This document shows positions 1 to 64,000 of a stretch of DNA of 64,000 nucleotides, piece after piece; positions within the stretch are counted from its first letter, which is position 1, and each line of letters opens with the position of its first letter. The DNA lies in contig CACDSN010000004.1 in the NCBI GenBank assembly GCA_902555465.1, positions 14,860 through 78,859 on the forward strand, in the 5' to 3' direction. The notes beneath the pieces were generated by a model. That model saw only the letters and a list, made by a program, of their open reading frames with translations, had not been told where the DNA came from and ran no database searches. The DNA comes from an uncultured Pelagibacteraceae bacterium (GTDB lineage Bacteria > Pseudomonadota > Alphaproteobacteria > Pelagibacterales > Pelagibacteraceae). The position numbers and the translations under genes are program-made.

Positions 1-258
1 AGAGTCCTCAGGATAATTCTCTGCATCATTTGCACATATAGCAACAGCATTAATGCCAAGTTTTTGTAATTCAGTGCAATCTTCTACTATTTCTTTTGTA
101 ACCGCCTTAACATAAGGGCAATGATTACAAATAAACATTATCAGAGTTCCATTTTCACCTTTTATGTCATTAAGAGATAAAATTTTGTTATCAGTTGATT
201 TAAGTTTAAAGTCGGGCGCCTTCTTGCCAAAATCACATATTGGAGTTTCTATAGCCAT
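1..258 (-). CDS. thioredoxin-fold redoxin (AhpC/TSA-like, CxxC) protein; C-terminus lies outside the window
   Basis: Absent from the ORF track because there is no stop in the window. Hand translation of the reverse strand from the ATG at 258-256 gives MAIETPICDFGKKAPDFKLKSTDNKILSLNDIKGENGTLIMFICNHCPYVKAVTKEIVEDCTELQKLGINAVAICANDAENYPEDS, open to the window edge. It has a CNHC CxxC motif in a redoxin-like context. Confidence 0.6.
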   Translation of the reverse strand, partial: MAIETPICDFGKKAPDFKLKSTDNKILSLNDIKGENGTLIMFICNHCPYVKAVTKEIVEDCTELQKLGINAVAICANDAENYPEDS

Positions 259-278
259 AATGTATTATTATATAAATT

Positions 279-791
279 ATGTTTTACGATTTAAAAGATA
301 AAAAACCAAAAAACTCTGGCAAAAATTGGGTAGCCCCAAACGCAGTAGTAATAGGAGATGTCACATTAGATAAGAATTCTAGTATTTGGTTTAATGCGAC
401 ATTAAGAGGAGATATTGAAAATATTCATATAGGTGAGGGGTCAAATGTTCAAGATGGTAGTGTTTTGCATACAGATCCTGGATGTCCTTTAAAAGTTGGA
501 AAAAATGTTACAGTTGGTCATATGGTTATGCTTCATGGATGTACGATAGGGGATAATAGTTTAATTGGAATTGGTGCAGTGATTCTCAATAATGCAAAAA
601 TTGGAAAAAATTGTATCATTGGCGCAAAAGCTTTAATTACAGAGAATAAAGAGATACCAGACAACTCACTTGTTATTGGTTCACCGGGTAAGGTTGTAAG
701 AGAAGTTACAGAAGAGGAAAAGAAAGCAGTTTGGGAAAATACCAAACATTATCAAGACAATTGGAAAAAATATTCAGAGTCGATCTTTTAA
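279..791 (+). CDS. gamma-class carbonic anhydrase-like / left-handed beta-helix (hexapeptide repeat) protein, YrdA/PaaY/CaiE family
   Basis: 170 aa. Hexapeptide repeats ([27 protein letters not shown]) and the His pattern LHTD...GHMVMLHGC are typical of gamma-CA-like proteins. Confidence 0.8.
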
Positions 792-1387
792 GGAACTAAC
801 CAAGCATTTTTGTTAGTTTCAAAATCAAACTTAGCTCTTCGATGTCCTTTGGCTGCAAGATATAGCCATTCAATAGATTTAATTTTACATTTAATAACCG
901 TAAAGTTTTTATAACCTTCCTCACTTTGTTCCATCGTATAATCAAAATCCTCTAACTTAGATATCATACCAGATGTAGGTTTTTCTGATGTAGTTCCTGG
1001 AGGACTATCTGTTAAATAACAACGTCTGCTTATATGCTGAGTTTTTTTCCAAGATTCCTCTGTTGTAGAATTTTGATTATTTATTTCACAAACAACTTTA
1101 ACCCTTAATTGAATTTTTTCCTCTTTGTCATAAAAAAGGAATGAAGCTTTATTGTTTTTTTTTAGAATATCCACTTTTGGAGATCTAAGATCGGTATGGA
1201 ATTGCAATAGATTATTTTCTTTATCAGATTTTCTTAGTACAACTATTCTTCCATCAATTTCATCTTGATGAGCACACATAAAAACAGGAATTCTAAAAGG
1301 AGAGGCTCTATTGGTAACAGCATCATCTAACATAGACCAATACTTGTTTTGAATTTCTTTTAAATTTTCGTAGTATGCTGGTTGCAT
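788..1387 (-). CDS. pyridoxamine 5'-phosphate oxidase-like FMN-binding family protein
   Basis: 199 aa. The N-terminal half resembles the PNPOx-like split-barrel fold ([22 protein letters not shown]...[11 protein letters not shown]...[13 protein letters not shown]). Its stop overlaps the convergent upstream gene in a shared TTAA. Confidence 0.55.
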
Positions 1388-1393
1388 ACAATT

Positions 1394-2263
1394 TTACTTT
1401 CTAAATCTTCTGATTAAACTTGATGTATCCCAACGGTTGCCACCCATTTCTTGAACTTCTTCGTAATATTTATCTACAAGTTCAGTGATAGGTAATAAAG
1501 AACCGTTATTTTTAGCTTCATCCATGGCAATTTTTAAATCTTTTCTCATCCAATCAACTGCAAATCCAAAGTCAAATTTATCATCAATCATTGTTTTGTA
1601 TCTATTTTCCATTTGCCATGATTGAGCAGCACCTTTTGATATAACTTCAATTACATCTTCCATGTTTAATCCAGCCTTCATACCAAAATTTATTCCTTCT
1701 GATAAACCTTGGACTAACCCAGCAATACATATTTGATTTACCATCTTTGCAAGCTGACCACTTCCAGCTTTTCCAAGAAGTTTCATTTTTTTGCTATAGC
1801 AATCTATTTTATCTTTAGCTTTATCAAAATCTGCCTGATCTCCACCAATCATAACAGTAAGAGCACCATTTTCTGCACCAGCCTGACCACCTGATACAGG
1901 AGCATCTAAAAAACCCCAGCCGTGTGCTTTAGAATTTTTATATAATTTTCTAGCAATTTCAGCTGATGCAGTAGTATTATCAATATGAACCGCACCTTTT
2001 TTAATTGTGTTGTAAATTCCATCTTTACCAATTGTAACTTCTGACAAATCATCATCATTTCCAACGCATGTAAAAACAAAGTCAGCACCTTCAGCAGCTT
2101 TTGCTGGTGTATCTGCTTTTGACCCTTTGTATTCTGATACCCACTTTTCAGCTTTGGATTTGGTTCGATTAAAAACAGTTACATTATGTCCAGCTTTTGA
2201 TATATATCCAGCCATTGGATAACCCATTACACCAAGACCGATGAAAGTAACATTACAAGTCAT
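1394..2263 (-). CDS. NAD(P)-dependent 3-hydroxyisobutyrate dehydrogenase-family oxidoreductase (MmsB/GarR-like)
   Basis: 289 aa. N-terminal Rossmann motif FIGLGVMGYPMAGYISKAGHNVTVFNRT and a C-terminal 6PGDH-like helical domain (GSGQLAKMVNQ). Confidence 0.8.
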   Translation of the reverse strand: MTCNVTFIGLGVMGYPMAGYISKAGHNVTVFNRTKSKAEKWVSEYKGSKADTPAKAAEGADFVFTCVGNDDDLSEVTIGKDGIYNTIKKGAVHIDNTTASAEIARKLYKNSKAHGWGFLDAPVSGGQAGAENGALTVMIGGDQADFDKAKDKIDCYSKKMKLLGKAGSGQLAKMVNQICIAGLVQGLSEGINFGMKAGLNMEDVIEVISKGAAQSWQMENRYKTMIDDKFDFGFAVDWMRKDLKIAMDEAKNNGSLLPITELVDKYYEEVQEMGGNRWDTSSLIRRFRK

Positions 2264-2271
2264 AATTTTTT

Positions 2272-3480
2272 ATGTTTAAAAGTTTAAGTTTAAAAGTAAT
2301 TATATTTGGATTTATATTTACATTTTTTTCTAGCTTTGGACAGAGTTTTTTTTTAGGACTTTTTAACTCAAGTATTAGAAACGAACTCTCTATTACTCAT
2401 GGTCAGTTTGGCTCGATATATGCATCAGCAACCTTATTAAGTAGTTTTCTTTTGATTTGGGTTGGAAAAAAAATAGATGACATTAATATTTCGAAATTTG
2501 CTTTATTTGTAATTTTATTACTCTCTTTTTCATCTTTTTTCTTTTCAAAAATATCATCTGTATTTTTGTTATTTATTGCAATTTTTTTAATGAGATTCGC
2601 AGGACAAGGTATGATGTCTCATACTGCAACAACAACTATTTCAAGATATTTTACAAAATCTAGAGGAAAGGCATTAAGCACTGGATGGTTTGGTCTATCA
2701 ACAGCAGAGTTTATTCTTCCTGTATTAATTGTATATCTTTTAGCAATTTATAATTGGAAACATATCTGGATTACAATTTCTTTGATTGTAATAATTTTTT
2801 TACCTATTGCCTCTTACCTACTTGTAAAAAATTTAAATTTTGAGTCCAGAGAAACGCAAGAGGACGAAAATTCCTCAGAGGATAAAATTAAAGACTGGAA
2901 GCGAATTGAAGTTATTAAAGATTTTAGATTTTATGTGGTATGTGCAAATATGCTTGCGATGCCATGGATTGCCACAGGTACTTTTGTTTATCAATCTTTT
3001 ATTTTAGAATCTAAAAACTGGGGACCATTTATTATCGCCCAATCTTTCATGGCTTACTCAATACTATCTGTAATAACTTTATTTTTATCAGGTTTTTTAA
3101 TAGACAAGTTTACCAGTAGAAAATTATTAATTTTTATGAATATTCCTCTGTTACTTGCTGTAATAGTGATAATGTATTTTAATCATCCCATAACCGCATT
3201 TGTCTTTCTTGGTTTAATTGGAATTTCAAACGGATTCGCAAACGTTCTAGGTTCTTCGACATGGGCTGAAATTTATGGAGTAAAATATATTGGTTCAATA
3301 AAAGCATTAACTACTGCTTTAATGGTTTTTGCAACAGCTTTTGGTACAGCCTTGTTTGGAGTATTGATTGATAGGGGCTTTTCAATCGAGCAGATTGCTC
3401 TAATTTCATCGATTTATATATCAATTTCTTTGATTTCTCTTTTACTTATAAGAAATAAATTAAACCCTACAAAAATATAA
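2272..3480 (+). CDS. MFS-type transporter
   Basis: 402 aa, about 12 predicted hydrophobic helices in a 6+6 layout with a charged central loop (RETQEDENSSEDKIKDWKR). Confidence 0.7.
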   Translation: MFKSLSLKVIIFGFIFTFFSSFGQSFFLGLFNSSIRNELSITHGQFGSIYASATLLSSFLLIWVGKKIDDINISKFALFVILLLSFSSFFFSKISSVFLLFIAIFLMRFAGQGMMSHTATTTISRYFTKSRGKALSTGWFGLSTAEFILPVLIVYLLAIYNWKHIWITISLIVIIFLPIASYLLVKNLNFESRETQEDENSSEDKIKDWKRIEVIKDFRFYVVCANMLAMPWIATGTFVYQSFILESKNWGPFIIAQSFMAYSILSVITLFLSGFLIDKFTSRKLLIFMNIPLLLAVIVIMYFNHPITAFVFLGLIGISNGFANVLGSSTWAEIYGVKYIGSIKALTTALMVFATAFGTALFGVLIDRGFSIEQIALISSIYISISLISLLLIRNKLNPTKI

Positions 3481-3521
3481 AAATCCTTGATTTTGTTTAT
3501 ATCGGAGTATAAATACCACGC

Positions 3522-4031
3522 ATGGCAAGAGTAACAGTAGAAGATTGTATTGATAAAGTAGATAGTCCTTATCAACTAGTATTAGTGGCGAAAGAAAGAG
3601 TAACTCAACTCAACTCTGGAATTGAACCAACTTTACCAAGAGATAATGATAAAAACACAGTCATCTCTCTAAGAGAAATAGCTGAAGAAAAAGTTAAAGT
3701 TACAGAATTAGTTGATAGCGCAGTATACAAATTAAGAAAACATGTTGAGCAAATAGACGATGTATCAGAAGAAGATGAAGAAATCGGAGATGATTTTGAA
3801 AATCTTTATAAAGGTGAAATTTCAAAAAGCGGTGTACCTATTCTTCCATCAAAAAGAGCAAGAAAAATTCCAGAAAAAATTCAAGTTTCAAAAGAAGATC
3901 TAGCAGAATTGACAAATGCTCCAGATGTTCAGGCCGAAGAAACAGAAACTGGGGAAGTTTCATTAGACCAAATGAGTGAAGAGGAAAATAATGAAGCTGC
4001 TACAGAAGATTCAGAAACTTCAAATAGCTAA
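3522..4031 (+). CDS. rpoZ: DNA-directed RNA polymerase subunit omega with a long acidic C-terminal extension
   Basis: The N-terminus [30 protein letters not shown] is a canonical omega signature. At 169 aa it is long, with an Asp/Glu-rich tail. Confidence 0.8.
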
Positions 4032-4061
4032 TTAAATAATATATTAATTCTCTAAATTTTT

Positions 4062-5045
4062 ATGAATAGACTAGTTTCAGTTGCGCCCATGATGGATTGT
4101 ACAGATCGTCATGAAAGATATTTTTTAAGATTGATTAGCAAGAATGTGCTTCTTTATACTGAAATGATTGTTTCAGAAGCAATTGATAGGGGTGACAAAA
4201 AAAAACTTTTAGATTTTAATATTAAAGAAAAACCAGTAGCACTTCAATTGGGTGGATCGTCACCCAAGCTTTTATCAAGCGCAACAAAAATTGGTGAAGA
4301 TTTTGGTTATGATGAAATTAATTTAAATTTAGGTTGTCCGAGTAAAAAAGTTCAAAAAAATAAATTTGGCGCGTGTTTAATGAAAGAACCAAATTTAGTT
4401 GCGGATTGCTTAAATGAGATGGTTGCATCTACAAAGCTACCAGTGACAGTTAAAACTAGAATTGGTTACGATAATGTAGAAGATTATGAAAATATTTACA
4501 ACTTTATAAACCTTTTATCAAAAACAGGAGTAAAAACATTTATTATGCATGCAAGAAAAGCAATGCTCGGAAAATTTACACCAAAACAAAATCTTAATAT
4601 ACCTCCTTTAAAATATGAAGTTGTTTACAAATTAAAAAAAGATTTTCCCAATCTTGAAATTATTATCAATGGTGGAATTACAAGCACAGATCATATTAAA
4701 GATCATCTTAAACAAGTTGATGGTGTTATGATTGGAAGATCAGTTTATCATTCACCATATTTTCTAGCAGACATTGAAAAAGATATTTTTTTAAATGAAA
4801 ATATTTTAACTAGAGAGGAAGTTATAAAAGAGTTAATTGATTATGTTAAATTTGAAATTAAAAAAGGAACTAAGCTTCATCATATAATGAGACATACACT
4901 TGGTTTGTATCATGGAATATCCGGATCAAGTTTCTGGAAAAGATATTTAAGTGAAAATATGTGTGTCAGAGATGCTGACGTTCAAAAAGTAGATCATATC
5001 TTAGATAAGGTTAAGTATCCACACCAACAAGAAGTGAGCATTTAA
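4062..5045 (+). CDS. dusA: tRNA-dihydrouridine synthase A
   Basis: 327 aa. SVAPMMDCTDRHERYFLR, NLNLGCPS and TVKTRIG motifs are typical of the DusA TIM barrel. Confidence 0.85.
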   Translation: MNRLVSVAPMMDCTDRHERYFLRLISKNVLLYTEMIVSEAIDRGDKKKLLDFNIKEKPVALQLGGSSPKLLSSATKIGEDFGYDEINLNLGCPSKKVQKNKFGACLMKEPNLVADCLNEMVASTKLPVTVKTRIGYDNVEDYENIYNFINLLSKTGVKTFIMHARKAMLGKFTPKQNLNIPPLKYEVVYKLKKDFPNLEIIINGGITSTDHIKDHLKQVDGVMIGRSVYHSPYFLADIEKDIFLNENILTREEVIKELIDYVKFEIKKGTKLHHIMRHTLGLYHGISGSSFWKRYLSENMCVRDADVQKVDHILDKVKYPHQQEVSI

Positions 5046-5879
5046 TTGATTGGCCAAATTTTAGAAAATCAATATTTACTATTTATAATATTAATGGTTA
5101 TAACAGCTTTTCCAGTTGGTTTTTTTGCTGGATTATTTGGTATAGGTGGTGGATTAATTACAGTACCTTTTTTATTTTTTATATTTAGTTCACTTGATAT
5201 AGATCCAAATTACGTTATGCACTTAGCGGTTGGAACATCATTTTCTATCATTATACCTACATCTTTTGTTTCGGTGTACACACACAATAAACACGGAGCT
5301 GTAGATCTTCAAATAATAAAGTCATATGCGCTTTTCGTTATTATTGGTGTAATCGCTGGAACATTGCTAGCATCGATTATGAAAACAAAAGGTTTAATTT
5401 TATTTTTTACAATAATTGTTTATTTTTTAAGTATTTATTTGTTATTTTTGAAAGAAAAAGCTCAAGATACAAAACCTAATTTTAATCTACTTCCAAAAAT
5501 AGTTTTTGGATTTATTTCGGGATTTGTTTCCGCACCTATGGGAATAGGTGGAGCCGTGATGAATGTTCCTATTCTTAAATATTTTGGTTATCCAATAAAT
5601 AAAGCTATTGGAAGTGCTGCAGCTATTGGCTTTTTTATTGCTTTATTTGGAGCAATAGGGTTTTTAATTTCTGGTTCATATCTAGATGCAGATCTTCCAT
5701 TAAGTGTTGGTTTTATTAATATTCCAGCGCTATTAATTTTTATACCTATTACAACTTTTATGGCAAAGTTAGGAGCGAACGCTGTACATAAAATTGAAAA
5801 ACAAAAAATTACAAAGTTTTTTGGTATATTTCTTTTAGTTGTGGGGAGTATATTTTTGTATAGATATCTAAATATATAA
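5046..5879 (+). CDS. TauE/SafE (TSUP, DUF81) family anion exporter membrane protein
   Basis: 277 aa polytopic membrane protein with the duplicated GxGGG motif (GLFGIGGGLITVP and PMGIGGAVMNVP). TTG start directly abuts the dusA stop; the start is uncertain. Confidence 0.75.
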   Translation: MIGQILENQYLLFIILMVITAFPVGFFAGLFGIGGGLITVPFLFFIFSSLDIDPNYVMHLAVGTSFSIIIPTSFVSVYTHNKHGAVDLQIIKSYALFVIIGVIAGTLLASIMKTKGLILFFTIIVYFLSIYLLFLKEKAQDTKPNFNLLPKIVFGFISGFVSAPMGIGGAVMNVPILKYFGYPINKAIGSAAAIGFFIALFGAIGFLISGSYLDADLPLSVGFINIPALLIFIPITTFMAKLGANAVHKIEKQKITKFFGIFLLVVGSIFLYRYLNI

Positions 5880-5883
5880 AATC

Positions 5884-5915
5884 GGGAGCGGTTTCAGTCT
5901 CCCTCTGCCACTCCC
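5884..5915. terminator. GC-rich hairpin between convergent genes; candidate bidirectional intrinsic terminator
   Basis: GGGAGCGG (5884-5891) pairs with CCACTCCC (5908-5915) at 7 of 8 positions. An alternative 5-bp stem is GGGAG/CTCCC. On the minus strand the stem is followed by GATTTTATATATTT. Confidence 0.4.
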
Positions 5916-5976
5916 TTAAATATCTTATATCTGATTCTCTCTATTTTAATTAACTCTTATTAATTGAATCTTGAAT

Positions 5977-7422
5977 TTATATTTTTTGATCGTATTCTCC
6001 AATTTTCCCAGTTTGCTGGAGCAGAGCATCTATAAAATAGAATATATTTTTCTTTCTATCGTCAGATGTAGGGCTTTCAGTAACGATTACTAAAGATGGT
6101 TTATTTGATGAAGCTCTAATCAAACCCCATGAACCGTCTTTAAGGCTAAACCTAACACCATTTACTGTTAAGATATTATTAATTTCTTGACCATCAATCT
6201 TTTGGTTGTTTTCTTTAGAATTTATTATTTTTTTAGTTATTTCCTCAATAACTCCATATTTTTCTTCATCCTTGCAAAAAGGTCCCATAGTTGGACTTTG
6301 ATATGTTTTTGGTAGAGAAGTAATTAATTTGCTGAGTTTATGTTCTTCATTATCAAGCAATTTACAAACTTGTATTGCGGAATTTATACCATCGTCGTAT
6401 CCATATCCCAATGGTTGATTAAAAAAGAAATGTCCGCTTTTTTCAAAGCCTGCAATTGCATTATCCTCATTAACCTTTTTTTTTATATATGAGTGTCCTG
6501 TTTTCCAATAGACTGTTTGGCAATTGTTTTGTTTTAAAATTTCATCATTTTCATACAATCCTGTAGATTTTACATCTACAATGAATTTATTTTTAGGGTA
6601 TTTTTTTGAAATATCTCTTGCTAGCAAAAGACCAATTTTATCAGAAAATATTTCATTTCCCAATTCATCTACAACTCCTACACGATCACCATCCCCATCA
6701 AAACCAAAGCCTACATCTGCTTTATTTTCTTTTACGCAATTCGCAATTTCATGAAGCATTTTTAGATCTTCTGGATTTGGATTATATTTTGGAAAAGTAA
6801 AGTCTAAATTACAGTCTAATTCAATCACCTCACATCCAATGTTTTTTAGTATCTCTGGAGCAAATACTCCAGCCGTTCCATTTCCACATGCAGCTACTAC
6901 TTTAAGTCGTTTATTAATTTTATTTATAGATAAATGTTCAATGTATTTTGATTTATAATTTTCAATCTTTTTATAAGTTCCTTTTCCGTTTTCAAATCTC
7001 TTTTCTAATACTATCTTTTTTAATTCCCTCATCTCTTCATAACAATGAGTTAGTCCTTTTTTGATACCCATTTTTATACCTGTCCAGCCATTTTCATTAT
7101 GGCTTGCGGTAATCATTGCAACGGCATCAGAATTAAGATCAAATTGTGAAAAATAAATTGTGGGTGAAAGACATAAACCAAGATCTTCCACATTGCATCC
7201 AGTTGAAACCAAACCCTCTACAAAATGGTTTTTCACTTCTTCGCTGTACGACCTATAATCGTAACCAATAGTAACTCTCGCATTTTTTTTAAATCTAATA
7301 ATTTGGGATCCAAAGCCTTTTCCTACCTCCCTGATTCCCGCTCCATTTATTTTTTTTGGATATAACCATCGTGCGTCATATTCTCTAAAGCCAAAAGGGT
7401 CGATTTTTATAGTTTCAGACAT
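5977..7422 (-). CDS. phosphomannomutase/phosphoglucomutase (alpha-D-phosphohexomutase family)
   Basis: 481 aa. Active-site Ser loop ITASHNENGWTGIK, Mg-binding loop GFGFDGDGDRVGVVD, and sugar-binding loop GFEKSGHFFF. Confidence 0.85.
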   Translation of the reverse strand: MSETIKIDPFGFREYDARWLYPKKINGAGIREVGKGFGSQIIRFKKNARVTIGYDYRSYSEEVKNHFVEGLVSTGCNVEDLGLCLSPTIYFSQFDLNSDAVAMITASHNENGWTGIKMGIKKGLTHCYEEMRELKKIVLEKRFENGKGTYKKIENYKSKYIEHLSINKINKRLKVVAACGNGTAGVFAPEILKNIGCEVIELDCNLDFTFPKYNPNPEDLKMLHEIANCVKENKADVGFGFDGDGDRVGVVDELGNEIFSDKIGLLLARDISKKYPKNKFIVDVKSTGLYENDEILKQNNCQTVYWKTGHSYIKKKVNEDNAIAGFEKSGHFFFNQPLGYGYDDGINSAIQVCKLLDNEEHKLSKLITSLPKTYQSPTMGPFCKDEEKYGVIEEITKKIINSKENNQKIDGQEINNILTVNGVRFSLKDGSWGLIRASSNKPSLVIVTESPTSDDRKKNIFYFIDALLQQTGKIGEYDQKI

Positions 7423-7529
7423 GTGGATATATCTACATTTTTTTTGGTTTTTTGTTGAATAAAAAAACTAATTTTCTATAAATGTTCTCTTGAATTGTAG
7501 TTTATATAGTATATTAACCTTTTCAACAC

Positions 7530-7544
7530 ACAACATATAGTTGT
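7530..7544. promoter_or_regulatory. NrdR-box-like palindrome upstream of nrdA
   Basis: ACAAC-ATATA-GTTGT is a perfect inverted repeat 37 nt upstream of the nrdA ATG. It resembles the NrdR box consensus (acaCwAtATaTwGtgt). A possible promoter TTGAAT (7490-7495) -16 nt- TATTAA (7512-7517) lies just upstream. Confidence 0.4.
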
Positions 7545-7580
7545 TTTACATAAGTTTAACGTTTAAAATAAGGAAGATAC

Positions 7581-9527
7581 ATGAATAAAGTCTTGTCTCA
7601 AGCCATTAAAAAAGCTGTCTCAGAATATACTAATAATAATGTAATTAATATTGAAGATAACTCTCAAAAAAGACCAGACTTATTCTCACTTTCAGACAAT
7701 ACAGAACTATTTCAAAATTCAAAAGGTATCACAATCAAGATTGACAGATCTAAAGATGAAAATTTAACTGATTTTGGAAAAGCAACATTAAGTGACAGAT
7801 ATTTGGGTCAAAATGAGTCTTTTCAAGATTTATTTGCGAGAGTTGCAAGTCATTATGCAGATGACAATCTGCATGCTCAAAGATTATATAATTATATTAG
7901 TAATTTATGGTTTATGCCAGCAACTCCTGTTCTGTCTAACGGTGGAACAAAAAGGGGTTTGCCTATCTCATGTTTTTTAAATGAGGCTGGAGATAGTTTA
8001 CATGGAATTTTAGATTTATGGAGTGAAAATGTTTGGCTTGCCGCAAAAGGTGGTGGTATTGGAAGTTATTGGGGAAATTTAAGATCGATTGGAGAAAAAA
8101 TTGGAAGAGTAGGAAAGACTTCCGGAATTATTCCTTTTATAAAAGTTATGGACTCTTTAACAATGGCTATTAGTCAAGGCTCATTAAGAAGAGGGTCTGC
8201 AGCATGTTATCTTCCAATTGATCATCCAGAAATAGAAGAATTTATTGAAATGAGAAGACCAACAGGTGGAGATCCAAATAGAAGATCACTAAATCTACAT
8301 CATGGAGTTCTTGTAAGTGATGCATTTATGAGAGCAGTAGAATTGGATGAACAATGGGCTTTGAAAAGTCCTAAAGATGGAGCAGTCCAGTCAACAGTTT
8401 CAGCCAGAAATTTATGGATACGGCTTTTAACAGCTAGAGTTGAAACTGGCGAACCGTATATAATTTATATTGATACAGTTAATAGACAAATTCCGCAGCA
8501 TCATAAACTTGCTGGCTTAACTGTAAAAACTTCAAACTTATGTAGTGAAATTACTTTACCAACAGGAGTTGATAAAGAAGGCAGAGATAGAACAGCCGTT
8601 TGTTGTTTGTCATCTTTAAATTTAGAAAAATACGATGAATGGAAAGATGATAAAAACTTTGTTAAAGATGTGATGAGATTTTTAGATAATGTATTAACTG
8701 ATTTCATTGAAAGAGCACCAGAAGAATTTAGTGATGCAACTTATTCTGCAATGAAAGAAAGAAGTGTAGGTTTGGGAGTTATGGGAATGCACTCCTATTT
8801 TCAGCAAAAAATGATACCTTTCGAGTCAGTAATGGCTAAAGTTTGGAATAAAAAAATATTCAAAAATATTCAAGAACAAGTTGATCAAGCATCTAAAGAT
8901 TTAGCGGAAGAAAGAGGTCCTTGCCCAGACGCTTCTGAGTATGGTATAAATGAAAGATTTTCAAATAAAACTGCAATTGCACCCACTGCCTCAATATCAA
9001 TTATTTGTGGTGGCGCATCTCCAGGGGTTGAACCAATAGCAGCAAATAGTTATACTCATAAAACTCTTTCAGGCTCATTTAATGTTAGAAATAAATATCT
9101 TGCTAAACTTTTAGATAAACATTCTAAAAATGACGATGAGACATGGTCAGGTATAACTACTAATCAAGGGTCTGTATCACATCTTGATTTCTTAACTCAA
9201 GAGGAAAAAGATGTATTTAAAACAGCTTTTGAACTAGACCAAAGGTGGATAATTGATTTAGGTGCTGACAGGACACCTTATATATCTCAAGCTCAATCAA
9301 TAAATATATTCATACCTGCAGATATTCATAAAAGAGACTTACATCAAATTCATTTTCAAGCTTGGAAAAAAGGGTTGAAAAGCCTTTATTATTGTAGATC
9401 CAAATCAATACAAAGAGCTGAAAATGTAAATGATACAAAATCAACGGATGTTACATCCAATGTCTATAAATCAAAAAACACTAAAAATGAACAACCAGAA
9501 TACGAGGAGTGCTTATCATGTCAGTAG
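7581..9527 (+). CDS. nrdA: class I ribonucleoside-diphosphate reductase, alpha subunit (no N-terminal ATP-cone)
   Basis: 648 aa. It has the NLCSEI catalytic-Cys motif and a C-terminal redox Cys pair (ECLSCQ), and is followed by nrdB. No VxKRDG ATP-cone motif is visible at the N-terminus. Confidence 0.9.
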   Translation: MNKVLSQAIKKAVSEYTNNNVINIEDNSQKRPDLFSLSDNTELFQNSKGITIKIDRSKDENLTDFGKATLSDRYLGQNESFQDLFARVASHYADDNLHAQRLYNYISNLWFMPATPVLSNGGTKRGLPISCFLNEAGDSLHGILDLWSENVWLAAKGGGIGSYWGNLRSIGEKIGRVGKTSGIIPFIKVMDSLTMAISQGSLRRGSAACYLPIDHPEIEEFIEMRRPTGGDPNRRSLNLHHGVLVSDAFMRAVELDEQWALKSPKDGAVQSTVSARNLWIRLLTARVETGEPYIIYIDTVNRQIPQHHKLAGLTVKTSNLCSEITLPTGVDKEGRDRTAVCCLSSLNLEKYDEWKDDKNFVKDVMRFLDNVLTDFIERAPEEFSDATYSAMKERSVGLGVMGMHSYFQQKMIPFESVMAKVWNKKIFKNIQEQVDQASKDLAEERGPCPDASEYGINERFSNKTAIAPTASISIICGGASPGVEPIAANSYTHKTLSGSFNVRNKYLAKLLDKHSKNDDETWSGITTNQGSVSHLDFLTQEEKDVFKTAFELDQRWIIDLGADRTPYISQAQSINIFIPADIHKRDLHQIHFQAWKKGLKSLYYCRSKSIQRAENVNDTKSTDVTSNVYKSKNTKNEQPEYEECLSCQ

Positions 9528-10531
9528 AAAGTTTTAAAAAGCAAGATCAAAAAATTATAAAACCAAAAAAAATGGGACTACTTGTTGAAAATCCTGTCTA
9601 TAAGCCATTTAGATATCCTTGGTGTTATGATGCTTGGTTGACTCAACAAAGAATTCATTGGCTTCCAGAGGAAGTCCCTCTAGGAGACGACGTAAGAGAC
9701 TGGCAAAAAAACTTGTCTCAAGCTGAGAAAAACTTACTAACTCAAATATTCAGATTTTTTACTCAAGCTGATGTTGAAGTTAATAACTGTTATTTGAGAC
9801 ATTACACTACAGTATTTAAACCCACCGAAGTTTTAATGATGATGACATCGTTTGCGTCCATGGAAACCGTTCATATTGCAGCGTATTCACATCTTTTAGA
9901 TACTATCGGTATGCCCGAGTCTGAATATTCAGCGTTTATGAAATATAAAGAAATGAAAGATAAATATGATTATATGCAAAACTTTAATGTAAATTCTAAA
10001 GAGGATATAGCAAAGACAGTTGCAGTATTCAGTGCTTTTACAGAGGGTTTACAATTATTTGCAAGTTTTGCAATTTTATTAAACTTTCCAAGATTTAACA
10101 AAATGAAAGGCATGGGTCAGATTGTAACCTGGTCAGTAAGAGATGAAACATTGCATTGTAATTCAATGATTAGGCTATTCAAAGAATTTATAAAAGAAAA
10201 CCCAGAAATTTGGACTCCTCAACTCAAAAAAGAATTATACGAAGCTTGCAGAACTATAGTTCATCATGAGGATGCATTTATCGATTTAGCTTTTGAAATG
10301 GGACCAATGAATGGTCTAACGGCCCAAGAGGTTAAAGATTATATTAGATTTATTGGCAATAGAAGATTATCTCAATTAGGTCTAGAACCAATTTATGATG
10401 TACAAAAAAATCCATTAACATGGCTTGATACCATGCTGAATGCAGTTGAACATATGAACTTTTTCGAAGGTAGAGCGACCGAATATTCAAAAGCTTCTAC
10501 CCAAGGATCTTGGACAGAGGCATTCAGTTAA
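9518..10531 (+). CDS. nrdB: class I ribonucleoside-diphosphate reductase, beta subunit
   Basis: Ferritin-like di-iron motifs are present. ASMETVHIAAY carries the Glu, His and radical Tyr at E. coli-like spacing. The track ORF starts at a GTG at 9509. I prefer the ATG at 9518, 8 nt after a GAGGAG Shine-Dalgarno; it overlaps the nrdA end by 10 nt. Confidence 0.9.
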   Translation: MSVESFKKQDQKIIKPKKMGLLVENPVYKPFRYPWCYDAWLTQQRIHWLPEEVPLGDDVRDWQKNLSQAEKNLLTQIFRFFTQADVEVNNCYLRHYTTVFKPTEVLMMMTSFASMETVHIAAYSHLLDTIGMPESEYSAFMKYKEMKDKYDYMQNFNVNSKEDIAKTVAVFSAFTEGLQLFASFAILLNFPRFNKMKGMGQIVTWSVRDETLHCNSMIRLFKEFIKENPEIWTPQLKKELYEACRTIVHHEDAFIDLAFEMGPMNGLTAQEVKDYIRFIGNRRLSQLGLEPIYDVQKNPLTWLDTMLNAVEHMNFFEGRATEYSKASTQGSWTEAFS

Positions 10532-10545
10532 TTTTTTAGTTGTAA

Positions 10546-11169
10546 ATGAAAGACTTTGGTCTTGTTGTAATTGGAGCACATTTTGGTGTTTGGTTACAAA
10601 ACGAGATATCAAACTATAAAGACCAAAATATTCTTCTAATAGAACCTGTACCTTACAATTATAATATTTTGAAAAAAAATTATAAAGACAGGAAAAATAT
10701 ATTAATCTGCACTAATGCCATATTTTCAGAAAATAAGAATGAAAAATTTTTTTATGTAAAAGAAAATTCAATAGCAAAACTAGGAAAACATTGGGCGAGT
10801 GGTATTGGATCGTTTAATAAGAATCATATTTTAGCCCACAGAACTAAAAGATTTAAAATTGAAGAAAGTGATATTGAAACTATTGAAATTGAATTTATAA
10901 ATTTTAATACTTTAGTAAATAAATATGAAATTAAATCTATAGAAAAATTACAAATCGATGTTGAAGGTGCAGAATATAACATTATTAATTCTATCGATTT
11001 TAAAAAAATTAATATTAAAAATATTCTGTTCGAATCAAAGCATTTTGATGGAACATTCAAAGAAGGTGAAAAATTAGAACTAATAAAGAAAAAACTAATA
11101 TCCTATGGTTATAAATTAACCAAGCTTGATGATGAAAATATTTTAGCTGAAAAATTATCTTTGATTTAG
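10546..11169 (+). CDS. FkbM-family SAM-dependent methyltransferase
   Basis: 207 aa. The N-terminal VVIGAHFG segment and the LQIDVEGAEYNII segment resemble the FkbM family (Methyltransf_21). The 3' end overlaps the convergent prpC by 15 nt. Confidence 0.6.
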   Translation: MKDFGLVVIGAHFGVWLQNEISNYKDQNILLIEPVPYNYNILKKNYKDRKNILICTNAIFSENKNEKFFYVKENSIAKLGKHWASGIGSFNKNHILAHRTKRFKIEESDIETIEIEFINFNTLVNKYEIKSIEKLQIDVEGAEYNIINSIDFKKINIKNILFESKHFDGTFKEGEKLELIKKKLISYGYKLTKLDDENILAEKLSLI

Positions 11170-12279
11170 TCTAACTACTTTTCTATGCTGATTACCTTTG
11201 TACTTAGCAAGCGGCCTAATTAACTTGTTTGCCGCATGCTGTTCAATAATATGAGCTGACCAACCAGTAATTCTTGAAATCACAAAAATAGGTGTAAAAA
11301 AATCAGTATCAAAGCCCATTAGATGATATGTTGGGCCCGTTGGATAGTCTACATTGGGGTGAATATTTTTTCTTTCGATCATAACTTTCTCAACGATATT
11401 GTAAATTTTTTCAAATTTTTTGTCTTTTTTCAATCTAGCTACTTTTCCAAAATATTCTCGCATTGTTGGAACTCGTGAATCTCCACTTTTATAAACCCTA
11501 TGTCCAAACCCCATTACAACATCTTTATTATCTAAGGCTTTATTAATCCATTTAAATGCATATTCTGGTTTTTTAATTTTATTCATCATATGCATTACTT
11601 CTTCATTGGCTCCTCCATGAAGTGGTCCCTTTAGGCTTGCTATAGCTCCTGTTATTGCTCCATGGATATCTGATAAGCTACTTGTAATAGTCCTAGCTGT
11701 AAATGTTGAGACATTAAAACTATGCTCAGCATATAAAATTAATGATACATCGAAAGCTTTAACTATTTCTTTATCTGGCACTTTTCCAAAACACATATGA
11801 AAGAAATTTTCAGAAAATGATAAATTTTTCTTTGGTGGAATAATTTTTTTTCCTTTTCTCACTCTATAAAAGGCAGCAAGAGCAACTGGTGTTTTAGCAA
11901 ATATTCTCATTACCTTTCTCATATTTGCAGTTGGTGAATTATCTTTAGTCTCTTTATCCTCAAGACCCATTATACTGACGGTAGTTCTAGCCACATCCAT
12001 TGGATGAGCATTCCTTGGAAATCTCCTGATGTCTTGAAGTAAGGTATTTGAAAGTTTCCTTTCCTTACGTTCTTGATTTTCAAATTTTTTAAGCTGACTT
12101 TTATTTGGAAGTTCTCCATTCAAAATTAAATAAGCAACTTCTTCAAACTTACATTTTGCACATAAATCTTGAGCAGCGTAACCTCTGTATGTTAAAGAAT
12201 TAATTTCAGGCATAACTTTAGAAACTTCAGTCTCATCAACAACAATTCCCAATAACCCTTTTTTTATTTCATCACTCAT
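11155..12279 (-). CDS. prpC: 2-methylcitrate synthase (citrate synthase family)
   Basis: 374 aa. Citrate-synthase motifs LHGGANE and GFGHRVYK, in an operon with prpB and prpD. Confidence 0.85.
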   Translation of the reverse strand: MSDEIKKGLLGIVVDETEVSKVMPEINSLTYRGYAAQDLCAKCKFEEVAYLILNGELPNKSQLKKFENQERKERKLSNTLLQDIRRFPRNAHPMDVARTTVSIMGLEDKETKDNSPTANMRKVMRIFAKTPVALAAFYRVRKGKKIIPPKKNLSFSENFFHMCFGKVPDKEIVKAFDVSLILYAEHSFNVSTFTARTITSSLSDIHGAITGAIASLKGPLHGGANEEVMHMMNKIKKPEYAFKWINKALDNKDVVMGFGHRVYKSGDSRVPTMREYFGKVARLKKDKKFEKIYNIVEKVMIERKNIHPNVDYPTGPTYHLMGFDTDFFTPIFVISRITGWSAHIIEQHAANKLIRPLAKYKGNQHRKVVRLNQR

Positions 12280-13175
12280 TATTCATGTCCATCGGTGTTA
12301 AAATTATATATTTTTTCGTCTAGTGAATTATATTTTTCATAATCAACTAAATCATATAATCTTTTTCTAGTTTGCATTTTATCAATTATATTATTTTGAT
12401 GTCCATCAGTAAAAATAGCACGCAGTCCATCTTCTACATTTTTCATCGCTAATCTTTGGGTGGTTACAGGGTATAAAACAATATTATATCCCAAATTTTC
12501 CAACTCTTGATAATTCAATAACTTAGATTTACCAAACTCCGTCATATTAGCCAACAAATATGAACTAAGTGATTTTCTTACTTTTTCAAACTCTTTCTCA
12601 TTCTTTAATGCTTCTGGAAAAATAATCTCAGCACCAGCATCTATATATGATTTACATCTATCAATCATTTTATCTAAGCCTTCAACAGATTTAGCATCAG
12701 ATCTAGCAATGACTTTAAAATTTTTATCCTTTTTTGCATTCACACATTCTTTGATTTTTTTTAACATTTTTTCGGTTGAAATTAATTCTTTATTTTCAAG
12801 ATGACCACATCTCTTTCTTGCAATTTGATCCTCTATATGAATTGCAGTAATTCCGTAATTTTCTAAAGTTTCAATTGTTTCTTTACAAGATTTAAAACCT
12901 GTGTCTATATCAACAATAGTCGGTAGATTTGTAACTCTCGCTATTTGATTTGATCTATTACTCACATCTTTTAAAGTTGTTAAACCAATATCTGGATAAC
13001 CTAAATCATTAGACATAACACCTCCAGATACATAAACTGCATCATAACCTATCTCTTCTATAAGTTTTGCTGTAAGTGGATTATAAGCACCCGGGACTCT
13101 TAAAATTTTATTAGAATTTAACTTTTTATTAAAATCAATTCTTTTATCCTCAGGTTTTTTTTTAACAAAATGCAT
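12279..13175 (-). CDS. prpB: methylisocitrate lyase
   Basis: 298 aa in the isocitrate lyase/PEP mutase family. The KRCGH active-site loop is present (EDQIARKRCGHLENK). Start and stop are coupled to the neighbouring genes. Confidence 0.9.
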   Translation of the reverse strand: MHFVKKKPEDKRIDFNKKLNSNKILRVPGAYNPLTAKLIEEIGYDAVYVSGGVMSNDLGYPDIGLTTLKDVSNRSNQIARVTNLPTIVDIDTGFKSCKETIETLENYGITAIHIEDQIARKRCGHLENKELISTEKMLKKIKECVNAKKDKNFKVIARSDAKSVEGLDKMIDRCKSYIDAGAEIIFPEALKNEKEFEKVRKSLSSYLLANMTEFGKSKLLNYQELENLGYNIVLYPVTTQRLAMKNVEDGLRAIFTDGHQNNIIDKMQTRKRLYDLVDYEKYNSLDEKIYNFNTDGHE

Positions 13176-14680
13176 TAAAAAATAGATTTTCTATTATTTC
13201 TTTTTAATTTTTTATTACTTACTTCAATGTTTAGTTTATGTAGCTGCCCATTTTTTATTTTCCGCAAGTTTTGAACTGTTTTTAAAAATCTTTCACTTTC
13301 TTTTTTTGATATTATTTTATTCGTAAGAATTTTAAATTTTTTTATATAATTTTTTCTTTTGAATGGCCTTTTTCCATTAGGATGTGCGTCTGCTCTTTCT
13401 AATTGTTCTGTTATTTTTTCTCCATTTTTTAAAGTTACTATTACCTTTGCTCCAAATGATTTTTTCATTGGGTTAGGATCATGATATTTTCTAGTCCATT
13501 TTTTATCCTCATGAGTCTTAATTGATTTCCATAATTTAATTGTACTATTTCTATTGGATCTTGATTTACTGTATGATTTTTCGTGATGCCAGTCGCCATC
13601 TTCTAAGGCCACAGCAAATATATACATTATTGAGTGATCAAGTGTTTCCCGACTTGCATTTGGATCCATTTTTTGAGGGTCGTTCGCACCTGTTCCAATC
13701 ACATTATGAGTATGATGACTTGTATAAATATCTACTTTTTTAATATATTTTAGATTATTAATTTTTGCTTTAAGTTTTTTTGCAAGATCAATAAGTGCTT
13801 GAGCCTGATATTCTGCCGAATACTCTTTTGTATATGTTTCTAGGATAGCTTTTTTTTTCTCATTTTTTTTTGGTAAGGGCACTTTATATTTTGCTTTCTT
13901 TCCACCAAGTATCCTCGCTATTAAACTATCTTCACCCTCATAAATTGGACTTGGTCCACCTTCACCTCTCATAGCTCTGTCTACAGCTTCAATTCCCAAT
14001 TTTCCAGCATGCGCTGGCGCAAATGCCTTCCAGCTAGATATTTCACCTTTTCTTGATTGTCTCGTTGAAACAGTAATGTGCAAAGCTTGTTGGATCGACT
14101 GGTAAATTGTTTCAGTATTAAGTTTAAGCATCGAACCAATTCCAGCCGCAACACTTGGCCCCAGATGTGCAATATGATCTATTTTATGCCTATGTAAACA
14201 AATTCCTTTAACTAAATTTACCTGCACTTCATACGCAGTAATAATTCCTCTTAATAGATCCATTCCATTTTTTTTTAATTGTTGAGCAACAGCTAAAAGG
14301 GGAGGAATATTATCACCTGGATGACTATAATCTGCAGCTAAAAAAGTATCATGAAAATCAAGTTCCCTTACAGCTGTACCATTGGTCCAAGCTGCCCATT
14401 CACAATCGAATTTCTTTTTTGAATTGATGCCAAATATTGTAGCACCATTTTTTCTAGTATGTGCTAGCGCCATCTCTCTTGAGGAAATAACAGGTTTTCT
14501 GTTTATAGATGCTATTGCAACCGATGCATTGTCAATGATTCTATTAATTACCATGTCAGCAGAATATTTATCAAGTTTTGCGTTATCACTTGCAATCTCT
14601 GCAATCTTCCAAGCTAATTGATTTTTTTTTGGAAGTTTTTTTTTCGATGGATAAACCTTTACTGTATGTAATATCACCAT
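13175..14680 (-). CDS. prpD: 2-methylcitrate dehydratase
   Basis: 501 aa MmgE/PrpD-family protein, first gene of the prpDBC operon, with an AAGGAG Shine-Dalgarno upstream. Confidence 0.9.
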
Positions 14681-14697
14681 TACTCCTTTCGGGTAAT

Positions 14698-14726
14698 TAT
14701 TTACAGCTAGCTTAAAGTTTAATCAA
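14698..14726 (-). promoter_or_regulatory. candidate prp operon promoter with an AGCTAGCT palindrome in the spacer
   Basis: Minus strand: TTGATT (14726-14721), 17-nt spacer, TAAATA (14703-14698). The 8-bp palindrome AGCTAGCT sits at 14705-14712. The -10 match is weak. Confidence 0.3.
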
Positions 14727-14728
14727 TA

Positions 14729-15418
14729 TTAATGATTGAGATATTTCATTATAATTGCCTCAATACCTACAAAATCTTTAATTAAATGGTCATGATGTAT
14801 TTCTGATGTTTTTTTTTCAGTATATCCATTTTCTAGTAGTATAAAAGGAACACCAGCAGATTTAGCAGTTTCAGCATCGGTTTCACTATCACCAATCATT
14901 ATAGATTTTTTTATATCTCCCTGCATAATTTCTATAATATTAGTTAAATGTCTTGGATCTGGTTTGCAAAAATCAAATGTATTACTTCCAGCAATATATT
15001 CAAAGTAATGATTAATTTTTAATTTTTTTAACAAATCAACAGACAAGTAGTCCTGTTTGTTTGTGCATACTCCCAAGGATATATTATTTTTCCTACACCA
15101 TTTTAGAAAATCTTCAGCACCATTTATAATTTTACTTTCAACACAAATATTTTTTGTATAGTAATCTAAAAATTCATTTACCATATTCTTTTTAAGGGTT
15201 TCATTATTTATTTTTTTGAAGTTTTCTTGTGCCTGTCCCCAAACAGATCTTGTGATTAAAGAATTTGCACCTTTGCCAACTAATTTTTTTATATCCTTGG
15301 ATTTTTTTGATACAAAACCATACTTGGCCATAACGTGATTGTGAGCATTAATCAAATCAGGCGCTGTTTCTACCAGAGTTCCATCCAGATCGAATATAAC
15401 TGTTAATTTTTGACTCAT
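14729..15418 (-). CDS. gph: HAD-superfamily hydrolase, phosphoglycolate phosphatase-like
   Basis: 229 aa. HAD motif I is VIFDLDGTLVETAPDL and motif IV is MIGDSETD. Confidence 0.7.
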   Translation of the reverse strand: MSQKLTVIFDLDGTLVETAPDLINAHNHVMAKYGFVSKKSKDIKKLVGKGANSLITRSVWGQAQENFKKINNETLKKNMVNEFLDYYTKNICVESKIINGAEDFLKWCRKNNISLGVCTNKQDYLSVDLLKKLKINHYFEYIAGSNTFDFCKPDPRHLTNIIEIMQGDIKKSIMIGDSETDAETAKSAGVPFILLENGYTEKKTSEIHHDHLIKDFVGIEAIIMKYLNH

Positions 15419-15487
15419 TTTTAAAGTATTAATAAGAAATAATTTGTGACTTAATTATATCATTTACTTAAATATATATAATTTTAT

Positions 15488-16096
15488 ATGAAGCAAGAAA
15501 TAATTCAAAAAAAATTAAGATATAAATTTTTAAAACAGGGGGTAAAAATGGTATCTCCTGAAACCATTTTTTTTTCTAATAAAACCAAAATAGGTAAAAA
15601 TGTTTTAATAGAACCTTATGTTGTTTTTATAGGAAATGTAATCTTGAAAAATAATATAACTATAAAATCTTTTTCTCATTTAGAAGATGTGAAAGTTGAA
15701 AATAATGTCTCTATTGGTCCATATGCAAGACTTAGACCTGGAACCATTTTAAGCGAAGGATCTAAAGTTGGAAATTTTGTAGAAATTAAAAAAAGTAAAA
15801 TTGGAAAACATTCAAAAGTAAACCATCTGTCATATGTTGGAGATGCCAGCTTAGGAAAAAATGTAAACATAGGAGCTGGAACTATAACTTGCAATTATGA
15901 TGGTATTAAAAAACATAAAACTTCAATAAAAGATAAAGTTTTTATTGGATCAAATACATCTCTTGTAGCCCCCATTACTATTGAAGAAAAAAGTATTGTA
16001 GGCGCAGGATCGGTCATAACAAAAAAAGTAAATAAAAATACATTGGCTTTAACAAGATCAAACCAAGTAGAAATTAAAAATTATAAAAAAAAATAA
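15488..16096 (+). CDS. glmU: stand-alone GlmU-like acetyltransferase (left-handed beta-helix) domain; no uridyltransferase domain
   Basis: 202 aa. It aligns by eye to the C-terminal ~230 residues of E. coli GlmU (GPYARLRPG, GNFVEIKKS, NIGAGTITCNYDG, K.KT.I.D.VF.GS...LVAP). Only 69 nt of non-coding sequence lie upstream, and it directly abuts glmS. Confidence 0.75.
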   Translation: MKQEIIQKKLRYKFLKQGVKMVSPETIFFSNKTKIGKNVLIEPYVVFIGNVILKNNITIKSFSHLEDVKVENNVSIGPYARLRPGTILSEGSKVGNFVEIKKSKIGKHSKVNHLSYVGDASLGKNVNIGAGTITCNYDGIKKHKTSIKDKVFIGSNTSLVAPITIEEKSIVGAGSVITKKVNKNTLALTRSNQVEIKNYKKK

Positions 16097-17917
16097 ATGT
16101 GTGGAATTGTAGGAATTACTAGTTCAAAAAATGTTTCGAACTCAATACTTAATTCTTTGAGAAAATTAGAGTATAGAGGTTACGACTCTGCTGGCATTGC
16201 AACTTTAGAAAGAGGTTTCATTAAGGAAGTTAAATGTGAAGGTAGAGTAGACGCCCTAGAAAATAGTCTTTCAAAACAAAGTTTAGAAGGAAACGTTGGC
16301 ATAGGTCATGTTAGATGGGCCACGCATGGAGTACCAAGTACAATAAATGCTCATCCACATTCTTCAGATAAAGTTTCTGTAGTACATAATGGGATAGTTG
16401 AAAATTCAACAATTCTAAAAAAACTTTTGATGAAAAAAGGATATGTATTTAAATCTCAAACAGATACAGAAGTTATTGTTCATTTAATTACAGAATATCT
16501 AAAAAAATACGATTTAAAAAATTCAATTATTAAAATGCTTAAAAGGGTTCATGGAAGTTTTGCATTAGGCATAATATTTCAAGATCAACCAGATTTAATT
16601 GTTGGCGCAAGAAGAGGTTCGCCTCTTGCTGTAGGTTATGGACCAAATGAAAATTATTTAGGCTCTGACTCCTATGCCTTGAAATCAATGACTAATAAAA
16701 TCACTTATCTAGATGACAGTGAATTTTGTATAATTAAAAAAGATAATGTTGAATTTTATGATGAAAAAGGAAAAAAAATAAATAAAAAAATTTTAGAACT
16801 TTCAAAAAATGACAAAGAATATGAAAAAGGTGATTATAAACATTTTATGGCAAAAGAAATTGATGAACAACCGACTACTATTAAAAATTGTATAAATGAA
16901 TACATAGACAAAATTAGTAATTCTATAAATATTTATAATTTTCCCTGGAAGGCTTCAGAAATATCTTCAATACTTTTAATAGGTTGTGGTACAGCGTATC
17001 ACTCTTGTTTAATGGGCAAATATTGGTTTGAACAACATACTAGCTTTGATGTAAATGTAGATATAGCCTCTGAATTTAGATATCGAAAAAACAAGTTTAA
17101 AAAAGATTGTCTTTATATTTTTGTATCACAATCTGGAGAAACAGCAGATACATACGCAGCATTAGACTTATGTAACAGAAATAATGTTAAAACATGCTCT
17201 ATTATTAATGTAGTAGAAAGCTCTATAGCTAGAGTTTCTAACTTTGTTTTACCCATACATTGTGGTCCAGAAATTGGTGTTGCTTCTACAAAAGCATTTT
17301 TAGGTCAGCTGTTAGTTCTGTATATTCTGTGTCTAAAATTATCTTTTGATAGAAAAGAAATAGACAAAAAGATTTTTAAATTAAAAGTTAAATCCTTATT
17401 GGAATTGTCAAAAAATGTAAAAAAAACTCTTTTAACAGAGGACCAAATTCAATTAGTTTGTAAAAGTTTTGTTGATGCAAAAGGTTCGATGTTCTTAGGA
17501 AGAGGTTTTTCTTATCCTATAGCATTAGAAGGAGCACTTAAATTGAAAGAGTTAGCATATGTACATGCAGAAGGATACCCAGCTGGTGAGATGAAACATG
17601 GGCCTTTAGCTTTAATTGAAGATGGGATGCCAGTTGTTGTTTTAGCTCCAAGAGATGAATATTTCAAAAAAACAATTTCAAATATGCAAGAAGTAATTGC
17701 GCGTGGAGCCAAAGTTCTTTTGATTACAAATAAAAGTAAAGATGAAATAGTTCATGAAAATATTTGGCAATCTATAAAAGTAGAAAATACAAATGATGAT
17801 TTATTGCCTTTTTTAATTACAATTCCATTACAAAAACTTGCTTACCATTCTGCGCTAAATAAAGGTTATGATATAGATAAACCAAGAAATTTAGCAAAAT
17901 CTGTCACTGTTGAATAA
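16097..17917 (+). CDS. glmS: glutamine--fructose-6-phosphate aminotransferase (isomerizing)
   Basis: 606 aa. N-terminal MCGIVG nucleophile, two SIS domains, and C-terminal KSVTVE. Confidence 0.95.
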   Translation: MCGIVGITSSKNVSNSILNSLRKLEYRGYDSAGIATLERGFIKEVKCEGRVDALENSLSKQSLEGNVGIGHVRWATHGVPSTINAHPHSSDKVSVVHNGIVENSTILKKLLMKKGYVFKSQTDTEVIVHLITEYLKKYDLKNSIIKMLKRVHGSFALGIIFQDQPDLIVGARRGSPLAVGYGPNENYLGSDSYALKSMTNKITYLDDSEFCIIKKDNVEFYDEKGKKINKKILELSKNDKEYEKGDYKHFMAKEIDEQPTTIKNCINEYIDKISNSINIYNFPWKASEISSILLIGCGTAYHSCLMGKYWFEQHTSFDVNVDIASEFRYRKNKFKKDCLYIFVSQSGETADTYAALDLCNRNNVKTCSIINVVESSIARVSNFVLPIHCGPEIGVASTKAFLGQLLVLYILCLKLSFDRKEIDKKIFKLKVKSLLELSKNVKKTLLTEDQIQLVCKSFVDAKGSMFLGRGFSYPIALEGALKLKELAYVHAEGYPAGEMKHGPLALIEDGMPVVVLAPRDEYFKKTISNMQEVIARGAKVLLITNKSKDEIVHENIWQSIKVENTNDDLLPFLITIPLQKLAYHSALNKGYDIDKPRNLAKSVTVE

Positions 17918-17952
17918 TTGATAAACTCTGTTAAAACAATTTCAAGTTGAAT

Positions 17953-19332
17953 ATGAAAAAATGGAAATTAAATAGCTGGAGAAACTATCCTGTAAAACAC
18001 ATCCCAACTTATGAGGATGAAAAGGAATTGAATTCTGTTTTAAACAGATTGAAAAATTTTCCTCCTTTAGTTTTTGCTGGTGAAACAAGACATCTTAAAC
18101 AACAACTAGCTGATGTTGTAGATGGAAAAGCTTTTTTATTGCAAGGTGGCGACTGTGCAGAAAGTTTTGCAGAATTTAATCCTGATAATATTAGGGATTA
18201 CTTTAAAGTGATGCTTCAGATGTCATTAGTTCTTACTTATTCAGCTTCTCTTCCAGTAGTAAAGTTGGGGCGAATAGCTGGACAATTTTCTAAACCAAGA
18301 AGTGCATCAACAGAAAAACAAGGCGATTTAGAATTACCTAGTTATTTAGGCGACAATATTAATGGAATAGAATTTTCAGAGAAATCAAGAAAACCAGATC
18401 CAAAAAGATTGTTTAAAGCATATTCTCAAGCTGCATCAACCTTAAATTTAATTAGAGCTTTTTGTCATGGTGGATTTGCGGATCTTAAAAAAGTACATTT
18501 ATGGAACTTAGGATATATAAAGAATAGTCCGCAAGCAGCAAAATTTAAAGAACTTGAGGATAAGATTGCAGATGCATTAGCATTTATGGATGCATGTGGA
18601 ATAACTTCAGAATTTAACAGAAGATTAAAAACAGTAAACTTTTGGACTTCACATGAAGCTTTACTTCTTCCATTCGAAGAAAGTATGACGAGAGTCGACT
18701 CAACTACAGGTGAGTATCATGATACATCAGCACATTTTGTTTGGATAGGTGATAGAACAAGACAAATAGATGGTGGACACGTAGAATTCTGTAGAGGAAT
18801 AGAAAATCCAATCGGAATAAAATGTGGTCCAACATCAGACCCAGATGAAATTGTAAAAATTTGTAATTTAATAAATCCAAAAAATGATAAAGGGAAAATT
18901 ACTTTAATTTCTAGATTTGGACATGATAAGGTAGAAAAGTTTTTGGCAAAATTAATCAGAAAAATTAAAAAAGAAGGCATTCATGTAGTCTGGTCATGCG
19001 ACCCAATGCATGGCAATACTATAAAGTCAACAACAGGATTTAAGACAAGACCATTTAATAATGTACTTAAAGAAGTTAAAAATGTATTTGGTGTTCATCA
19101 ATCAGAGGGAACATTTGCAGGGGGCCTACATATAGAAATGACAGGACAGAATGTGACAGAATGTACGGGAGGTGCTCAGAAAATATCAGATCAGGATTTA
19201 TCTAGCAGATATCACACACATTGTGACCCAAGACTTAACTCAAATCAAGCCCTCGAGCTTGCTTTCTTGATATCTGACGAGATTAAAAAAAATACAATTT
19301 ACAGCAGGACAAAAATACAAGCTGTATCTTAA
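17953..19332 (+). CDS. class II (plant-like) 3-deoxy-7-phosphoheptulonate (DAHP) synthase
   Basis: About 459 aa. W..SWR...Q.P.Y near the N-terminus, plus GGDCAE and KPRS motifs, are typical of class II DAHP synthases. The track start is a TTG at 17947; the ATG at 17953 is preferred. Confidence 0.9.
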   Translation: MKKWKLNSWRNYPVKHIPTYEDEKELNSVLNRLKNFPPLVFAGETRHLKQQLADVVDGKAFLLQGGDCAESFAEFNPDNIRDYFKVMLQMSLVLTYSASLPVVKLGRIAGQFSKPRSASTEKQGDLELPSYLGDNINGIEFSEKSRKPDPKRLFKAYSQAASTLNLIRAFCHGGFADLKKVHLWNLGYIKNSPQAAKFKELEDKIADALAFMDACGITSEFNRRLKTVNFWTSHEALLLPFEESMTRVDSTTGEYHDTSAHFVWIGDRTRQIDGGHVEFCRGIENPIGIKCGPTSDPDEIVKICNLINPKNDKGKITLISRFGHDKVEKFLAKLIRKIKKEGIHVVWSCDPMHGNTIKSTTGFKTRPFNNVLKEVKNVFGVHQSEGTFAGGLHIEMTGQNVTECTGGAQKISDQDLSSRYHTHCDPRLNSNQALELAFLISDEIKKNTIYSRTKIQAVS

Positions 19333-19356
19333 AAAAAAATCCTTATTATCAGCTTT

Positions 19357-20094
19357 ATGAATACTAAAGAAAAAATTAATTTTATTTCTAACTGGATTAG
19401 AAGTTATATAAAAAATATGCCTAAAAGTGCCAAATCTTTAATAATAGGTGTTTCTGGAGGTATAGATTCTTCTGTTTCAAGTACTCTAAGTGCAATGACG
19501 GGTTTAAAAACTATTGTTTTATGCATGCCAATTAAACAACATAAATCACAACACGATTTAAGTATTAAACATAAAGACTGGTTAATCAAAAATTTTAATA
19601 ATGTAGAAGGTCATGTAATTGAACTAGATGATTTATTTAAATCATTTGAAAATAATTTATCAAATTTTAAAAATGACCATGGTTTTGCAAATTCAAGAGC
19701 CAGACTCAGAATGACAACACTTTATCAAGTAGCAGCTGCAAATAATGGAATAGTTGTAGGAACTGGCAATAAAGTAGAAGATTTTGGAGTGGGCTTTTAT
19801 ACAAAATATGGAGATGGTGGAGTAGATATTTCACCTATAGCAGATTGTAGTAAAACTGAGATTTGGGAAATTGGAAAAGAATTAAACATTTTAGAAGAAA
19901 TAATTCATGCACCGCCAACAGATGGATTATGGGATGATGGAAGAACAGATGAAGGACAATTAGGCATGAGTTACAAGGATATTGAAGCAGCAATGAATGA
20001 TCCAAAATCCCCAAATAGGGAAAAATATGAAAAAATAAGGCTTACAAATCTTCATAAAATGGAGCCTATTCCAGTTTGTATAATTCCTAGATAA
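19357..20094 (+). CDS. nadE: NH3-dependent NAD+ synthetase
   Basis: 245 aa with the PP-loop GVSGGIDSS. There is no glutaminase domain. Confidence 0.85.
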   Translation: MNTKEKINFISNWIRSYIKNMPKSAKSLIIGVSGGIDSSVSSTLSAMTGLKTIVLCMPIKQHKSQHDLSIKHKDWLIKNFNNVEGHVIELDDLFKSFENNLSNFKNDHGFANSRARLRMTTLYQVAAANNGIVVGTGNKVEDFGVGFYTKYGDGGVDISPIADCSKTEIWEIGKELNILEEIIHAPPTDGLWDDGRTDEGQLGMSYKDIEAAMNDPKSPNREKYEKIRLTNLHKMEPIPVCIIPR

Positions 20095-20101
20095 TCTAGG
20101 A
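20085..20101. promoter_or_regulatory. perfect 17-bp palindrome spanning the nadE stop codon
   Basis: TCCTAGAT-A-ATCTAGGA has 8-bp arms. A third half-site, TCCTAGA, lies at 20128-20134, 5 nt before the cysS ATG. The 9-mer ATTCCTAGA is directly repeated at 20083-20091 and 20126-20134. Confidence 0.35.
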
Positions 20102-20138
20102 TTCACAAAACACATAATTCAGTATATTCCTAGAAATA

Positions 20139-21500
20139 ATGAGTAAAGATATATTTTTAACTAATTCTTTTGGAAATAAGAAAGAAAAATTCAAACCAAT
20201 TGATCCAAAAAAAATAGGCATGTATGTATGTGGACCAACTGTATATGATGATCCTCACATTGGCAATGCAAGACCTTTAGTTATTTTTGATATCTTATTT
20301 AAGATTTTAAAATCAAAATTTAATAACAGTTTAATTATATATGTAAGAAATATTACTGATGTTGATGATAAAATTATTATTACCTCAAAAGAAAAAAAAA
20401 TACCTATTTCTGAACTCACAAATAAAATTATCAATAATTTTCATAAAGATTGTGATTATTTATTTTGCGAAAAACCAACTCATGAACCAAAAGCGACAGA
20501 GAATATAGATCTAATGATTAAAATGATATCAGATTTAATTTCTAAGGGATATGCTTATGAAAAAAATAGCCATGTTTATTTTGAAGTAGAAAAATTTAAA
20601 GATTATGGAAAATTATCAAACAAAAACTTAGATGAACTAGTTGCAGGTTCGAGAGTAGTTGTCTCAAAAAATAAAATTAACCCTGCAGATTTCGTATTGT
20701 GGAAGCCCTCTAAAGATGACGAACCTTCATGGCCATCACCTTGGGGCAATGGTAGGCCCGGTTGGCATCTTGAATGTTCAGTAATGTCTAAAAAATTTTT
20801 AGACAATGAATTTGATATCCATGGAGGCGGTAGAGATTTAATTTTTCCTCATCATGAAAATGAAATAGCTCAATCAAGATGTGCAAATGATACAAAATCA
20901 TTTGCAAAATACTGGATACATAATGGATTTATTACAATGTCTAATGAAAAAATGGCTAAATCACAGGGCAATATTTTAAAAATCAGTGACTTTAAGAATA
21001 AAATTAGCGGACAAGTATTAAGATTAGCTTTAATTAATACTCATTATAGACAACCTTTAGATTGGAATGATGAATTAATTAAGAATTGTCAAAATATATT
21101 AGATAAATGGTACTCAGTTTATACAAAGGTAAATCAAACATATTCTTTGCCAAATGAAATTTTGGAGTCTTTGTTTGATGACATTAATACCCCAGGTTAT
21201 ATCGCAAAATTACACGAACTTTATAATTTAGCAAATAAAGGAGATGATAAAGATAAACAATTATTTATTAAAGCATGTAATTTTATTGGTTTGCTTGTTG
21301 AAGATAAAGAAACATGGAATTCATATAAAATGGTAAATATTAAGATTTCTAAAAGCGAGATACTAAACAAAATAAAGACGAGAAATATAGCAAGAAAAAA
21401 CAAAGATTTTGAATTAGCTGATAAGATTAGAAATGAATTATTTGAAAATGGTATTCTAATTGAAGACAAAGATGATACAACGTTATGGAAATACAAATGA
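20139..21500 (+). CDS. cysS: cysteine--tRNA ligase
   Basis: 453 aa. HIGN (HIGH-type) and KMAKSQGN (KMSKS-type) class I motifs, with Zn-ligand Cys residues. Confidence 0.95.
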   Translation: MSKDIFLTNSFGNKKEKFKPIDPKKIGMYVCGPTVYDDPHIGNARPLVIFDILFKILKSKFNNSLIIYVRNITDVDDKIIITSKEKKIPISELTNKIINNFHKDCDYLFCEKPTHEPKATENIDLMIKMISDLISKGYAYEKNSHVYFEVEKFKDYGKLSNKNLDELVAGSRVVVSKNKINPADFVLWKPSKDDEPSWPSPWGNGRPGWHLECSVMSKKFLDNEFDIHGGGRDLIFPHHENEIAQSRCANDTKSFAKYWIHNGFITMSNEKMAKSQGNILKISDFKNKISGQVLRLALINTHYRQPLDWNDELIKNCQNILDKWYSVYTKVNQTYSLPNEILESLFDDINTPGYIAKLHELYNLANKGDDKDKQLFIKACNFIGLLVEDKETWNSYKMVNIKISKSEILNKIKTRNIARKNKDFELADKIRNELFENGILIEDKDDTTLWKYK

Positions 21501-23095
21501 GTAAAGAGAAATTATACATATTTGATACTACTTTAAGAGATGGAGCACAAACTCAGGGTGTAGATTTTTCAATTGATGAGAAAATTAAAATTGCAGAGGC
21601 TTTAGATATTCTAGGAGTTGATTATATAGAAGGTGGATGGCCTGGTGCAAATCCAACAGACACAGAATTTTTTCAAAAAGTAAATAAATTTAAAAATTCA
21701 ACATTAACTGCCTTTGGAATGACTAAAAAAGTTGGAAGAAGTGCTGAAAATGATCCTGGGCTTTCTGCATTACTAAATACAAATGCTCCAGCAATTTGTT
21801 TAGTTGGTAAATCATGGGATTTTCATGTTGATGTGGCCCTAGGTATTTCTAAAGACGAAAACTTAGAAAATATTTCTGAAAGCGCTAAACATTTTGTTTC
21901 TCAAAAAAAAGAATTTATGTTCGATGCAGAACATTTTTTTGATGGTTATAAAAATAACAAAGAATATGCACTTTCTTGTATAAAAGCAGCCTATGAAAAT
22001 GGTGCAAGGTGGGTAGTGCTTTGTGATACAAATGGTGGAACCTTACCAAACGAAATATTTGAAATTATAACAGAAGTGAAGAAAGTTATACCTGGAGGAA
22101 ATTTAGGAATTCATGCACATAATGATACAGAAAACGCAGTTTCAAATTCACTTTCTGCAGTACTTGCGGGTGTAAGACAAATCCAAGGAACCATTAATGG
22201 TTTGGGCGAGAGATGTGGAAATGCAAATTTAATGTCAGTTATTCCAAGTTTATATTTAAAAAAAGTTTTTAAAGATAAATTTGAAATTAATATTAAAGAA
22301 AAAAATATTAAAAATCTTACGCAATGTTCAAGATTGTTAGATGAAATATTAAATAGAAAACCAAATCAACACTTACCATATGTTGGTGCTTCAGCATTTT
22401 CTCACAAAGGTGGTTTACACGTATCAGCAGTTCAAAAAGATCCAAGAACTTATGAGCATATTAAACCAGAATTAGTGGGCAATTCAAGAAGCATTGTAGT
22501 TTCAGATCAATCAGGCAAATCTAATATAATTTCCAGGTTAAACTCTATTGGTATAGAATTTGAGGAAAACGATCCAAAGATTAAAAAATTATTAGATGAG
22601 GTAAAAGGAAGAGAATTCATTGGGTACAGTTATGATGGTGCAGATGCTTCTTTTGAATTATTAGCTAGGAGAATAATAGGAACAATACCCAGATATATTT
22701 CTATTAACGATTATGAAGTAACAGTTAAAAAAAAAACTGATCAAATCATATCTTTTGCAAAAGCCACATTGGTTGTTGATAATAACTCGATTGTTTGCGA
22801 AGGTGAAGGAAATGGTCCAGTGCATGCATTAGACAACGCAATAAGAAATAATATTGATAAGTTAGCCAAATATTCTGAATATTTAAAAGATTTAAAACTA
22901 GTAGATTATAAAGTAAGAATTCTTAACACGGGGACTGAGGCAACAACGAGAGTATCTATTGAAAGTACAGACTCTAAGGGAAAAAATTGGTTTACAATTG
23001 GGGTTTCTCCAAACATTATTGATGCATCATTTAAAGCCTTAGTTGATAGCTTGGACTATAAATTATTCAAAGATAACGCTCCTGCTAGTACGTAA
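21497..23095 (+). CDS. cimA: citramalate synthase / 2-isopropylmalate synthase family (LeuA type 2)
   Basis: IFDTTLRDGAQTQGVDFS HMGL-like barrel, HAHND metal motif, and a C-terminal LeuA-dimer regulatory domain. The ATG at 21497 gives an ATGA overlap with the cysS stop; the track start at 21485 is also possible. Confidence 0.8.
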   Translation: MSKEKLYIFDTTLRDGAQTQGVDFSIDEKIKIAEALDILGVDYIEGGWPGANPTDTEFFQKVNKFKNSTLTAFGMTKKVGRSAENDPGLSALLNTNAPAICLVGKSWDFHVDVALGISKDENLENISESAKHFVSQKKEFMFDAEHFFDGYKNNKEYALSCIKAAYENGARWVVLCDTNGGTLPNEIFEIITEVKKVIPGGNLGIHAHNDTENAVSNSLSAVLAGVRQIQGTINGLGERCGNANLMSVIPSLYLKKVFKDKFEINIKEKNIKNLTQCSRLLDEILNRKPNQHLPYVGASAFSHKGGLHVSAVQKDPRTYEHIKPELVGNSRSIVVSDQSGKSNIISRLNSIGIEFEENDPKIKKLLDEVKGREFIGYSYDGADASFELLARRIIGTIPRYISINDYEVTVKKKTDQIISFAKATLVVDNNSIVCEGEGNGPVHALDNAIRNNIDKLAKYSEYLKDLKLVDYKVRILNTGTEATTRVSIESTDSKGKNWFTIGVSPNIIDASFKALVDSLDYKLFKDNAPAST

Positions 23096-23814
23096 TGTCA
23101 TTTAATAATATTTCATTTATTTTACATAAACCCCAACTATCAGAAAATATAGGCGCATGCGCAAGAGCAATTAAAAATTTTAGTTTTAGTAAATTGTTAT
23201 TAATTAATCCTAAACCTATTTTTCCTAATGATAAAATACTAGCAACGTCGGTTGGAGCCAAAGATATTATTAAAAAAGCTAATGTATTTAATAATATAGA
23301 GGACTCATTAAATAAACTTGATATTTTAATAGCTACATCTGCAAGATTTAGAAATAAAAATATTTCACATATAACTTTAGCTGATCTTAATAAGATCGAT
23401 TTCTCCAAAAAAATTGGTTTTTTGTTTGGATCAGAAGCCTCAGGGTTATCTAACAATGAGGTAAGTTATGCGGATTATACACTTCAGATACCAACAAGTA
23501 CAAATTTTAGATCATTGAATTTATCACATAGTCTAATAATTATTGCACAAACAGTAAGCGAACTAATTACAAAAAAAAATATTATATTTAAAAGATCTAA
23601 AAAAATTAAAAATGCTTCCAAAAAAGATATAAATAACATGCTTTCCTTATGTATAAAAAATTTAGAAGAAATACATTTTTTCCATCCTTCCGAAAAAAAA
23701 CCAATTATGATAGAAAATTTAAGAAGTATTTTTTTTAGGTTAAATTTATCTAAAAAAGAAACTCGCATATTATCAAGTGTATTTGCTTGTTTAGGTAAAA
23801 AAAAGGTTGATTGA
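23095..23814 (+). CDS. SpoU/TrmH-family RNA 2'-O-methyltransferase (TrmJ/LasT-like)
   Basis: 239 aa. N-terminal SPOUT domain (NIGACARAIKNF, FLFGSEASGLSN, IPT...SLNLSHS) with a C-terminal helical extension. Confidence 0.7.
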   Translation: MSFNNISFILHKPQLSENIGACARAIKNFSFSKLLLINPKPIFPNDKILATSVGAKDIIKKANVFNNIEDSLNKLDILIATSARFRNKNISHITLADLNKIDFSKKIGFLFGSEASGLSNNEVSYADYTLQIPTSTNFRSLNLSHSLIIIAQTVSELITKKNIIFKRSKKIKNASKKDINNMLSLCIKNLEEIHFFHPSEKKPIMIENLRSIFFRLNLSKKETRILSSVFACLGKKKVD

Positions 23815-23838
23815 CAAAACTAAACTTGTGCTTATAAA
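23811..23838 (+). promoter_or_regulatory. candidate sigma70-type promoter for rpsD
   Basis: Consensus -35 TTGACA (23811-23816), 16-nt spacer, -10 TATAAA (23833-23838). The predicted start site is only about 5-6 nt before the rpsD ATG, and no Shine-Dalgarno is visible. Confidence 0.4.
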
Positions 23839-23850
23839 GCGATTTATTCG

Positions 23851-24468
23851 ATGACAAAAAGATTAAATTCTAAACATAAAGTAGATAGAAGGCTGAGAGT
23901 AAACTTGTGGGGAAGACCAAAAAGCCCATTTAACTCAAGAGCTTACCCACCAGGTCAGCATGGACAAACTAAGTCAGCTAAACCCTCAGATTTTGGTGTT
24001 CAATTACAAGCAAAACAAAAATTAAAATCTTATTATGGGAACATGAATGAGAGACAATTTAGAAATTTATATAAAAAAGCTATTATGGCAAAAGGAAACA
24101 CAGCCGAGAATCTTATTGGATTATTAGAAAGAAGATTAGACGCAGTTGTATATCGATCTAAATTTGCAAACACGATTTTTTCATCAAGACAATTAATCAA
24201 TCACGGTCATGTAAAAGTTAACGGAAAAAAAGTAAATATTTCAAGTTATCAAGTCAAAGAAGAAGATTCTATTGAAATAAGAGACAAATCAAAACAACTT
24301 GCAATAATTGACGTAGCACTAGCAAATAAAGAGAGAGAAGTTCCCGAATATATACAGTCTGATGAAAAAAATAAAAAAGTTAAATTTGTTAGAATTCCAA
24401 AGTTTGAAGAGGTCCCATATCCAGTTGTGATGGAGCCTAACCTAGTTATTGAATATTATTCAAGATAA
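23851..24468 (+). CDS. rpsD: 30S ribosomal protein S4
   Basis: 205 aa. The N-terminal basic region plus S4 RNA-binding domain (LERRLD.VVYR) is unmistakable. Confidence 0.95.
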
Positions 24469-24474
24469 AAACTA

Positions 24475-25161
24475 ATGAGTCCAATCCAATATGATGGATT
24501 TGAATTAGAACATTTTGATTCAGCATATAATTTTAGAAAATATCAAGTTTCATTAATTAAAGATTATTTAAAAGGAAAATTATTGGAAGTAGGACCAGGA
24601 AAAGGTGGTTTAACATTTTTTTATAGTAAATTTGTAAACAAGCCAACGTTAATTGAACCAGAAAAAAAACTTTACAAATTATTAAAAAAAAAATTTAAAA
24701 ATAAAAATTTCATTATTAAAAACTATACAATTGATAAAATAAAAAATAAATTTGATACTATTATTTATTTTGATGTATTGGAGCATATTGAAAATGATTT
24801 ACACGAAATTATATCGGCAAGGAAAAAATTAAAAAAAAATAAATATTTAATTTTTAGCGTACCAGCATATCAATCATTTTATAGTAGTTTTGATAAATCT
24901 GTAGGCCACTTTAAAAGATATAATAAAAAAGATTTTATATTAATTTCAAAAAAAACTGGACTTAAAATTGACAAATTAATTTACTATGATTCTATTGGTT
25001 TTTTATTACTTGTTTTAAACAGATTTTTTTCTTTAAATCAGACAAGTTTAAAGAAAAAATTATTTTTTTGGAACCTATTAATACCATTATCAAAATTAAT
25101 TGATTTTTTAACATTTAATAAATTTGGTAAATCATTATTGTGTGTATTTAAAAATGATTAA
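24475..25161 (+). CDS. class I SAM-dependent methyltransferase
   Basis: 228 aa. SAM motif I is LLEVGPGKGG, followed by a FDVLEHIEND segment. The C-terminal third is hydrophobic. Confidence 0.65.
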   Translation: MSPIQYDGFELEHFDSAYNFRKYQVSLIKDYLKGKLLEVGPGKGGLTFFYSKFVNKPTLIEPEKKLYKLLKKKFKNKNFIIKNYTIDKIKNKFDTIIYFDVLEHIENDLHEIISARKKLKKNKYLIFSVPAYQSFYSSFDKSVGHFKRYNKKDFILISKKTGLKIDKLIYYDSIGFLLLVLNRFFSLNQTSLKKKLFFWNLLIPLSKLIDFLTFNKFGKSLLCVFKND

Positions 25162-26737
25162 TTACAAAAATATTTTACTTACAATAATTTTTAGTATTTA
25201 TTTTTTAACAGGACTATATTTATCTGTTACAACTGGAATATCTCATGATCAATATCATGAACAATTAAATTGGCAAATAAATTTTCAAGCTATTAAAGGA
25301 TTATTTGAAAATAATGGAAACTATAAAATTCTTACTCAATATTTAGATAGATATCATGGAATTGCATTTCACTATATTTCACAACCGATTCAATTTTTAA
25401 TTTTTGAAAGTGTAGCTAAATTTAATAAAATAACTCTTGAAGGAGCATATTTAATTTCAAGACATGTACCTGTTTATTTAATTTTTTGCTTATCAGGATA
25501 TTTTTTTTACCTGTTAAGTTATAAAATTTCTAATAATAAAAATTTTTCACTTATTTGTATTAGTTTATTTTATCTTTATCCTTATTTGTTTGGTCATGCT
25601 TTAATAAATGGAAAAGATATACCATTTATGTCTATTTGGATTATATCAACATATTTTTTATTCATTCTAATTGAAAAATTTTACCACGATAATGAAATTA
25701 AAATTAAAGAAATTTTTATTATATCATTTTTGACTGCATTTTTAATAAGCATTAGAATTACTGGCATATTAATATTACTTGAATATTTAATTGCAATTAT
25801 CATTTTAACAAACGTAAAAAAAACTAATTTGCTATGGTTTTTAAATGTTAACAAAATTAACTTTCTGTACTTTATAATTTTTTCATTATTTTTTATTTAC
25901 ATATTAAATCCAGTTTTTTGGCTTAATCCTATGGAATTTTTTAATTCGATTTCATGGATGGGCAAGTACTATCATGATATTTGCACATTGACTCTTGGAA
26001 GTTGCATGGATGCATTAAATTTACCCTCAAGCTATATTTTTATTTGGTTGTTTTTTAAACTTCCGTTAATAATTTTACTAGGGTTGATTTTTTTTCCATT
26101 AATTGAAAATAAAATCTTTAATGATGGTTTGAAAACAATTTTTTACGGAATACTTTCTTTTACAGTAATTACGTTATTATTTATTTTTATTATTAAGAAC
26201 GTTGCATTATATGACGAAATAAGACATTTAATTTTTTTAATACCATTTATATTTTTGATAGGACTATATAATATTTTTATTTTAAATAAAAAGTTACTTT
26301 ATTTTTTCTCAATAATTGTAATATTTTTTTTTATTTTTGAAAATATTTCTTTAAAAAATTATCAATATACATGGATAAACTCACTAGCTAAATTTACAAA
26401 CATACAGAAAAATTTTGAGGTTGATTATTGGGGAATAAGTGGAAAAGAACTTAGTAAAAAAATAGTAAATCACTCTGAAAAAATAGATTTTGATAAACAA
26501 AATTGTATTTATGGAGGTCAGTACACCAATATATACTTAGAAAAATTTAATTATAATTGCTTTAAATCTTATAGTGCTCTTGATGCCGCTAAGAAAAGAC
26601 CTTACTATGTATTACAAAATGTTAGAAATATTAAAAGATCTAATCCCAAGGATTGTAAATTGATTTATAGCGAAGGTTATACCTACACATTCATGAAAAA
26701 TAAAATCAAAACTGGAATTTTGTGGTACTGTGATTAA
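25154..26737 (+). CDS. polytopic membrane protein with GT-C-like (ArnT/PMT-type glycosyltransferase) architecture
   Basis: About 527 aa, with more than 10 hydrophobic helices followed by a soluble C-terminal domain of about 130 aa. The ATG at 25154 overlaps the upstream stop (ATGATTAA); the track start is 25124. The family call rests on architecture only. Confidence 0.5.
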   Translation: MINYKNILLTIIFSIYFLTGLYLSVTTGISHDQYHEQLNWQINFQAIKGLFENNGNYKILTQYLDRYHGIAFHYISQPIQFLIFESVAKFNKITLEGAYLISRHVPVYLIFCLSGYFFYLLSYKISNNKNFSLICISLFYLYPYLFGHALINGKDIPFMSIWIISTYFLFILIEKFYHDNEIKIKEIFIISFLTAFLISIRITGILILLEYLIAIIILTNVKKTNLLWFLNVNKINFLYFIIFSLFFIYILNPVFWLNPMEFFNSISWMGKYYHDICTLTLGSCMDALNLPSSYIFIWLFFKLPLIILLGLIFFPLIENKIFNDGLKTIFYGILSFTVITLLFIFIIKNVALYDEIRHLIFLIPFIFLIGLYNIFILNKKLLYFFSIIVIFFFIFENISLKNYQYTWINSLAKFTNIQKNFEVDYWGISGKELSKKIVNHSEKIDFDKQNCIYGGQYTNIYLEKFNYNCFKSYSALDAAKKRPYYVLQNVRNIKRSNPKDCKLIYSEGYTYTFMKNKIKTGILWYCD

Positions 26738-27006
26738 TTGTTTTTCTCTGCTTCAGCTAATTCCAAAGCAATTTTATTTAAAAAATCGTTTATTAATTTT
26801 GCGTCTTCTTTAGACAAATATCTTTCCTTCTTAATTGCTTTTTTTAATTCTTCTCGAATTTTATCAACACCATCTTTTCTTCCTTCTTTGCTTAATAGTA
26901 TGTCACTTTTAGATGTTATATTTTTAATTTGTTTAGCAATGGTAAGTTCATAAACTAATACAATGGCAATTACAGCAATTACAGTTTTATAAATAAAACT
27001 TTTCAT
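26734..27006 (-). CDS. hypothetical small membrane-anchored Lys/Glu-rich helical protein
   Basis: 90 aa. An N-terminal hydrophobic helix (TVIAVIAIVLVY) precedes a charged helical region. Its ATG overlaps the grxD stop (ATGA), which suggests translational coupling. No family was recognised. Confidence 0.4.
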   Translation of the reverse strand: MKSFIYKTVIAVIAIVLVYELTIAKQIKNITSKSDILLSKEGRKDGVDKIREELKKAIKKERYLSKEDAKLINDFLNKIALELAEAEKNN

Positions 27007-27335
27007 GATTTAAAAGAAATGTTCTTGCTATCAAAAACTTTTTTAAGCTCTCCATTCTCATACATTTCTTTTACAATATCACATCCACCAATAAATTCAT
27101 TTTTAACATACAACTGAGGAATTGTGGGCCAATCACTATATTTTTTAATACCTTCTCTTAGGTTTTGATTTTCTAAAACATTAACTCCTTTAAAATTTAC
27201 TTCTAATATTTTTAAAATATTTGAAACAGCCATTGAAAAACCACATTGAGGAGCGTCTGGCGTTCCTTTCATAAATAAGCAAACATCGTTGTTTTCTATT
27301 TCTTTTTTAATTAATTCATTAGTTTGTTGATCCAT
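27003..27335 (-). CDS. grxD: monothiol glutaredoxin (Grx4 family)
   Basis: 110 aa with the CGFS active site (PQCGFS), plus WPTIPQLYV and GGCDI motifs. Confidence 0.9.
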   Translation of the reverse strand: MDQQTNELIKKEIENNDVCLFMKGTPDAPQCGFSMAVSNILKILEVNFKGVNVLENQNLREGIKKYSDWPTIPQLYVKNEFIGGCDIVKEMYENGELKKVFDSKNISFKS

Positions 27336-27566
27336 TTAAATCTCCTTTGTTTTAATTGCTAATGCATGAAGTTCATTACCCATTTTTCCTTTTAATGAAT
27401 TATAAACCATTTTGTGCTGTTCTATTTTACTTTTACCTGAAAATTGAGGTGATGTAACTGTTGCTGAATAATGATTACCATCACCAGCTAAATCTTGAAT
27501 TTCAATTGTTGCTTCAGGCATAGCTTCTTTAATTAAATTCTCAATTTCTTTTAAATCCATTGCCAT
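27336..27566 (-). CDS. bolA: BolA-family protein
   Basis: 76 aa with G.HY...V.S..F.G......H..VY and an alpha/beta BolA-like pattern. It is adjacent to grxD, a known partner. Confidence 0.8.
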   Translation of the reverse strand: MAMDLKEIENLIKEAMPEATIEIQDLAGDGNHYSATVTSPQFSGKSKIEQHKMVYNSLKGKMGNELHALAIKTKEI

Positions 27567-29761
27567 TAGTTATTCATATACTCCTTTAACCAATACTTAT
27601 GTGTATTTGCTAATTCTTCAATAGGCAAATTGATATCATCATTAAAATTCATCTGATTTTCTTGGATTACTCCTAAATTATCGTAATGCACGGAATTATT
27701 GTTTAATATTTCAATTACTTTCTGAACATTATCTTTAGGTATTTCAACAATATATCGAGCCTGATCTTCTCCAAAAAAATATTCATATTTATTTGTTAAC
27801 CCTTTTAAATTATTTATTTTTATACCTTTATTACCCAAAATACACATTTTAGATATAGCTGGCAGTATTCCACCTAAAGATACATCATGACAACTGACTA
27901 TCAGTTTTTTATCAATCAAAGCTAAAATAGTTTCACCAATATTTCTTTCATTAAATAAATTAATACTTGGTGGTGGTCCTTTTTTTTCATTTAAAATATC
28001 TTTTGCAAATATACTTTGACCTAGATGGCCTTCAGTTTTTCCAACAACAAAAATGGAATTTTCAATCTTTTTAAAATCCATTGATATCATATTTTTATAA
28101 TCTTTTATTAGTCCCACTCCTCCTATTGCTGGTGTAGGTTTAATACCTATATCTTTAGTTTCATTGTAGAATGAAACATTTCCTGAAACTACTGGAAAAT
28201 CTAAAAACTTACTAGCTTCTGCTATACCTTCCACACATTCAACAAATTCTCCCATATTTTTTTCTTTTTCAGGGTTTCCAAAGTTTAAACAATTAGTAAT
28301 CGCTATTGGTTTTGCTCCCACTGAAATTAAATTTCTCCAACTTTCGCATACAACTTGTTTTCCGCCAGTAAGTGGATGTGAAAAACAATACGATGCTGAT
28401 GAATCTACAGATGCAGCTACTGCTTTTTTAGTTCCATGAACTCTAACAACACCAGCATCACCACCGGGTTTCTGAATTGTATCACCCATCACTGTATGAT
28501 CATATTGGTCCCAAATCCATTTTTTTTCTGAAATATTTGGATTGCTTAAAATCTTTTTTAAACAATCAGATAAATTTAAAGATTTGAAATTATCTTTATT
28601 TAATCTTAGTTTTTGGGGAAGTTTCGTTTTTTTCCACTTTCTTTCATAAACAGGTGCATTTTCTGCTAATAGATTAATTGGAATTTCAGCTACTTTATTA
28701 TTTTCAAAAATTAATTCTATCTTTTTTGTATTTGTAGTTTTTCCAATTACGGCAAAATCCAAATTCCATTTGTCAAAAATCTTTTTTGCATGATTTTCCT
28801 TTCCATTTTCAAGCACTATTAGCATTCTCTCTTGGCTTTCAGAAAGCATTATTTCATATGGAGACATTTTTTGTTCTCTACATGGAACTTTGCTTAAATC
28901 TAATTCAATTCCAAGATTTCCTTTTGATGCCATTTCTACACTTGAAGATGTTAGACCAGCCGCACCCATATCTTGAATTGCTATAATCGAATTATCTGCC
29001 ATTAGCTCCAAGCATGCTTCCAATAATAATTTTTCAGTAAAAGGATCTCCTACTTGAACTGTAGGTTTTTTTTCTTCAATTTTATCATCAAATGTAGCAG
29101 AAGCCATACTGGCACCATGAATACCATCTCTACCAGTTTTTGATCCAACATAAATTACAGGTTTATTTAATCCTGCAGCTTTAGAGTAAAATATTTTATT
29201 TTTATTTACTAATCCTAAGGTCATAGCGTTGACTAATATATTTCCATTGTAAGACTCATCAAAAGAGGTTTGCCCAGCAATAGTAGGAACCCCAATACAA
29301 TTTCCATATCCACCAATCCCCTTGACCACACCCCTTAAAAGATTTTTAGTTTTTTTATGTTGGGGTGAACCAAAGTGAATAGAATTTAAATTTGCAATAG
29401 GTCTAGCTCCCATTGTAAAGACATCTCTCATAATTCCACCTACACCAGTAGCAGCACCTTGATAAGGTTCTATAAATGACGGATGGTTGTGACTTTCTAT
29501 TTTAAAAACAATAGCATCATCATCTCCAATATCAATTACACCAGCATTTTCCCCTGGTCCCTGAATAACTTGTTTCCCTTTAGTGTGTAATTTTTTTAAA
29601 TGTTTCCTTGATGATTTATATGAACAATGTTCATTCCACATTGCTGAAAAGATTGCAAGTTCAGTAATATTAGGTGTACGTTTTAACAATTTACAAATTT
29701 TAGAAAATTCATCTTTTTTTAAACCATGCTCGATTGCAATTTGTTCCGTAACTTGAGTCAT
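27566..29761 (-). CDS. purL: phosphoribosylformylglycinamidine synthase subunit PurL
   Basis: 731 aa with duplicated AIR-synthase-like domains and the SHNHPS motif, in a pur operon context. Confidence 0.95.
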   Translation of the reverse strand: MTQVTEQIAIEHGLKKDEFSKICKLLKRTPNITELAIFSAMWNEHCSYKSSRKHLKKLHTKGKQVIQGPGENAGVIDIGDDDAIVFKIESHNHPSFIEPYQGAATGVGGIMRDVFTMGARPIANLNSIHFGSPQHKKTKNLLRGVVKGIGGYGNCIGVPTIAGQTSFDESYNGNILVNAMTLGLVNKNKIFYSKAAGLNKPVIYVGSKTGRDGIHGASMASATFDDKIEEKKPTVQVGDPFTEKLLLEACLELMADNSIIAIQDMGAAGLTSSSVEMASKGNLGIELDLSKVPCREQKMSPYEIMLSESQERMLIVLENGKENHAKKIFDKWNLDFAVIGKTTNTKKIELIFENNKVAEIPINLLAENAPVYERKWKKTKLPQKLRLNKDNFKSLNLSDCLKKILSNPNISEKKWIWDQYDHTVMGDTIQKPGGDAGVVRVHGTKKAVAASVDSSASYCFSHPLTGGKQVVCESWRNLISVGAKPIAITNCLNFGNPEKEKNMGEFVECVEGIAEASKFLDFPVVSGNVSFYNETKDIGIKPTPAIGGVGLIKDYKNMISMDFKKIENSIFVVGKTEGHLGQSIFAKDILNEKKGPPPSINLFNERNIGETILALIDKKLIVSCHDVSLGGILPAISKMCILGNKGIKINNLKGLTNKYEYFFGEDQARYIVEIPKDNVQKVIEILNNNSVHYDNLGVIQENQMNFNDDINLPIEELANTHKYWLKEYMNN

Positions 29762-30444
29762 TTCATGTTTCCTAAAAGATTTTCAAAGAATAGAGAACCA
29801 TCTTCTCCAGACAAATATTTATCAATCATCCTCTCAGGATGTGGCATCATCCCTAAAACATTTTTATTTTTATTAAATATTCCCGCTATATTTTTGATGG
29901 CTCCATTGGGATTATTTTCATCATTTTCTAAACCTTCAGAATTGCAATAAGTGGCGGCTATTTGATTGTTGTCTTCTAGATTTTTTAACTCATCATCTGT
30001 GCAAAAGAAATTTCCCTCATTATGGGCAATGTGTAATTCTAAAATATCCTTCTTGATGTTTTTGAAAAATTTATTTTTTTTATCCTTAACTTTAACAAAT
30101 ACATTTTTACAAATAAAATTTAGATATTTATTTTGCTGAAGAATTCCAGTTAATAAACCTGTCTCAGTTAATATTTGAAATCCATTACAAATACCTAGCA
30201 CTAATCCTCCAGAATGAGCAAAATCGATTACCGATTTAATAATTTTTGATTTTGATGCAATACTTCCACATCTTAAATAATCTCCATAAGAAAAACCACC
30301 AGGTAATACTATTAAATCACTTTTTGGCATTGATTGATCATTGTGCCAGACCATAGTGTTTTTAAAGCCAAATTTTGTAAGAGCTACATCCATGTCTCTA
30401 TCGCAATTTGAACCTGGAAATATAATTACTGAGGACTTCATCAA
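29758..30444 (-). CDS. purQ: phosphoribosylformylglycinamidine synthase glutaminase subunit PurQ
   Basis: 228 aa class I amidotransferase with nucleophile GICNGFQ and MPHPER. Confidence 0.9.
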   Translation of the reverse strand: MMKSSVIIFPGSNCDRDMDVALTKFGFKNTMVWHNDQSMPKSDLIVLPGGFSYGDYLRCGSIASKSKIIKSVIDFAHSGGLVLGICNGFQILTETGLLTGILQQNKYLNFICKNVFVKVKDKKNKFFKNIKKDILELHIAHNEGNFFCTDDELKNLEDNNQIAATYCNSEGLENDENNPNGAIKNIAGIFNKNKNVLGMMPHPERMIDKYLSGEDGSLFFENLLGNMK

Positions 30445-30447
30445 AGA

Positions 30448-30681
30448 TTAAATGATTTTATAATCCTCAATGACTAGATTTGCTAAAAGTTTTTTACACA
30501 TTTCTTCAACTTGCCTTTTAGCATTTTCTTCATTATTCTCGTTTACATTTATTTCAAAAAACTTACCTTGTCTTACTTCCTCGACGTTTGAAAAATTCAT
30601 TCCATTTAAGGTTTGTTGAATTGCTTTACCTTGTGGGTCTAAGACACCATTTTTTAAAGTGACTATTACTTTAATTTTCAT
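30448..30681 (-). CDS. purS: phosphoribosylformylglycinamidine synthase subunit PurS
   Basis: 77 aa. Contains LK.GVLDPQG, and its position between purC and purQ fits. Confidence 0.85.
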   Translation of the reverse strand: MKIKVIVTLKNGVLDPQGKAIQQTLNGMNFSNVEEVRQGKFFEINVNENNEENAKRQVEEMCKKLLANLVIEDYKII

Positions 30682-31463
30682 TATTTTTTCTTAATTTTAA
30701 CTGCAGTAGGTTTGAGAAATTTGATTGGTCTTACATTGTTTATCTGTTCATGAAGAATTCCCAACCTTCTTGCAACCTCTTGGTAAGCCTCAACAACATC
30801 TCCTAGATCTTTTCGAAATCTATCTTTATCTAATTTTTTATCTGTATTAGCATCCCACAATCTACAAGTATCAGGACTAATTTCATCAGCTAGTATAATT
30901 TTTCCATCAGATTTTCTTTTTCCAAATTCAAGTTTGAAATCAACCAATTTTATTCCAACACCTTTAAACATACCTTGTAAAAAATCGTTAATTCTTAAGC
31001 ACTGCTCAGTTATATAATCTAATTCAATAACTGATGCCCACTCAAATGCATAAATGTGTTCTCTTGCAATTAATGGGTCGCCTAATTCATCATTCTTATA
31101 ACAAAATTCTATTAATGGATTGTTTAGTTTAGTTCCATCTTCTATGCCTAATCGTTTTGTCAAGGATCCGGTGACAATGTTTCTTACCACAAATTCTATT
31201 GGTATGATGTCAACTAAATCAATTAATTGTTCTCTCATATTAAGACGTTTAATTAAATGATTTTCTATACCAGCATCTTTTAATGCAGATAAGATATGTT
31301 CTGAAATTCTATTATTTAATATTCCTTTGCCTTCGATATTTGCTTTTTTTAGATTATTGAATGCAGTTGCATCATCTTTGAAATGTTGAATAACTTGATT
31401 CTTGTCAGCAGAAGCAAATATAATTTTTGCTTTTCCTTCGTAAAGCTTTTTACCTTTTTTCAT
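30681..31463 (-). CDS. purC: phosphoribosylaminoimidazole-succinocarboxamide (SAICAR) synthase
   Basis: 260 aa with [16 protein letters not shown] and LADEISPD motifs. Confidence 0.9.
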
Positions 31464-32755
31464 TATTTAAAAACTCTATTAAAAATAAAATTAACATTTT
31501 TAAAGTGTCCTGAGTAATTAAAAATTGATCTTAATTTCCTTTCACTAATAACACTCATAATTTTCTTATCTTTAGATATTAAATCAAATAAATTTTTATT
31601 TTCAGAGAAACATCTTTTTGCATAAGTTTGTACAATTTTGTAGGATTTTTCTCTAGTTATTCCAGCTTTTGTAAGCTCCAACATGACTTCTTGGGAAAAT
31701 ATCAACCCTTTTGTTAAATTTAGGTTTTGAGTCATTTTTTTTGGGTAAACAATCATCTTATCTAATAGATTAGCTAGTCTTACTAATGCAAAATCCAATG
31801 TAATATTAGCATCTGGTCCGATGTTTCTCTCCACGCTAGAGTGAGATATATCTCTCTCGTGCCACAAGGCTATATTTTCAAGTGCTGGAATAGTATGACT
31901 TCTCACTATTCTGGCGAGTCCAGTTAGATTTTCACTTAATATTGGATTCTTTTTATGCGGCATTGCTGAAGAACCTTTTTGATCTTTTGAAAAAAATTCT
32001 TGTAATTCATAAACTTCTGATCTTTGTAAATGTCTTATTTCTGTTGCAATTCTTTCAATACTTCCTGCTATAATGCCCAAAACTGAGAAATAATGCGCAT
32101 GTCTATCTCTAGGTATTATTTGAGTAGAAATTGGCTCTGGATATAATTTCATTTTTTTTGCAACATAACTTTCAATTTTAGGATCAATATTTGCAAAAGT
32201 TCCAACTGCGCCTGATATTGCACATGTAGAAATATCAAAAATTGCACTAGAAAGTCTTTTCTTGTTTCTTTTAAATTCCTCATAGAATGAAGCAAGCTTT
32301 AAACCAAAAGTAATTGGTTCTGCGTGAATTCCATGGCTTCTACCTATGCAAGGTGTAAATTTGTGTTTCTTAGCTTGTTTTTTTAAAACAGATAATATTT
32401 TATCAATATCTTTTAATAAAATTTCTCCAGATTGTTTTAGTTGAACATTGAATGCGGTATCCAGAACATCAGAAGAGGTCATACCTTGATGAAGGTATCT
32501 TGCTTTAATACCAGCTTGTTCAGTAATTGAAGTTAAAAATGCTATTACATCATGTTTTACTTTTGCTTCAATATCATGAATCCGTTTAACCTTTATTTTT
32601 GCTTTTCTTCTTACTACCGATGCAACACCTTTTGGTATAAATTTATATTTTTCCATTGCTTGAGCTGCAGCAATTTCAATATCTAGCCAAATTTTATATT
32701 TATTTTCTTCAGACCAAATGGCTTTAAGTTCTTTTCTTGAATATCTATCAATCAT
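31463..32755 (-). CDS. purB: adenylosuccinate lyase
   Basis: 430 aa with the fumarate-lyase signature [11 protein letters not shown]. Confidence 0.95.
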
Positions 32756-32757
32756 TA

Positions 32758-33531
32758 TTAATAGGGGGGTTTATTATATCCTTTAACAGATTCTGTGAAA
32801 ATTTCATATCCATTTTCAGTAATTCCAACAGTATGTTCAAATTGTGCAGATAAAGACTTGTCTTTAGTCACGGCTGTCCACCCATCATTTAAAATTTTAA
32901 CATCATATTTTCCTGCATTTATCATTGGTTCAATTGTAAAAGTCATGCCAGGGTAAATTTTTAAACCAGTATTTTTTTTTCCATAATGTAAAATATTGGG
33001 AGATTCATGGAATGTGTTGCTAATTCCATGACCACAGAAATCTCTAACCACTGAATAACCTTTATTCTCAACAAAAGTTTGTATCTCATTACCTATGTCA
33101 CCTAACTTAATGCCAGGTTTTAAAATTTTTATTGCATTCATCATTGAGTCGTATGTAGCATTAATCAAATTGCTCGCCTTTACAGATGCATTTCCTATCG
33201 TAAACATTCTACTTGTATCTCCGTAATATTCATTAACAACTGCAGTAACATCTACATTTACTACATCGCCATCTTCTAAAATACGATCAGACGGAATTCC
33301 ATGACAAACAACATGATTTAAAGAAGTACAAAGAGATTTCTTAAATCCTCTGTAATACTGAGGTGCTGAATAACCACCATTATCTTTTATAAAATCGAAA
33401 GCCAATAGATCTATTTTACTTGTAGAAATTCCTGGTTTTATGAAATCAGTTAACATATCCAATGTTCTTGACGCAAGATTTCCTGCAATTCTCATTTTTT
33501 CAAATTTTTCTTTATATTTAGTCATGAACAA
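32758..33531 (-). CDS. map: type I methionine aminopeptidase
   Basis: 257 aa pita-bread fold with metal ligands (DVVNVDV, GHGIS, FTIEP, EHT). Confidence 0.95.
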   Translation of the reverse strand: MFMTKYKEKFEKMRIAGNLASRTLDMLTDFIKPGISTSKIDLLAFDFIKDNGGYSAPQYYRGFKKSLCTSLNHVVCHGIPSDRILEDGDVVNVDVTAVVNEYYGDTSRMFTIGNASVKASNLINATYDSMMNAIKILKPGIKLGDIGNEIQTFVENKGYSVVRDFCGHGISNTFHESPNILHYGKKNTGLKIYPGMTFTIEPMINAGKYDVKILNDGWTAVTKDKSLSAQFEHTVGITENGYEIFTESVKGYNKPPY

Positions 33532-34204
33532 TTTTTATTTTTTTTTCTATAACAATTTCTTTTGAATTTAATTTGCATCTATACGCAATAAATTTTAAGC
33601 CTTTTTTATTAGCTTCAATAAAATTGTTATAATAATCCGAATCTATATCTTTTGCTATTCTAAATTTAGAAATTTTTTCAATTTGTATTAAAAATAAAAC
33701 ATATGGTTTAAAACCATGCTTAATTGACTCAGTTAATTTTTTAAGGTGTTTTGATCCTCTAGAAGTCACAGAATCTGGGAATTCTGCTACATTGCCATTT
33801 CTATTAAGAGTCACGTTTTTTACCTCAATTAAATATTTATCACATAAAAAATCGAACCTGGTGTCTTCAGAATATTTAAACTCTGCTTTGATATTTTTTA
33901 TTGAGGAAAATTCTTTTAATAATTTATTTTGCAAACCATGCTCTACTATACGATTTGCTCTATGAGTATTTACACCAACCATTTTCTTTTTCGATTTAAT
34001 CATTTCTAGTGTAAATTTTAACTTTCTTTTTGGGTCATCTGCTTTAGAAATCCAAACATCATTGCCTTTGTTAAGTAAACCAAGCATTGATCCTGTGTTG
34101 GGGCAGTGACTTAAGACAACTTTATTATTTACTTCAATATCTGCAAAAAATCTTTTATATCTTTTAATTAATTTGCCTTTAATTAAACTGCTGGTAAATT
34201 TCAT
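33518..34204 (-). CDS. sfsA: SfsA-family (sugar fermentation stimulation) nuclease-like DNA-binding protein
   Basis: 228 aa. KRYKRFFADI, CPNTGSM and EVK.VTL motifs are typical of SfsA. Confidence 0.85.
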   Translation of the reverse strand: MKFTSSLIKGKLIKRYKRFFADIEVNNKVVLSHCPNTGSMLGLLNKGNDVWISKADDPKRKLKFTLEMIKSKKKMVGVNTHRANRIVEHGLQNKLLKEFSSIKNIKAEFKYSEDTRFDFLCDKYLIEVKNVTLNRNGNVAEFPDSVTSRGSKHLKKLTESIKHGFKPYVLFLIQIEKISKFRIAKDIDSDYYNNFIEANKKGLKFIAYRCKLNSKEIVIEKKIKIVHD

Positions 34205-34226
34205 TTTAATTTATTTATAATAAGAA

Positions 34227-34979
34227 ATGACAAATAAGAAAGAAATAAGTGCTGGAATTATAATAATTGGTAATGAAGTTTTATCAGGAAGAACAAAGGA
34301 TATTAATACTAGTACTTTAGCTAAGTGGTTAAATAAACTAGGTATTGAAGTGAAGGAAGTGAGAATAGTTCCTGATGATGAAATTGCAATAATTCACACA
34401 GTAAATTTCTTAAGAGAAAGATTTAACTATATTTTTACGACAGGAGGTATCGGACCAACACATGACGATATTACAGCAGAATCAATTTCAAAAGCTTTCA
34501 AATTAGATTATGGTTTTCACAAAGAAGCTTTTTCAATTCTGGAAAAATATTATAAACCTGGAGAATTCAATGAGGGAAGACAAAAAATGGCTAAGATGCC
34601 AACTACAGCAAAGTTAATTTTAAATCCGACAAGTGGCGCTCCTGGATTTTATGTACAGAATGTATTTTGCTTACCTGGAGTTCCATCTATCCTTCAATCA
34701 ATGATCGGTGGTTTAAATAACATTTTAACGGGTGGAGATCCCATTTTAAATAAAACCATTAACTTAAGAACGGTTGAAAGCGAAATAGCAAAGTCTATCA
34801 CTGAAATTCAAAAAAATAATATTGATGTTGAGATTGGCAGCTATCCCTTTTTCAGAGCAGGAAAACTTGGAGTATCAATAGTTGTTAGATCACCAAATAA
34901 AGAGAAAATTGACGTCTGTGAAGCAGAAATATTACAATTTGTAAAATCTAAAGGTATAGAAATTGTTGAGGATGTTTAA
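34227..34979 (+). CDS. CinA-like molybdopterin-binding (MoCF_biosynth) domain protein
   Basis: 250 aa with IIIIGNEVLSGRTKDIN and TTGGIGPTHDDIT motifs. Confidence 0.75.
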   Translation: MTNKKEISAGIIIIGNEVLSGRTKDINTSTLAKWLNKLGIEVKEVRIVPDDEIAIIHTVNFLRERFNYIFTTGGIGPTHDDITAESISKAFKLDYGFHKEAFSILEKYYKPGEFNEGRQKMAKMPTTAKLILNPTSGAPGFYVQNVFCLPGVPSILQSMIGGLNNILTGGDPILNKTINLRTVESEIAKSITEIQKNNIDVEIGSYPFFRAGKLGVSIVVRSPNKEKIDVCEAEILQFVKSKGIEIVEDV

Positions 34980-35386
34980 TGCTATATTTTGCTTACGGTA
35001 GTAATTTAAATCACTTTCAAATGAAAAGAAGATGTAAAGACTCTTTTTTCTTAAAAAAATATGAACTTAAAAACTATAAACTAAATTTTAGAAGCAAGTA
35101 TAGAGCTGCAGATATTGAAAGAAAAAAAAACTCAATAGTACCAGGTGGATTATTTGAAATTTCAAAAAGTGACGAGAAAAAATTAGACATCTATGAAGAT
35201 TATCCGACTTTGTATTCAAAAATTTATTTTAAATATTACAACAAAAAAGTTATGACATATATAATGAATAAGAAAACAAAGTTTAGATATCCAACTGAAA
35301 GATATTTAAATGTTATAAAACAGGGATATAAAGATTGTGATTTAGATAAATCATATTTAATTAAAGCATTAAATCCAATTAAGTAA
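34979..35386 (+). CDS. gamma-glutamylcyclotransferase-like (AIG2/GGACT family) protein
   Basis: 135 aa. N-terminal YFAYGSNL motif and a conserved Glu in LDIYEDYP. Confidence 0.7.
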   Translation: MLYFAYGSNLNHFQMKRRCKDSFFLKKYELKNYKLNFRSKYRAADIERKKNSIVPGGLFEISKSDEKKLDIYEDYPTLYSKIYFKYYNKKVMTYIMNKKTKFRYPTERYLNVIKQGYKDCDLDKSYLIKALNPIK

Positions 35387-36076
35387 ATGTACAGTAAATA
35401 TAATACTTTTTTTAAAGGTGTAGCAGATGTTTTGCCTTTAATGATACCAGTTGTACCATTTGGTATTATTTTTGGCGCAATTGGTATTGAATTAGGATTT
35501 GGTCCATATGTAACATTTGCAACATCTATAATTATTTTTAGTGGTGCAAGTCAAATTGTAATTATACAATTATTATCTGCAGGCGCATCATCAATTGTAG
35601 CAATTACATCATCATCAGTTGTTAGCACTAGGCATTTATTATATGGAGCAGTTTTAAATCAATATTTATTTCATCTTTCAATTTATTGGAAGATAGGATT
35701 ATCCTATTTGCTTACAGATCAAGCTTTTGCTGTTTCAAACGAATATTTTATAAAAAATAATGATAATAATTTTAAACATTACCATCTAGTTGGATCCGGT
35801 TTGACATTATGGATTATTTGGCAGGTTACTACAATTTTAGGAATATTTTTGGGATCAATCGTTCCAGAAGAGCTTGGTCTAACTTTTACAATACCTTTAA
35901 CTTTTTTAGCTTTATTAGTTAATTATCTTAGAAAAATTGATCACTTGATTGTAATAATTTTATCTGGAACATCATCAATTTTATTTTTTGATATTCCATT
36001 TAAGGCATACATAATTATAGCAAGCATGATCGCATTGTTTGGTGCAGCAATTTTAATTAAATTTAATAAACGATGA
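35387..36076 (+). CDS. azlC: AzlC-family branched-chain amino acid exporter subunit
   Basis: 229 aa polytopic membrane protein with an AzlC-like pattern (FGIIFGA..., SGASQ). It is followed by an overlapping azlD-like gene. Confidence 0.8.
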   Translation: MYSKYNTFFKGVADVLPLMIPVVPFGIIFGAIGIELGFGPYVTFATSIIIFSGASQIVIIQLLSAGASSIVAITSSSVVSTRHLLYGAVLNQYLFHLSIYWKIGLSYLLTDQAFAVSNEYFIKNNDNNFKHYHLVGSGLTLWIIWQVTTILGIFLGSIVPEELGLTFTIPLTFLALLVNYLRKIDHLIVIILSGTSSILFFDIPFKAYIIIASMIALFGAAILIKFNKR

Positions 36077-36390
36077 GTATTTGGATTCCTATAATTTTAG
36101 CAGGTTTAATAAACTATTTAACAAGATTGGGATCAATACTTATTATCAACCCTAATAAAATGAATGCCACAACCAAACAAATTTTAAATTATGTACCCTC
36201 AGCAGTATTTCCAGCAATAATATTTCCATCTGTTTTTTTAGATCAAGATTCAAATATTATTCATTTTACAGATCCTAAGATAATAGCATTTTCTGTAGCT
36301 TTTTTAGTTGGAATTTTTACTAAGAATTTAATTGTAACAATTTTTTCTGGCTTACTTACATTTTGGTTTATAATTTTTTTTATAACCTAG
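36073..36390 (+). CDS. azlD: AzlD-family small membrane protein
   Basis: 105 aa with 3-4 helices. It overlaps azlC by 4 nt, the classical azlCD pairing. Confidence 0.7.
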   Translation: MSIWIPIILAGLINYLTRLGSILIINPNKMNATTKQILNYVPSAVFPAIIFPSVFLDQDSNIIHFTDPKIIAFSVAFLVGIFTKNLIVTIFSGLLTFWFIIFFIT

Positions 36391-36986
36391 TAAATTTTAA
36401 ATATTTTTAATGATCTATCATTGCTTGCAACCAAGGAATATAAAATTTTATAATTTTTTGGAAATTTAAATTTCTTTAAATTCACAGTAATTAAGTACTT
36501 CTTATCTAGTTTAATTTTATTTAATTTATTTAAAAACTTTATTAAATCATTTTTTTGTTTAAAAGGGTCAATCAAAATATAACAATTAGATTTAAGTTTG
36601 CTTAAATCAAATTTAAATACATCTGCACAATACAATTTTACTTTTGCACTTTTTTTCTTTACTGATGATCGAAAAACTTCCTTGTCATATTCTATCCCGT
36701 AAGATCTTATATTATTTTTTTTACTCAAGAAATTAACTACCCTTCCATATCCAGAGCCTATATCAACAAAAGATTTAATATTTTCTTTTTTAAGAAATTT
36801 TGAGATTTCATGTAGAAAAAAATATACACATGGAACTGTATCTGTTCTTTTAGAATTATTATGAACTTTAATTTTTGGTAAAAATTCATAGAATTTTGCA
36901 GAATAAATAATTTCAAAAAAAAGAACTTTCAAAAAAATTCTATGGTAAGCTCTTACAAAGTTAAAAAAATAATTACTTTTATTCAT
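36387..36986 (-). CDS. class I SAM-dependent methyltransferase (divergent from the glycan cluster)
   Basis: 199 aa with SAM motif I FVDIGSGYGRV and an acidic residue after beta-2 (YGIEYD). It shares a CTAG stop overlap with azlD. Confidence 0.55.
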   Translation of the reverse strand: MNKSNYFFNFVRAYHRIFLKVLFFEIIYSAKFYEFLPKIKVHNNSKRTDTVPCVYFFLHEISKFLKKENIKSFVDIGSGYGRVVNFLSKKNNIRSYGIEYDKEVFRSSVKKKSAKVKLYCADVFKFDLSKLKSNCYILIDPFKQKNDLIKFLNKLNKIKLDKKYLITVNLKKFKFPKNYKILYSLVASNDRSLKIFKIY

Positions 36987-37064
36987 ATAATTTGATTTTA
37001 ATGTAGAGTATTAAACAAAAATGTGTATCTTGTCTGGAAAATTTTATATAATAAATAAGTATTG

Positions 37065-38276
37065 ATGAAAATCCCAAAAACAATAAAAATCAAGCGTTGT
37101 AGGCTTTGTAAAAATAAAAAACTAAAGCAAATTTATAATTTTGGAAATCATTATGTCAGCAACTTTGTTAAAAAGTCATCGATAAAAAAAGGTGTCAAAG
37201 CTCCTCTTAATCTTGTTTATTGTAAAAAATGCCAACTTCTTCAATTAGAACATTCTGCCCCTCAAGAAATAATGTACAAAAAACATTACTGGTACAAATC
37301 TGGAATTACAAAAACAATGAGAGATGGTCTCAAAGAGTTGTACATTGATATAAAAAAAAATTGCAAAATAAAATCAGGAGATGTTATTTTGGACATTGGT
37401 GCCAATGATGGAACTCTTTTAAAATATTTTAAAAAGGATCGAATAATTACAATTGGTTGTGAGCCTGCTAAAAATTTAAAAGATGAGTTAAAGAAAAATT
37501 GTCATTATATGATTAATGATTTTTGGCATACTAAACATTTAAAAAAAATTCCTTTAAAATATCAAAAACTAAAAGTTGTATCCGCCATTGGTATGTTTTA
37601 TGACTTAGAGGACCCCTCTGAATTTATTAAACATGCAGCTGAGGCATTGGATGATGATGGTATTTTTGTTGCACAATTAATGTGTTCACATTCTATGTTC
37701 AAAACAAATGATTTAGGCAACATTTGTCATGAACATTTAGAATATTATTCTTACAACTCATTAAAATATTTATTTGAAAAAAATGGCTTAAAAATTTTTA
37801 AAATGAGTGAAAACAAAATTAATGGAGGGTCTTATAGAATATATTGTAAAAAAAATATTAAGAAGTCTATAAAATATAAAGAAAAAGCTAATTACAGTGA
37901 AATAATTAAATTTGTAAAAAGGGTAAAAAGAAATAAGCAAACAACCTTAAAAATTTTTAAACAAAGCAAAAAACAAGGAAAAAAGATCTTTCTTTATGGT
38001 GCATCAACTAAAGGAAATACTCTTTTACAATATTATGGATTAACGAATAAAGAAATTCCATTTGCTTCTGAAAGAACAAAAACTAAATGGGGAAAATATA
38101 CTATTGGATCTGGTGTAAAAATATTATCAGAGGAAAATGCAAGAAAACTAAATCCTGATTATTTCTTCGTTATGCCCTATGGATTTATTAATGAATTCAT
38201 CGAACGAGAAAAAAAATGGCTTAAAAACGGAGGAAAGTTTATATTACCATATCCAAAGTTTAAAATATTAAGATAG
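37065..38276 (+). CDS. NDP-hexose C-methyltransferase (TylCIII/EryBIII-like; Zn-ribbon + SAM MTase + C-methyltransferase C-terminal domain)
   Basis: N-terminal 4-Cys ribbon (CRLC...CKKC), SAM motif ILDIGANDGTLL, and a C-terminal Rossmann-like domain (IFLYGASTKGNTLLQY). This matches the Methyltransf_13/_14 architecture. The track start is a TTG at 37062. Confidence 0.75.
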   Translation: MKIPKTIKIKRCRLCKNKKLKQIYNFGNHYVSNFVKKSSIKKGVKAPLNLVYCKKCQLLQLEHSAPQEIMYKKHYWYKSGITKTMRDGLKELYIDIKKNCKIKSGDVILDIGANDGTLLKYFKKDRIITIGCEPAKNLKDELKKNCHYMINDFWHTKHLKKIPLKYQKLKVVSAIGMFYDLEDPSEFIKHAAEALDDDGIFVAQLMCSHSMFKTNDLGNICHEHLEYYSYNSLKYLFEKNGLKIFKMSENKINGGSYRIYCKKNIKKSIKYKEKANYSEIIKFVKRVKRNKQTTLKIFKQSKKQGKKIFLYGASTKGNTLLQYYGLTNKEIPFASERTKTKWGKYTIGSGVKILSEENARKLNPDYFFVMPYGFINEFIEREKKWLKNGGKFILPYPKFKILR

Positions 38277-38285
38277 AATTAAAAA

Positions 38286-39272
38286 ATGAAAAAAAAGAAA
38301 GCATTAGTTCTTGGAGCAACTGGACAAGATGGATCTTATATGATCGATCTCCTTTTGAAAAAAAATTATGAAGTGCATGGTTTATATAGAAAATCTTCTG
38401 TTGGAAATACAAGTAATATTGATCACTTAATTTATGAAAATAAAATTTTTAATAAACGTTTTTTTCTTCATAAAGGTGATTTATTAGACACTGTATCTTT
38501 AAATAATATTATAAATTCTACTAATCCAAATGAAATTTATAATTTTGCAGATCAAGATCACGTAGGGTGGAGCTATGAAATACCATCATATTCTTTTAGA
38601 ACAACAGCATTATCTGTAATAGAAATATTTGAAATACTGAGAAAAAATAAAAAAAAAATTAAATACTTTCAACCTATATCATCAAACATATTTGGAGAAA
38701 CAAACAATTTTAAGCAAAATGAAAAAACAGTACCTGAGCCAAATAGTATATATGCTTTAGCAAAAACCACAGCTTTATATGCGTCTAAAATGTATTCCAA
38801 AGTTTACAATTTACATATTTGTGGAGCAATTTTTTATAATCATGAATCTCCAAAAAGACATATTGATTATGTATCTAAAAAAATTGTTCAAAATGTTTGC
38901 GAAATATTACATGGAAAAAGAAAGTATATATATCTAGGTAATATAAAATCTAAAATTGACTGGGGATATGCCAAAGAATATGTCGAGTATGCTTGGAAAA
39001 TTATGCAAAAGAAAAAACCAGATTTTTATGTAATTGGAACTGGCAAAAACAATTCTGTAGAATATTTCGTTAAAAAATGTTTTGAGTATGTTGGATTAAA
39101 TTATAAAAACCATATTAAAATTGACAAAAATCTTTTCAGACCTTCAAAAACTAGAAATCTTTTAGCTGATACTTCTAAAGCAAAGAAAGATTTGAATTTC
39201 AAAATACAAACGAATTTAGATGATCTTATAAAAATTATGATGGATGATGAGTTAAAAAAATACAATGGATAA
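38286..39272 (+). CDS. GDP-mannose 4,6-dehydratase-family SDR, with Asn at the position of the catalytic Glu
   Basis: 328 aa. GATGQDGSYM, YALAK (YxxxK) and FYNHESPKR align by eye with E. coli Gmd. The STSELYG motif reads ISSNIFG here. Confidence 0.75.
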   Translation: MKKKKALVLGATGQDGSYMIDLLLKKNYEVHGLYRKSSVGNTSNIDHLIYENKIFNKRFFLHKGDLLDTVSLNNIINSTNPNEIYNFADQDHVGWSYEIPSYSFRTTALSVIEIFEILRKNKKKIKYFQPISSNIFGETNNFKQNEKTVPEPNSIYALAKTTALYASKMYSKVYNLHICGAIFYNHESPKRHIDYVSKKIVQNVCEILHGKRKYIYLGNIKSKIDWGYAKEYVEYAWKIMQKKKPDFYVIGTGKNNSVEYFVKKCFEYVGLNYKNHIKIDKNLFRPSKTRNLLADTSKAKKDLNFKIQTNLDDLIKIMMDDELKKYNG

Positions 39273-39960
39273 AAAAATCTCAATTATTTTATCCACATAC
39301 AATGAAGCAACAATAATTAAAGAATCAATTAATAAAATATTTTCAACTATAAAAAATGTTGAAGTGGTAGTGGTAGATGATAATTCAAATGACGGAACTT
39401 TTGAAATTATAAATTCTATTGAGAATAAAAATTTAAAAGTTTTTTCACGTAAATCTAGAGGTTTGGCATCAGCCTTTTTGCTTGGCATGATTAATACAGA
39501 CGGTGATTATGTTGGATGGACTGACTCGAACATGCCGCAACTCACTCATCATTTTAAAGAAATGATCAATAAATTAGACAGTTATGATATTATATTACTT
39601 TCTAGATATATTGATGGAGGAGGTGATAAAAGATCCAAAATGAGAATTTTATCTAGTAAAATTATTAATTTAATTTGTAGACTTTTTCTCGGAAATGAAA
39701 TCAAAGACTATACTAGTAGTATATTTTTAATGAAGAGAAGCGTTTTAACCTATGGCGTTCCAATCGCTTATGGACATGGAGAATTCTTCATTGAATTTTT
39801 ATATAAAATTAAAAAAAATGGAATGAAGGTATATGAAATACCATATGTGCAACCTCCCGATGTTGAGGGAAGCAAGACAGCTTCTAGTATTATTCGTTTT
39901 TTTACTTTAGGATTAAGTTATTTGATAAGAATATTAATAATAAGATTTAGAAAAAACTAA
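39265..39960 (+). CDS. GT2 polyprenyl-phosphate sugar synthase (DPM1/ArnC/GtrB-like)
   Basis: 231 aa with ILSTYNE, VVVDDNSNDGT and a D.D-type segment (TDSN), plus a C-terminal VEGSKTAS (G-S-K) motif and amphipathic tail typical of Dpm1/ArnC-type enzymes. It overlaps the upstream gene by 8 nt. Confidence 0.75.
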   Translation: MDKKISIILSTYNEATIIKESINKIFSTIKNVEVVVVDDNSNDGTFEIINSIENKNLKVFSRKSRGLASAFLLGMINTDGDYVGWTDSNMPQLTHHFKEMINKLDSYDIILLSRYIDGGGDKRSKMRILSSKIINLICRLFLGNEIKDYTSSIFLMKRSVLTYGVPIAYGHGEFFIEFLYKIKKNGMKVYEIPYVQPPDVEGSKTASSIIRFFTLGLSYLIRILIIRFRKN

Positions 39961-39961
39961 A

Positions 39962-40393
39962 ATGATTGAAAGAATTTATCACCAAAAAAAATTATACGCA
40001 TTAATTGTAAGAAGCAAATACAAGAAAAAAAAAGGTATAAGTTTTTTTACTGATAAAAATGCAACTCAACAATTTGGTTATATGAACCATAAAAAAAATC
40101 ATATAATTTTACCTCACAGACATAACAAACGACATTCAAAAATAGATATTACAACAGAAGTAATAATTATTTTAGATGGAATTTTAAGAGTTGATTTTTA
40201 TAATAATAAAGAAAAATACCTTTTTAGTAAAAAACTGTATTCCAATGATTTAATTATGTTATCAAATGGTGGTCACGGCTTTAAGGTTTTAAAAGATGTT
40301 AAAATGATTGAAGTTAAGCAGGGTCCATATTCTTTGTCAAAAGATAAGGTCAAATTTGAAAAGGCAAATGAAACAAAGATTAAAATTAAATAA
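39962..40393 (+). CDS. cupin-fold protein (candidate sugar keto-isomerase/epimerase; WbuC/WxcM-like)
   Basis: 143 aa with a cupin-type pattern (PHRH ... EVIIILDG ... GGHGF). The functional call comes from the fold pattern and gene context only. Confidence 0.4.
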   Translation: MIERIYHQKKLYALIVRSKYKKKKGISFFTDKNATQQFGYMNHKKNHIILPHRHNKRHSKIDITTEVIIILDGILRVDFYNNKEKYLFSKKLYSNDLIMLSNGGHGFKVLKDVKMIEVKQGPYSLSKDKVKFEKANETKIKIK

Positions 40394-41504
40394 AAAACAA
40401 TTTATACCCGTAAGTAAACCAGAAGTATCAAAAAATGATATTAAATCTATCAATAAAGTTTTAAATAAAAGTTGGATATCGTCTGATGGTCCTGAGGTAA
40501 AAATATTTGAAAAAAATTTTTCAAAATTTATAAAACGTAAATATTCTATAGCTGTGTCTAATGGTACTGCAGCACTGGAAATAGCGATAAAAGCATTAGA
40601 TATTAAAAAAAATGATGAAGTAATAATTCCAGATTTTACAATTATTTCTAATGCATTAGCTGTAATTAAACAACACGCAAAGCCAGTTCTTGTTGATTGT
40701 GATCTATTGTCGTGGAACATGAAAATTAGTGAAATTGAAAAAAAAATTACCAAAAAAACAAAAGCTTTACTAATTACTCATATTTACTCATTTTCAAATG
40801 ACATGGATAAGATTTTAAAAATATGTAGAAAACACAAAATTTTTCTAATTGAAGATGCTGCTGAAGTTATTGGTTTAAAATATAAAAATAAATACTGTGG
40901 ATCTTTTGGCGACATCAGTACATTTAGTTTTTATGCAAATAAACAAATTACAACGGGTGAAGGTGGCATGATTTCAACAAATAATTTTAAACTTTACAAA
41001 AAATGTAGTTCTCTGAGAAATTTGTGCTTTGGTAAAAAACAAAGATTTAACCATAGTGATATAGGATGGAATTATAGAATGACCAATATACAAGCCACCC
41101 TAGGTATTAGCCAATTAAAAAGAATAAATTCTACGGTTAAGAGAAAAATGTATATTGGGAATTATTATTTTAAAAAATTATCTAATAACAAGAGTCTCTA
41201 TATGACTCCCCCACAAATAAACCAATTCAAAAATATTTATTGGGTAGTAGGAATTGTGATTAAAAACAAAAAAGTTTTAGCAAGTCAAATTATAAAAAAA
41301 TTATCAAAATACGGCATAGGAGCAAGACCTTTTTTTTGGCCAATGCACGAGCAAGATATTTTTAAAAAAATGAAAATTTTTAAAAAACAAAATTATCCAA
41401 ACTCATCGTATTTGGGTCGCTATGGATTTTATATACCATCATTTTTAAAAATAAAAGACTCTGAAATGAATTATGTAGTTTCAGTAATTAACAAATTATT
41501 TTAA
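40368..41504 (+). CDS. DegT/DnrJ/EryC1/StrS-family PLP-dependent sugar aminotransferase
   Basis: FIPVSKPEVSKNDI...SWISSDGPEVKIFE N-terminus, a FSFYANKQITTGEGG Lys-containing loop, and NYRMTNIQA. The track ORF starts at 40308; the ATG at 40368 fits family N-termini better. Confidence 0.85.
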   Translation: MKQRLKLNKKQFIPVSKPEVSKNDIKSINKVLNKSWISSDGPEVKIFEKNFSKFIKRKYSIAVSNGTAALEIAIKALDIKKNDEVIIPDFTIISNALAVIKQHAKPVLVDCDLLSWNMKISEIEKKITKKTKALLITHIYSFSNDMDKILKICRKHKIFLIEDAAEVIGLKYKNKYCGSFGDISTFSFYANKQITTGEGGMISTNNFKLYKKCSSLRNLCFGKKQRFNHSDIGWNYRMTNIQATLGISQLKRINSTVKRKMYIGNYYFKKLSNNKSLYMTPPQINQFKNIYWVVGIVIKNKKVLASQIIKKLSKYGIGARPFFWPMHEQDIFKKMKIFKKQNYPNSSYLGRYGFYIPSFLKIKDSEMNYVVSVINKLF

Positions 41505-41514
41505 TTTTTATTAA

Positions 41515-43375
41515 ATGTCTTTAAAAGAGAAAATTGGAAATAATTTTTTATTGGATGCCAATATATTAGTTTCGACTATATTGATATTTTCTATCAAGTG
41601 GTTTTTAATTCATATTTATAATCAGGATACTTTATTAAATAAAATTCTATTTGATTATTCAGATTTGTATTACTTCCCATTTATTTTAAATATACTTGAA
41701 CTTGATATAAGCCCACAATATTTAGACAATTACACTCCCAATAAAAACATTCCAATACCTATTTACTCTATTTTATTACATTCTATATTTTTTAAAATTT
41801 TTGGTCTAATCAGTTTTTTTATTTTAGAATTTTTTTTTCTTTTTATCTTTTTAATATTAATTTTTAATATATTAATTAAATGCAATCTAAATTATTATTT
41901 TGCTATATTTTCTACTTTAATTATATTTTTATTGCCATTTACTCTTAAAAATATAGATCTTTTTAACATTAATTTAAATATTATTAGTGGATTATTTTCT
42001 TTTAGGTTTCCTCGGCCGCTAGTAACAAGTTGTTTCTTTTTTTGGGGTATTTATTTAGCAATTTTATATTATAAAAACGATAGACTTAATTTTAAAAATT
42101 CTATTTATATTGGTATTTGTTTTTCTTTGATATTTGCATCATACTATTATAATTTTGTAAATCTTATACTTTTATTTGCCATTATTTTTGTATTTAAAAA
42201 TATAAATGATATTACTTACTTAAGAAAAAATTATAAGAACATACTAAATTCAATAATATTTTTTTTTAATTTTAAGTATTCCATTTTTATTAATTTATTT
42301 TTCATCTGAAAAAGATTTTTTTTTATTAATAGGAGGTATTGAATTAAATTTCGAATTTAAAAAGAAACTTTTAATTCATTTCATAAATAAAATATTTTCT
42401 ATAAAATTTATTGTCTCATTTGTATTATTAACAATAATAATGTTTACTCTTCTAAAGCATGACGATTTTAAAGAAAAAAAAATAATTAAATTATTTTATT
42501 TTATGTTTTTAGCATCAATTATTTCACCTTTTTTTTTCGTATTATTGAGTCCATCAATCAGTGAAATTTATCATTTTTTAAATTGGATTGTAATTACAAC
42601 TATCTTTGTTTCTATTATTTATCTACTTTTAGTTGTAGATTTTGTATTAAAAAAATTTGATATTTTTTCTATTAAATACATAAAATATTTATTTTTATTT
42701 ATAAGTTTTATCGTCATCTTATCCTTTAATTTTTTATATTTTGATAATTTAATTGGTAAAAATGATAAACAAATTAGAAAAGAATACCAAAACCTTCAAA
42801 TATTAGTTGATAATAATAACTTTGAATATCTGTTAACTTTTATTCCTAGAGTTCAAGTTTTATGGATGTTAAAAAATAAAACAAAATTTAATTCTATTGA
42901 ATCTTCTTACTCATCTCTAAATTTTAATCAGCTTGAACAAAATTTTGTTGAAAATTTAAAGTTTCTAAACATAAATAAAATTGATTTTGCTGATATAATT
43001 TCTAATAAAAAAGGTTCATGGAGATATAATAACGAATTTGTTAAATATTTTTCTTGGTACAAATATCAAGCTAACTCACTTATTACATTCAAAAATACAA
43101 ATGATTTTAAATACGATGAAGCAGAATTTATTAAGAAATCAAGTCCTACTAAAACACAACAAATCATTATTCCACAATTTGAAATAAATAGACTTTTAGA
43201 CTTATATGATAAGCTCTCTCTCAATCAAGATCTAAAAAAACCCGATTTGATAGTTTTAAAAAATGATTCTTTGGTTGAAAACTATTCTTTTATCGATCCA
43301 AATATTTACTGTAGGTTAAATAATTTTAAGTTACTTAAAATTTATTATCAAAAAAAATCTGATTTTTGTGAGTAA
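41515..43375 (+). pseudogene. large polytopic membrane protein with GT-C-like architecture, interrupted by a frameshift in a T9 tract
   Basis: The track gives two ORFs, 41515-42309 (frame 1) and 42440-43375 (frame 2). By hand, frame 2 stays open back to 42257 and overlaps the end of frame 1. Removing one T from T9 (42259-42267) yields a continuous 619-aa protein: ...NSIIFFLILSIPFLLIYFSSEKDFFLLIGG... Confidence 0.55.
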
Positions 43376-43445
43376 TAAAAAAAATTTACTTATTACCCTT
43401 GTTCAATTATAAATATTAGCATAAATACTCATGAAAATAACTCAT

Positions 43446-43531
43446 GCCCTCGTGGTGAAATTGGTAGACACAAAGGACTTAAAATCCTTGCCCTTTTGGG
43501 AGTGCCAGTTCGAGTCTGGCCGAGGGCACCA
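43446..43531 (+). tRNA. tRNA-Leu (anticodon UAA), CCA encoded
   Basis: Folded by hand: acceptor GCCCTCG/CGAGGGC, anticodon stem AAGGA/TCCTT, loop CTTAAAA, long variable arm, T-arm GCCAG-TTCGAGT-CTGGC. 86 nt. Confidence 0.9.
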
Positions 43532-43536
43532 CTAAA

Positions 43537-44310
43537 ATGAAAAATTTAATTATTGTTTCAGACAAAAATAAAAAATCTGAAAAAATTAAGTCCAAAGTTT
43601 TAAAAAAAATTAAAAACTCTCAATTTAGGCAAAAGAAATTAATAATTGTTATTGGTGGTGATGGATTTATGCTGCAAACTTTAAAGAAATTTCACAAATA
43701 TAAAAAACCCTTTTATGGAATAAATTCAGGTGACTATGGTTTTTTAATGAATAAGTTTAATGAAAAAAATCTTCTAAAAAACATATCTAAAACTGACTCT
43801 ATTAAGATTTCGCCTTTACAAATGATTGTCAAAAATAAATTTAATAAAATTAAAAAATCAATAGCTATAAATGAAATATCAATTTTGCGTCAAAGCAGAC
43901 AGGCAGTGTCGGTTTCAATTAAAAGTGGCTCTAATTATTTAATTAAAAAATTAAGAGGTGATGGTTTGCTTGTTTGTACTCCAGCTGGAAGTACTGCTTA
44001 TAATTTATCTGTTCATGGACCAATTCTAAATTTAAACTCTAACAAACTTGCAATCTCTCCAGTTAGCCCTTTTAGACCGCGCAGATGGAAGGGAAAAATA
44101 GTTAGTAATAGATCCAAAATTTTGATTAAAAATTTAAACCCAAAGAAAAGACCTATAAGCGCAGTTGCAGATAACGTTGAAGTTCGTAATGCAGTTGAGA
44201 TCAAAGTAAGTGAAAAAAAAGAAGTTATTTTTAATTTATTGTATAACAAGAATAAATCTATAGAAAAAAAAATTAAAATTGAGCAATTAAGAAAAGAAGT
44301 GGGTCGATAA
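43537..44310 (+). CDS. nadK: NAD+ kinase
   Basis: 257 aa with the GGDGFML motif and the TPAGSTAYNLS motif. The ATG is 5 nt after the tRNA-Leu CCA, and the stop is 3 nt before the convergent tRNA-Thr. Confidence 0.85.
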   Translation: MKNLIIVSDKNKKSEKIKSKVLKKIKNSQFRQKKLIIVIGGDGFMLQTLKKFHKYKKPFYGINSGDYGFLMNKFNEKNLLKNISKTDSIKISPLQMIVKNKFNKIKKSIAINEISILRQSRQAVSVSIKSGSNYLIKKLRGDGLLVCTPAGSTAYNLSVHGPILNLNSNKLAISPVSPFRPRRWKGKIVSNRSKILIKNLNPKKRPISAVADNVEVRNAVEIKVSEKKEVIFNLLYNKNKSIEKKIKIEQLRKEVGR

Positions 44311-44313
44311 TTA

Positions 44314-44389
44314 TGGTGCCCCCACACGGACTCGAACCGCGGACCTACTGATTACAAATCAGTTGCTCTACCAGCTGAGCTATAGGGGC
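44314..44389 (-). tRNA. tRNA-Thr (anticodon UGU), CCA encoded
   Basis: Reverse complement folds as acceptor GCCCCTA/TGGGGGC, D-arm GCTC-AGCTGGTA-GAGC, anticodon stem ACTGA/TCAGT, loop TTTGTAA, T-arm CGCGG-TTCGAGT-CCGTG. 76 nt. Confidence 0.9.
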
Positions 44390-44427
44390 GTTTGGTGTTT
44401 TTTAGTATGAAATTAAATAAGATCAAG

Positions 44428-45165
44428 TTATTTTTTGTTAGAATTTATATGATGAAATACTACAGAAGCACTATTTGAGAGATTTAAACTTTCTATTTTA
44501 TTGTTAATCTTAATTTTTATAGTAAAGTCTAGATATTTTTCAGTATGTTTTTTCATTCCATATCCCTCTGATCCAAAAACTAAGACATTATTTCCTTCCC
44601 ATTTTATGTCTGACAATTCTTTGTCACCATCACCGTCAAAACCATATATCCAGAAATTTTTTTCTCTTAAAGTCTTTAATGTTGAATTTATATTTGAAAC
44701 AACAAATATATTTAAGTGTTCCATGCCTCCACTCGCAGCTTTGTGCATCAGTTTACTTGTTTCGGGAAAATCTCTTTCTCTAACTATCAATCCATTTATA
44801 TTGAATGCGCTTGCGCTTCTTATAATTGAGCCTATATTTCTTGGATCAGTTGCTCCAGCTAAACATGCTAGATTTATCTTTTCTTTATTTTTAATAAATT
44901 CTTTTAGCTCTTGATTTTGTAATCTTTCAACTTCTGCCACAAAACCTTGATGTAAAATGTTTTCATTTTTACAATAATTATCCAATTCTTTTTTTGTTTT
45001 ATAAAAAATTTTTAAATCTTTAAGAAGGTTATTATTAGGACTCACTCTATGAATAGTTTTTTTACTTTCTTCAGTTAAAAATATTTTCAGCACTTTTCTA
45101 TTGTTATTTTTAAGAGCCTCAATAACAGGATGTTTTCCGACTATAAAATATGAAGATTTATTCAT
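44428..45165 (-). CDS. rlmB: 23S rRNA (guanosine-2'-O)-methyltransferase RlmB / TrmH-family SPOUT methyltransferase
   Basis: N-terminal substrate-binding domain (GKHPVIEALKN) and a SPOUT domain (DPRNIGSIIRSA, LVFGSEGYGM, LNLSNSA). The internal ATG at 45165 is preferred, because the 39 extra N-terminal residues of the track ORF look non-coding. Confidence 0.8.
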   Translation of the reverse strand: MNKSSYFIVGKHPVIEALKNNNRKVLKIFLTEESKKTIHRVSPNNNLLKDLKIFYKTKKELDNYCKNENILHQGFVAEVERLQNQELKEFIKNKEKINLACLAGATDPRNIGSIIRSASAFNINGLIVRERDFPETSKLMHKAASGGMEHLNIFVVSNINSTLKTLREKNFWIYGFDGDGDKELSDIKWEGNNVLVFGSEGYGMKKHTEKYLDFTIKIKINNKIESLNLSNSASVVFHHINSNKK

Positions 45166-45217
45166 TTTTTTCCTTATTTTACACGTTTTTTGATAGATTT
45201 TATCATAAATTCTAATA

Positions 45218-45245
45218 TTGCAATTATAAGATAAAAATATATAAA
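45218..45245 (+). promoter_or_regulatory. candidate promoter for the tRNA-Tyr/tRNA-Gly/tuf transcription unit
   Basis: TTGCAA (45218-45223), 16-nt spacer, TATAAA (45240-45245), followed by a GC-rich discriminator (CCGCC) of the kind seen at stringently controlled stable-RNA promoters. Confidence 0.3.
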
Positions 45246-45298
45246 CCGCCTGTTGTTTACGCTTTATTAAACATGTGGACACTCTTCCATCGTTTTTG

Positions 45299-45384
<86 letters not shown>

Positions 45385-45421
45385 TTTAATTAAGTTTAAA
45401 CAGGAGTGAACACTTGGGTTT

Positions 45422-45495
45422 GCGGGTGTAGTTCAGTGGTAGAACACTAGCCTTCCAAGCTGGTTGCGTGGGTTCGATTCCCATCACCCGCTCCA
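45422..45495 (+). tRNA. tRNA-Gly (anticodon UCC), CCA encoded
   Basis: Acceptor GCGGGTG/CACCCGC, anticodon stem CTAGC/GCTGG, loop CTTCCAA, T-arm GTGGG-TTCGATT-CCCAT. 74 nt. Confidence 0.9.
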
Positions 45496-45535
45496 AATGT
45501 AAAAAAATAAAATTATAGGTGAGGTAAAAAATATA

Positions 45536-46726
45536 ATGTCTAAAGAAAAGTTTAATAGATCGAAGCCACATTGCAATATTGGAACAATTGGCCACGTCGA
45601 CCACGGTAAAACAACTCTTACAGCTGCGATAACTAAAGTATTGTCAGAATCTGGTGGAGCGCAATTTACTGCGTATGATCAAATTGATAAAGCACCAGAA
45701 GAAAAAGAAAGAGGTATTACTATTTCTACTGCTCACGTTGAGTATGAGACTGAAAAAAGACATTATGCTCACGTAGACTGTCCAGGTCATGCTGACTATG
45801 TAAAAAATATGATTACAGGAGCAGCACAAATGGATGGAGCAATATTAGTTGTAAACGCTGCAGATGGCCCCATGCCTCAAACTAAAGAGCATATTCTTTT
45901 AGCAAGACAAGTAGGTGTTCCAGCAATTGTAGTTTTTTTAAATAAAGTTGATCAAGTTGATGATAAAGAAATGATTGATTTAGTCGAAGAGGAAATTAAA
46001 GAACTTTTAACGTCATATAAATTTCCTGGAGATAAGACTCCCATCATTAAAGGTTCAGCATTAGCTGCTGTAGAAGGTAGAGATGAAGCTGTGGGTAAGA
46101 ATGCGATCATGGAATTAATGAAAGCCGTTGATGACTTTATCCCACAACCTGATAGACCTAAGGACAAACCTTTCTTGATGCCTGTTGAAGATGTATTTTC
46201 TATATCTGGTAGAGGTACAGTTGTAACTGGAAGAGTAGAACAAGGTGTAGTTAAAACAGGTGAGGAAATAGAAATAGTAGGAATAAGAGAAACTAAAAAA
46301 TCAGTATGTACTGGTGTCGAAATGTTTAGAAAAATTTTGGACACTGGTGAAGCTGGTGACAATATTGGAGCACTACTAAGAGGTGTTGAAAGAGAAGATG
46401 TTGAAAGAGGCCAAGTGCTTTGTAAACCAGGATCAGTCACACCACATACTAAATTTGAAGCTCAAGCGTATGTACTAAAAAAAGAAGAGGGTGGAAGACA
46501 CACTCCATTCTTTACTAAGTACAGACCTCAGTTTTATTTTAGAACTACAGACGTAACTGGCGAAGTTGAATTACCTGCAGGGACAGAAATGGTAATGCCG
46601 GGTGATGACGCTAAATTTACTGTTAAACTAATAACTCCAATTGCAATGAGTGAAAAATTAAATTTTGCTATTAGAGAAGGTGGTAGAACAGTAGGAGCTG
46701 GAGTAGTAACTAAAATAATAGAGTAA
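45536..46726 (+). CDS. tuf: translation elongation factor Tu
   Basis: 396 aa with [14 protein letters not shown] and NKVD GTPase motifs. An AGGTGAGG Shine-Dalgarno lies upstream. Confidence 0.98.
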
Positions 46727-46734
46727 AACTCCAT

Positions 46735-46810
46735 AGGAGTGTAGCTCAATTGGTAGAGCGCTGGTCTCCAAAACCAGAGGTTGGGGGTTCGATTCCCTCC
46801 GCTCCTGCCA
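46735..46810 (+). tRNA. tRNA-Trp (anticodon CCA), CCA encoded
   Basis: Acceptor AGGAGTG/CGCTCCT, anticodon stem CTGGT/ACCAG, loop CTCCAAA, T-arm GGGGG-TTCGATT-CCCTC. 76 nt. It sits in the conserved position before secE. Confidence 0.9.
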
Positions 46811-46827
46811 ACTAGGTTATAAAAATT

Positions 46828-47019
46828 ATGAAAAATCCTCTAAAATTTTTTCAAGAAGTAAAAAACGAGGCTTTTAAAGTTTCTTGGCCTACATCAAAAG
46901 AAACAGTCCAAGGTTCTTTAATGGTTGCTGCAATGGCAATTATTGCATCATTATTTTTTCTTTTATTGGATCAAATATTAAAATTTTTGTTAGAAATTAT
47001 TCTTAAAGTGAGCTTTTAA
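46828..47019 (+). CDS. secE: preprotein translocase subunit SecE
   Basis: 63 aa with one C-terminal TM helix and an E.K.V.WP motif, in the conserved tRNA-Trp-secE-nusG context. Confidence 0.85.
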   Translation: MKNPLKFFQEVKNEAFKVSWPTSKETVQGSLMVAAMAIIASLFFLLLDQILKFLLEIILKVSF

Positions 47020-47549
47020 TGTCAAATTGGTTTATAGTTCAATCACACTCTAGTTTTGAGAATAAAGTTGCCCAACAAATTAAAGAAGAGGCAGATAAAT
47101 CAAAGATATCAGATAAAATAGAAGAAATTATAGTTCCTACTCACGATGTTACCGAGGTAAGAAGAGGAAAAAGAGTACAAAGAAAAAAAAAGTATTTTCC
47201 TGGTTATGTTTTGATTAAATGCGAAATGACTGACGATATTTATCATATGATTAAAGGATTAAAAAAAGTTAGCGGATTTTTGGGTTCAAAGGGTTCTCCG
47301 GTACCTGTTTCAGATAAAGAAATTGAGAAAATACTGGGTGAAATAAAAGATGGTGTAGTTCAACCAAAATCTGGTATAGATTACGCGATTGGTGAAAAAG
47401 TTCAGGTAATAGACGGACCATTCGCATCATTTAGTGGTTTAGTCGAGGAGATAGATGAAGACAAATCTAAACTGAAAGTTTCAGTTTCTATTTTTGGTAG
47501 ACCTACTCCAGTAGAATTGGAATTTAACCAAGTAGAAAAGGCAAGTTAA
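47019..47549 (+). CDS. nusG: transcription termination/antitermination factor NusG
   Basis: 176 aa with NGN ([11 protein letters not shown]) and KOW ([16 protein letters not shown]) domains. Confidence 0.95.
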
Positions 47550-47977
47550 TGGCAAAAAAAGAAATTTCAGGTTATGTAAAATTACAAATTAAGGGTGGTC
47601 AAGCTAATCCTGCACCTCCCGTAGGACCTGCGCTTGGTCAAAGAGGAATTAACATAATGGATTTTTGTAAAGCATTTAATGAAAAAACAAAGAATCTAAT
47701 GGGTAAGCCGGTTCCAGTAATTATAACAGTTTATAAAGATAAAAAATTTGATTTTATAATTAAAACTCCACCAGCAACATATTATATAAAAGAAAAATTA
47801 AAACTTAAAAGTGGATCATCAGAACCTGGTAGAAATATAGTTAAATCAATTACAAAAAAACAATTAGAAGAGATAGCTAAAGAAAAAATGGTTGATTTGA
47901 ATGCACATGATGTAGAACAAGCAGCTAAAATAATTGCTGGTTCAGCTAGATCTATGGGTATAGAGGTAAAAGAATAA
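47549..47977 (+). CDS. rplK: 50S ribosomal protein L11
   Basis: 142 aa with the signature [16 protein letters not shown]. Confidence 0.97.
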
Positions 47978-48666
47978 TGGTCTCAAAACGATTTAATAAA
48001 TTATTAAAATTAGAAAAAAATTTATCAGCAAGATCTGTTAAAGAACTACTTTCTGAGGTAAAAAAAAATTGCACAACAAAATTTGATGAATCAATAGATT
48101 TAAGCCTACAAATAAATAACAAGCAGAAAAAAGGTGAAATAAATTTACGAACTATTGTAAATATGCCGTCAGGTACTGGAAAAAAAATTAAGGTTGCTGT
48201 CTTATGTGATGAGTCACAAAAAGCATCTGCTCAAAAAGCTGGTGCTGACTTAGTAGGTTCAGACGATTTAATTGATAAAATCAAAGCAGGTGAGCTTAAT
48301 TTTGAAAAATTAATTTGTACACCAAAAATGATGATTAGTTTATCAAAGCTTGGAAAAATTTTAGGACCAAAAGGTTTAATGCCAAATCCAAAACTTGGTA
48401 CAGTTACTGATGACATCGAACAGGCCGTAAGAAATGCTAAAGCTGGACAGGTTGAAATTAAAAATGATAAAGATGGTAATATTGGAGTAAGTTTAGGAAA
48501 AAAATCATTTAGTGATGATAAAATTCTTTCAAACTTTAATGCAATTATTGAAACATTAATAAAAGAAAAAGCAAACAACTCTTTTAAAGGAGAGATGATA
48601 AAAAATATTTATTTAACCTCTACAATGGGAATTTCTTATAAACTTAAACTAGAAAAACATTTTTAA
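47977..48666 (+). CDS. rplA: 50S ribosomal protein L1
   Basis: 229 aa. Contains GPKGLMPNPK.GTVT, and the operon position fits. Confidence 0.95.
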   Translation: MVSKRFNKLLKLEKNLSARSVKELLSEVKKNCTTKFDESIDLSLQINNKQKKGEINLRTIVNMPSGTGKKIKVAVLCDESQKASAQKAGADLVGSDDLIDKIKAGELNFEKLICTPKMMISLSKLGKILGPKGLMPNPKLGTVTDDIEQAVRNAKAGQVEIKNDKDGNIGVSLGKKSFSDDKILSNFNAIIETLIKEKANNSFKGEMIKNIYLTSTMGISYKLKLEKHF

Positions 48667-48667
48667 T

Positions 48668-49174
48668 ATGAATAAAGAACAAAAAAAAACTTATATAGAC
48701 AAAATGACAACTGATATTGATAAGTCCAATGCAGTAATTGTAACGCATTATCAAGGTTTAAATATGCCTCAACTTGACGAGTTAAGAAAACAAATGAGAG
48801 AACATGGTATTTTATTTAAAATAACAAAAAATAGAATAACAAAGATAGCATTAGAAAAGACAAGAGCAAAAGAATTAAGTAAGCTTTTTGCTGGACCAAC
48901 AGCAGTAGCCTTATCAGATGATGCAATAACATCAGCAAAAATTCTAACAAAATTTTCTAAAGAAAATTCTAACCTAAAAATTTTAGGTGGAATAATGGGA
49001 GATGAGATTCTTGATGTTGCTGCTGTACAAAATGTAGCAACTTTACCTACATTAGATGAGGCAAGAGCGAAAATCGTTGGTATTTTAAGGTCTCCAGCTC
49101 AAAAATTAGCTACGATTTTACTTGCGCCGGCGACAAAAATCGCTATTTTGGCGAGCGAAAAATCAAAAAAATAA
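48668..49174 (+). CDS. rplJ: 50S ribosomal protein L10
   Basis: 168 aa. Supported by its position between rplA and rplL and an L10-like sequence. Confidence 0.9.
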   Translation: MNKEQKKTYIDKMTTDIDKSNAVIVTHYQGLNMPQLDELRKQMREHGILFKITKNRITKIALEKTRAKELSKLFAGPTAVALSDDAITSAKILTKFSKENSNLKILGGIMGDEILDVAAVQNVATLPTLDEARAKIVGILRSPAQKLATILLAPATKIAILASEKSKK

Positions 49175-49193
49175 CCAGGGACACTAAAATATT

Positions 49194-49562
49194 ATGGCCG
49201 ATCTAAACAAAATCATTGATGAATTATCAAGTTTAACAGTTGTTGAAGCTGCTGAACTATCAAAACAATTAGAAGAAAAGTGGGGAGTGACAGCTACAGC
49301 AGCTGTTGCAGCACCTGCAGCAGCAGGTGGTGCTGCACCAGCAGAGGAGAAAGACGAATTTACTGTTGTCTTAGCTTCGGCAGGAGACAAAAAAATTAAT
49401 GTAATTAAAGAAATTAGAGCAGTTACATCATTAGGTTTAAAAGAAGCTAAAGATTTAGTTGAAGGTGCACCTAAAGATGTAAAGGCAGGTGTAAACAAAA
49501 AAGAAGCAGAAGAAATTAAGCAAAAATTAGAAGCTGCTGGCGCAAAAGTAGAACTCAAGTAA
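49194..49562 (+). CDS. rplL: 50S ribosomal protein L7/L12
   Basis: 122 aa with an Ala-rich hinge and the C-terminal domain [19 protein letters not shown]. Confidence 0.97.
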
Positions 49563-49590
49563 TTAACTTAAATAATTTTATTAAGTTAAT
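49562..49590 (+). terminator. AT-rich hairpin in the rplL-rpoB spacer; candidate attenuator
   Basis: A 10-bp perfect stem ATTAACTTAA/TTAAGTTAAT encloses a 9-nt loop and starts at the last base of the rplL stop. There is no adjacent T-run, only TTTTT about 10 nt downstream. The position is analogous to the E. coli rplL-rpoB attenuator. Confidence 0.3.
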
Positions 49591-49605
49591 AAGCTAAAAT
49601 TTTTA

Positions 49606-52600
49606 ATGGATTTATCTTTTACAGGTAAAAAAAATATTAGGAAAAATTTTGGCAAGCTTAAAGAAAGCTTGTCAATTCCTAACCTTATTGAAGTTCAAAA
49701 AAATTCTTACAAACAATTAACCGAATTCAATTCAGAAATTGAAGCTCATTTGGTTAAAGGCTTTGATAGAGTGTTTAAGAGCATTTTTCCAATCGAAGAT
49801 ATAAATGATAAAGCAACACTTGAATACGTTTCATACAAATTTGATAAACCAAAATTTGATGTTGATGAATGCATCTCTAGGGGTTTAACTTATTCTGCAG
49901 CATTAAAATGTACTCTTAGATTGGTAGTTTACGAAATTGATGCATTAAATAATACAAAAGAGATATTATCTGCCAAAGAACAAGAAGTGTATATGGGCGA
50001 AATACCGATGATGACGAATAGCGGGACATTTATCATTAACGGTGTTCAGCGTGTAGTAGTAAATCAAATGCACAGAAGTCCAGGTGTTTTTTTTGATCAC
50101 GACAAAGGTAAATCACACGCAAGCGGAAAGCTTTTATTTAATTGCCGAGTTATACCAAATAGAGGTTCTTGGTTAGATTTTGAGTTTGATGTTAAAGATC
50201 TTCTATATTTTAGAATAGATAGAAAGAAAAAAATTTTAGTAAGCACACTTTTACTTGCTTTAGGATACTCAAAAAACGATATCGTAAATGAATTTTATGA
50301 AAAAGAAAATTATATTTATGAAGAAAAAAGTAAAAAATGGAAAACTAAATTTGATCCTGAAAACTATAAATCAAAAAATTTTTCTGAGGAAGTAATTGAT
50401 GCAAGAAACAATAAGATAGTAATCAAGGCAGGTGAAAAAATTAATTTTTTAAATGCAAAAAAACTTCAAAATGATGGTTTGAAAGATATATATGTATCTA
50501 AAGAGTTCTTAATTGGAAAATTTTTACATAAACAAATCCAAATTGATGGAATTGAAGATAAATTTGCTATTGGAACTGAATTAAATGAGACTATCCTAGA
50601 TAAATTTATTGAAAATAAAATCTTTACAATTGAAGTTTCAAAAACCAATCCAATTAATAAAGGACCATATCTTTTAATATCATTATTAAATGACAAGAAT
50701 GAAAATAAAAATGATGCAATAAACGACATATATAAAGTCTTAAGACCAGGTGAACCTCCAACTATTGAAATTGCATCTCAAATTTTTAATAATTTATTTT
50801 TTAGTTCGGAGAGATATGATTTATCTGATGTTGGAAGAGTTAAACTTAACTCAAGACTTAGTATAAATTGTTCTGATAAAATAACTATACTTAGAAACGA
50901 AGATATCATCGCTATTATAAAAAAAATGCTTGAGTTGAGAGACGGAAAAGATGATGTCGATGATATTGATCATTTAGGAAACAGAAGAATAAGATCTGTT
51001 GGTGAACTTGTGGAAAATCAAGCCAGAATGGGTGTTTACAGAATGGAAAGAGCTATAAAGGAAAAGATGACTACACTTGATGTTGAGTCAGCAATGCCTC
51101 AAGATTTAATTAATGCTAAACCACTAACTGTTTCTTTAAAAGATTTTTTTGCAACTTCTCAGTTATCACAATTCATGGATCAAACAAATCCTTTATCAGA
51201 AATAACTCACAAAAGAAGAGTTTCAGCCTTAGGTCCAGGTGGTTTAACTAGAGAAAGAGCTGGATTTGAAGTTAGAGATGTACACCCAACTCACTACGGA
51301 AGAATTTGTCCAATAGAAACTCCAGAAGGACCAAATATTGGTTTGATAAATAGTTTATCTACTTATTCAAAAATTAACAAATACGGATTTATTGAAAGTC
51401 CATATAAAAAAGTTGAAAATGGTAAAGTAGTTGAAAATATAGAATATTTATCAGCAATGGAGGAAACTAAATTTACAATTGCTCAAGCAAATTCTAAGCT
51501 CGATAAAAATGGTAAATTCACTGAAGATCTAGTTTCTTGTAGGCAAAATTTAAATTTCATTTTAGCTAAACCTGAAAATGTTGATTATATTGACGTCTCA
51601 CCCAAACAACTTGTTTCAGTTGCCGCATCTTTAATTCCTTTTTTAGAAAATGATGATGCAAACAGGGCATTAATGGGATCTAACATGATGAGACAAGCAG
51701 TTCCATTAATGAAACCCGAGGCTCCACTTGTTGGAACAGGTATTGAAAGTGACGTAGCTTTAGATTCAGGAGTAACTATTGTTGCAAGAAGAGATGGTAT
51801 AGTAGATAAAATCGATGGAAAACGAATTGTAATAAAGGCATCGGAAGAAAAAGATTTTTCTAAATCAGGAGTAGATATTTATAATCTTCAGAAATTTAAA
51901 AGATCCAATCAGAATACTTGTATAAATCAAAAACCATTAGTACGTGTTGGAGATAAAGTGAAATCAGGTGATATTATTGCTGATGGACCTTCTACTAAAA
52001 TTGGTGAATTAGCTTTAGGAAAAAATGTGACAGTCGCATTCATGCCTTGGCAAGGATACAATTTTGAGGACTCAATATTAATATCAGAAAGATGTGTAAC
52101 TGATGATGTGTTTACATCTATACATATTGAAGAATACGAGGTAATGGCAAGAGACACTAAATTAGGAGAAGAGGATATAACTAGAGATATTCCAAATGTT
52201 AATGAAGAATCCTTAAAAAATTTGGATGAGTCAGGAGTTGTTTATATTGGCGCAGAGGTAAAACCAGGAGATATCTTGGTAGGAAAAGTTACACCAAAAG
52301 GAGACTCTGCTTCAGGGCCTGAAGAAAAACTTCTAAGATCAATATTTGGCGAAAAAGCGATCGATGTAATAGATACATCTTTAAGAATGCCAAGTGGTAG
52401 TGGAGGTACAGTAGTTGATGTACGTGTCTTTAACAGACATGGGATAGAAAAAGATGAAAGATCTGTAATAATTGAAAGATCAGAAATTGAAAGTGTTCAA
52501 CAAGATAAATTAGTGGAGGAAGAAATACTTGAGAGAAGTATTAAACAACGTGCGATATCTATATTGTCAGGATTAAAAAACCAAAAGAAAATAAAAACAA

Positions 52601-53694
52601 TTGAATCTGGAGAGACTATAAATGAAAATAAAATTAGCGACGTTTCGGTAGCCGAATTATTTAAAATTTCAGTTAATGAAAAAAATGCAATGGAAGCGAT
52701 GGATAAACTTAGGGATCAATACAATACAGCAAATCTTGATATTCAAACAAGATTTGAAGATAAAGTTTTGAAGATTAGACAAGGGGACGACTTATTGCCA
52801 AGTGTAATGAAAATGGTGAAAGTTTTCGTTGCAATGAAAAGAAGATTAAGACCAGGTGATAAAATGTCAGGCAGACATGGCAATAAGGGAGTTGTGAGTA
52901 AAATTGTACCTGTAGAGGATATGCCCTACATGGAAAGTGGTCAAGCAGTAGATATTGTATTAAATCCACTTGGGGTACCAAGTAGAATGAATGTTGGTCA
53001 AATATTAGAAACCCATCTAGGTTGGGCCTGTTCAGAAATTGGAAACAAATTAAAAAACTTAATTAACAAAACTATAAAAAATAATGAAAAAAGTAATGAA
53101 ATTAAAAAAATTCTAAAATCGGTATATGGAGATCAAGTTTACACTAATACAATTGATAAGTTATCTAATGTTGAATTTTCAGATTATATAGAAAATATGA
53201 AAAATGGCATTCCAATTGCTACACCAGTTTTTGATGGTGCTAAAGAGCAAGATGTAACTACTATGCTAGAAACAGCAGAACTTCCTGCATCTGGCCAAAC
53301 ATATTTATGGGATGGAAGAACCGGAGAGAAATTTGATAGACCTGTCACAGTAGGAACAATTTATATGTTAAAACTTCATCACTTGGTAGAAGATAAAATT
53401 CATGCTAGATCAACAGGACCTTATAGCTTGGTTACACAACAACCTTTAGGTGGAAAGGCACAGAATGGTGGTCAAAGATTTGGTGAAATGGAAGTTTGGG
53501 CATTAGAAGCATATGGTGCGTCTTATACGTTGCAAGAAATTTTAACAGTTAAATCTGATGATGTGGCCGGAAGAGTAAAAGTTTATGAAACTATTGTTAA
53601 AGGCGAAGAAAATTTTGAATCAGGAATACCTGAGTCATTTAACGTTTTAGTAAAAGAAATTAAGTCTTTAGCACTTAATGTAGAATTGAATTAA
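49606..53694 (+). CDS. rpoB: DNA-directed RNA polymerase subunit beta
   Basis: 1362 aa with conserved beta motifs ([42 protein letters not shown]). Confidence 0.98.
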
Positions 53695-53696
53695 TT

Positions 53697-56600
53697 ATGA
53701 AAAAAGAATTAACAGACTTATTTAAAGAAAAATCAATTTCTGAAGCTCAAAATTTTAGTAGTATTAAAATTACTTTAGCGAGTCCTGAAAAAATTAAATC
53801 ATGGACTTACGGTGAAATAAAAAAACCAGAAACAATAAATTATAGAACTTTTAGACCTGAAAAAGATGGACTATTTTGTGCAAGAATTTTTGGACCTATA
53901 AAAGATTATGAATGTTTGTGTGGTAAATATAAAAGAATGAAATTTAGAGGTATAATTTGTGAAAAATGTGGTGTTGAGGTAACGAAATCTAACGTTAGAA
54001 GAGAAAGAATGGGCCATATTAATTTAGCTACACCAGTAGCTCATATTTGGTTTTTAAAATCCTTACCAAGCAGAATTTCTTTAGTAATAGACATGAAATT
54101 GAAAGAGGTAGAAAAAGTTTTATATTTTGAGAATTTTATTGTTATAGAGCCTGGTTTAACAGGACTTAAAAAAAACCAATTATTAAATGAGGAAGAATTA
54201 ATAAAATATCAAGACCAATACGGAGAAGAGTCTTTTTCTGCTGGAATTGGCGCAGAAGCGATTTTGGAAATTTTAAAATCAATAGATTTGAATGTTGAAA
54301 GAGATAAACTATCAAAATCTATAAAAGAAACCAAGTCTAAGGTAACAGAGGAAAGAAATGTAAAAAGACTTAAATTAATAGACTCTTTTATTGAAACAGG
54401 TAACAAACCTGAATGGATGATATTAACTACAATTCCTGTAATACCTCCTGAACTTAGACCTCTAGTACCTTTAGATGGCGGAAGATTCGCTACATCAGAT
54501 TTGAATGATTTATATAGAAGAGTAATTAATAGAAACAATAGATTAAAAAGACTAATTGATCTTAAAGCTCCAGATATAATTATTAGAAATGAAAAAAGAA
54601 TGTTGCAAGAGTCAGTTGATGCTCTATTTGACAATGGAAGAAGAGGCAGGGTCATCACTGGTACTGGAAAAAGGCCTTTAAAATCTTTAGCTGAAATGCT
54701 CAAAGGTAAACAAGGTAGATTTAGACAAAACTTATTAGGAAAAAGAGTAGATTATTCAGGAAGATCAGTAATTGTAGTTGGTCCTGATCTTAAACTCCAT
54801 GAATGTGGTTTACCAAAAAAAATGGCGCTAGAATTGTTCAAACCTTTTTTATATGCAAGATTAAATAAACTAGGTTTAGCCTCAACTATAAAACAAGCAA
54901 AAAAATTAGTAGAAAAAGAAAGAGACGAGGTATGGGATGCTCTTGAAATTATAGTAAGAGAACATCCTGTTCTTTTAAATAGAGCGCCAACACTTCATAG
55001 ACTCGGTGTTCAAGCATTCGAGCCAAAACTGATTGAAGGTGACGCAATTCAACTTCATCCACTGACATGTGCTGCATTTAATGCTGATTTTGATGGGGAT
55101 CAGATGGCTGTTCATGTTCCATTAAGCCTTGAAGCACAACTAGAGGCAAGAGTTTTAATGATGTCAACAAATAATATCTTGAGCCCATCTAATGGAAAGC
55201 CAATCATTGTTCCAAGTCAAGATATGATTTTAGGTATATATTATCTATCTCAACCACCATATCAAAATGAAAAAGTAGAGGGCTATTTTGTTAATACAGA
55301 TGAAATTTTGCAAGCTCTTGAAAATAAAAGCATTAAAATTCATTCGAGAATAATATCTAGATTTGAAACTGTTGATGAAAATGGAGAGACAAAATATGAG
55401 AAATATACAAGTACAGTTGGTAGGTTTTTATTAGCAGATATTATTCCAAAAAATTTAAATAACAATTTTGCTTTAGTTGATAGATTACTTCCAAAAAGAG
55501 TAGTATCTGAAGTAATTGATCACATATTTAGATTTTCAGGCCAAAAGAGTACAGTAATATTTTGTGATAAATTAAAAGATTTAGGTTTTAAATATGCATT
55601 TAAGGCTGGAATATCATTTGGAAAAGATGATCTAGTAATACCTGAAAATAAAGAATTATTAATTGATGAAACAAAAAAATTAATTTCTGAATACGAAAAT
55701 CAATATGCGGAAGGTTTAATTACAAGAGGAGAAAAATATAACAAAGTAGTTGATGCATGGTCAAAATGTACAGATAAAGTAGCCTCAGAAATGATGAAAA
55801 GAATTTCTGCAACAGAAGTAACAAAAGATGGTCTTAAAATAAATTCAGTATTTATGATGGCAGATAGTGGTGCTAGAGGATCTGCTGCTCAAATGAAACA
55901 ATTAGCTGGTATGAGGGGATTAATAGCAAAACCTTCAGGTGAAATCATAGAAAGTCCAATAACATCTAATTTTAAAGAAGGTTTAACAGCTTTAGAATAT
56001 TTTAATTCAACTCACGGTGCTAGAAAAGGATTAGCTGATACTGCACTTAAAACTGCAAATTCAGGATACTTAACTAGAAGATTGTGTGATGTAGCTCAAG
56101 ATTTAACTATTACATCAAAAAAATGTGATACCCCTGGTTTCATTCAACTAACAGAGATTATTGAAGGTGGAAATGTTATAGTAAGTATTTCTGAGAGAGC
56201 ATTAGGAAGAGTTGCTGCTAAAGATATTAAAAATCCTATAACTGGTGAAGTTATAATCAAAAAAGGTCAAATGATAGATGAAGAGGCTTGTGAAAAAATT
56301 GATGCAGCAGGTGTAAAAACAATAGATGTTTACTCAGTTATTACATGTAGTTTACCAGAGGGAGTTTGCTCAACATGCTATGGAAGAGATTTATCAAGAG
56401 GAATTTTAGTCAATGTTGGTGAAGCGATTGGAATGATATCTGCTCAGTCTATTGGTGAACCAGGTACACAGCTTACTATGAGAACTTTCCATGTCGGAGG
56501 AACAGCTTCAATTAAACAAGATAGTCAAATTGTAACAAAATCTAAAGGAACATTGAAAGTAATTAATACTAATTTAATTGAAGACTCGAAGAAAAACCTA

Positions 56601-57860
56601 ATAGTAATGGGAAGAAACACTCAATTATCCTTAGAAGATGAAAAAGGATTACAAATAGCAGTTTATAAAGTTCCTTACGGTTCAAAATTATATTTCCAAA
56701 ATGGAGATAAGATAAATCAAAATACAAAAATTTGTGAATGGGACCCATATACAACTCCTGTTATTGCTGAAAAAAGTGGTATTGCAAATTTTGTTGATTT
56801 AATAGATGGTGTATCTATTGCCGAAACAACGGATGATGCAACAGGAATTTCAACTAAAACTGTTATAGATTGGAAAACTCAATCAAAAAATACAGATTTA
56901 AAACCTAGAATTACTTTGAGAGACGAAAAAGGAAATGTTGTCAAAAAAGCAGATGATAATGAAGCAAGATACTATTTAGTTCCAGACTCCATATTATCAG
57001 TTTCAGACGGTCAAAAAATTCATGCAGGCGATGTAATAGCTAGATTGCCGAAAGAGACATCAAAAACTAAAGATATTACAGGAGGATTACCAAGAGTTGC
57101 TGAATTATTTGAAGCAAGAAAAGCAAAAGATAGCGCAATCATAGCAGAAAATGATGGAAAAGTTATTTTTGGCAAAGAAGTGAGAGGAAAACAACGAATA
57201 ACAATTGAGTCTGAAAATGGTGATAGTTCATCGTACTTAATACCCAAAGGTAAACATATTAATTTTAACCAAGGTGAAAAAATTAAAAAAGGCGAATATT
57301 TACTTGATGGACAGCCGTTGCCACATGATATTTTAAGAATTTTAGGAATTAAAGAGTTAACAGAATATTTTGTAAACCAAGTGCAGGAAGTTTACAGATT
57401 ACAAGGTGTTATAATTAATGATAAACATATCGAAGTAATTTTAAGACAAATGCTTAAGAAAATAGAAATAAAATCACCTGGCGACTCTAATTTATTACCA
57501 GGAGAAATTATTGAAAAAACTAGATTTGATGAGATTAATACTAAATTAAAAAATGAAGGTAAGGCATTAGTAGAAGGTGAAAGAATTTTAATGGGTATTA
57601 CTAAAGCTTCGCTGCAAACTGAATCTTTCATTTCAGCCGCGTCTTTCCAAGAAACAACAAGAGTTCTTACAGATGCCGCTATAAAAGGAAAAACTGATAA
57701 GTTGAGAGGTTTAAAAGAAAATGTAATTGTTGGAAGACTTGTCCCTGCTGGTACTGGATCTGTGAAAGTTACATGGAACAATAAAGCTAAGATAGATGAT
57801 GATGCATATTTGTCAGAAAAGGACAAACAAGAAACCTTAGAAAATCAGCCTTCTAGCTAA
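53697..57860 (+). CDS. rpoC: DNA-directed RNA polymerase subunit beta'
   Basis: 1387 aa with a Zn-finger (CLCGKYK...CEKCG) and the catalytic [12 protein letters not shown] motif. Confidence 0.98.
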
Positions 57861-57887
57861 AAAAACCCTATTTTTAAAGCCTTTTAG

Positions 57888-57916
57888 TTTGACAAATCAA
57901 TTTTTTTAAGTATTTT
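57888..57916 (+). promoter_or_regulatory. candidate sigma70-type promoter for the rpsL-rpsG-fusA (str) operon
   Basis: Consensus -35 TTGACA (57888-57893), 17-nt spacer, -10 TATTTT (57911-57916). It sits in the only sizeable spacer (144 nt) of the ribosomal array. Confidence 0.4.
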
Positions 57917-58004
57917 GTCGATATTTTTTTGGTTGGAATGTAGTACTTTGTACTAAACGCTGCCAAACTAGCCGCTATTCAGTTTCACTCAAAAAAATAT
58001 TATT

Positions 58005-58376
58005 ATGCCTACTGTAAACCAGTTACTGAGAAAAAAAAGATCAAGAGTTAAAGCTAGAAATAAAGTCCCTGCTCTTGAACAATCACCTCAAAAGCGAGGC
58101 GTATGTCTTAAAGTATATACAACTACACCAAAAAAACCTAATTCTGCGCTAAGAAAAGTTGCTCGAGTAAGATTATCAAATGGTCATGAGGTAATTTCTT
58201 ATATTCCAGGAGAAGGACATAACCTTCAAGAGCACTCAGTAGTTTTAATAAGAGGTGGGAGAGTGAAAGATCTCCCTGGAGTAAGATATCATATTTTAAG
58301 AGGAAATTTAGATACACAAGGTGTATCGGCTAGAAAACAACAAAGATCTAAATATGGAGCTAAAAAAGGTAAATAA
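58005..58376 (+). CDS. rpsL: 30S ribosomal protein S12
   Basis: 123 aa with MPTVNQL... and [10 protein letters not shown] motifs. Confidence 0.98.
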
Positions 58377-58381
58377 AATTT

Positions 58382-58852
58382 ATGTCTCGAAAAAGAAAAG
58401 CTCCGAAAAGAATTCCAATTGTAGATCCAAAGTTTAAATCAGCAATAATACCTAAATTAATTAATTCAATAATGTATGATGGCAAAAAAACCACTGCTGA
58501 AAAAATTGTATACGATGCACTAGATAAAATTAAATCAAAATCTAAAGATGAACCAATTAATATTTTTAATGAAGCAATAAATAATATAAAACCGACTGTA
58601 GAAGTAAGATCAAGAAGAGTAGGTGGTGCTACTTACCAAGTTCCAGTTGAAGTAAGACCAAAAAGATCCCAAGCATTAGCTCTTAGATGGCTTATAGAAG
58701 CTTCAAGAAAAAGAAAAGACAAAACTATGTCAGATAAATTATTTAGCGAAATATTTGATGCATATAATAAAAAAGGATCTTCAATAAAAAAGAAAGAAGA
58801 TACACATAAAATGGCAGAGTCAAACAAAGCATTTGCTCATTACAGGTGGTAA
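58382..58852 (+). CDS. rpsG: 30S ribosomal protein S7
   Basis: 156 aa with the [14 protein letters not shown] motif. Confidence 0.97.
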
Positions 58853-58858
58853 TTATTT

Positions 58859-60937
58859 ATGGCAAGAACACACGACATTGATAAATATAGAAATATTGGG
58901 ATAATGGCACATATCGATGCTGGTAAAACAACTACTACTGAAAGAGTTTTATATTATACTGGAAAAAGTCATAAGATCGGTGAAGTACATGATGGTGCCG
59001 CTACAATGGATTGGATGGAGCAGGAACAAGAAAGAGGAATCACAATTACTTCAGCAGCTACAACATGTTTTTGGAGAGAGCACAGAATTAACATTATAGA
59101 TACACCAGGCCATGTTGATTTCACTATAGAAGTAGAAAGATCATTAAAAGTTTTAGATGGCGCGGTTGCAGTTTTCGATGGAGTTGCTGGAGTTGAACCT
59201 CAATCAGAAACAGTTTGGAGACAAGCTGACAAATATAAAGTTCCTAGAATATGTTTTGTAAATAAATTAGATAGAACTGGAGCTGATTTTTTTAGATGTG
59301 TAGACATGATAAAAGAGAGGTTAGGTGCTAAACCTTTGGTTTTACAAGTTCCAGTTGGTATAGAATCATCATTAAAAGGTGTAGTAGACTTAGTTAAAAT
59401 GAAGGCTGTTATCTGGAAAGACGAGACTCTAGGCGCTGAATTTGAGTACCAAGAAATCCCATCAGACTTAAAAGAGATAAGTACTAAATATAGACAGGAA
59501 TTAGTTGAAACCGCTGTTGAGCAAGATGAAAAATTAATGGAAAGTTATTTAAATGGTGACGAAATAAAGGAAGGCGATTTAATTAAATGTATAAGAAAGG
59601 GATGTTTAAATTTTGAATTTGTACCTGTAATAACAGGCTCTGCATTTAAAAACAAAGGTGTTCAACCTCTTTTAGATGCTGTAATTGATTACTTGCCAAG
59701 TCCTAAAGATTTAGGCTCTATAAAGGGAACAATTCCAAACTCCGAGGATGAAATAGAGATGAAATTTGAAGATAATGCACCATTTTCAGCTCTCGCTTTC
59801 AAGGTAGCAAACGATCCTTTTGTTGGATCTCTAACGTTTATCAGAGTTTATTCAGGCACAATAAAATCAGGCACAGGAATTTATAATACATCTAAAGATA
59901 AAGAAGAAAGAGTAGGTAGAATGTTGTTAATGCACGCTAACTCTAGAGAAGATATTAAAGAGGCACATGCTGGAGATATCGTAGCTTTAGCAGGTTTAAA
60001 AAATACAATAACTGGTCACACATTAGCTAACGAAAATAATCCAATATTGCTTGAACCGATGGAGTTTCCTGATCCAGTGATCGAAATTGCTGTTGAGCCA
60101 AAAACAAAAGGCGATCAAGAGAAAATGGGTGAAGCATTGGGTAGACTTGCCAAAGAGGACCCATCTTTCAGAGTAACTTCTGATGAAGAGTCAGGACAAA
60201 CAATAATAAAAGGAATGGGAGAACTTCACCTAGATATAATTGTAGATAGAATGAAAAGAGAGTTTAAAGTTGAGGCAAATGTGGGTGCCCCTCAAGTTGC
60301 TTATAGAGAAACAATCTTAGGGTCATCAGAAGCTGATTATACACACAAAAAGCAGAGTGGAGGAGCAGGACAATTTGCTCGAGTCAAGTTACAATTAGAA
60401 CCTTTGGAACCTGGTAAAGGCAGAGAGGTTGAAAATAAAATTAAAGGAGGAGCTATTCCTAAGGAATTTATTCCTGGAGTTGAAAAAGGAATTGAGAGCG
60501 TATCAGACAATGGTATTTTAGCAGGTTTTCCAATAATAGATTATAAAGTAACAATCATTGATGGCCTGCATCACGATGTAGACTCGAGTGTGTTGGCATT
60601 CGAGTTAGCTTCAAGACAGTGTTTTAAAGATGCATGCCAAAAAGCTACATTAAAACTTTTAGAGCCAATTATGAGGGTGGAAGTTGTTACCCCAGAAGAT
60701 TATATGGGTGATGTTATTGGTGATTTAAATAGTAGGAGAGGTCAAATAAATACTCAAGAACAAAGAGGCAATGCAACAGTAGTTACTGCGATGGTGCCAT
60801 TAGCAAATATGTTTGGCTATATAAACGCATTAAGATCAATGTCTCAAGGTAGAGCTCAATACTCAATGTTTTTTGATCATTATGATAAAGTTCCTCAAAA
60901 TGTTCAAGATGAAGTAACCAAGAAAACAGGTACATAA
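58859..60937 (+). CDS. fusA: translation elongation factor G
   Basis: 692 aa with [17 protein letters not shown] and NKLD GTPase motifs plus EF-G domains IV and V. Confidence 0.98.
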
Positions 60938-60939
60938 TA

Positions 60940-61248
60940 ATGGAAAAACAAAATATTAGAATCAAACTTAGAGCTTACGATAATAAAATTTTAGATCAAT
61001 CAACAGAGGAAATTGTTAACACTGTTAAAAGAACTGGAGCAAATATAAAAGGTCCAATACCACTTCCAACAAAGATTGAAAGATATACAGTTTTAAGATC
61101 ACCACATATAGATAAAAAAAGTAGAGAACAATTTGAAACAAGAACACATAAAAGATTAATTGATATTATTGAACCAACACCACAAACCGTTGAAGCACTA
61201 ATGAAATTAGATTTAGCTTCTGGTGTAGATGTAGAGATAAAAATATGA
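60940..61248 (+). CDS. rpsJ: 30S ribosomal protein S10
   Basis: 102 aa with IRIKLRAYD...GPIPLPT. Confidence 0.97.
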
Positions 61249-61955
61249 GTAGTTTAGAGCTAGTTGGAAAAAAACTTGGCATGACAAGAGAATTTTATGA
61301 AACTGGTCAATCTGTTCCAGTTACTGTAATTAAAATGGAAAAAGCAAGAGTAATCGGTCTTATTGAAAAAGAAAAAAGAGGATATACAGCCATTCAGTTA
61401 GGTTTTGGAAATATTAAAAGTTCAAAATTATCAAAGCAAATGAAAGGTTTTTTTGCAAAAAAGAATACTGAGCCAAAAAAAATTCTTAAAGAAATAAGAA
61501 TTGATAATATTTCTGAATATAAAGAAGGGAACGAATTTGGAATTGAAATATTTGAAAATGTTAAGTTTGTTGATGTTACTGCAAAAACTATAGGAAAAGG
61601 TTTCGCAGGAGCTATGAAAAGGCATAATTTTAGTGGTTTAAGAGCTTCACATGGTGTTTCGATATCTCATAGATCTCATGGATCAACAGGACAAAGACAA
61701 GATCCTGGTAAAGTTTTTAAAAATAAAAAAATGGCTGGCCATATGGGTGATAAATATAGAACAATTCAAAATCTTGAAATTATAAAAAAAGACTTAGATA
61801 ATCAGCTTCTTTTTTTAAAAGGCTCTATACCTGGATCTAAGAATAGTGAAGTAATGATAAAAAAATCAATTAAAAACATAAACAAATTAACTGTAGCTGA
61901 GAAAATTGAAGCAGTAAAAAAAGCAAAAAGCATAGCAGACAAAAAAAAGAAATAA
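61245..61955 (+). CDS. rplC: 50S ribosomal protein L3
   Basis: 236 aa with a [13 protein letters not shown] segment and a Lys-rich C-terminal tail. Confidence 0.95.
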
Positions 61956-61958
61956 AAT

Positions 61959-62579
61959 ATGATACTTAACAAATTATCAATTGACGGCAAAAAAAATTCA
62001 CTTGAGCTTACAGATAAAATTTTTACGAGTAAAATTAACAGGAAATTAATAAGTGAAATTTTGTATAAAAATATAGCAAATTTCAAAGGAAGAAAAGCAA
62101 AGACAAAACAAAAAAATGAAATAGTTGGCTCAACTTCAAAAATATATGCACAAAAAGGAACCGGTAATGCTAGACACGCAAGTAGAAAAGCACCAATATT
62201 TGTAGGTGGAGGTGTTGCTCATGGTCCTAAAGGACAAAATTCTTATAAAATAAGAAAACTTAACAAAAAAGAAAAAAAGTTAGGATTAGCTTCAATAATT
62301 TCAGATAAAAATAATAACAAAGATTTAATTATTTTTGAAGATTTTTCAAAAGAAATTAAAAAAACCAAAGAAATGTTTGCACTATTAAAAAAAAATAATG
62401 CTACAAACTCAACTATCATATTAGATAAAACTTCCAATGAAAAAGTTGGAAGATCTTTGAAGAATATTCCTGATATTAAAGTTTGTGATACTGCAAATAT
62501 ATCTTTATATGATTTAATAAAATATAAAAAAGTAATTTTTACTGAAACATCAATTAAAGAATTGGAAAAAAGATACTAA
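61959..62579 (+). CDS. rplD: 50S ribosomal protein L4
   Basis: 206 aa with QKGTGNARHAS...GGGVAHGPK. Confidence 0.95.
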   Translation: MILNKLSIDGKKNSLELTDKIFTSKINRKLISEILYKNIANFKGRKAKTKQKNEIVGSTSKIYAQKGTGNARHASRKAPIFVGGGVAHGPKGQNSYKIRKLNKKEKKLGLASIISDKNNNKDLIIFEDFSKEIKKTKEMFALLKKNNATNSTIILDKTSNEKVGRSLKNIPDIKVCDTANISLYDLIKYKKVIFTETSIKELEKRY

Positions 62580-62875
62580 TGAGCTTAAAAACAAATATTT
62601 ATGATAATATAATCAGTCCTATAGTTACTGAAAAATCAACTAACCAGTCTGAACTAAATAAAATTGTATTTAAGGTAAATAAAAATTTTAATAAAAAAAT
62701 GATAAAGAAAAATATTGAAAAAATATTTAAAGTAGAAGTAACAAAAATAAATATTGTTAATAAAAGACGTAAAATAAAGTCTACAAGAGGAAGAAAAGTT
62801 AAAATATCAGGTTATAAAAAAGCAATAGTTACTCTTAAAAAGGGTCAAAATATAGATTTAACAACAGGAATTTAA
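62579..62875 (+). CDS. rplW: 50S ribosomal protein L23
   Basis: 98 aa. The S10-operon position and an L23-like sequence (PIVTEKS) support the call. Confidence 0.93.
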   Translation: MSLKTNIYDNIISPIVTEKSTNQSELNKIVFKVNKNFNKKMIKKNIEKIFKVEVTKINIVNKRRKIKSTRGRKVKISGYKKAIVTLKKGQNIDLTTGI

Positions 62876-62879
62876 AAAA

Positions 62880-63707
62880 ATGGCTTTAAAACAATACAAA
62901 CCCTACACTAAAACAACTAGATCTACCGTTCTTATTGATAGATCTGGATTATGGAAAGGAAAACCTTATAAATCTCTAACCGCGCCAAATAAATCTGTTA
63001 AAGGTAGAAATAATTTAGGAAGAATAACATCTAGAAACCACGGCGGTGGACATAAACAAAAATACAGATTAATCGATTTTTACAGAAAAAAATTCGATGT
63101 TGTTGGAAGTATAGAAAGAATTGAATATGATCCAAATAGATCTTGTCACATAATGTTAGTGAAATTTGATGATGGAGAAAAAACATATTATCTAGCACCT
63201 CAAAAAATAAAAGTTGGAGATAAAATTCAAAATGGTCCAAACTCAGAAATTAAAATAGGAAATACATTGCCATTAAAAGATATCCCTGTAGGAATTGATA
63301 TACATAATGTTGAAATTCAACCAGGTGGTGGAGGGAAAATTGCTAGAGCCGCTGGTGCTCATGTAACTATCTCTGGGTCAGATGGTAGTTATTCAATTAT
63401 TAAAATGACATCTGGAGAAGTAAGAAAAATTGATTCAAGATGTTTAGCAACTATAGGTGTGTTATCCAATCCAGATCAAAAAAATATTAGTATTGGTAAA
63501 GCTGGTAGATCAAGATGGTTAGGTAGAAGACCTCACACTAGAGGAGTAGCGATGAATCCAGTTGACCACCCGCACGGTGGTGGTGAAGGAAAAACTGCCG
63601 GTGGAAGACATCCTGTATCACCCTCAGGAGTTTCAGCAAAAGGTTTAAAAACAAGAGATAATAAAAGAACTGATAAATTTATAATTAGAAGAAGGGGTAA
63701 AAAATAA
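62880..63707 (+). CDS. rplB: 50S ribosomal protein L2
   Basis: 275 aa with a [23 protein letters not shown] segment. Confidence 0.98.
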
Positions 63708-63709
63708 TT

Positions 63710-64000
63710 ATGGCTAGATCTGTATGGAAAGGACCATTTGTCGAAGAAAGCTTAATTAAAAAAGTTGAAAAGCAAAAAAATAATCCAAATAGGAAACCTA
63801 TTAAAACATGGTCAAGAAAATCAACAATTTTACCAGATTTCGTCGGTATAAGTTTTTTAATTTATAATGGAAAAAAGTTTATACCAATTACAATATCGGA
63901 AGATATGGTAGGTCATAAATTTGGTGAATTTGCTCCAACAAGACAATTTTTTGGTCATACACCAGCTGATAAAAAAGCTAAGGAGGCAGCACCTGAAGCT
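63710..64000 (+). CDS. rpsS: 30S ribosomal protein S19 (no stop reached before the window end)
   Basis: Absent from the track because there is no stop in the window. Hand translation: [97 protein letters not shown]..., which aligns with S19 along its whole length. Confidence 0.93.

Follow-up and report, generated by a model that had tools for sequence, protein, structure and literature searches.

The interval in front of tRNA-Leu(UAA) in this Pelagibacteraceae genome carries a six-gene module made up, in order, of a C-methyltransferase, a GDP-mannose dehydratase (GMD)-like SDR, a GT2, a cupin, an aminotransferase, and a membrane glycosyltransferase of the GT-C type. On balance, we lean toward the reading that what lies here is one of the cargoes carried by a flexible genomic island of SAR11, an abundant marine bacterium, and that its six-gene operon builds an unusual methyl-branched amino sugar, loads it onto a lipid, and transfers it in the periplasm. 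The ArnC/ArnT-style pairing put forward in the initial annotation is supported by the sequence likeness of the GT2 and by the modeled fold of the membrane enzyme, which together would fit a delivery logic of that kind.

Locus organization and variability

The window is the whole 64-kb stretch of DNA that was analyzed. Except for one methyltransferase gene on the minus strand, all features discussed here are on the plus strand. An ORF check found the seven tightly packed genes of the glycan region where the initial annotation had placed them. The minus-strand gene, MT199 (36387 to 36986), diverges from the C-methyltransferase gene across a spacing of 78 nt, and the junctions that follow are a gap of 9 nt (C-methyltransferase to SDR), an overlap of 8 nt (SDR to GT2), a gap of 1 nt (GT2 to cupin), an overlap of 26 nt (cupin to aminotransferase), and a gap of 10 nt (aminotransferase to membrane protein). 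The tRNA-Leu(UAA) gene (43446 to 43531), detected by ARAGORN and Rfam, begins 70 nt past the end of the membrane-protein gene and bounds the variable interval on its right-hand side. With a GC content of 0.234 versus 0.301 in the rest of the window, the island is the lowest-GC 7-kb stretch within it, and its proteins have a Lys, Ile, Asn, and Phe share of 35 to 50%, in agreement with the compositional bias described before. As also described, the island contains no additional ORF for a nucleotidyltransferase, flippase, polymerase, ligase, or integrase. Likewise, no direct repeat derived from the tRNA was found there.

Comparison of related loci bears out the idea of a variable island beside the tRNA. 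The interval from the GGACT gene to tRNA-Leu is a true SAR11 variable hot spot, ranging from empty sites up to cargoes of more than 9 kb. In every related locus compared (n = 10), the variable cargo sits 5′ of the tRNA-Leu, and in 8 of these 10, a NAD kinase gene lies directly downstream of the same tRNA; the distance between the two is 320 bp in L070 and 780 bp in L063. Other cargoes at the hot spot include genes of the GT9 heptosyltransferase family (L082 and L088), which builds the lipopolysaccharide (LPS) core, and a cassette of a C-methyltransferase, a small GT2, and polytopic membrane proteins (L032). The genes azlC and azlD (35387 to 36390; PF03591 and PF05437 matches) had been taken for a core flank. 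They are part of the variable cargo and not core at this position: L002, L005, and L009 lack them in the stretch from GGACT to the module, and L017, L018, L019, and L021 have them. Because azlCD is missing from this place in other SAR11 genomes, we let the variable interval begin where the GGACT gene ends (35386). The azlCD pair is probably an independent cassette outside the glycan module.

The SAG loci L002, L005, and L009 keep the six-gene order, as do the near-identical contig L001 and L003, the latter with a different neighborhood around the module. The L006 locus is broken off inside the GT2, and in L017, the first four module genes are visible before the contig ends. Orthologs of the GT-C enzyme are 38 to 52% identical, versus 55 to 90% for the other module enzymes. 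The divergent MT199, a class-I SAM methyltransferase of 199 aa with sub-threshold methyltransferase matches only, has orthologs in L002 and L009 (54 to 59% identity) and is absent in L005 and L017; we treat it as an accessory gene, and our guess is that it might O- or N-methylate the sugar. The gene set corresponds to no named pathway, in line with the initial annotation, which had not recognized a described system; all NCBIfam equivalog scores are below cutoff.

Predicted sugar-building enzymes

Two of the enzymes that would build the sugar are clearly assigned. The first (37065 to 38276) is an NDP-hexose C-methyltransferase of the TylC3 type that has a Zn-binding domain at its N terminus, as evidenced by matches above cutoff to Methyltransf_13, _23, and _14 (PF08421, PF13489, and PF08484) and a full-length best PDB match to TylC3 (4rv9; E 2.4e-42). 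The second (40368 to 41504) is a DegT-family PLP aminotransferase (PF01041, 335 bits) most like GDP-perosamine synthase, a C4 aminotransferase. Its best PDB match is the Caulobacter perosamine synthase 3bn1 (E 6.5e-68), with which its PLP-lysine motif (FSFxxNK) aligns, and its best NCBIfam match is the LegC family.

The SDR (38286 to 39272) is an extended SDR of the GMD family (PF16363, 302 bits), and its best PDB matches are GMDs. Its score against the gmd equivalog TIGR01472 is 324 bits, under the cutoff of 415, and its catalytic Glu is replaced by Asn (QPISSNIFG). This S-S-N is found in all five module orthologs (window, L002, L003, L005, and L009), in contrast to the T/S-S-E of E. coli GMD, Arabidopsis MUR1, and the canonical GMD of L004. 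The substitution in every ortholog, combined with the low gmd score, makes 6-deoxygenation insecure. Thus, of the branched amino-6-deoxy sugar initially envisaged, the branching and the amination hold up better than the 6-deoxy part. [quoted passage not shown]

The remaining enzyme is a WbuC-like metallo-cupin of 143 aa (39962 to 40393) that scores 32 bits against TIGR04366, below the cutoff of 42, and has no Pfam match. None of the residues of its metal motif HxH..E..H (H52, H54, E66, and H105) varies among 44 sequences. A structural model (pLDDT 82) matches generic cupins, including WbcA, RmlC, and FdtD, and the structure search did not single out ketoisomerases, so the possible keto-isomerase role raised earlier was not upheld; activity as an epimerase or isomerase on a 4-keto sugar would be a guess. 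Three independent pointers, namely, the GMD family of the SDR, the perosamine synthase and LegC matches of the aminotransferase, and a GT2 resembling dolichol-phosphate-mannose synthase (DPMS), make the pathway look GDP linked.

Proposed lipid loading and periplasmic transfer

The GT2 (39265 to 39960; PF00535, 87 bits) has 231 aa and one C-terminal hydrophobic helix (residues 208 to 226). Its best PDB match is the Pyrococcus Dol-P-Man synthase PfDPMS (5mlz; E 4.6e-15, residues 3 to 196), followed by ArnC (4.5e-7), and PpgS is among its weak matches. The resemblance to DPMS and ArnC covers the catalytic domain as a whole and takes in acceptor-side motifs. Full-length likeness is limited to polyprenyl-monophosphate enzymes (DPMS, ArnC, AglJ, and PgfS), whereas ordinary GT2s align over the N-terminal ~90 residues only, which sustains the original Dpm1/ArnC/GtrB-type assignment. 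The protein keeps the SRYxxGG and IKDxxS motifs, of which SRYxxGG and I[KR]DYTS are conserved in module orthologs, and in all of these orthologs, DSN takes the place of DAD (DxD). We propose that it acts as a polyprenyl-phosphate glycosyltransferase.

That a Dol-P-Man synthase is the nearest solved relative, and that a close homolog goes by the name of dolichol-phosphate mannosyltransferase in one source, would also suit a scheme in which the GT2 and the GT-C enzyme deliver an ordinary hexose (e.g., mannose via polyprenyl-P-mannose) and the other four enzymes make a separate nucleotide sugar for glycosyltransferases encoded elsewhere. We consider this scheme unlikely because the GT2 gene sits amid sugar-modification genes with overlapping junctions, the six genes move as a set into the different neighborhood of L003, the module has no glycosyltransferase besides the GT2 and GT-C to consume the modified sugar, and the conserved DSN in place of the donor-binding DxD fits a nonstandard donor.

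The membrane-protein gene (41515 to 43375) reads as two ORFs in the window (41515 to 42309 and 42440 to 43375), with a +1 frameshift in a T9 homopolymer (42259 to 42267). Removal of one T yields a 619-aa protein, which shares 99% identity with metagenome proteins that are intact at the same length (e.g., P0001). The frameshift falls in a homopolymer, and the gene has five 9-base A or T runs, tracts of a type that may slip, so the T9 could be real and the last step inactivated in this genome, through decay into a pseudogene cluster or a phase-variation switch. This is highly improbable in our view: metagenome contig L001, 99.6% identical over 9,386 bp, has T8 at this site as its sole gap and codes for the intact 619-aa protein; the two truncated products are recorded solely from the window's own 80.7-kb contig, and most members listed in the same 90% cluster have 619 aa; the other genes are all intact; and homopolymer indels are a frequent assembly error.

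The repaired protein has no sequence match in Pfam, NCBIfam, or the PDB. Its AlphaFold (AF2) model (pLDDT 90.6) has ~11 transmembrane helices and a periplasmic C-terminal domain, with the N terminus in and the C-terminal domain out. In a Foldseek search, only GT-C enzymes reached significance, at modest values (E 9e-4, TM 0.43), and the 11 best matches are all GT-C enzymes with lipid-phosphate-linked donors, with AftA best and PglB second, and ALG3, ArnT, DPY19, ALG12, and Pmt among the others. The model thus supports the GT-C fold initially suspected. A candidate catalytic acidic loop is present too: the first periplasmic loop has two short helices with an F-D-x-x-D motif between them, and an RFPRP motif is invariant in the following loop. 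Invariance of the acidic residues in the first loop is confined to the closer subfamily, with D50 kept in 46 of 62 sequences of the wider family. This topology and these loop motifs agree with the GT-C hallmarks given for AftA (PMC10265970).

Neighborhoods of distant GT-C homologs point in two directions. Some have other machinery for lipid-P sugars beside them: in L011, the homolog comes directly after DprE1- and DprE2-like genes, and in L004, an AglJ-like small GT2 and a UbiA decaprenyl-P phosphoribosyltransferase-like gene are nearby. Some distant homologs adjoin WecA-like phosphoglycosyl transferases, which would suggest undecaprenyl-diphosphate-linked donors; WecA-like Glycos_transf_4 and FkbM methyltransferase genes adjoin members in L004 and on the P0101 contig. 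Considering also that PglB is the second-best structural match, the GT-C enzyme might use an undecaprenyl-diphosphate-linked glycan in the manner of an oligosaccharyltransferase, ligase, or polymerase, with the membrane-anchored GT2 adding the modified sugar to that diphosphate-linked unit on the cytoplasmic face. Such a donor seems improbable to us, since the module lacks a phosphoglycosyl transferase, Wzx, or Wzy, the best match AftA takes a monophosphate donor, the full-length likeness of the GT2 is specific to polyprenyl-monophosphate enzymes, and the L011 homolog keeps company with DprE1/DprE2-like genes.

Proposed pathway and related systems

For the favored reading, delivery of the modified sugar on a lipid monophosphate, we infer the following steps. 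A GDP-hexose, probably GDP-mannose supplied by genes elsewhere in the genome, would be oxidized at C4 by the GMD paralog; 4,6-dehydration at this step is doubtful because Asn occupies the position of the catalytic Glu. The TylC3-type enzyme would then C-methylate the 4-keto sugar at an adjacent carbon, more likely C3, the cupin would possibly epimerize or isomerize it, and the perosamine-synthase-like enzyme would transaminate C4. The product would be a 4-amino-4-deoxy hexose, possibly 4,6-dideoxy, that is branched by a C-methyl group and has a free cationic amine. On the cytoplasmic face, the GT2 would load this sugar onto polyprenyl phosphate, a flippase would carry it across the membrane, and the GT-C enzyme would hand it to an envelope acceptor in the periplasm, for which LPS lipid A/core is our best guess.

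Several observations count against this reading. The island has no flippase or nucleotidyltransferase gene, the GT2 has D-S-N instead of DxD, the first-loop acidic residues of the GT-C enzyme vary across the wider family, some distant homologs adjoin WecA-like genes, the Foldseek values are modest, and the GT-C gene is frameshifted in the window. The SDR also lacks the canonical catalytic Glu, which leaves the first committed step uncertain.

The proposed route resembles the Arn pathway, which places L-Ara4N on lipid A, in C4 oxidation by an SDR, 4-transamination by a DegT-family enzyme, an undecaprenyl-phosphate GT2, a periplasmic GT-C enzyme, and a 4-amino sugar product that here, too, would have a free cationic amine; ArnC is among the sequence matches and ArnT among the fold matches. 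However, the donor here looks GDP linked rather than UDP linked, the sugar would be a hexose rather than a pentose, and the island adds a C-methyltransferase and a cupin, lacks the formyltransferase/deformylase pair (ArnA-N and ArnD) and ArnE/F, and has a GT-C enzyme outside the ArnT/PMT_2 family by sequence. GtrA/GtrB/GtrC, which glucosylate O-antigen in Shigella and Salmonella, similarly combine a small polyprenyl-phosphate GT2 with a fast-diverging polytopic transferase in a variable locus next to a tRNA. The SAR11 island differs in having no GtrA-type flippase gene, prophage, or integrase, and its sugar would come from a dedicated four-enzyme pathway instead of ready UDP-glucose.

The sugar chemistry recalls two Gmd-based routes. 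The GDP-perosamine route (Gmd and Per) shares the GMD-family SDR and the perosamine-synthase-like aminotransferase. A GDP-linked C-methylation of the TylCIII type has been proposed for virenose in the LPS of Coxiella (PMC3539893), and this route (Gmd and a TylCIII-type C-methyltransferase) shares the TylC3-type enzyme, the apparent GDP sugar, and an envelope glycan. Unlike both, the island has an SDR with S-S-N that scores under the gmd equivalog cutoff, joins C-methylation with 4-amination, and would deliver its product via a lipid-monophosphate carrier and a GT-C enzyme, not O-unit assembly.

Finally, mycobacterial polyprenyl-monophosphate systems (DprE1/E2 with AftA/Emb; PpgS with Rv3779) are echoed in AftA as the best structural match, in the L011 family member behind DprE1/DprE2-like genes, and in PpgS among the GT2 matches. 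Nevertheless, the setting here is a Gram-negative alphaproteobacterium with another sugar, and by sequence, the island GT-C enzyme belongs to neither GT85 nor GT53. The module's membrane glycosyltransferase belongs to a family that is uncatalogued in Pfam and NCBIfam.

A tightly packed six-gene module beside tRNA-Leu(UAA)

The module consists of six plus-strand genes, joined by overlaps or gaps of at most 10 nt, that encode a C-methyltransferase (37065-38276), an SDR of the GMD family (GDP-mannose 4,6-dehydratase; 38286-39272), a GT2 (39265-39960), a cupin (39962-40393), a DegT aminotransferase (40368-41504), and a membrane protein (41515-43375), with tRNA-Leu(UAA) (43446-43531) 3' of the last gene. 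On the minus strand beside it lies the gene for MT199, a divergent SAM methyltransferase (36387-36986). An ORF check of the window located all of these genes where the initial annotation had placed them, and that annotation was also right about the tight packing and about an island richer in AT than its flanks: the island has a GC content of 0.234, versus 0.301 in the rest of the window, and is the window's lowest-GC 7-kb stretch. Core housekeeping genes flank it, and the genome matches to the membrane protein are all from single-cell genomes of Pelagibacterales (SAR11).

In a test for att-type integration, neither an integrase nor an att-like, tRNA-derived direct repeat was found at the island, in agreement with the published description of SAR11 islands without canonical mobile elements (PMC11796062). 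A promoter scan performed at chance level (60 found versus 60.5 expected).

Two further features of the window deserve mention in their own right. First, an Rfam match to RF01823, the rpsL sRNA/leader (57915-57999; 50 bits, above the gathering score), lies upstream of an ORF at 58005-58376. Second, a low-GC islet (24475-26737; GC 0.19-0.22), bordered by rpsD (23851-24468) and a glutaredoxin gene, encodes a SAM methyltransferase of 228 aa and, after it, a polytopic membrane protein of 537 aa (25124-26737) with a soluble C-terminal domain. The latter has no Pfam match and, being unrelated in profile comparison, was rejected as a relative of the island's membrane protein; it could be another envelope-modifying transferase.

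A GT-C membrane protein without a curated family

In the window, a T9 run (42259-42267) puts a +1 frameshift into the membrane-protein gene, which therefore reads as two ORFs. A Tara Oceans contig (L001) that is 99.6% identical over 9386 bp has its single gap here, reading T8 at 42259-42267, and encodes the protein intact at 619 aa. Most listed members of the protein's 90% cluster are likewise 619 aa, and the sole recorded source of truncated products is the window's own 80.7-kb contig. Most likely, then, the frameshift is an assembly error, or else it is a private variant. That the gene cluster is inactive in the window's genome, as the split gene at face value would have it, we regard as very unlikely in view of the intact copy.

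The description of this protein as a GT-C-like membrane enzyme is borne out by structure prediction and Foldseek, the checks proposed in the initial annotation. An AlphaFold2 model from a 62-sequence alignment (pLDDT 90.6, pTM 0.90) displays a GT-C helix arrangement in a polytopic membrane core with a periplasmic domain, and in a Foldseek search of the PDB the top 11 matches are GT-C enzymes without exception, among them AftA (E 9e-4, TM 0.43), PglB, ALG3, ArnT, DPY19, ALG12, and Pmt, with unrelated transporters (probability <0.1) ranking below. Secondary structure and charge distribution indicate about 11 transmembrane helices, a cytoplasmic N terminus, and a periplasmic C-terminal domain at approximately residues 415-619. 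A hallmark of GT-C enzymes, as set out with the AftA structure, is a catalytic Asp or Glu in a first long periplasmic loop with two short helices (PMC10265970). In the membrane protein, F46-D47-x-x-D50 is flanked by two short helices (40-47 and 51-61) of the first periplasmic loop. All 21 closer sequences keep D50, but in the wider family only 46 of 62 do, and an Asp or Glu at position 47 likewise occurs in 46 of 62. Within the membrane domain, E105, R164, and P168 are invariant and R167, in an RFPRP motif, is kept in 61 of 62 sequences; in the C-terminal domain, E474, Y517, and N520 are invariant.

Sequence comparison places the protein in no existing family. It matches nothing in Pfam or NCBIfam, it has no significant match to the sequence families of ArnT/PMT_2 (GT83), STT3 (GT66), or AftA (GT85), and PDB searches with the single sequence and a 62-sequence profile returned no chain below E 0.67 (profile). 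Among 1.84 billion cluster representatives searched, 954 relatives were recovered, counted as clusters at 50% identity, of which 673 were at E ≤1e-10; Pfam matched none of nine distant relatives. On the strength of the model, we assign the protein to a predicted GT-C family that is uncurated and lacks a Pfam model.

A GT2 of the probable polyprenyl-phosphate type

The 231-aa GT2 (PF00535, 87 bits) was previously proposed to be of the Dpm1/ArnC/GtrB type, a probable assignment now supported by full-length alignments and acceptor-side motifs. Residues 3-196 align with PfDPMS, the Pyrococcus Dol-P-Man synthase (5mlz; E 4.6e-15), and residues 3-161 with ArnC; for ArnC, AglJ, PgfS, and Dol-P-hexose transferase the alignment spans about 160 residues, with the same pattern in NCBIfam, whereas for ordinary GT2 enzymes it is confined to the N-terminal 90 or so residues. 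The motifs SRYxxGG and I[KR]DxxS are kept in the module orthologs, and SRYxxGG and IKDxxS align in PfDPMS. The best full-length matches, acceptor-side motifs included, are polyprenyl-phosphate GT2 enzymes. By hydropathy, a single C-terminal hydrophobic segment (208-226), also kept in orthologs, would serve as a membrane anchor. Unusual is the replacement of the DxD motif found in other GT2 enzymes and in Dol-P-Man synthase: D-S-N (39517-39525, residues 85-87 region) aligns with D-A-D of PfDPMS in the window's GT2 and in all four module orthologs.

Taken literally, the resemblance to Dol-P-Man synthase could mean that plain mannose is the sugar carried by the GT2 and the GT-C. These two share their module with genes for a C-methyltransferase and an aminotransferase, and we consider this alternative unlikely.

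Enzymes that would build a branched amino sugar

The TylCIII-type NDP-hexose C-methyltransferase named by the initial annotation holds up well, as evidenced by the full set of TylC3-type domains, Zn binding, SAM methyltransferase, and C-terminal (PF08421, 47 bits; PF13489, 53 bits; PF08484, 111 bits; all above cut-off), and by a best solved relative, TylC3 (4rv9), that matches residues 9-401 at E 2.4e-42. The DegT aminotransferase is equally secure (PF01041, 335 bits). A PLP-binding lysine separates DegT-family aminotransferases from ColD-type dehydrases, and in the aminotransferase FSFYANK aligns with the PLP lysine motif FSFFGNK of Caulobacter GDP-perosamine synthase, its closest relative (E 6.5e-68); ColD scores far lower. 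In NCBIfam, it matches the GDP-linked LegC family best.

The SDR is a more complicated case. Its best PDB relatives are GDP-mannose 4,6-dehydratases, so the proposed family stands, but the dehydratase role does not follow, because the score against the gmd equivalog TIGR01472 (324 bits) is below the cut-off of 415 and a catalytic residue has changed. GMDs use a catalytic Thr/Ser, Glu, Tyr, and Lys (PMC3539893). The SDR keeps Tyr-x-x-x-Lys, while Asn takes the place of the catalytic Glu (Q-P-I-S-S-N-I-F-G versus Q-A-S-T-S-E-L-Y-G of GMDs), both in the window and in the orthologs of four related loci (L002, L003, L005, and L009). As a control, a canonical GMD in another locus, L004, retains T-S-E. 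For these reasons, the SDR is not classified here as a GDP-mannose 4,6-dehydratase (EC 4.2.1.47). The simplest reading is that it would be a C4 oxidoreductase making the 4-keto group for the C-methyltransferase and the aminotransferase. Together, the GMD-type relatives of the SDR, the perosamine synthase and LegC matches of the aminotransferase, and the DPMS-like GT2 point to a probably GDP-linked sugar pathway.

The cupin had been suggested as a possible keto-isomerase. Its fold is confirmed in a predicted structure (pLDDT 82), and its metal ligands H52, H54, E66, and H105 (H-x-H...E...H) are invariant, but Foldseek singles out no isomerase: the matches are generic cupins, including WbcA (rank 9), RmlC (rank 19), and the FdtD ketoisomerase domain (rank 43), and do not separate epimerase from ketoisomerase. 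Single-sequence and profile searches of PDB sequences gave only chance matches. The resemblance to WbuC is below cut-off, with 32.4 bits against the 42 required for WbuC-family TIGR04366; PF19480 is found in some homologs, and JGI lists one of them as a WbuC family metalloprotein.

Conservation of the module and its relatives

The six-gene order is kept in single-cell genome loci L002/L007, L005, and L009, as well as in L001 and, amid a large, different glycan cluster, in L003. In single-cell locus L006, the contig is cut inside the GT2 gene, and the order of the final genes agrees; L017 has the first four genes before its contig ends. Only some of the loci have MT199. L001 aside, the five enzymes upstream of the GT-C are 55-90% identical to those of the window, while the GT-C orthologs, at only 38-52%, are far more diverged; diversity of the acceptor, or selection acting on a surface-exposed step, could account for this.

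GT-C loci were searched for with the 21-sequence alignment; the 62-sequence set has no conserved stretch. Distant GT-C homologs adjoin other lipid-linked-sugar machinery. In a marine single-cell assembly (GCA_902607245.1; L011:578-4504), a 31%-identical homolog lies directly 3' of DprE1-like (199 bits) and DprE2-like genes, a neighborhood that suggests a polyprenyl-phospho-pentofuranose epimerase pathway outside Actinobacteria. Around the homolog in L004 are an AglJ-like 222-aa GT2, a canonical GMD, and a WecA-like gene, and at a distance of about 8 kb a gene like that for the UbiA decaprenyl-P phosphoribosyltransferase. From gene context, namely the adjacent DPMS-like GT2 in the module and the DprE1/E2-like genes by a homolog, we propose a lipid-phosphate-linked sugar as the putative GT-C donor. 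Use of a lipid-diphosphate-linked glycan, for which PglB among the structural matches and the WecA-like gene in L004 might speak, seems improbable.

A hot spot for interchangeable cargo

The initial annotation suspected a variable island, and comparison of the interval across loci agrees. A metagenome scan anchored on the upstream MoCF gene returned 80 loci; the flanks were mapped, and the cargoes described below were read by Pfam and hydropathy. The cargo always lies between the GGACT-family gene and the tRNA. In most loci, tRNA-Leu(UAA) immediately precedes the NAD kinase gene; in L070 and L063 it is 320 and 780 bp upstream of that gene. Between the same flanks, related genomes carry different cargo or none, from empty to more than 9 kb. 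The interval is essentially empty in L047, L070, and L063 (80-112 bp); it holds one GT2 gene in L043, a GT9 heptosyltransferase-family gene in L082 and L088, about 5 kb coding mostly for proteins of unknown function in L037, and, in L036, L069, and L074, unrelated cargo that exceeds 9 kb and includes no module gene. The module itself is present in L017 and four single-cell genomes. A search for other contexts by way of the window's NAD kinase gave only short contigs: the three short-read metagenome contigs with an identical NAD kinase (L014, L015, and L016) stop 70-110 bp upstream of that gene, at the tRNA-Leu/island border, which fits assembly breaks at a variable region.

The genes azlC and azlD (35387-36390), previously taken as core, fall within the variable interval. 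They are missing between the GGACT gene and the module in L002, L005, and L009, precede the module in L017, and in L018 and L019 are followed by sequence without a match to module genes; azlCD behave as a separate variable cassette.

At this hot spot, L032 (1244-7796) has a different cassette, which encodes a C-methyltransferase (40% identical), a small GT2 with a DCD motif (231 aa), an FkbM methyltransferase, a pair of polytopic membrane proteins (each about 415 aa), and a 143-aa protein with some three hydrophobic segments that could be a flippase. A 417-aa protein of this locus, unrelated in profile comparison, was rejected as a GT-C family member.

A proposed Arn-like route and its meaning

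Pairing a polyprenyl-phosphate GT2 with a GT-C is a well-known logic, used by the Arn, Gtr, Lgm/Flm, and mycobacterial systems. An Arn-like route is the best-supported model for the module, with all functional steps proposed. A GDP-hexose would be oxidized at C4, C-methylated, with a possible cupin step, and transaminated at C4; the GT2 would then move the sugar onto polyprenyl phosphate, a protein outside those assigned here would flip the lipid-linked sugar, and the GT-C would transfer it in the periplasm. The initial proposal of Arn/Gtr-style delivery of a C-methylated amino-deoxyhexose thus keeps its GT2/GT-C logic and its C-methyl and amino enzymes, but the 6-deoxy character is insecure with a Glu-less SDR. 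A literature search on kansosamine yielded nothing productive. We weakly infer that the acceptor may be LPS lipid A or core, favored because a GT9 gene is among the alternative cargoes and by analogy with ArnT; the GT9 family builds LPS core.

New here are a GT-C family that no curated model covers, the combination of this family with C-branched amino-sugar chemistry on a GDP-linked sugar, a Glu-less GMD paralogue, and the setting in a SAR11 flexible-island cassette, judged apart from published SAR11 hypervariable-region maps. A more ambitious picture, possible although we hold it with considerable doubt, is that an uncatalogued SAR11 GT-C family with interchangeable lipid-phosphate-sugar modules would put a cationic, C-methyl-branched 4-amino hexose on the envelope, the sugar being made via a GMD paralogue that has lost dehydratase chemistry and turned simple C4 oxidase, ArnA-like but acting on a GDP-hexose, and that the cassette would be one of many at the tRNA-Leu hot spot diversifying the surface against phages, and might be switchable by homopolymer slippage.

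SAR11 is the most abundant marine bacterium, and the flexible islands encoding its envelope glycans are thought to shape phage susceptibility; to our knowledge, these glycans are essentially uncharacterized. The locus offers a compact, testable six-gene module, defines a GT-C family missed by current domain libraries, and draws attention to a GMD paralogue, conserved but lacking the catalytic Glu, with chemistry that merits an assay.
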